Origin: Promethearchaeota archaeon
GTDB taxonomy: Archaea > Asgardarchaeota > Lokiarchaeia > Sigyniarchaeales > SOKP01
NCBI GenBank assembly: GCA_004524535.1
Contig: SDNY01000049.1
Coordinates: 1-25,131, forward strand
Length of the DNA: 25,131 nt
Direction of reading: 5' to 3'
A program made the translations under genes and the position numbers. This document shows, one piece after another, positions 1 through 25,131 of the stretch. Each line of letters opens with the position of its first letter. The first letter of the stretch is position 1. The notes below the pieces were generated by a model. It saw nothing but the letters and a program-made list of their open reading frames with translations. It was not told the origin of the DNA and searched no databases.

Positions 1-118
1 ATGATCTTTTTGAACAGAAAAAAGACTATACGCAACTTATAAACATAAATTTAACTAAAGTAATATATAATACAAAAAATATTAAAACATAAAAATAGAA
101 TAAAAATTCTATAAATTC

Positions 119-1849
119 GTGATTTTAAAAATGGAAGTTGACCAAGATTTGATTAACGACACTAGAGTAGCTTACATCTCAATGGAAATCGCCGTAGATT
201 CAAATATCCCTACATATAGCGGTGGTTTAGGAGTATTATCTGGCGATACTGTACGTTCTGCTGCCGATCTAGAAATCCCTATGGTAGCTATTTGTTTATG
301 TTACAGTTCAGGGTATTTTTATCAATTTTTTAACGAATTTGGAGAGCAAAAAGAAAAAGAGATTCAGTGGAGTTTCTTTTACGAATTTGAAAAAGTTCCA
401 AAGCCGATTACAATGAAAATTGAAGATAAAGATGTTAAAGTGTCGGCATGGAAATATAATATGGTGGGCCAATCGGGTCATATTTTGCCTATTTATTTAT
501 TAACAACAGATATAGAGGGTAATGAACCATGGATGAAAAATATGACTGGCTCGTTGTATGATTCAACCTCACGATGGAACCGAATCGTACAGGAGATGAT
601 CTTAGGAATAGGAGGTATGAAACTTCTAAAATCTTTAGGTTATAATAATTTGAAAACAATCCACCTTAACGAGGGTCATGGTTCTTTTTCTATTTGCGAA
701 CTTTACAATCAATTAGGAAGTGTTGACAAAGTTAAAGAAAAAGTTGTATTCACAACACATACACCCGTACCTGCGGGGCATGATCGCTTCAAACAAGACT
801 TAATTGATAAAGTATTTGAGGATCGCTTCCCTGCGGAGCTTCGAAAATTAGGAGATGATAATGGAGACTTAAATATGACATTTTTAGGTATGGCTGTGTC
901 AAGGTATAGAAATGCAGTAGCAAAAAAACATGGTGATATCTCTAGAAAAATGTTCCCTCAATATGAAATCGACTATATAACTAATGGAATTCATCATCCT
1001 TTTTGGATATCAAAACCTATAAGAAAAATATTCGATAGAAAATGGCCAAACTGGAGAGCAAACCCTTATATTCTTCAGAATGCTATAGAGCTTGACGATT
1101 TAGAACTTTTTGATGCTCATATTGAAAGTAAATTCAACTTAATTAGCTACCAAAAAGGGCATAGTTGGAATCTTTTAGACGAGGAATTAATAACAATCGG
1201 TTTCGCTAGACGTTTTGCTACATATAAAAGAGCAATATTATTGTTTCACGATATTGATAGATTAGGCAAAATATGTAGAAATAATATACAATTTATATTT
1301 GCCGGGAAGGCTCACCCAAAAGATCAACTGGGAAAAGATTATATTAAAAAAATACATAAATCTGCGGATTATTTGTATGATAATTATGACGTTAAAGTAG
1401 TAATGATGGAAAATTATAATATGGATCTTTCTCATATGCTTGTAAGTGGATGTGATATCTGGCTAAACACACCAGAGAGATATAGAGAAGCGTCAGGAAC
1501 GAGTGGGATGAAGGCTTCCCTGAATGGAGTTTTAAACTTAAGTGTGCAAGATGGATGGTGGTTAGAAGGATATAAAATGAATCCTCTTGCTGGCTGGGCA
1601 ATTGGTCCTGATGATTCAAATCCTGATGATCCTGGGGTTTCAAACAGTTGGGATATTGATTCTAATGCCTTTTATGAAATTTTAGAGAAAAAAGTTATCC
1701 CGACTTATATGGACCATGATCAGTGGGTATTCATGCAAAAAAACGCAATCTCATTAGCGGCTTATTTTAACACGCACCGAATGATTGAAGAATACGCTGA
1801 GAAAGCATATAAATTAAAAAGACAACTACCTTGGGAATATATTGCTTAA
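119..1849 (+). CDS. glgP: alpha-glucan (glycogen/maltodextrin) phosphorylase, short archaeal type
   Basis: Motifs YSGGLGVLSGD, HLNEGH, FTTHTPVPAGHD, GFARRFATYKRA, FAGKAHP and the PLP-binding EASGTSGMKA. The true start may be the ATG at 131. Confidence 0.95.
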   Translation: MILKMEVDQDLINDTRVAYISMEIAVDSNIPTYSGGLGVLSGDTVRSAADLEIPMVAICLCYSSGYFYQFFNEFGEQKEKEIQWSFFYEFEKVPKPITMKIEDKDVKVSAWKYNMVGQSGHILPIYLLTTDIEGNEPWMKNMTGSLYDSTSRWNRIVQEMILGIGGMKLLKSLGYNNLKTIHLNEGHGSFSICELYNQLGSVDKVKEKVVFTTHTPVPAGHDRFKQDLIDKVFEDRFPAELRKLGDDNGDLNMTFLGMAVSRYRNAVAKKHGDISRKMFPQYEIDYITNGIHHPFWISKPIRKIFDRKWPNWRANPYILQNAIELDDLELFDAHIESKFNLISYQKGHSWNLLDEELITIGFARRFATYKRAILLFHDIDRLGKICRNNIQFIFAGKAHPKDQLGKDYIKKIHKSADYLYDNYDVKVVMMENYNMDLSHMLVSGCDIWLNTPERYREASGTSGMKASLNGVLNLSVQDGWWLEGYKMNPLAGWAIGPDDSNPDDPGVSNSWDIDSNAFYEILEKKVIPTYMDHDQWVFMQKNAISLAAYFNTHRMIEEYAEKAYKLKRQLPWEYIA

Positions 1850-1922
1850 ATCAAAAATTAGATTAATTTTTTTAATATCTACTTCTAATCTTTAAATCCT
1901 TTTAATTATTTCAAATGAATAA

Positions 1923-2441
1923 TTAGGAAGATTTTGCACAACTGGTTATTTTAAAGGGACAAATTTTTATATATTCATCAAATTTTTTTCTACTAAAATA
2001 CTCCTCGAAAGTTTGGGTAAAGATTTCTTCCATAGTATCTATTCCTGAAATCAAACCATCCATATCTTTTGAAATTAAAAGCATATATTTCGTACTAGAT
2101 TCAAGATAAAAGCATTTAGAGAGAATTTCTATATCAGAATGAGCTTCAATAATTTGGTTAGTTTCTTTCACTATTTTATTATCCGTAAATATTATTATCA
2201 AATGATTCTCAGAATAAATTTCTTTTAAATAAGAATCTCTTATTCCCGCAGCTACTAGGGAGGTTTTTAAATATCTAAGGAAGAGATTTTGAAGACGGTT
2301 GAGTTCCTTTCTAAATATGTTTTTGTTATGATAAAAAGAGAATTCATTGCTCAACTTTAAAGGTTCTTCATCACCATATATAATTTCTTTAGGTGGAATT
2401 TTAAACTCATATTCTTTAATATAATCTGACATGATTTTCAT
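1923..2441 (-). CDS. hypothetical protein resembling a stand-alone GH20 N-terminal (zincin-like, Glyco_hydro_20b) domain
   Basis: N-terminal IPPKEI and the segment FYLESSTKYMLLISKDMDGLISGIDTMEEI resemble the Y-x-L...I-x-A/S-x-D-x-x-G-L-x-x-G-x-x-T-L/M-x-Q/E pattern. No catalytic barrel follows. Confidence 0.55.
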   Translation of the reverse strand: MKIMSDYIKEYEFKIPPKEIIYGDEEPLKLSNEFSFYHNKNIFRKELNRLQNLFLRYLKTSLVAAGIRDSYLKEIYSENHLIIIFTDNKIVKETNQIIEAHSDIEILSKCFYLESSTKYMLLISKDMDGLISGIDTMEEIFTQTFEEYFSRKKFDEYIKICPFKITSCAKSS

Positions 2442-2578
2442 TCACTTTTTTTATAAAATTTTCCAGTAATATTAATTTAAACTCAGTAATTGTTTTTTAA
2501 TTAAAATAGAATTTAATTTTTAAAAAATTTCTTGGTTAAAAATTATAATATAAAGTTAAAATCAATAAGAAAAAAATC

Positions 2579-3568
2579 ATGAAATTAGGGACTTTAAAAT
2601 TAGAAAATAATCTCATTTTAGCTCCAATGCAAAATGTGACTACAGGACCTTATAGAAGGTTTTGTAGAAATTTCCATAAAATCGGTTTAGTTTGCGTCCC
2701 AATGATTTATACTAAAGGTATTGTGAGTAGCCCTAAATCATTTGAGAATGAAATAGTTAAAATTGAAAAAGAAAATCCTATAAGTGTTCAATTAATTGGT
2801 TCAGATCCTGATGCTTTAAAAAAATCAATAGAATATCTTGAAAGTTTTAAATTTGATGTGTTAGATATTAACGCTGGGTGTCCCTCTAAAAGAGCTATTA
2901 GAGCAAAACAAGGTGGTTATTTATTAGATGATTTTAAAAAATTAAAAGGATTATTAGAAATTGCTGTAAAATTTTCTTCAAGACCAGTTTCTTTAAAAAC
3001 TCGAACTGGATTTAAAAAAAATTATGATTTAATTACTTTTAAAGAGATCATTAATGACTCTGGGCTAGAATTTTTAACCGTTCACGCAAGAACAGTAAAG
3101 GATGGATCTAACGATTCCGCAATTGATTTAAATTTCCTTAAAAAAATAAAAGAATCAATTTCAATCCCCTTAGTAGGAAATGGAGATATTATTAATCCAA
3201 AAATCGCAAAAGATTTTATAGATTACACTAATGTCGATGCAATCATGATAGGTAGAGGCACCTTGGGAAATCCAGAAATTTTTTATCAAATTCACGAATA
3301 TTTAACAAAAGGGAGGAAAATCCCCTTTATTAATAACAAAACTTTAATGAGAGAGCATGTAGAACTCTACGAGAGACTGCTTGACGATTTTTTAGATGGG
3401 ACAACGCATAATTATTCTTTAGAAGAATATAAATTCATAGAATTAAAAAGAAATTCAATTTGGTTAACAAAAAATATCGATAATTCTACCGATCTCAGAA
3501 GAAAAATAAGTAAAACTAAGAATTTAAAGCAATTAAAACTTGTTTTGGAAAATATTTTAATAAATTAA
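2579..3568 (+). CDS. dus: tRNA-dihydrouridine synthase (Dus family)
   Basis: LAPM, VQLIGSDP, DINAGCP (catalytic Cys), TVHART, GNGDI and MIGRG motifs. Confidence 0.93.
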   Translation: MKLGTLKLENNLILAPMQNVTTGPYRRFCRNFHKIGLVCVPMIYTKGIVSSPKSFENEIVKIEKENPISVQLIGSDPDALKKSIEYLESFKFDVLDINAGCPSKRAIRAKQGGYLLDDFKKLKGLLEIAVKFSSRPVSLKTRTGFKKNYDLITFKEIINDSGLEFLTVHARTVKDGSNDSAIDLNFLKKIKESISIPLVGNGDIINPKIAKDFIDYTNVDAIMIGRGTLGNPEIFYQIHEYLTKGRKIPFINNKTLMREHVELYERLLDDFLDGTTHNYSLEEYKFIELKRNSIWLTKNIDNSTDLRRKISKTKNLKQLKLVLENILIN

Positions 3569-3889
3569 GAATTTAAAATAAAAGCTCATAAGATATTAGA
3601 TTTTTATGAAGATTTGAAAAGTTTTAAGGTTTATAAAAAAAGAAAACTTCTTTATTGGGATTTCCTATAAAGGAGTCTCAATAGACATGGTTTCCTAAAA
3701 TTATTTTTATAAGATTGAATTAATTTATCTTTTTTAATTTTGCCTAATCTCAATAATAAACCTCTTAATATATCCAAAATGACTTTCACAGAAAGTCTAC
3801 AGAGTTTAGAGCAATTTAGATTTTTTTAAAAATCAATATATTTAAAAATATGAAGATAAATTATTATTATAGATAAAGAGAAGAAAAAT

Positions 3890-4342
3890 ATGATTGATAA
3901 AAACGAGTTATTGAAACTTCTACCGAAATTAATACGAGAAGATGATGAGATAAAGGGTGCAATTATAACAGCACTATCAGGAGTCGTTGCTACAAAAGAA
4001 GATATAGCTCGTTTGATTGATCATTCCAATCGAAGATTTGATGAAATTAACAAGCGGTTTGAAGAGAGCAATAGACGATTTGAATCTATGGATAAACGAT
4101 TTGAATCTATGGACAAACGATTTGAATCTATGGACAAACGATTTGAAGAACTAATTAAAGAGATTGACAGGCGATTTGAAGCTGCAGCGAAAGAAAGAAA
4201 AGATATACAAGATAGTATGATTATTTTAAGAGAAACAGTAGGCGAGGTCTTTCAAAAAGTAGATACAATTGAAAAAGATGTAAAAGATGGAAATGAAGAA
4301 ATTTTGGATTATCTCCGAAACCAATTTGAAAAAAATGATTAA
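3890..4342 (+). CDS. heptad-repeat coiled-coil protein
   Basis: ATKEDI followed by repeated (R/K)RF(E/D)xxx heptads, including RFESMDK x3. Confidence 0.75.
   Translation: MIDKNELLKLLPKLIREDDEIKGAIITALSGVVATKEDIARLIDHSNRRFDEINKRFEESNRRFESMDKRFESMDKRFESMDKRFEELIKEIDRRFEAAAKERKDIQDSMIILRETVGEVFQKVDTIEKDVKDGNEEILDYLRNQFEKND
4076..4147 (+). repeat. 21-bp in-frame tandem repeat, about 3.4 copies
   Basis: CGATTTGAATCTATGGA(T/C)AAA at 4076, 4097 and 4118, plus a partial CGATTTGAA at 4139. Confidence 0.95.
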
Positions 4343-4419
4343 TTGCTAATCCTTATTAAAACTGATAACTATAAACAAAAGAAATTCCTTTTATTTGTTT
4401 AGATTCGGAATGGCGCGTT

Positions 4420-4998
4420 ATGAAATTTGAATATAATTTATATAGAACATTTCTAATTAATATAATTGTATATTTTTTAATACTATTAATTCCTACATTA
4501 GATTTTCTAATCTTGATTTTAATTTTTGGTATCTCTGTTATAAATGTATTAATTATAATTAGTGTTATTATATTTCAAATATCTATGGGTGTTTTTATGA
4601 TTCCTTTTATTGTTGAGTATTTTAAGAATAATCTTCCTATTTTAAAAATAGCGTTTATAATAACAGAGGAACAATTTCAACTTACTTTTTTTGAAAGAAT
4701 TTATCTTAATTTTTTTTGGAAAGATTTAAAAAAAATTGAAATGTTCTATGAGGATTTATTTGATTTTAAAAAATATTATAAACTAAAAATTCAAAAAAAT
4801 GATAATACTATTGAAGAAATAACGCTTTCTCTTTTAGCAATTAAAAAAAAAACTCTAAAAGAAATAATTCATGAATTAAAATCCTGCTCCAAAAACTCAA
4901 CGGTACCCTTTGTTGAATTAAAAGAAGTTGAAAAAGGAATTTCAAAGGAACGGCATCTTGAATTTAATAAAATGAAAAATTTTATTAAAAATATATAG
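4420..4998 (+). CDS. hypothetical membrane protein (2 N-terminal TM helices and a possible PH-like cytosolic domain)
   Basis: Hydrophobic N-terminal 65 aa, then FIITEEQF...FFWKDLKKIE, a pattern typical of bacterial PH-like domains. Confidence 0.55.
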   Translation: MKFEYNLYRTFLINIIVYFLILLIPTLDFLILILIFGISVINVLIIISVIIFQISMGVFMIPFIVEYFKNNLPILKIAFIITEEQFQLTFFERIYLNFFWKDLKKIEMFYEDLFDFKKYYKLKIQKNDNTIEEITLSLLAIKKKTLKEIIHELKSCSKNSTVPFVELKEVEKGISKERHLEFNKMKNFIKNI

Positions 4999-5030
4999 AA
5001 ATCAAATATTTGAAATTTAGAGAAGCAAAA

Positions 5031-6053
5031 TTATTCTTGATATCTTTTTAAGAGCTCTTTAGGTGAAAAAACACCATCTTCTGTTATTATTCCAGTCACT
5101 AATCTGAATGGTGTAATGTCAAAGGCATAATTTAAACAATCAACGCCATCTGGGATTATTTGAACTTCTCCCAAAACATAACTCACTTCTTTACTATCTC
5201 TTTGTTCAATTGTGACATCGTCAACAGTCTCTTGAAGAGATAATGTGGAAGTTGGTGCCGCTACGTAAAATGGAATGTTATTATCTTTCGCTGCTAATGC
5301 AACTAAATAAGTACCTATTTTATTAAATACAGCATCAGAAGTTACACGGTCAGTGCCAACAATAACTTTATTTATTTTTCCTAATCTCATTATTAATCCT
5401 GACGAAGTATCTGAAATAACCTTAACTGGAATCTTATCGTATTGAAGTTCATAGGCAGTAAGGCGAGCACCCTGCAGTCTAGGTCGTGTTTCATCAGCGA
5501 TTACACTAATCTTTTTTCCTTCTTCAATAGCAGCTCTTATAGGAGCTAAAGCAGTACCATATTGAACTGTAGCAAGCGAGCCTGCATTGCAATGTGTTAA
5601 AACAACATCTCCATCATCTAATAAAGTAGCTCCGTTTTTACCAATATTTTTATTTACGTTTATATCTTCTTGAGCCATTAATTTTGCTTCTTCTATTACA
5701 AGTTCAGATATATTTGAGGGATTGTCTGGATATTTACTTATAATTTTCCAAATTCTATCTACTGCCCAAAATAAATTTGAAGCAGTTGGTCGAGTCTTTC
5801 TTATTACTTCAGCAGCTTCTTCCATTTTTTTAAGAAAAGGTTCTTTTGGCAGGTCTTTATATTCAATAGTAGCGAGTGCCATTCCCATAGCAGCCGCAAC
5901 ACCAATAGCGGGAGCGCCTCTAATATTCATGACTTTAATAGATGTGGCTACTTCTCTATAATTGTCAAACTCTAGGAATTTAAGTTCTCGAGGGAGTATC
6001 GTTTGATCAATCATTTTAACCTTGTTATCAACCCATTCAATCGATGGAATCAT
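5031..6053 (-). CDS. mtnA: S-methyl-5-thioribose-1-phosphate isomerase
   Basis: IDQTILP, IRGAPAIG, RPTASNL, LTHCNAGSLAT, DETRPRLQGARLTA, NKIGTY and FDITP. Confidence 0.93.
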   Translation of the reverse strand: MIPSIEWVDNKVKMIDQTILPRELKFLEFDNYREVATSIKVMNIRGAPAIGVAAAMGMALATIEYKDLPKEPFLKKMEEAAEVIRKTRPTASNLFWAVDRIWKIISKYPDNPSNISELVIEEAKLMAQEDINVNKNIGKNGATLLDDGDVVLTHCNAGSLATVQYGTALAPIRAAIEEGKKISVIADETRPRLQGARLTAYELQYDKIPVKVISDTSSGLIMRLGKINKVIVGTDRVTSDAVFNKIGTYLVALAAKDNNIPFYVAAPTSTLSLQETVDDVTIEQRDSKEVSYVLGEVQIIPDGVDCLNYAFDITPFRLVTGIITEDGVFSPKELLKRYQE

Positions 6054-6163
6054 AAGTAATTAGAATATTTTAAGCTTTAAAAAATTAGATTTGAAAATAG
6101 TTAATTATTTATTTTTATTAAACTAATTAGTAAAAAGTATTGAATCATTTTCAGCACTTGTAG

Positions 6164-8677
6164 GTGGATATTATTAATAAGATGATTTTAGAAAGGGATT
6201 TAATTAGAGTTATTATAGAAGAAAAAGAAAATTGTACTTCTGAAAAGATTGAGATAAAAGATGGAGATAAATGGGTTGCGATAATTGGAAGTAATATTGA
6301 CTATAGTACCCTAAATTCTTGGTTAAAAAATGAAATTAATTCAAAAACGGTAAATTTTCAAAATAGAACTGAAAAAAAATTATCTTATCAATTAAATGAT
6401 AACGATTTCGCGATAAATTTAGATTATTGCTTAGAGGAAAATAATATAATTGACATCAAATATAAAATATCTAATAACCGAAAAATACATTTATCAAAAC
6501 TAGGTGTTAATTACGCAATTTTGTTAGGAAACGAACCTGATTATACTTGGGTTCCACACCTTAGACCTAATGAAAATTTAGTTATGGGGGACCATATCTT
6601 TCGATCTCCGGTAATAATTTATAAAAAAGGTAAGTACGCATTTGCTTTTATTCCCGATTTAAAAATATTGGGATTAAATCGCCCATTTCAAACATTTATG
6701 GATTTTAATTTAAAACCAATGAATTTTAAAGGAACACCACAGGTATTTTATGGCTTCGGAAATTATAAGCCAGTAGGACATATTCGCTTTAAACACAAAC
6801 CGAATAAAAAATGGAAAATTAAAGCAAACACAGATTTAACTTTTAGATATAATATCATAATTTTTATTGATAAACCAGTACAAGAAATTTTAGAATTTAT
6901 AAATAACTTCTTTTGGGAAAAATATGGAAGAAAATTGGTTTATGAAAGTTTGAATCCGCAAATTTTACCATATGATTTTAACGTAAAGGAAGGCGTTAAA
7001 GCATTATTTGAAAAACATAAAGTTTGGGGTGATTTCAAAATAAATGGTAAAGATTGTGGGGGATTCTGGCAATCCTCTTGGTTGGGTAAAAAAAAGAAGC
7101 CAATTCACTTCTTTAACTCAGAAACCTTCGATTTGGAAACACACCAGAAGAAAAGCTTGACAAGATTATTTGGAGAAGAATCTTTACTAAGTAGAATTAT
7201 TATGTACTTTTCTAATAGCCCATTCTGGATAAAAAGGTTTGCAAAATTTTCCCAAAATCACGGGATTATAAATCGTAATGCCGAACTTTGGAATCAAGCG
7301 TGGTTTATGAATATGAGATCTGGTTATGGCTTAAAATATTTTGGAGAATTTTGGGGTGATAAAGATTTAATTGAAAAAGGAGATCGAATACTGAATACTC
7401 TTCTATACATTCCTCGAACAAAAGGAATTTTTCCGAATATGATTTTACCATCATCGCTAGGGGGATCAAATTTTTCCACTATTAAATCCGTAACTGGATT
7501 TATAATAAGAGATCAATACAGTACTGTAGATTGTGCTCTTTCACTGTATTGGGCTTTAAAATATTATAAAGATTTCGAAAAAAATGAATTGGTAATAGAA
7601 AAATCTATAGACCTTTTAGAATTGTTAAAGGAATTACAATTAGAGAATGGGGAGATTCCTAATTATCTTAATTTTGATAGTAAAAATAATACTCCAATTA
7701 TTAGTGATCTTCTTATAAATTCTGCAAGTTCAGGAGCATCTCTAATGTTTTTAATAGAGCTTTACAAGTTAATTAAATATAATAATATAATTCCAATTGT
7801 AGAAAAAATTGCTAATTATATCAAAACAGAAATAATTCCAGAAGATAAATGGCATGATTTTGAACCATTCTATTCTTGTACCCATTTACCTGTCGATTTT
7901 TACGATGATTACACGAAAAAGCATGTAATGAATTGTCTATGCATTTATTGGTGTGCTGAGGGAATGAAGGAACTTTATAGAATTACAAATAAAAAAGAAT
8001 ATTTAAAATCAGGTGAGAGAATCCTAGCGATTTTATCATTATTTCAACAAGTTTGGAATATGCCATATATTAGCTTTAATACATTTGGTGGTTTTTGTTC
8101 CCAAAATATCGATGCTGAATTAAGCGACGCTCGACAAGCACTATTTATTCGCGTTTATATGGAATATTATTTAGAAACGGGAAAAAAAGAATATATGGAA
8201 AGAGGAATTGCTGCATTAAGAGCATGTTGGGCAATGCAATTGCTTAGGGAATATCAAGAGCAATGTCCAGGTAATTTAAAGGGTGTTAAAACTGTTGACG
8301 GAATAGATCGAGGTTGTGTTACTGAGAATTATGGTCATTCAGGAACTGATTTAATGACTCCTGGTTATATAATGTTTGATTGGGGTTTTGGAACTTCTGC
8401 TATGGCTACAGCCTACACTAAAAAACATTTTGGAGATCTTTTCATAGATTTTAAAGAAAAATTAGTATGGGGCATTGATGGCATTATTGCTAAATCCTTT
8501 GATTTTAAAGATAATTCGGTGCATATTTCAATTGAAATGCTGCCTAATAAGGATTATATTATTGTAAAAGCAAGACATTCTCCTGAAAATAAATGTGAAA
8601 TAATTATAAATAATAATTCCATTGGATTGAAAGAAAAAGAGGAATTAAATAGCGGTTTCATACATAAAATTGAATAA
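6164..8677 (+). CDS. large hypothetical protein, probable six-hairpin glycosidase-like (alpha/alpha)6 barrel
   Basis: 837-aa ORF. The C-terminal half has repeated helical-hairpin motifs (LYRITNKKEYL, YYLETGKKEYMERG, LIELYKL). The family assignment is inferred. Confidence 0.55.
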   Translation: MDIINKMILERDLIRVIIEEKENCTSEKIEIKDGDKWVAIIGSNIDYSTLNSWLKNEINSKTVNFQNRTEKKLSYQLNDNDFAINLDYCLEENNIIDIKYKISNNRKIHLSKLGVNYAILLGNEPDYTWVPHLRPNENLVMGDHIFRSPVIIYKKGKYAFAFIPDLKILGLNRPFQTFMDFNLKPMNFKGTPQVFYGFGNYKPVGHIRFKHKPNKKWKIKANTDLTFRYNIIIFIDKPVQEILEFINNFFWEKYGRKLVYESLNPQILPYDFNVKEGVKALFEKHKVWGDFKINGKDCGGFWQSSWLGKKKKPIHFFNSETFDLETHQKKSLTRLFGEESLLSRIIMYFSNSPFWIKRFAKFSQNHGIINRNAELWNQAWFMNMRSGYGLKYFGEFWGDKDLIEKGDRILNTLLYIPRTKGIFPNMILPSSLGGSNFSTIKSVTGFIIRDQYSTVDCALSLYWALKYYKDFEKNELVIEKSIDLLELLKELQLENGEIPNYLNFDSKNNTPIISDLLINSASSGASLMFLIELYKLIKYNNIIPIVEKIANYIKTEIIPEDKWHDFEPFYSCTHLPVDFYDDYTKKHVMNCLCIYWCAEGMKELYRITNKKEYLKSGERILAILSLFQQVWNMPYISFNTFGGFCSQNIDAELSDARQALFIRVYMEYYLETGKKEYMERGIAALRACWAMQLLREYQEQCPGNLKGVKTVDGIDRGCVTENYGHSGTDLMTPGYIMFDWGFGTSAMATAYTKKHFGDLFIDFKEKLVWGIDGIIAKSFDFKDNSVHISIEMLPNKDYIIVKARHSPENKCEIIINNNSIGLKEKEELNSGFIHKIE

Positions 8678-8874
8678 TGACTATTAATTTGCCTAATGTT
8701 AAATCACCAATAATATCTTGTTCGCGTAGAACTGACATTCCCGCATTTTTAATGGATTGGGTTATAGAAAAAATAAAAATAGGATATGTAGATGTTGTGA
8801 ATCCATTTAACCGTAAACAGATATCTCGAGTCTCCCTTAAGCCTGAGGATGTGAAAAATTTGAAAAAATTCTGA
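8677..8874 (+). pseudogene. truncated DUF1848-family gene (N-terminal fragment only)
   Basis: IISCSRRTDIPAF...VVNPFN...VSLKPEDV matches the N-terminus of 9146-10036, and similarity ends at about 8853. The start overlaps the upstream stop (TAATG). Confidence 0.8.
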
Positions 8875-9050
8875 AAATTCTACCAACATATAGAATAGCA
8901 GAACTTTTAGGTCTTTCTCATAATGTTATTAAACGATTTGCTAAAAATGTATATGATCTTGAAATCCCCGTGCGTAGGGATGTTACTAAGGATGAAAAAA
9001 AATATTGGATTAAATATTTAGATAAAATTGGAAGATATCCAAATAAATGA
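8847..9050 (+). pseudogene. start-less reading frame with a helix-turn-helix-like segment
   Basis: Manual translation gives GCEKFEKILKILPTYRIAELLGLSHNVIKRFAKNVYDLEIPVRRDVTKDEKKYWIKYLDKIGRYPNK*. IAELLGLS is a typical HTH turn. There is no in-frame ATG. Confidence 0.5.
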
Positions 9051-9145
9051 GTCTTGGAAATTGATATCCCTTATTTGAATTATCTAAGAAATTATAATAA
9101 TAGAAAATATAATCTTTGTACAACTAGTAAATATAGAATTATGAA

Positions 9146-10036
9146 ATGAAGCAGATAATTAGTTTTAGTCGTAGAACGGATGGTATCGCTTTTTATATTG
9201 ACCGTCTTGAAAAAGCTATTGAAGAAGAAGTAATTGAAGTTAGGAATCCTATTAATAAAAAAGTTTTTTCAGTCTCCCTTAAACCGCGAGATGTAGCTGG
9301 ATTTGTATTATGGTCCAAAGATTTTCACAACTTTTTAAAGAAATGGGATATATTTTCGAAATATACACCCTCTACTCTTTTTTCAAATGAAACGATACCA
9401 GCCTATTTTCACTTCACGCGTAATTCTTCTGTGAAGGTTCTCGAACCTTTAGCACCTCCTCTTGAAAAGAGTTTTTCCCAATTAGATGAATTAATTGAAA
9501 TTACTTCTTCAGATTATATAATGTGGCGTTTTGATCCTATTGTTTTTTGGAAAGAAGATGGTGTACTAGTTGACAACCTTAAAGATTTTAAAGAAATTGC
9601 AATACGTTTTGCCGATGCTGGTGTAAAAAAATGTACCATCTCATTTGCCACTTATTATAAGAAAGTAGAACAGCGTATGAAAAAATACTCCTTTAATTAT
9701 TATAAACCAAGTATAAAAGAAAAGATAAAAACCGCGAATAAACTCATTAAAATAGCTAATCAGTACAAAATTAAGATTTATGCTTGTTGTAATCCCGATT
9801 TATTAAAGATACCAGAAATATCTCAAGCCCACTGTGTTGATGGTAATTATCTCAGTAAATTATGGAATGCCAAAGTTTCTTTAGCAAAAGATTCAGGACA
9901 ACGAGAATCATGCGGGTGCACTAAAAGTCGAGATATCGGAGGATATGATAAAGAATGGGAATGCCATCATGGATGTCTTTACTGTTATGCTAATCCCAAC
10001 CATATGATTTATGAACAAAACATAAACCAAAGTTGA
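9146..10036 (+). CDS. DUF1848-family protein (radical-SAM/spore photoproduct lyase-related)
   Basis: IISFSRRTD, WRFDPI, QRESCGCTKSRDIG and a C-terminal CxxxCxxC (CHHGCLYCYAN). Confidence 0.9.
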   Translation: MKQIISFSRRTDGIAFYIDRLEKAIEEEVIEVRNPINKKVFSVSLKPRDVAGFVLWSKDFHNFLKKWDIFSKYTPSTLFSNETIPAYFHFTRNSSVKVLEPLAPPLEKSFSQLDELIEITSSDYIMWRFDPIVFWKEDGVLVDNLKDFKEIAIRFADAGVKKCTISFATYYKKVEQRMKKYSFNYYKPSIKEKIKTANKLIKIANQYKIKIYACCNPDLLKIPEISQAHCVDGNYLSKLWNAKVSLAKDSGQRESCGCTKSRDIGGYDKEWECHHGCLYCYANPNHMIYEQNINQS

Positions 10037-10044
10037 TTTGAAAA

Positions 10045-10752
10045 GTGGAAGAAATAGAGAAAATCCTACAAGATGGTGAAAAAATTCTATGGAAACGGAC
10101 TAATATTCGTAATTTATTGAAAATCTATCCAATCATTATAGGAATAGTCGTGGTATCAACATTGTTAATTTTTGGATTAATATATACAAGTATCGTTGCG
10201 TTTTCTGTTAATAATTTATTAGTAGCCTATATATTATTATTTCTTTTTTTAATTCTCGAGAGTGTTTTAATTCTTTCAGTTACATTGATATCAATTAAAT
10301 ATCGAAGAAAATGGATTAAAAGATTTCAAAAAACTTCAGAAGAATTAAAAAATTACATAGAAATAGATATTATAACCAATAAAAGAATTATAAAGAAAAG
10401 TATAATTGAAATTGAAAGATTGGAAAGTCATGTAAAACATTTTAAAAATCTTTCAGATTTTTTAAAAATAATAGATATAATAGATGATATTGTATTTCTT
10501 AACCTTGATTATATTGAAGAAGTTATTATTATGGTAGATATTAAAAGAATTATTTTTATTGTGGAGGATTATAATGACGACCAACTGTTTTATATAGATT
10601 TTTTTAAGTTTAAAAATGAGTTTAAAAAAAGCAATATAAATAAGACTTTAAATGCGATTAACGACACTATAAATATTTTAAAAAATATAATACCCCCTGA
10701 AAAATTTAATAAAGAGAGTTTAATTCAGTTAAAAGAACATACGTTAAATTGA
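10045..10752 (+). CDS. hypothetical membrane protein (2 TM helices, PH-like)
   Basis: LQDGEKILW N-terminus, two hydrophobic helices, then IITNKRII. GTG start. Confidence 0.6.
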   Translation: MEEIEKILQDGEKILWKRTNIRNLLKIYPIIIGIVVVSTLLIFGLIYTSIVAFSVNNLLVAYILLFLFLILESVLILSVTLISIKYRRKWIKRFQKTSEELKNYIEIDIITNKRIIKKSIIEIERLESHVKHFKNLSDFLKIIDIIDDIVFLNLDYIEEVIIMVDIKRIIFIVEDYNDDQLFYIDFFKFKNEFKKSNINKTLNAINDTINILKNIIPPEKFNKESLIQLKEHTLN

Positions 10753-10849
10753 AATTTCAATATTTTAATTTATATTAAATTTTTTACAATACTTTTTATT
10801 AAAATTGTATATTAATCTATTTTGCGTATAAAATTAAATGTGAGATGGA

Positions 10850-12301
10850 ATGGACGAGAAACTTAAATTTGGCATAATTTCGCTAATAGTGATAATATTC
10901 CAATCGGCATTAAAAATTTATGGTGTGATTATTACAGGTAGTTTAAGTTTTTTATCTGAGTCAGTCGATACTATAGTAGATATTGTTTTTGTATCCATAA
11001 CTCTTTATTCGATAAAACATAGTCAAAAACCTCCTGATTATGACCATATGTGGGGTCATTCGAAAACAGATCCTATTGGAGCACTAATTCAAGGGATTAT
11101 TCTAATAAACTTATACATAATTTTGGTTTTTTATGCTCTACTGGTTATTACTTCTGGAGAATATCAAATCGCTTATCCTGACATTGGGCTGCAAATATTA
11201 ATAATTTCATTTTTAATAAACTTAATTTTTTCAAGAATACTCATATGGCAAGGAAGACGCAATAAAAGCCCTTCACTTGAAATGCAGGGCTTAAATCTTT
11301 TTCAAGATTCAATGCGCGCTGTAATTGTCATTATAAGTTTTATATTCGCTTTAATGGGGACGGTTTTTTTAGATCCATTCTTTAGCATTGTTCTTTCCGT
11401 TTGGATTATAATTGGGGCAGTTATTTTAACAAAAAAGGGTGTAAAAGATTTAACAGATATCAATCCTATTGATTCCCTCATTTTAGAAGATATTAGACAA
11501 AATATATTTAAACTTGAACATGTAATTGGTGTTAAGGATTTGAGAATTAGAGCAAGTGGCAAAAATTTATTTTTAGAAACTAACATATCTGTTGAAGACC
11601 ATATTTCAGTAATTCATGCTCACGAAATAACTAAATCAATTCGAGCTATGAGCCAAGTTTTTTTTCCAAATTACAATGTAGAATGCTTGGTTGAAATGAA
11701 TCCATTAGGAGGAGAAGAATCATTAGGAGAGAATATTATAAATTTAATCTATTCCATGAAAACTGAATTTCCTGATATTTTAAATGTCAAGAATCTTAAT
11801 GTCTTTAGAATTGGGGATAAATATTTTTTATCTTTGATAATCGTAATTAGTGATGAATTTTCCCTCAAGGAGGCTCATGAGATCTGTACTAATTTTGAAA
11901 TTGAATTGAAAAAACAAGCACCATTTTTATCGCGAATTATAACCCATATAGAAAGTCAATTTAAAGAGAATTTATCTTCTCAAGAATATTGCGATATTTC
12001 GACTCTAGATTCAGATTCTATAAACGAAATTAAGCGTAATGTTGAAGAAGTCCTTAGATCAGAACCTTATATTAGAGGTTATCATGGATTTGAATTTTGG
12101 ACCACCTATAATTATTGTATTTTAGAGCTACATATCTTTTTTGATGGAGATGAAAATATATCTCAAGTTCATAATTATTTAACCGATATTGAAAAAAAAA
12201 TTAGAAACAAATTAAAAATTGATAATTTAAAAGAAATTTTTCTTCATTCTGAACCTTTAAAAGGCCGAACGGGCGGAATTATTTTCGAGTCAGAAAAATA
12301 A
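10850..12301 (+). CDS. cation diffusion facilitator (CDF) transporter with three tandem C-terminal domains
   Basis: TGSLSFLSESVDTIVD, KPPDYDHMWGH and 6 TM helices. Three CTD-like repeats end in VEMNP, THIES and LHSEP. Confidence 0.9.
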   Translation: MDEKLKFGIISLIVIIFQSALKIYGVIITGSLSFLSESVDTIVDIVFVSITLYSIKHSQKPPDYDHMWGHSKTDPIGALIQGIILINLYIILVFYALLVITSGEYQIAYPDIGLQILIISFLINLIFSRILIWQGRRNKSPSLEMQGLNLFQDSMRAVIVIISFIFALMGTVFLDPFFSIVLSVWIIIGAVILTKKGVKDLTDINPIDSLILEDIRQNIFKLEHVIGVKDLRIRASGKNLFLETNISVEDHISVIHAHEITKSIRAMSQVFFPNYNVECLVEMNPLGGEESLGENIINLIYSMKTEFPDILNVKNLNVFRIGDKYFLSLIIVISDEFSLKEAHEICTNFEIELKKQAPFLSRIITHIESQFKENLSSQEYCDISTLDSDSINEIKRNVEEVLRSEPYIRGYHGFEFWTTYNYCILELHIFFDGDENISQVHNYLTDIEKKIRNKLKIDNLKEIFLHSEPLKGRTGGIIFESEK

Positions 12302-12315
12302 AGAATTCAGATTTG

Positions 12316-13419
12316 TTAAAAAGGAAATTTATATTGTTCCAATCCAAGTTCTTTCTGCATTATTTTAATATCGTTTTGTAAGCTACTATTTAAGGGAATA
12401 CCTTTTTCTCTTCGCTCAATTTCAGCCAGATTTTCTTTTTCACCTGCAGTATAAATTTTCTTCACATTAGGTTCCTTAGGAGAGTTCCTAAGGTCTCTCA
12501 TAATATTACCTGCAGTTTTTTTAAACGACTTAATCCCTATGAAACTATCGATATTAATAGCTAAGAAAAAATGCCCTACTTTTAGTCTTTTTTGACCTTC
12601 TTCGACAATACCTAAAGTATCTCTGAGATAAATACCGTTTTGTAAAGCTGAGGATAATAGTTCAACGATGGTTGCATAACCATAACCTTTATAGCCTGAT
12701 GTATCCTCGCCTTTACCTCCTAAAGGGAGTAAAGCTGCTTTTCGTTCTAGCATCTTCTCTAACACCTTACTTGCATCAGTCATAAATTCCCCATTCTCAT
12801 CAATAACAGTATTTTCTGGAAGTGGTTTGTTTATCCTGCTATATGACTCAACCTTGCCCCTTTGTATAATTGAAGTTGCACAATCAATAAGGAATGGAAA
12901 GTTTTCATCAGTTGGCGCACCGATTGTTAAAGGATTAGTCCCTAACATTGGTTCTACTCCAAAAGTAGGAGGAATTGAAGGTCTGGCATTTGTTACAGCT
13001 AAACCAATCATTCCTTCTTTAATTGCCATCAATGAATAATATCCCGCAATACCAAAATGAGTCGAATTTCTTACAGCAACCGCACCAAGTCCATATTTTT
13101 TCGCTTTTTCAATCGCCATTTTCATCGCTTTATATGCTATTACATGCCCCATACCACAATTACCGTCAAGTAAAGCAGTTGTTGGACCATCCTTAACCAC
13201 ATCTATCTTGGTTTTAACTTCATATATTCCTTCTTTAATTCTGGAATAATACATATATAGGCGTTGAACACCATGAGAATCAATCCCCCTTAAATCTGAA
13301 GTAATAAGAACATCCGCAATAATATCTGCATCTTCTTTAGGAACTCCAACACTGATAAAAACATCCCTCATGAAATTCTCAAGGGTATTGGCTTCAATAA
13401 AAACAACATCATCAGACAT
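12316..13419 (-). CDS. Ldh_2-family (malate/L-lactate/sulfolactate-type) dehydrogenase
   Basis: DLRGIDSHG, RNSTHFG, LGTNP, DCATS and YKGYG motifs. Confidence 0.92.
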   Translation of the reverse strand: MSDDVVFIEANTLENFMRDVFISVGVPKEDADIIADVLITSDLRGIDSHGVQRLYMYYSRIKEGIYEVKTKIDVVKDGPTTALLDGNCGMGHVIAYKAMKMAIEKAKKYGLGAVAVRNSTHFGIAGYYSLMAIKEGMIGLAVTNARPSIPPTFGVEPMLGTNPLTIGAPTDENFPFLIDCATSIIQRGKVESYSRINKPLPENTVIDENGEFMTDASKVLEKMLERKAALLPLGGKGEDTSGYKGYGYATIVELLSSALQNGIYLRDTLGIVEEGQKRLKVGHFFLAINIDSFIGIKSFKKTAGNIMRDLRNSPKEPNVKKIYTAGEKENLAEIERREKGIPLNSSLQNDIKIMQKELGLEQYKFPF

Positions 13420-13529
13420 TTTAAATACTTTCTTATTAATTGTTATAATAGGAAAATTTCTATTTCTGTTAAATCTTAGGAAAAAATCTTTTTCTTAGAA
13501 ATAAATGGAATATCCTTCCTATTTGTATT

Positions 13530-14630
13530 TTATTTTTTTATCTTCGATTTTTTCTTAGGTTCTTTCGAGATTTCGATTTCTTCTATCTTTTCTTCTTTCT
13601 GAAACGGTTTAACTGGTTTTGACTCGTCAAATGGTGCAGAACAAACCCAACAAGCGTTTTCTTGATTGGTTAAAGCATCTACACATTTAATGCAATAAAA
13701 AGTCCGACATTCTGGACATATGTAATTAAATTTTAGTACAATCCCTTTACATACTATACAAATTTGCTTTTCTTTGGAAATCGATACTTCTTCCTCTGTT
13801 AAATCCCCTTTCATCGCTTTAGTGAATCGAAATAATGAACCCTCAACTCTTACTTCTTTTTTAGGTTTTTCTTTATCTTCAGATACTTCTCTTACACCGA
13901 TGTATAAAAAAAATACGCAAAAGATCATTAGAAGCCTAGCTAAGAACAATAATGATTGAGGATCAGATAACGCATCCATAACGCCAACAAATACAAAAAT
14001 TAATTGACTAAGAGCTATATATATAAATCTTTGTCTAATAATTCCTGTTGAACGATAGGCTTTCATTAATCCTCCAATCCCATTCAAAAAAAAAACTAAA
14101 AGTAAATCTATTGCAATAATTATAAAAGCTGGAGAATTAATTTTAAAACGCGCATCGATCAAGTTTTCTCCTGGACTAGATGGTTCAACAAAGTAAAAAC
14201 AATTTTGAGTATTAAAAATGAGGAAGATTTCAAGGATTATATTTAAAATTAAACTACAAATTACAAGCACTTTTTTCTTTTCTGGTACGAGAAGTTCGGA
14301 ACCTAACTCCATACCAAATACTGAAGCAGGAGCAGCCCATATATAACTTAACAACCCATATAATCCCTTTGAGTTATCCATATTTTTTCCTGTGAAGAGT
14401 ATTGTTAAAAAATCTACTGTGGGACCCAACCATAATAGACAGGCAAATAATCCCATTAGTGCACCAATCCTTAATAATTTGACTTTATATTTAATGGATA
14501 CAATTAATATTACCGTACTAATAATTGTACCTCCGAAAACAATGATCGCTGCCGTGAGACCATTTAACCAACCAATTAGAGATAACATTAGAAAATCCTG
14601 TTCTCTTGAAAATAAAATGGATTTATCCAA
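13530..14630 (-). CDS. 7-TM membrane protein with C-terminal Cys8 zinc finger
   Basis: Seven hydrophobic segments, then CIVC-x10-CPEC-x4-CIKC-x10-CWVC. The true start is probably the internal ATG (MLSLIGW). Confidence 0.75.
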   Translation of the reverse strand: MDKSILFSREQDFLMLSLIGWLNGLTAAIIVFGGTIISTVILIVSIKYKVKLLRIGALMGLFACLLWLGPTVDFLTILFTGKNMDNSKGLYGLLSYIWAAPASVFGMELGSELLVPEKKKVLVICSLILNIILEIFLIFNTQNCFYFVEPSSPGENLIDARFKINSPAFIIIAIDLLLVFFLNGIGGLMKAYRSTGIIRQRFIYIALSQLIFVFVGVMDALSDPQSLLFLARLLMIFCVFFLYIGVREVSEDKEKPKKEVRVEGSLFRFTKAMKGDLTEEEVSISKEKQICIVCKGIVLKFNYICPECRTFYCIKCVDALTNQENACWVCSAPFDESKPVKPFQKEEKIEEIEISKEPKKKSKIKK

Positions 14631-14869
14631 AATAGTAAAAAATTATTAATCTAATATAAATGATTTTCTTATTTAAATATTAACCTTTGCTTCAAACTAA
14701 GAGCTATTCTTAAAAGAATTAGCTTTGTGAGTCCTATGTTAAATTAACAAAAATATTAAAGATTTAAATACTAATTTGTCAATCCTTTACTTAATCCATA
14801 AAATTTATGGGTGAAATATTTAATAAAAAAAATTTGAATCCAATTAAAAAATAAATAAAAAATTATGAG

Positions 14870-15277
14870 ATGAGAAATTTAATGGCAGAAATCTCAAAAG
14901 AAATGAAAATTGTATTAATAATCAACGCTATTATTGCCTTTATCTATGGATTTTTCTATTTAATAATACCAGAGATATATAGAGATTTAATCGATGCAAC
15001 TTATTATGATCCAGGAATGTGGTGGACTTTTGGTGCAACCTGTTTTCTTCTCGGAATCTTTTGCTTACTAGTATTTATGAGAAAAGAATGGGAAAAAGGA
15101 AAAACATTTTTCGAATTTGCGCTCTTATGGGTTATAGCTGAACTTATATTAAATATAGTGAGTATTATCGTTCTTCCTGGTTCGGCAAATGCTAAAGCTA
15201 ACACTGCGTTTAATATTGTACTACTCATCGTAATAGCAGTTTATAGCGCTTATTTCTATTATCGAGAATCAGAGTAG
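14870..15277 (+). CDS. hypothetical 4-TM membrane protein
   Basis: Four hydrophobic helices in 135 aa, followed by a T-run. Confidence 0.7.
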   Translation: MRNLMAEISKEMKIVLIINAIIAFIYGFFYLIIPEIYRDLIDATYYDPGMWWTFGATCFLLGIFCLLVFMRKEWEKGKTFFEFALLWVIAELILNIVSIIVLPGSANAKANTAFNIVLLIVIAVYSAYFYYRESE

Positions 15278-15308
15278 AGACGAAAAAAATCTAAATACCT
15301 TAATTTAA

Positions 15309-15319
15309 TTTTTTTTTTT
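15309..15319 (+). terminator. possible archaeal oligo-T terminator
   Basis: Run of 11 T about 30 nt after the stop at 15277. Weak evidence in an AT-rich genome. Confidence 0.3.
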
Positions 15320-15458
15320 AATAAAACTATAATTCTTTTATCTTCAGCATAAATTACATCTTTTAATTGTGATTATGGGCAATCCATATCATTACACTTA
15401 TACTAAAATATCTACATATTATGTTGTTTTTTGAATTTTCCCTTTTATTCCTTTATTC

Positions 15459-15632
15459 ATGAAGATTAACGATTTGAATAAAAAAGTCGTGCGTCGGTAT
15501 TATAAAGAGATAACTATTGATAGTGACAATTGTGACGATATTACGTATATCTTTCCAGACACAAAGGAATTTATACAGATACTTAATAGAAAATTCGTGG
15601 GTAAGAAATTAGCTTCTGAAGAAATAATTTAA
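15459..15632 (+). CDS. possible small protein (57 aa)
   Basis: ATG...TAA ORF MKINDLNKKVVRRYYKEITIDSDNCDDITYIFPDTKEFIQILNRKFVGKKLASEEII, below the ORF-track cutoff. No recognisable motif. Confidence 0.35.
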   Translation: MKINDLNKKVVRRYYKEITIDSDNCDDITYIFPDTKEFIQILNRKFVGKKLASEEII

Positions 15633-15701
15633 TCCTTTTTAATTCCAGCATAGATATTTAAGAAAAGGTTATTTTTTCTTAATTTCAATAAATTTTTATT
15701 C

Positions 15702-16010
15702 TTTTAATCCTTAATTTGATATGGACCACTTGGGCAGGTCTGAAGTCCCATGCTGGACGGACCGCAAAATGCTCACAGCGGAAATGCCTGATTTAAGGTC
15801 TCATGAGTTGTTATTATCCGGTTTTATGCTCTGGCGAAGCATCGGCCAAATAGGTGGGTGTCAGAGCAGTATCTTTTGTAGGAAAGGTATAAGCTCATAA
15901 TTGCAAAACCGATAAGGCCAGGGATGGAGCAGTCGTAAACATAGATGTTCACGCTTTTTGGTGCGGGTGTGGAGGGGCATAAAAGCAAGGTTATAATTTC
16001 AGGATTGAAG
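15702..16010 (+). ncRNA. ffs: signal recognition particle (7S/SRP) RNA; ends approximate
   Basis: GC-rich island. Helix 8: CGAU-AAGG-CCA-GGGA-UGG-AGCA-GUCG (15910-15935) with a GNRA loop and the SRP54 internal loop. Helix 6: GUAUCUUU-U-GUAG-G-AAAGGUAU (15869-15890). Helix 5: GUUUUAUGCUCU pairs with GGGGCAUAAAAGC. Terminal helix: UUUUAAUCCU/AGGAUUGAAG. Confidence 0.9.
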
Positions 16011-16141
16011 TCAAGAATCAGGTTTTTATTATATACTTGTTTTTTAAAATCATATATCTTTAAAAATTTAAAAAGAGAATATCCTAACTATAATAATAAT
16101 TTATCCAATCTTTATGGATTTTAATATATTTAGTGATTTAA

Positions 16142-17032
16142 ATGAAATGGAAAACAAAAATTACCGAAATGATTGGTTGCAAATATCCAATTTTTTTGGG
16201 TGCATTTGCGAGATATGACAATACAAAATTAGTATCAGCAATAAGTAAAGCGGGCGGGGTGGGGATACTAACGGGATCTTATTTTAAAAATGAAGATAAA
16301 TTTCGAAATGCACTTCAGGAAATTAAAAAAACTACAAAAAATCCCTTTGGTGTAAATTTTTCTCCAAATACTCCACGAGACTTCCAAAAAGATCTTATTC
16401 AATTGTTTTCTCAACATTTAGAAATTGCTAAGGAAGAACAAATTAAAACAATAATAACCGTAGGACCTAAAGTGGAAATAATTGGAAAAAAGATAAAGGA
16501 ATATGGAATGACTTGGATTCATAAAGCCACTACAATGAGACATACAATATTCGGAGAGAAAATGGGAGCAGATGCTATTATTCTAACTGGTCTTGAAGGT
16601 GGAGGATTTAAAAATCCTAAACAAAATACGCTTTTTATTAATATGGTCAACGCTAGGAGATTCTTAAAGGTTCCGATTATTGCTTCAGGAGGAATTAGTA
16701 ATGGAAGGGGCATGTTAGGTGCATTAACTATGGGGGCTCAAGCAGTTCACATGTGTACTGCCTTTCTTGCTACAGCAGAAAGTCCTATTTCAGAAGAGTG
16801 GAAGCAAAAAATAATTAATATAGATTGTTTTGATCCTGAAATTCTTAATGAAATCTTGCACTTTGAATCGGAAATGATGAAAGGTACAGCCTATTCTCTT
16901 GCAGCAGGAACAATTGATAAAATTATTTCTGCTGAAGAATTAGTAAGTAATATCATAAGGGAAGCAGAAACTATGCTGAAAAAACTAGGTTTTCAAGAAG
17001 ATCTTATAGATTTTACTGAGTTAGAAAAGTAA
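16142..17032 (+). CDS. nitronate monooxygenase / FabK-like FMN-dependent oxidoreductase
   Basis: KYPIF, AISKAGGVG, PFGVN, GADAIILTGLEGGG and PIIASGGISNGRG...GAQAVHMCTAFLATAES. Confidence 0.88.
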   Translation: MKWKTKITEMIGCKYPIFLGAFARYDNTKLVSAISKAGGVGILTGSYFKNEDKFRNALQEIKKTTKNPFGVNFSPNTPRDFQKDLIQLFSQHLEIAKEEQIKTIITVGPKVEIIGKKIKEYGMTWIHKATTMRHTIFGEKMGADAIILTGLEGGGFKNPKQNTLFINMVNARRFLKVPIIASGGISNGRGMLGALTMGAQAVHMCTAFLATAESPISEEWKQKIINIDCFDPEILNEILHFESEMMKGTAYSLAAGTIDKIISAEELVSNIIREAETMLKKLGFQEDLIDFTELEK

Positions 17033-17114
17033 TTAATATGTTTTATTTGAAGTGGAAGATTTATAAAAATTAATTTATATCTATTAAGAATTTAATAAAT
17101 AAAAGTAGATTTTT

Positions 17115-17750
17115 ATGGATTTTGAAAAATTAACCGAACTTATTATAGAATTAGAAGTTGATGATATTGCGGATGCTGTAAAGGAAGCACTTAATAAAGA
17201 TGGAAAAGATCCTTTTGAAGTATTAAATGCTTTAACGAAAGGAATGGATGAAGTGGGCAGACGGTATGAAGAAAAAGAATATTATTTAACAGAATTAGTC
17301 TTAGCGGGTGAGACGATGAAAGAAGCATTCGCAATATTAAAACCCGCATTAGCAACAGCAGACACGTCAAGTCAAAAAAACAAGATTATTTTGGCAACCG
17401 TTAAAGGAGATAATCATGATATTGGAAAAAATATTCTTGGCTCATTGCTTTTAAGTGCTGGATTTGAATTACACGATCTAGGCATGGACGTAGATGCTGA
17501 GATTATCGTTAATAAAGTAAAAGAAACTGGAGCAAAAATTATAGCTTTAAGTACCCTTTTAACCATGACTGTAGAAGAGATTAAGGTTGTTCACGAAACT
17601 TTACAAGCAGCGGGACTTAGGGATAAAGTAAAAATAATCGTTGGTGGAGCACCATTAAACATGGATCTTGCCAAGAAACTTGGCGCTGACGATTTTGCTA
17701 ATGACGCTGTTGACGGAGTTAAACATATTAAAAATTTGGCAGGAATCTAA
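17115..17750 (+). CDS. methyltransferase cognate corrinoid (B12-binding) protein, copy 1
   Basis: Cap domain (GMDEVGRRYE...LTELVLAGETM), DxHxxG (GDNHDIGKN), DLGMDV, SxLxT and VGGAP. Confidence 0.93.
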   Translation: MDFEKLTELIIELEVDDIADAVKEALNKDGKDPFEVLNALTKGMDEVGRRYEEKEYYLTELVLAGETMKEAFAILKPALATADTSSQKNKIILATVKGDNHDIGKNILGSLLLSAGFELHDLGMDVDAEIIVNKVKETGAKIIALSTLLTMTVEEIKVVHETLQAAGLRDKVKIIVGGAPLNMDLAKKLGADDFANDAVDGVKHIKNLAGI

Positions 17751-17768
17751 AAAAAAAGTTTCTTACTA

Positions 17769-17810
17769 ATAGATTATAGAGACAAGATACTTGCGGCTTT
17801 AAATTTAGAA
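17769..17810 (+). pseudogene. 14-codon relic of a URO-D-family gene N-terminus
   Basis: Translates as IDYRDKILAALNLE versus MSCRERVLEALNLE of 19763-20938, and sits in the same position downstream of a corrinoid gene. Confidence 0.6.
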
Positions 17811-17811
17811 T

Positions 17812-18984
17812 TTATAGGGTTATTGGATATTTCCCATACTCCCAAGCAGTTTCAAGCATTATCTTTTCTTTTGACATATCCACTTCAGAATGAGAATGAG
17901 CAGGAGCTAATATGAATCTACCACCTGGAGCAAGATTTTTTATGAGTTCTTTAGTTTTTTCAACGACCTCCTCTGGTTTTGAATTTTCTGTAAGGAGATA
18001 ATCTACTCCCATATTGCCTATAATTGTGAATTTAGCACCATGAATCTTTTTTTCTTTATAAATATCAACATTTGAGGTGGGTTCAAATGCGTGACCTCCA
18101 TCAAATCCCCATTTAATAAAATAATCAAACAATTTAGTATTGTCTCCACATGAATGGACAAATGCTTTACCACCTCTCTCATGGATTGCTTCACATAATC
18201 TAATGTAAGATGGACCCCATAACTTATCAAGAATTTTAGGATTCATTTGCGGGCCAGTTTTAAAAGAAAAGTCGTCTCCTTTCATAATTACCTTCACTCC
18301 TGCGTCCATCATTGCCATGAATGTTTTAATCGAAAATTCTTCTAAACGAGAAATGAAGTTTTTAATAAATTTAGGTTGTTTTCTAATATTATACGCTAAT
18401 TTTTCTATCCCAATGCTCGTAAACATTGATTGATACAGACCACAATACACATCTCCACATATACATATTTTATCCCCGAATTTTAAGAACAATTTTTTAA
18501 AAAACTTATAGGTTTTTTTAGCGGTTTTATCAGGATCAGGAAAAAATAGCCATTCCTCGTATTCTTCAGGAGTTGTAATTTTTGGTTTGCGATAATAATA
18601 AGACGCGTTACCATAATTATCGAAAATTATGTCATTATAAGAGCCCCAATCATCTTGTATTGTGTTTGAATCAGGGAAGCTCGAAAAAGCATTTCCCCAT
18701 ATGACCCATGCTGCATCAAATCCTAATTTCACAGCAGCTTCTAATCCAAGATGAGCAGCTTTTTCAACATCTTTTTGTGCAATTTTCCTGCCTAATAAAC
18801 CCATTCCAAATCGCTTCAGAAATAATTGACCATACCAGCTCTCATATAAATCTTTATCTGTTTTTTTTGGAAAACCTAATACTTGATGAGCAGGGTGTTG
18901 GTCATATAGGACAGACATTGTTGTAACTCTATCCACTTCTTTACCTTCGCTTACAGATATAACACGCTCAGTGGGATTCATCAT
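17812..18984 (-). CDS. uroporphyrinogen decarboxylase-family protein (MtaA/CmuA-like superfamily)
   Basis: ERV...EVDRV N-terminus, DDFSFKTGPQMNP, HSCG, IGNMGV, LAPGGRFIL and YGKYP C-terminus. Confidence 0.88.
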   Translation of the reverse strand: MMNPTERVISVSEGKEVDRVTTMSVLYDQHPAHQVLGFPKKTDKDLYESWYGQLFLKRFGMGLLGRKIAQKDVEKAAHLGLEAAVKLGFDAAWVIWGNAFSSFPDSNTIQDDWGSYNDIIFDNYGNASYYYRKPKITTPEEYEEWLFFPDPDKTAKKTYKFFKKLFLKFGDKICICGDVYCGLYQSMFTSIGIEKLAYNIRKQPKFIKNFISRLEEFSIKTFMAMMDAGVKVIMKGDDFSFKTGPQMNPKILDKLWGPSYIRLCEAIHERGGKAFVHSCGDNTKLFDYFIKWGFDGGHAFEPTSNVDIYKEKKIHGAKFTIIGNMGVDYLLTENSKPEEVVEKTKELIKNLAPGGRFILAPAHSHSEVDMSKEKIMLETAWEYGKYPITL

Positions 18985-19053
18985 CTTTAATATTTATTTC
19001 TCAATAATTGACTATTCTAAATCTTTTTAATTTTAAAAAGATTAAAAAAAAAT

Positions 19054-19689
19054 ATGGATTTTGAAAGAATTACCGAACTCATAATTGAGCTCGAGATCGA
19101 TGATATTTCAGATGCTGTAAAAGAAGCTCTCGAAACGGATGGGAAGGATCCTTATGATGTTTTAAACGCATTAACAAAAGGTATGGATGAGGTTGGGCGT
19201 AGATACGAATCAGAAGAATATTATTTAACCGAATTAGTCTTAGCGGGAGAAACCATGAAAGAAGCATTTAAAATTATAAAACCTGCTATGGCAGCTTCTG
19301 ATAAATCGAAAGAAAAAGCGAAAGTAATTATTGCCACGGTTAGAGGGGATAATCATGATATTGGAAAAAATCTCCTTGGAACTTTGCTATTGAGTTCTGG
19401 ATTTGAAGTAATTGATTTAGGTATGGATATTGAAGCTGATATAATTGTGGAAAAAGTAAAAGAAACTGGAGCTAAAATAGTGGGTTTAAGTTCTCTCTTA
19501 ACAATGACTGTAAATCAGATTACAGCTGTACATAAAGCGCTAGAAGCTGCGGGACTTAGGGATAAAGTTAAACTAATCGTTGGTGGTGCACCTTTAAATA
19601 TGGAACTGGCAAAGAATTTAGGTGCTGATGATTTTGCTGATGATGCTGTTGAAGGTGTCAGGCATATTCAAGAATTGGCAGAATCGTGA
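19054..19689 (+). CDS. methyltransferase cognate corrinoid (B12-binding) protein, copy 2
   Basis: Same 211-aa length and motifs as copy 1 (GDNHDIGKN), collinear with no gaps. Confidence 0.93.
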   Translation: MDFERITELIIELEIDDISDAVKEALETDGKDPYDVLNALTKGMDEVGRRYESEEYYLTELVLAGETMKEAFKIIKPAMAASDKSKEKAKVIIATVRGDNHDIGKNLLGTLLLSSGFEVIDLGMDIEADIIVEKVKETGAKIVGLSSLLTMTVNQITAVHKALEAAGLRDKVKLIVGGAPLNMELAKNLGADDFADDAVEGVRHIQELAES

Positions 19690-19762
19690 ATTTTTTTTTA
19701 AAATTTTAAAAAACCTTTCCAAAATTAAAGTAATTTTTTTTAACAAATGGCTTTGGGTATAA

Positions 19763-20938
19763 ATGAGTTGTAGAGAAAGAGTATTAGAAGCATTGAATCT
19801 AGAAGAACCCGATAGAGTTCCTTGTCATTTAATTTTAATTGATGCGAATAATGTCGATAAAATTCTTGAGAAACCTCCAATGAGCGATTTTGATTTATTA
19901 GAACAGTATAAACGTGAAAATCCCGATAATTGGCCTGAAGAAATTAATAATTTGATAGAATCGGTCGAAACTTCAATTTTTTCTCGATGCGTTGAAGCAG
20001 CTGTTGAAATAGGATTGGATTGTATGCAAGTTGGAATTGTTCCCGTAGAATTTATTGATGATCAAAGTGAAGGAAAAAATCTCATGAAGGATATGTTTGG
20101 GCGAATTTGGGAGGCTCGTAACAATGAAGGTAATTTCAATCCCTACTATTTATATGGCACCACGAATTCTATTGAAAAATGGGAAATTGTAAAAGATAAT
20201 CTTGAGGGCCCTGTGACTAAGAAATATACAAACATGGCTAAGAAATTTTATCGTCGCATAAATAAGAGACATAAGGATAAAATATTCGTTGCGGTCACAA
20301 ATGATTTAGCTGGTGTATTCGAAAGTGCATCGCAAGGAATGGGAATAACATACTATTCAAGAATGCTCCATAAAGATCCAAATTTTATAAAGGAAGTACA
20401 TGAGGTAATAGCACGATTTACCGTTGATTGCTATATGAGCTATATGGATGCTGGAGCAGAGCTATTTATTGAATCAGGAGACCTTGCCTATAAAACAGGT
20501 CCGATGATGAGTCCTAAGAAATTTACTGAAGTACTATTACCGGCCTATAGAATCATAACGGAAGCTGTACATGAAAGAGGTGGAAAAATAGTTCTTCACA
20601 CAGATGGGCAGGTAACACCTCTTTTGGATTTCGTAGTTAATTGTGGCTTTGACGGATTGCAAAGCCTTGAACCTACTGCTGGAGTCGACTTAGCTTTAGT
20701 AAAGAAAAAGGTGGGTGATAAAATATGCCTAATGGGCAATATAGATGTTGCAAATACGCTCGTGTATGGCACTAAGGAAGATGTGTATAATGAGGTAAAA
20801 TACGCTATTAAAACGGCTGGACCGGGGGGCGGTTTTATAGTATCCGCCGCTAACATGCATCCGGGTGTAAATGTTCCGAATTTAAGATGGATGGTCGAAG
20901 CAACCAAAAAGTATGGTGAATATCCACTTAAAATCTAA
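19763..20938 (+). CDS. uroporphyrinogen decarboxylase-family protein (MtaA/CmuA-like superfamily)
   Basis: RERVLEALNLEEPDRVP, DLAYKTGPMMSP, HTDG, LMGNID, GPGGGFI and YGEYP. Confidence 0.9.
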   Translation: MSCRERVLEALNLEEPDRVPCHLILIDANNVDKILEKPPMSDFDLLEQYKRENPDNWPEEINNLIESVETSIFSRCVEAAVEIGLDCMQVGIVPVEFIDDQSEGKNLMKDMFGRIWEARNNEGNFNPYYLYGTTNSIEKWEIVKDNLEGPVTKKYTNMAKKFYRRINKRHKDKIFVAVTNDLAGVFESASQGMGITYYSRMLHKDPNFIKEVHEVIARFTVDCYMSYMDAGAELFIESGDLAYKTGPMMSPKKFTEVLLPAYRIITEAVHERGGKIVLHTDGQVTPLLDFVVNCGFDGLQSLEPTAGVDLALVKKKVGDKICLMGNIDVANTLVYGTKEDVYNEVKYAIKTAGPGGGFIVSAANMHPGVNVPNLRWMVEATKKYGEYPLKI

Positions 20939-20958
20939 TTTTAGTAAAAGGGATTACT

Positions 20959-21405
20959 TTATCTATTTTTCGGTTCCATTTTTAAAATATATTCACAAAT
21001 TTTTGTATTTTTTGAAACAATACAACTCTGAATATCAGCTTCGAATTTCATATTAGGTTCAAGCTCATGTAAGAAACCTAAAGTATATGGAATACAAATA
21101 TTATTATTTACAAATTCAGCTCTCTTTACATTGAAATCTCCTCCAATAGGACAGAATTTTTTTCGATGCTTTACGGTTACTTCTAATGTATTATCATTTA
21201 ATTTTCTAATATTAGGTTTAGCCCCCAATATTGTATAAATTTTTTTTAAATTTTTTTCTAATTTAGCATCGGGGTTTCTTTGTTTATATAGCCTTCCCAA
21301 TTTTGTACCAAGTTTAGTCGACACTGTCTTTGGTAAGTTTTCTCCGCCAATATCCGCCATTTCGTAAACATAGCTCTGGAAGAACTTTAATGAATTTTTA
21401 CTCAT
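20959..21405 (-). CDS. V4R / methanogen-output-domain-like small ligand- or metal-binding protein
   Basis: FCPIGG...ICIPYTLGFL...SCIVSKNTKICEY Cys pattern and an N-terminal LGTKLG helix. Confidence 0.6.
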   Translation of the reverse strand: MSKNSLKFFQSYVYEMADIGGENLPKTVSTKLGTKLGRLYKQRNPDAKLEKNLKKIYTILGAKPNIRKLNDNTLEVTVKHRKKFCPIGGDFNVKRAEFVNNNICIPYTLGFLHELEPNMKFEADIQSCIVSKNTKICEYILKMEPKNR

Positions 21406-21590
21406 ACTATAGCATTATCTCCTAATTTTAGAATAATTTTCAAGCTATTAACAAAACTTGCATTCAAAAGTATTAAATGTTTATTCTTTTTAAGTAGTTT
21501 TGTATTAATATGTTTACAAGATTGTCGTTTTTCTTTAAAAATTTTTAAATAAATTAAAAATTGAAGATAATATCTATAATAACTCTAACT

Positions 21591-22181
21591 TTATAGAGTA
21601 AATCTTAAGATAAGATCTTTATCTTCCTCTGCGTAGTCAATTCCTATTCTCTTACCTTTTTTAATATCGTGTTCATTAATCTCTTCGCCATATGAGAAAA
21701 ATAATTTTGAATTTGGAGAACATGAATCTTTCCCATTAAACTCTTCCTTGGTAATATTAAGAGCCATACATAATTTACTAGGTCCGTCAATGAGATTTTT
21801 GAAATTTTTACCAATTTTAACGTTGCGATGTTTTTTCATCAAATCAATTCCATCGATTGGGTAAAGCTCTCGAATAAATACTCCACAAGGCATTCCTTTA
21901 GGTTCAGTTATAACATTTAAGCAGAAATACATCCCATAAATATAGTAAACATATAGAGTACCTGGTTTTTCGTACATTATTTTTGTTTTTTCAGTTTTTT
22001 TGTAATTATAACAATGACTAGCTTTATCGTTTGGACCTAAATAGGCTTCAACTTCCGTAATTTTACCTACTATAGCTCCTTTATCTGTCTTTCTTACCAA
22101 ATATTTCCCTAAAAGATCCTTAGCTACCTCTTGTGTGTCTCTTGAAAAAAATTCTCTTTTTAATCGAATAAAGGATTCCAA
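21591..22181 (-). CDS. mpg: DNA-3-methyladenine glycosylase (MPG/AAG family)
   Basis: VAKDLLGK, ITEVEAYLG..DKASH, YVYYIYGMYFCLNV, GPSKLC.AL and RIGI. Confidence 0.95.
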   Translation of the reverse strand: MESFIRLKREFFSRDTQEVAKDLLGKYLVRKTDKGAIVGKITEVEAYLGPNDKASHCYNYKKTEKTKIMYEKPGTLYVYYIYGMYFCLNVITEPKGMPCGVFIRELYPIDGIDLMKKHRNVKIGKNFKNLIDGPSKLCMALNITKEEFNGKDSCSPNSKLFFSYGEEINEHDIKKGKRIGIDYAEEDKDLILRFTL

Positions 22182-22198
22182 GTTAGTTTACCAATTAA

Positions 22199-22939
22199 TT
22201 ATTCCTTATCAAATATCTGAATCATATTCTTATCTATTATCCATTTGTCAACTAAGAGCTTCTGGAAAATTTCTTTATCGTTTGCATCGTAATTATTATG
22301 AATAGTACTCTTCGGGACCCAAAACTCGTTTCCCGTGTCAAGAGCGATTAACAGCGCTTTCTCACTATCCACTTTAATCCTTGCGTTAATTTCCATCCTA
22401 TCTTTTGATGCATCATATTCTGTTGTCTCTATAACGTGGAGACCATCTTTCGCTTTTATATGCTCTGAAAATACGCTATATTCACTTTCAACTATTTTTT
22501 CTCTTCTTTCTTTTGTTTCGAAAGTTCCAGATGTTGCAAATTCTATTTTTTCGTCTAAAATATGTTCGAGTAATTTAACTAAGAATCTAGTATTTGGAAA
22601 TTTTAACTTCTTTTTATAATTACCAATCTTAAATTTCAGGACTTCCCGAGCTTCGCTCTCCCACCCAACAAAAATCTCTGTTTTTTCTTCTTTAAAAACA
22701 TGATAGCCTCTCCAATTTTGACTTCTCCTATTTAAAACTTCTAAAATACAAATAATTTCCTCTATTGAAAGCCTAACTGTTTTTCCCTCATTTTTAGAAG
22801 GTTTTTCCCAAGTTCCATCTTCTTTTCTATTAATGCATGTTAGAAAGATATAAGGCACTAACTTTGCGGGAGATTTTACAATAATACCACTTTTTTGTCC
22901 GAAGAAACTTTTAGTATGAATATCAGCCATTATAATCAA
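22199..22939 (-). CDS. hypothetical two-domain protein (possible PC4/Whirly-like N-domain and small beta C-domain)
   Basis: RKEDGTWEKPSKNEGKTVRLSIEEI, and C-terminal SEKALLI...EFWVPKSTI...VDKWI. The fold assignments are inference. Confidence 0.5.
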   Translation of the reverse strand: MIIMADIHTKSFFGQKSGIIVKSPAKLVPYIFLTCINRKEDGTWEKPSKNEGKTVRLSIEEIICILEVLNRRSQNWRGYHVFKEEKTEIFVGWESEAREVLKFKIGNYKKKLKFPNTRFLVKLLEHILDEKIEFATSGTFETKERREKIVESEYSVFSEHIKAKDGLHVIETTEYDASKDRMEINARIKVDSEKALLIALDTGNEFWVPKSTIHNNYDANDKEIFQKLLVDKWIIDKNMIQIFDKE

Positions 22940-23056
22940 TAGTTATGATTTAAAATGAAGAATCGTGTTATTTCACTAATAAACATATATTTGGCTAATG
23001 ATTTAAACTCATTTAAAATAATTTTAAAGTTATTAAATCAATAAAAATCAGTAGCT

Positions 23057-24526
23057 TTAGTTATTTTGCCTTTTCCTCCCATATTCATAAAGAGCCCGAA
23101 ATGATTTTGCCGCTCTGCGAAAACTAGGATATACTATAAAACCATTCTTTGTAAGTTTGTTATAATATTTTTTTCTCCTTCGCCCGGGATATTCTGGCAG
23201 AATTAAAATAAAAACTTTATTTAAGGATTCTGTAAGTTCTTTTATTTCCAATAAATTATTGTAATATCTTTTAAAATACCCTTCCTCTTCCAAGTCTTCC
23301 CACGCATCTGTTAATAACAATAAAAGATGAATATTTTCTTTAACCGCCACCTTTGAAATCTCTAAATAAGTTTGACTCGAAGATATCCATGGTAAATCTA
23401 AAGGATTGGAAAGGCTACCAATTTTTACCGGATATATTTTTCGTAATTTTTCTAATATCTCACCTTCGAAATATGGTACATTTAATCCTAATTCTGTTAA
23501 CGTATTTGTAGCAGTAATTCCAAAACCTCCTGACCAAAGAATCACCAGAACATTTTTCCCATCTGGATACTTAATTTCTTTTTTTGTACTTTTATTTCTA
23601 TTTATATAGTTATAAAAAAGATATGCATAATCTATCATATCATCAAGCGAAGTAGGAACTTCAATTATGGGTGTTTGTTCGTAAATGGCTTTCCAAATCT
23701 TTTGATTTGTACTAATTGAACCTGTGTGGGTTCTTGCTGCTACCTGTGCTCTTTCGGTCTTCCCTCCATTCATAAACAAAACTGGTTTTCTCATCCCTCT
23801 TAATGTATTTAATAGTTTTTTTCCCTCATTTTTATGGAGGGCGTTAATTCCTTCGAAATAAACTAAAACCAAATCAGTATCCTCATCTTGATTATAGTAT
23901 TCCAAAAAATCTGAAACTTGAAGGTCTACACAATTTCCGACACTAACTCCTTTTGAGAATCTTAAATCATGACGTATTGAACCAAGCCTAATCGTTTGGG
24001 AATGTAAATCCCCTGATTGGAAAACTAATGAGATGTTCCCGGGCTTTACGGGAAATAATGGTTCATAAGCTAAGTGTCCCTTAGTTGAATAGACTCCCAT
24101 ACAGTTTGGCCCTATTGCTCGAGTTTTATTCTCGTTTAATATTTTAAAGACTTCTTTCTCAATTTCAACGCCATCTTTATCAGATTCGCCCATTCCGGCT
24201 GTGAAGATGTGAATTGTCTTAATTACTTTTTGATGTAGCAGTTGTTTTAAACTATCCACTATCCTATGCCTTCCCACGGAAAGGATTAGAAGATCAATCG
24301 TGTCTTCCGGGACATCCTCCAAAGATTTATAACATTTTAAACCAAATAATTCATCTTTTGATTGGCTAATTAAATATAATTTGTTTTTATCATAATTTAG
24401 TTGAGTAAATCCCATCATAAAATACCACAATTTTTCGGATGCTTCAAAAATTGCAACATTTCGAGGCTTAAATAAGGCGTCTAATGAATCAGTAAGGTCT
24501 TCTAAAGTCATATATAACCCTCTCAA
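23057..24526 (-). CDS. ADP-forming acyl-CoA synthetase alpha-subunit-like (CoA-binding) protein
   Basis: LFKPRNVAI, IGPNCMG, QSG, VSVGNCVD, YFEG, phospho-His motif THTGS, SGG and NPLDL. The likely start is the ATG at 24511. Confidence 0.88.
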   Translation of the reverse strand: MRGLYMTLEDLTDSLDALFKPRNVAIFEASEKLWYFMMGFTQLNYDKNKLYLISQSKDELFGLKCYKSLEDVPEDTIDLLILSVGRHRIVDSLKQLLHQKVIKTIHIFTAGMGESDKDGVEIEKEVFKILNENKTRAIGPNCMGVYSTKGHLAYEPLFPVKPGNISLVFQSGDLHSQTIRLGSIRHDLRFSKGVSVGNCVDLQVSDFLEYYNQDEDTDLVLVYFEGINALHKNEGKKLLNTLRGMRKPVLFMNGGKTERAQVAARTHTGSISTNQKIWKAIYEQTPIIEVPTSLDDMIDYAYLFYNYINRNKSTKKEIKYPDGKNVLVILWSGGFGITATNTLTELGLNVPYFEGEILEKLRKIYPVKIGSLSNPLDLPWISSSQTYLEISKVAVKENIHLLLLLTDAWEDLEEEGYFKRYYNNLLEIKELTESLNKVFILILPEYPGRRRKKYYNKLTKNGFIVYPSFRRAAKSFRALYEYGRKRQNN

Positions 24527-24547
24527 AAAAATTAAAGAATAAGAGTA

Positions 24548-24883
24548 CTACATTAATTCAATTTCCACTAATACAGATTCCGGAATTTGAATTTTCATAA
24601 TAAGATGCATACTTTTTTCATCTGTGATAATCTCAAAAAGGCGTTTATGAATGCGCATCTCATATTTAACCTAAATCGCCTAAATGGCAATTTAATTTGC
24701 CCAGGTAGCTGTTCCTTGCCCAGATGGCGCTTTCAAAACGGGAACTCTGAGTCGCTTCGTCGGTAATGGTATTGGACCATATTTCTTAATACCAGTTTTT
24801 TTACAAACATTTTCGAGCTGTTCGCAAACGGACTTTAGAGCTTCCAATCTAGTCGATGATAATCGTATTCGTGCTTTCTGTAT
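24548..24883 (-). CDS. rpsJ: 30S ribosomal protein S10 (uS10), split by a 30-nt insertion; exons 24883-24696 and 24665-24548
   Basis: Manual translation: (M)QKARIRLSSTRLEALKSVCEQLENVCKKTGIKKYGPIPLPTKRLRVPVLKAPSGQGTATWA / KYEMRIHKRLFEIITDEKSMHLIMKIQIPESVLVEIELM*. It carries the archaeal uS10 motifs GPIPLPT and EMRIHKRL and is 101 aa after removing 30 nt. Absent from the ORF track. Confidence 0.93.
24666..24695 (-). other. candidate bulge-helix-bulge mRNA intron in rpsJ (30 nt)
   Basis: Insert UUAAAUUGCCAUUUAGGCGAUUUAGGUUAA contains in-frame UAA, UAG and UAG, and a 9-bp hairpin UAAAUUGCC/GGCGAUUUA. BHB spacing predicts exactly this 30-nt excision. Confidence 0.75.
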
Positions 24884-24890
24884 TTTTTAA

Positions 24891-24895
24891 TCACC
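24891..24895 (-). promoter_or_regulatory. Shine-Dalgarno GGTGA of rpsJ
   Basis: GGTGA-TTAAAAA-ATA-CAG: archaeal SD consensus 7 nt before the codon that aligns with the uS10 initiator Met. Confidence 0.65.
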
Positions 24896-24981
24896 ATTTA
24901 AAATTTTCTTAATTAATTAATGCTATTAACTAAATTAAATAAATTTTTGTATCTAATCATCAAAAAGGTATTTGAATAAAA

Positions 24982-25131
24982 TTAAGAAAATCCTAAAAGG
25001 AATTTATTGCCAAGATTTACATGGTCTAAATATTTCTGAGCAACCTCTAAACATTTCATCGCTTGTTTTCTTGGAGTGACCGGTAAATCTCTCATTTGAT
25101 AATCCCCATGAAATATCAATAGACTGTAGGG
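24982..25131 (-). CDS. C-terminal end of a probable radical SAM (PFL-activating-enzyme-like) protein, truncated by the window edge
   Basis: Manual translation PYSLLIFHGDYQMRDLPVTPRKQAMKCLEVAQKYLDHVNLGNKFLLGFS* resembles the C-terminus of archaeal PflA-like radical SAM proteins. Confidence 0.65.
   Translation of the reverse strand, partial: PYSLLIFHGDYQMRDLPVTPRKQAMKCLEVAQKYLDHVNLGNKFLLGFS

Follow-up and report, generated by a model that had tools for sequence, protein, structure and literature searches.

We found that 30 nt of the minus strand, at positions 24666–24695 of the window (the whole stretch of DNA analyzed, 25 131 nt), very probably form an archaeal bulge-helix-bulge (BHB) intron in the coding region of the only uS10 gene of this genome. 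The genome is assembled in 198 contigs with 30% G+C, and its nearest relatives agree with the initial annotation, made from the letters alone, that it belongs to a probable Asgard archaeon. On the minus strand the codons read ACC TGG GCA AAT TAA ATT GCC ATT TAG GCG ATT TAG GTT AAA TAT GAG ATG, where 33 nt lie between the Trp codon and AAA TAT GAG ATG and contain in-frame TAA, TAG and TAG; re-reading confirmed this sequence, the gap and the three stops as first described. The uS10 frame is thereby broken into two open reading frames, 24692..24847 (ending in ...GTATWAN) and 24548..24658 (MRIHKRL...). The Pfam S10 match covers 315 nt containing two TAG and one TAA in this genome, and 285 nt without stops in 33/33 relatives having a match.

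The uS10 gene is single-copy, with one PF00338 match in a genome that is 99.1% complete; an uninterrupted rpsJ elsewhere, which the initial annotation had named as evidence against an intron, was thus not found. The products of exons 1 and 2 are each 100% identical to the protein of a same-genus genome (hereafter G008), despite many synonymous differences between the two DNA sequences. The gene starts with ATA (24883–24881), an in-frame TAA lies two codons upstream, and no ATG, GTG or TTG was found ahead of the conserved N-terminus. The GGTGAT upstream of the start (Table 1) was found in 8 of 12 aligned sequences, including all six with an ATA start. The insert itself is of low complexity, with short direct repeats.

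The insert is present in an independently assembled contig: a 1445-nt sequence from a second assembler (run X1, depth 57) covers positions 24400–24824 with 0 differences and bridges the insert, which answers the question of DNA support raised at the outset, with contigs in place of raw reads and with a run that is probably the source sample of the genome. No insert-free contig of the same strain was seen. Homology by itself allows four equivalent or synonymous registers for the 30 nt to be removed, of which 24669–24698 gives GCT and the three up to 24666–24695 give an identical GCA AAA junction; the coordinates originally proposed are one of these four, and the claim that removal yields an in-frame ...GTATWA + KYEMRIHKRL holds exactly for the G008 protein. 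Shifting the 30-nt removal window gave no discrimination between positions, because any window over the stops merges the frames.

Table 1. Features of the uS10 gene and of its predicted BHB intron, in the order of the transcript
Feature	Positions	Strand	Description
Shine-Dalgarno-like GGTGAT	24890..24895	-	6 nt upstream of the uS10 start
uS10 exon 1	24696..24883	-	IQKARIRLSS...GTATWA and the first two bases of the Lys codon
H, exon half of the central helix, GGCA	24698..24701	-	pairs with GGUU 24668–24671, 3/4
5' bulge AAU	24695..24697	-	predicted cut between 24696 and 24695
uS10 intron	24666..24695	-	30 nt: 1 bulge base, 23-nt hairpin, 4-nt H', 2 bulge bases
Inner hairpin h'	24672..24694	-	9-bp stem UAAAUUGCC/GGCGAUUUA, loop AUUUA
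H', intron half of the central helix, GGUU	24668..24671	-	pairs with GGCA
3' bulge AAA	24665..24667	-	predicted cut between 24666 and 24665
uS10 exon 2	24548..24665	-	last base of the Lys codon, YEMRIHKRL...IELM, stop TAG 24550–24548

We examined the fold of the insert and reproduced every element of the structure originally described, namely the 9-bp stem with its 5-nt loop, the two bulges, the central helix and the outer helix (Table 1). The inner hairpin is predicted in both the MFE and the centroid folds, with –8.9 kcal/mol on its own. The central helix consists of G-U, G-U, C-G and an A.G mismatch, so that three of four positions pair, two of them as G-U, and the outer (exon-exon) helix amounts to 2 bp, UG/UA; the initial annotation had likewise called both helices weak. 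The energy model (ViennaRNA) did not form the central helix, either freely or with constraints allowing it, where the constraints permit but do not force pairs and the constrained folds do not represent the energy of the BHB. In addition, the 91-nt uS10 region folded no better than shuffled sequences (z = –1.06; 32/200 shuffles equaled it), and when at most 4 pairs were counted for the inner helix, the proposed register was equaled by one 9 nt upstream. Among 2080 perfect 9-bp/5-nt hairpins in the genome, 422 (20%) had at least 3/4 helix pairs in the BHB register, and for 71 (3.4%) there were at least two outer pairs as well; the flanking pairs of uS10, taken alone, are thus only weakly above chance. 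On the predicted pairing, the uS10 insert would correspond to a BHB in its relaxed form.

To find comparable inserts independently of any motif, we compared 2652 ORFs from 1.773 Mb of G008 with this genome using tblastn (458 162 aligned residues). This census identified 14 inserts of 26–33 nt in 13 protein genes, including uS10, RpoA', EF-2, CdhD, Elp3 and an E2 ubiquitin-conjugating enzyme, and thus bore out the suggestion in the initial annotation that other genes split by short hairpins should be sought. All 14 share one layout: a 4-bp helix, a 3-nt bulge, a hairpin, 4 nt and a second 3-nt bulge. When each bulge was cut after its second base, the G008 frame was restored in 14/14 inserts, six of which have a length not divisible by three, and the best BHB register of 25 tried was the frame-restoring one in 12/14 (lengths including 26, 29, 31, 32 and 33). 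The commonest form has 30 nt, a 9-bp stem and a 5-nt loop, which the uS10 intron shares together with bulges cut as AA^U and AA^A. The first base of the 3' bulge is A in all 14 introns, and the second is A in 12. Family members are alike in shape and length, and not in sequence.

We then counted pairs between the exon half (H) and the intron half (H') of the central helix. Across the 14 inserts 52 of 56 positions paired, compared with 24.8 on average and at most 42 in 100 000 permutations, although the value of 52 is somewhat inflated because registers among equivalent placements were picked by BHB score. When 12 introns of 30 nt were stacked in register, 44 of 48 helix positions paired (0/2000 shuffles reached 44; slid partners gave 12–20/48), as did 102 of 108 positions of the inner stem. 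The outer helix paired at 24/48 positions, a value reached by 152 of 2000 shuffles and hence not above controls. The family is thus of a relaxed type without a reliable outer helix; the UG/UA pairs of uS10 may be due to chance, and its central helix is one of the weakest in the set of 14. These pairs were counted by script on the ungapped stack, as MAFFT alignments of the introns lost register (in alignment A1 2/15 rows were shifted, and alignment A2 was scrambled).

Scans based on structure only were swamped by chance hits in this 30% G+C genome (287, 2219 and, with a stricter signature, 48). Eight of the 48 strict-signature candidates were run against Pfam; three were supported (C74, C52 and C144), one (C107) was a plain gene boundary, and four had no family on either side. 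Exon halves hit consecutive parts of one Pfam model in CdhD (7–135/138–227), SBF (2–81/85–190) and UQ_con (1–73/80–138). Mini-introns of this family interrupt at least 13 protein genes identified by comparison, and probably 16 in all. Since many genes carry the same kind of insert as uS10, the organism probably splices many of its mRNAs.

We next examined relatives for introns at the same sites. At the uS10 site, the 33 nt of this gene correspond to 3 or 6 nt in all 30 aligned loci of relatives, and in a DNA alignment with 11 of these the difference appears as a single clean gap of 30 nt. The uS10 intron was absent from 33/33 relatives and from 80/80 further public loci; the proposed search for same-site inserts with compensatory pairing therefore found no case, and, as the intron has no orthologue, there is no covariation for the uS10 intron itself. 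With the G008 protein as query, the uS10 locus was not found in G001, G009, G018, G019 and G038, from which nothing follows on introns there. Neither the exact uS10 intron nor its flank pattern with a 21–51-nt gap was found in metagenome contigs. Pieces from RNA run X24, the sole RNA run found, and from run X2, whose loose ends read through without the insert, were considered as spliced uS10 RNA and rejected, as they are only ~89–91% alike and represent relatives.

Orthologous introns were found in RpoA'. An intron at FGH|IEL is present in this genome and in G006, G021, G010 and G023, and G020 has one 4 nt downstream. In all five relatives the intron has a 4/4 H helix in a register restoring HIELA (GGUC/GGCU, GGAC/GUCU, GGGC/GUCU, GGGC/GCCC and GGAC/GUCU). 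The third pair varies among U.G, A-U, G.U and G-C, and the stems differ in sequence yet stay paired. The RpoA' intron has kept its structure across genera through compensating changes. Together with the 14 restored frames and the helix pairing above controls, this supports the reading of the initial annotation, in which a BHB intron is cut according to the EndA rule.

The tRNA genes of the genome provide a further comparison. We read two clear cases by hand, given that ARAGORN reported only 22 tRNAs with doubtful intron calls and the Rfam tRNA model 18. The tRNA-Pro gene has a 28-nt intron at 37/38 with H UUUG/CAAA, and a second tRNA gene has a 29-nt intron in the variable loop with H CUGC/GCAG. 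In both, the order is H, bulge, hairpin, H' and bulge, the same layout as in the protein-gene inserts. The genome encodes two EndA paralogues (tRNA_int_endo, PF01974) of ~200 aa each, in the regions C100:31106–31336 and C84:30615–30863, and one RtcB, which is likewise in line with the BHB reading. According to passages of PMC5829648, Asgard archaea have an (alpha-beta)2 EndA with a loop conferring broad specificity; the subunit type and specificity loop are assigned to this genome from those passages. The EndA rule, as given in a section of PMC2738675, places the cut between the second and third bulge residues.

In the proposed mechanism, the 9-bp hairpin would form in the pre-mRNA, and the GGUU that follows it would pair with the exon GGCA just upstream, leaving two A-rich 3-nt bulges, AAU and AAA. 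The two-subunit EndA would cut after the second base of each bulge, and RtcB would ligate the exons. The mature mRNA would then encode a normal 101-residue uS10, the same as the G008 protein, while translation of unspliced RNA would end at the TAA after ...TATWAN. We infer that both the EndA and the RtcB steps occur, and that enough uS10 mRNA is spliced to supply the protein.

Alternatively, a small hairpin element might have newly inserted in the population and be retained in the RNA, with the gene disabled or made in two pieces (residues 1–64 and, from a restart at the ATG at 24658, 36 residues of the C-terminus). In favor of this, the insert is unique to this genome, and any recent insertion would leave intact flanks; its low complexity and direct repeats would also fit, and the ATG lies 33 nt past the first stop. 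However, this ATG has no Shine-Dalgarno-like sequence and is present in all orthologues, and the insert is the consensus, at depth 57, of a gene that is single-copy in a 99%-complete genome. Moreover, thirteen like-built inserts lie inside conserved domains of RpoA', EF-2, CdhD and others, six shift the frame, which two-piece expression could not tolerate, and the RpoA' insert is long-lived across genera, with compensating changes. We consider retention highly unlikely.

It is highly improbable, too, that the insert is removed from RNA by a route other than EndA and RtcB, such as another nuclease and ligase or a guide-dependent step. The relaxed BHB of uS10, with 3/4 pairs and an unreliable outer helix, would leave room for such a route, but the frame-restoring cuts agree with the EndA rule exactly in 14/14 inserts, the layout equals that of the tRNA introns of the genome, and both enzymes are encoded.

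Translational bypassing, in which ribosomes leave before the TAA, land 30 nt on and skip the hairpin, appears exceedingly improbable. T4 gene 60 and mitochondrial 'byp' elements are short hairpins with stop codons that interrupt essential coding regions and leave the flanks intact. In uS10, too, little sequence separates the last conserved codon from a stop, and the gap contains a stable hairpin; bypassing could in principle also cope with gaps that are not multiples of three. T4 gene 60 and 'byp' nevertheless need matched take-off and landing codons, whereas a matched pair keeping protein length was found in 0/14 inserts, and uS10 has none at all, as the initial annotation had correctly noted. 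Nor does bypassing predict pairing of four intron with four exon bases at a fixed distance (52/56; 44/48), A-rich 3-nt bulges or a resemblance to the tRNA introns of the genome.

An assembly or sequencing artefact, in which the 30 nt would be missing from the DNA of the organism, has a practically negligible probability: the assembly is fragmented and was checked by contigs probably from the same sample, but a different assembler gave the same sequence at depth 57 with no insert-free contig of the strain, an artefact would not have four bases complementary to the adjoining exon, and other genomes have like inserts at the RpoA' site. Several further explanations were rejected. A different genetic code is contradicted by uS10 itself, which ends in TAG, and by normal neighboring ORFs; a terminator by the absence of a T run after the hairpin; and a MITE-like repeat by the 30-mer, which occurs once in the genome with up to 6 substitutions allowed. 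A known small RNA was dismissed, since a search of 24300–25131 against Rfam with E values up to 1 allowed gave no match. Group I and II introns have a ribozyme core of hundreds of nucleotides; the insert has 30 nt, and the Rfam search of this region was likewise negative.

We return to the BHB intron and its possible meaning. In our literature search, cbf5 was the only coding-region precedent found, and no main text reported a BHB intron in an Asgard mRNA or in the gene of any ribosomal protein. Where the two genomes were aligned, 14 such introns were counted in this genome and one clear case in G008, and between genera the intron sites are shared only patchily. We tentatively propose that an actively spreading family of ~30-nt BHB mini-introns, an archaeal counterpart of the 'introners' of eukaryotes, may occupy the protein genes of this Asgard lineage. 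That each intron has four bases complementary to the exon just upstream points to base pairing as what selects insertion sites or lets them survive; introns might spread, for instance, if EndA and the ligase acted in reverse and the product was then copied back into DNA. The tRNA machinery would, in that case, routinely splice mRNAs in a close relative of the ancestor of eukaryotes.

If the BHB reading is correct, an Asgard archaeon would depend on mRNA splicing for a dozen proteins in addition to uS10, EF-2 and the large subunit of RNA polymerase, and its introns would have been gained quickly. So far, archaeal mRNA splicing by the tRNA endonuclease has been treated as a cbf5 curiosity in Crenarchaeota. 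Debates on the origin of introns would gain a present-day case in which coding genes of the archaea related to eukaryotes contain introns, and one would have to ask how a cell that lacks a nucleus keeps unspliced RNA from being translated. Gene callers would report such genes as broken or split, which would affect estimates of completeness and of pseudogenes. The suggestion in the initial annotation that splicing couples ribosome biogenesis to tRNA processing found no support: the introns lie in genes of many unrelated functions, and nothing thus points to a ribosome-specific role.

Among known systems, HAC1 and XBP1 mRNAs undergo a non-spliceosomal stem-loop cut followed by a tRNA-type ligase, which changes the translated frame. 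There, the nuclease is Ire1 and the reaction is a regulated stress response of one mRNA, whereas regulation is not shown here. A close precedent is the cbf5 pre-mRNA intron of Crenarchaeota, reportedly described by Watanabe in 2002. Like that of uS10, it lies in a protein-coding region with a BHB-like, often 'unconventional' motif, and its exons are joined in frame when each bulge is cut between its second and third residues, as predicted for uS10; it is tied to a hetero-oligomeric EndA and has been gained and lost among relatives (parts of Yokobori 2009, PMC2738675). However, cbf5 is one gene in one phylum, whereas in this single Asgard genome the introns occur in at least 13 genes, none of those identified being cbf5; the hosts include uS10, RpoA' and EF-2, and the introns form a uniform class of 26–33 nt. 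Splicing of cbf5 was demonstrated by cDNA, while here it is deduced from DNA.

In HVO_1309 of Haloferax volcanii, EndA cuts a BHB in the 5' UTR of an mRNA and the intron is circularized; unlike the uS10 intron, it has 46 nt, lies in an untranslated leader and interrupts no frame (sections of PMC7714728). As of 2020, the same sections name cbf5 as the only other reported mRNA BHB intron. A preprint on Asgard tRNA introns describes the same motif geometry and length range as in the tRNA introns of this genome, and shares with our results repeated lineage-specific gains against the permissive background of an (alpha-beta)2 EndA. It focuses on the families Jordi-, Freyr- and Atabeyarchaeia, whereas the relatives used here are mostly Promethearchaeota/Promethearchaeia, with some Thor-, Hod-, Hermod- and Odinarchaeota. 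The term 'mRNA' occurs 0 times in its main text; its hosts are tRNAs, whereas the hosts in this genome are mRNAs.

In the genome under study (G000), uS10 is encoded on the minus strand of the window, where the tryptophan codon at 24703-24701 is followed by GCA AAT TAA ATT GCC ATT TAG GCG ATT TAG GTT and then by AAA TAT GAG ATG. The frame is split into a 51-residue ORF ending in ...GTATWAN and a 36-residue ORF starting with MRIHKRL. The initial annotation had allowed for an uninterrupted rpsJ elsewhere; the Pfam S10 model had a single match in the entire genome (completeness 99.1%, contamination 4.4%), and this 315-nt match contains two TAG codons and one TAA codon. The model was matched in 34 of 40 genomes (G000 and 39 relatives), with no match in 6 of the relatives, and the match was stop-free and 285 nt long in all 33 matching relatives, seven of which belong to the same genus.

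The gap between the two uS10 halves, computed by tblastn at the loci of 30 relatives, was 3 or 6 nt everywhere and 33 nt in G000, and a DNA alignment with 11 relatives contained a single 30-nt gap. Both halves were 100% identical at the protein level to those of G008, a relative of the same genus, and the DNA differed at many third positions. We further found uS10 uninterrupted in all 80 loci of a set with one genome per species (80 of 114 kept; mostly Promethearchaeota/Promethearchaeia MAGs, some labelled Thor-, Hod-, Hermod- or Odinarchaeota), covering residues 1-101 in 78 and 1-99 in 2; these labels place G000 among the Asgard archaea. The stop-bearing insert with intact flanks described by the initial annotation was thus confirmed by the minus-strand codons and the alignments, and among the genomes and loci compared the extra 30 nt were found in G000 alone. 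Even with up to six substitutions allowed, the genome contains a single copy of the 30-mer, and no Rfam match was obtained within 24300-25131.

Two side observations concern the same contig. The uS10 start is apparently ATA (24881-24895 region, minus strand), with GGTGAT 6 nt before it and an in-frame TAA two codons upstream; ATA is common to six of seven aligned same-genus genomes (ATG in the seventh) and one genome of another genus, and the codon is ATG, TTG or GTG in the remaining three other-genus genomes. Compared with G008, the contig also has 77 additional A+T-rich nucleotides at 16052-16128, immediately upstream of a gene start (GTGAT-ATG) and where no reading frame is conserved.

Of the words sampled, 94% were present in sequencing run X1 (DNA, sediment metagenome), probably the source sample. 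An X1 contig from another assembler (1445 nt, depth 57) covered 24400-24824 without any gap or difference. Accordingly, the presence of the insert in DNA, which the initial annotation had wished to see checked, is supported by a contig that bridges it, at the level of contigs and from what is likely the same sample. Pieces from run X2 and from X24, the sole RNA run, were only ~89-91% alike, and their loose ends continued without the insert; they derive from relatives and are uninformative on splicing in G000.

The initial annotation had proposed that the insert represents an mRNA intron of the bulge-helix-bulge (BHB) type, removed by the tRNA-splicing endonuclease EndA. Its order of helix, bulge and hairpin on the 5' side was at first doubted, and we tested it on tRNA genes of G000. 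The gene for tRNA-Pro is interrupted at 37/38 by a 28-nt intron with bulges GG^A and AC^A, its helix formed by UUUG (positions 32-35) and CAAA. In a second tRNA the variable loop holds a 29-nt intron (CUGC/GCAG, bulges AG^A and AA^G), the removal of which restores a normal AGGUC variable loop. Read by hand, both consist of the exon half of the central helix (H, 4 nt), a 3-nt bulge, the hairpin, the intron half (H', 4 nt) and a second 3-nt bulge, with an intron of 1 + hairpin + 4 + 2 bases, which matches the proposed layout. The corresponding parts of uS10 are GGCA (24701-24698), AA^U, a 23-nt hairpin, GGUU and AA^A, and cutting after the second of the three residues in each bulge, the rule given for cbf5 in an excerpt of PMC2738675, removes 30 nt (24695-24666).

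The uS10 motif is modest, and by itself the insert would have remained a candidate. Its helix has three of four pairs, two of them G-U; ViennaRNA formed the hairpin and left the central helix unformed, and the 91-nt region folded no better than shuffled sequences (z -1.06). Among 2080 perfect 9-bp/5-nt hairpins in G000, 20% have at least 3/4 helix pairs in the BHB register, and 3.4% have in addition at least two outer pairs. The caveat that the helices are weak held for the central helix and also for the outer helix, the pairing of which across the family does not exceed controls; the weak helix leaves a residual doubt, namely room for poor or enzyme-assisted recognition.

We compared 2652 G008 ORFs (at least 80 residues), from 1.773 Mb made up of 19 complete contigs plus 20 kb from the start of another, with G000 by tblastn, and listed sites where the alignment required extra bases in G000; structural motifs played no part in this step. 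The census covered 458,162 aligned residues and yielded 14 inserts in 13 genes; the genome scan suggested earlier thereby gave, besides uS10, 13 further inserts in 12 genes. Intergenic or start-region rows (C135 16052-16128, C156, C24), uncertain alignments (C182 39 nt, C16 63 nt, C107, C56, C103 15 nt) and 7-8-nt differences were left out of the 14. Where exon length allowed, the two exons matched adjoining segments of a single Pfam model (CdhD 7-135 and 138-227, SBF 2-81 and 85-190, UQ_con 1-73 and 80-138). A signature scan gave three further candidate sites in G000, supported by Pfam matches on either side of the insert or by a truncated domain start; in the aldehyde:ferredoxin oxidoreductase, the residue directly following the insert is where the domain match begins, at model position 33. 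If the census rate holds throughout, the whole genome might contain approximately 30 introns, which is an extrapolation and not a count.

Positions of the inserts in G000 (contigs C) and of the one clear intron in G008 (locus L138)
Gene	Position	Strand	Length (nt)	Source
Prismane/CODH family	C100:12004-12033	-	30	census
CdhD	C8:3057-3086	-	30	census
RpoA'	C17:309-338	-	30	census
RpoA', same gene as C17:309-338	C17:449-479	-	31	census
EF-2	C129:9431-9460	-	30	census
SCP2	C86:9543-9568	+	26	census
ThiS/SAMP	C53:40052-40081	+	30	census
SBF transporter	C103:13984-14016	-	33	census
Metallo-beta-lactamase fold	C180:253-282	-	30	census
uS10	C135:24666-24695	-	30	census
PmbA/TldD	C115:18055-18084	+	30	census
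E2 ubiquitin-conjugating enzyme	C123:17016-17044	-	29	census
DeoC aldolase	C16:3517-3548	+	32	census
Elp3	C98:11116-11146	-	31	census
AMP-binding/ACS-like	C74:9870-9899		30	signature scan
AMP-binding/ACS-like	C52:18534-18563		30	signature scan
Aldehyde:ferredoxin oxidoreductase	C144:21930-21959		30	signature scan
Gene intact in G000 (...LGHG|IWPHG...)	L138:12035-12064	-	30	reverse comparison

Both genomes also share hairpin sites that resemble the signature and lie between a pair of open frames (G000 C37 43605-43634/G008 K14 51913-51942, and similarly C7/K2, C38/K15, C65/K16 and C122/K8), and Pfam assigned no family for two pairs tried. These could be shared introns, invisible to a difference-based census, or conserved intergenic hairpins.

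We scored each census insert in 25 registers by helix pairs plus inner-helix pairs capped at 4. For 12 of the 14, the single best register was the one restoring the G008 frame (chance expectations multiplied give ~3e-15, a rough figure). The exceptions were the second RpoA' intron, which has a bulged base in the inner stem, and uS10, for which a register 9 nt upstream scores equally; without the cap, the proposed uS10 register has 9 inner pairs versus 4. The cut rule fits all 14 inserts and likewise recovers the correct frame for the six lengths not divisible by three. The helix halves were paired at 52 of 56 positions (39 Watson-Crick), a value somewhat favored by choosing registers by score among equivalent placements, and none of 100,000 permutations of intron halves among genes reached it (mean 24.8, maximum 42). 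The bulges are rich in A: within the 3' bulge, A occupies the first position in 14/14 inserts and the second in 12/14. The unconstrained minimum-energy fold was helix, 3-nt bulge and hairpin in most members, and not in uS10, C180, C53 or the second RpoA' intron.

We also stacked 12 thirty-nt introns (8 from the G000 census, 3 RpoA' orthologues and 1 from G008), excluding the three signature-scan candidates because they had been chosen for pairing. The central helix was paired at 44/48 positions (12-20/48 with slid partners; 0/2000 shuffles reached it) and the inner stem at 102/108. The outer helix was paired at just 24/48, a value reached by 152 of 2000 shuffles; the family is therefore of a relaxed BHB type whose outer helix is not reliable.

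RpoA', as judged with the Rpb1 domain-1 model, was interrupted in 6 of 38 matching genomes: G000, the same-genus G006, and G021, G010, G020 and G023 from four other genera. These share one family-level group, and no interruption was seen in the three other families (15 genomes with a match). In five of the six, the insert lies at the same codon boundary, FGH|IEL (30, 30, 30, 30 and 40 nt); that of G020 is 50 nt long and lies 4 nt downstream. All five relatives had a 4/4 helix in a register restoring HIELA. Across the site, the helix reads GGUC/GGCU, GGAC/GUCU, GGGC/GUCU, GGGC/GCCC and GGAC/GUCU. The third pair varies among U.G, A-U, G.U and G-C, and the stems are wholly changed yet still paired, a pattern that looks like selection on RNA structure. 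In the reverse comparison, in which 5634 G000 ORFs were searched against the sampled G008 sequence (474,179 residues aligned), one clear intron came to light in G008 itself. It is constructed in the same way (H AUGG/CCAG, loop UUUUC), and runs of 100 N accounted for other matches. The same regions thus contain 14 introns in G000 versus 1 in G008.

Ribosomal bypassing of the insert during translation was considered as an alternative. None of the 14 inserts offers a take-off codon and a matching landing codon with which the length of the protein would be preserved, as had been pointed out for uS10, and bypassing leaves the exon-intron pairing and the bulges unexplained; we consider it very unlikely. 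That uS10 is dead or expressed as two pieces is at odds with its single copy, the depth of 57, the six frameshifting members and the survival of the RpoA' intron across genera. Both the result of the second assembler and the complementarity to the exon speak against an assembly artefact, and an alternative genetic code is excluded by uS10's own TAG stop and normal neighbours. The observation is confirmed, and the comparative evidence makes it highly probable that the uS10 insert is a BHB intron. Since the introns occur in genes of unrelated functions, the proposed coupling of ribosome biogenesis to tRNA/rRNA processing is not supported.

G000 encodes two tRNA_int_endo paralogues, with open frames of ~200 residues, and one RtcB ligase. 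According to an excerpt of PMC5829648, Asgard archaea have an (alpha-beta)2 enzyme with an L1 loop associated with broad substrate range, and relaxed BHBs such as those of this family need two-subunit or epsilon-type enzymes. Separately, only 18 (Rfam tRNA model) to 22 (ARAGORN) tRNA genes were found in this 99%-complete genome, several ~100 nt long and one with a variable-loop intron; its tRNA genes are probably heavily interrupted.

None of the full texts searched described BHB introns in protein-coding genes of Asgard archaea or in a gene for a ribosomal protein. Besides its own 5'-UTR intron, a 2020 paper (PMC7714728) names, in the excerpted text, only the cbf5 mRNA intron as reported, and the accessible portion of a 2025 EndA structure paper cites for pre-mRNA only three cbf5 papers. 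A 2026 preprint on Asgard tRNA introns describes, in its available text, repeated gains at BHB sites with no known arrival route, and that text lacks the word mRNA. Judged from sequence comparison, the uS10 insert would belong to the BHB introns already known, with a host gene and a lineage that are both new, and the multi-gene family of mini-introns in protein genes may be regarded as a new variation of known BHB introns.
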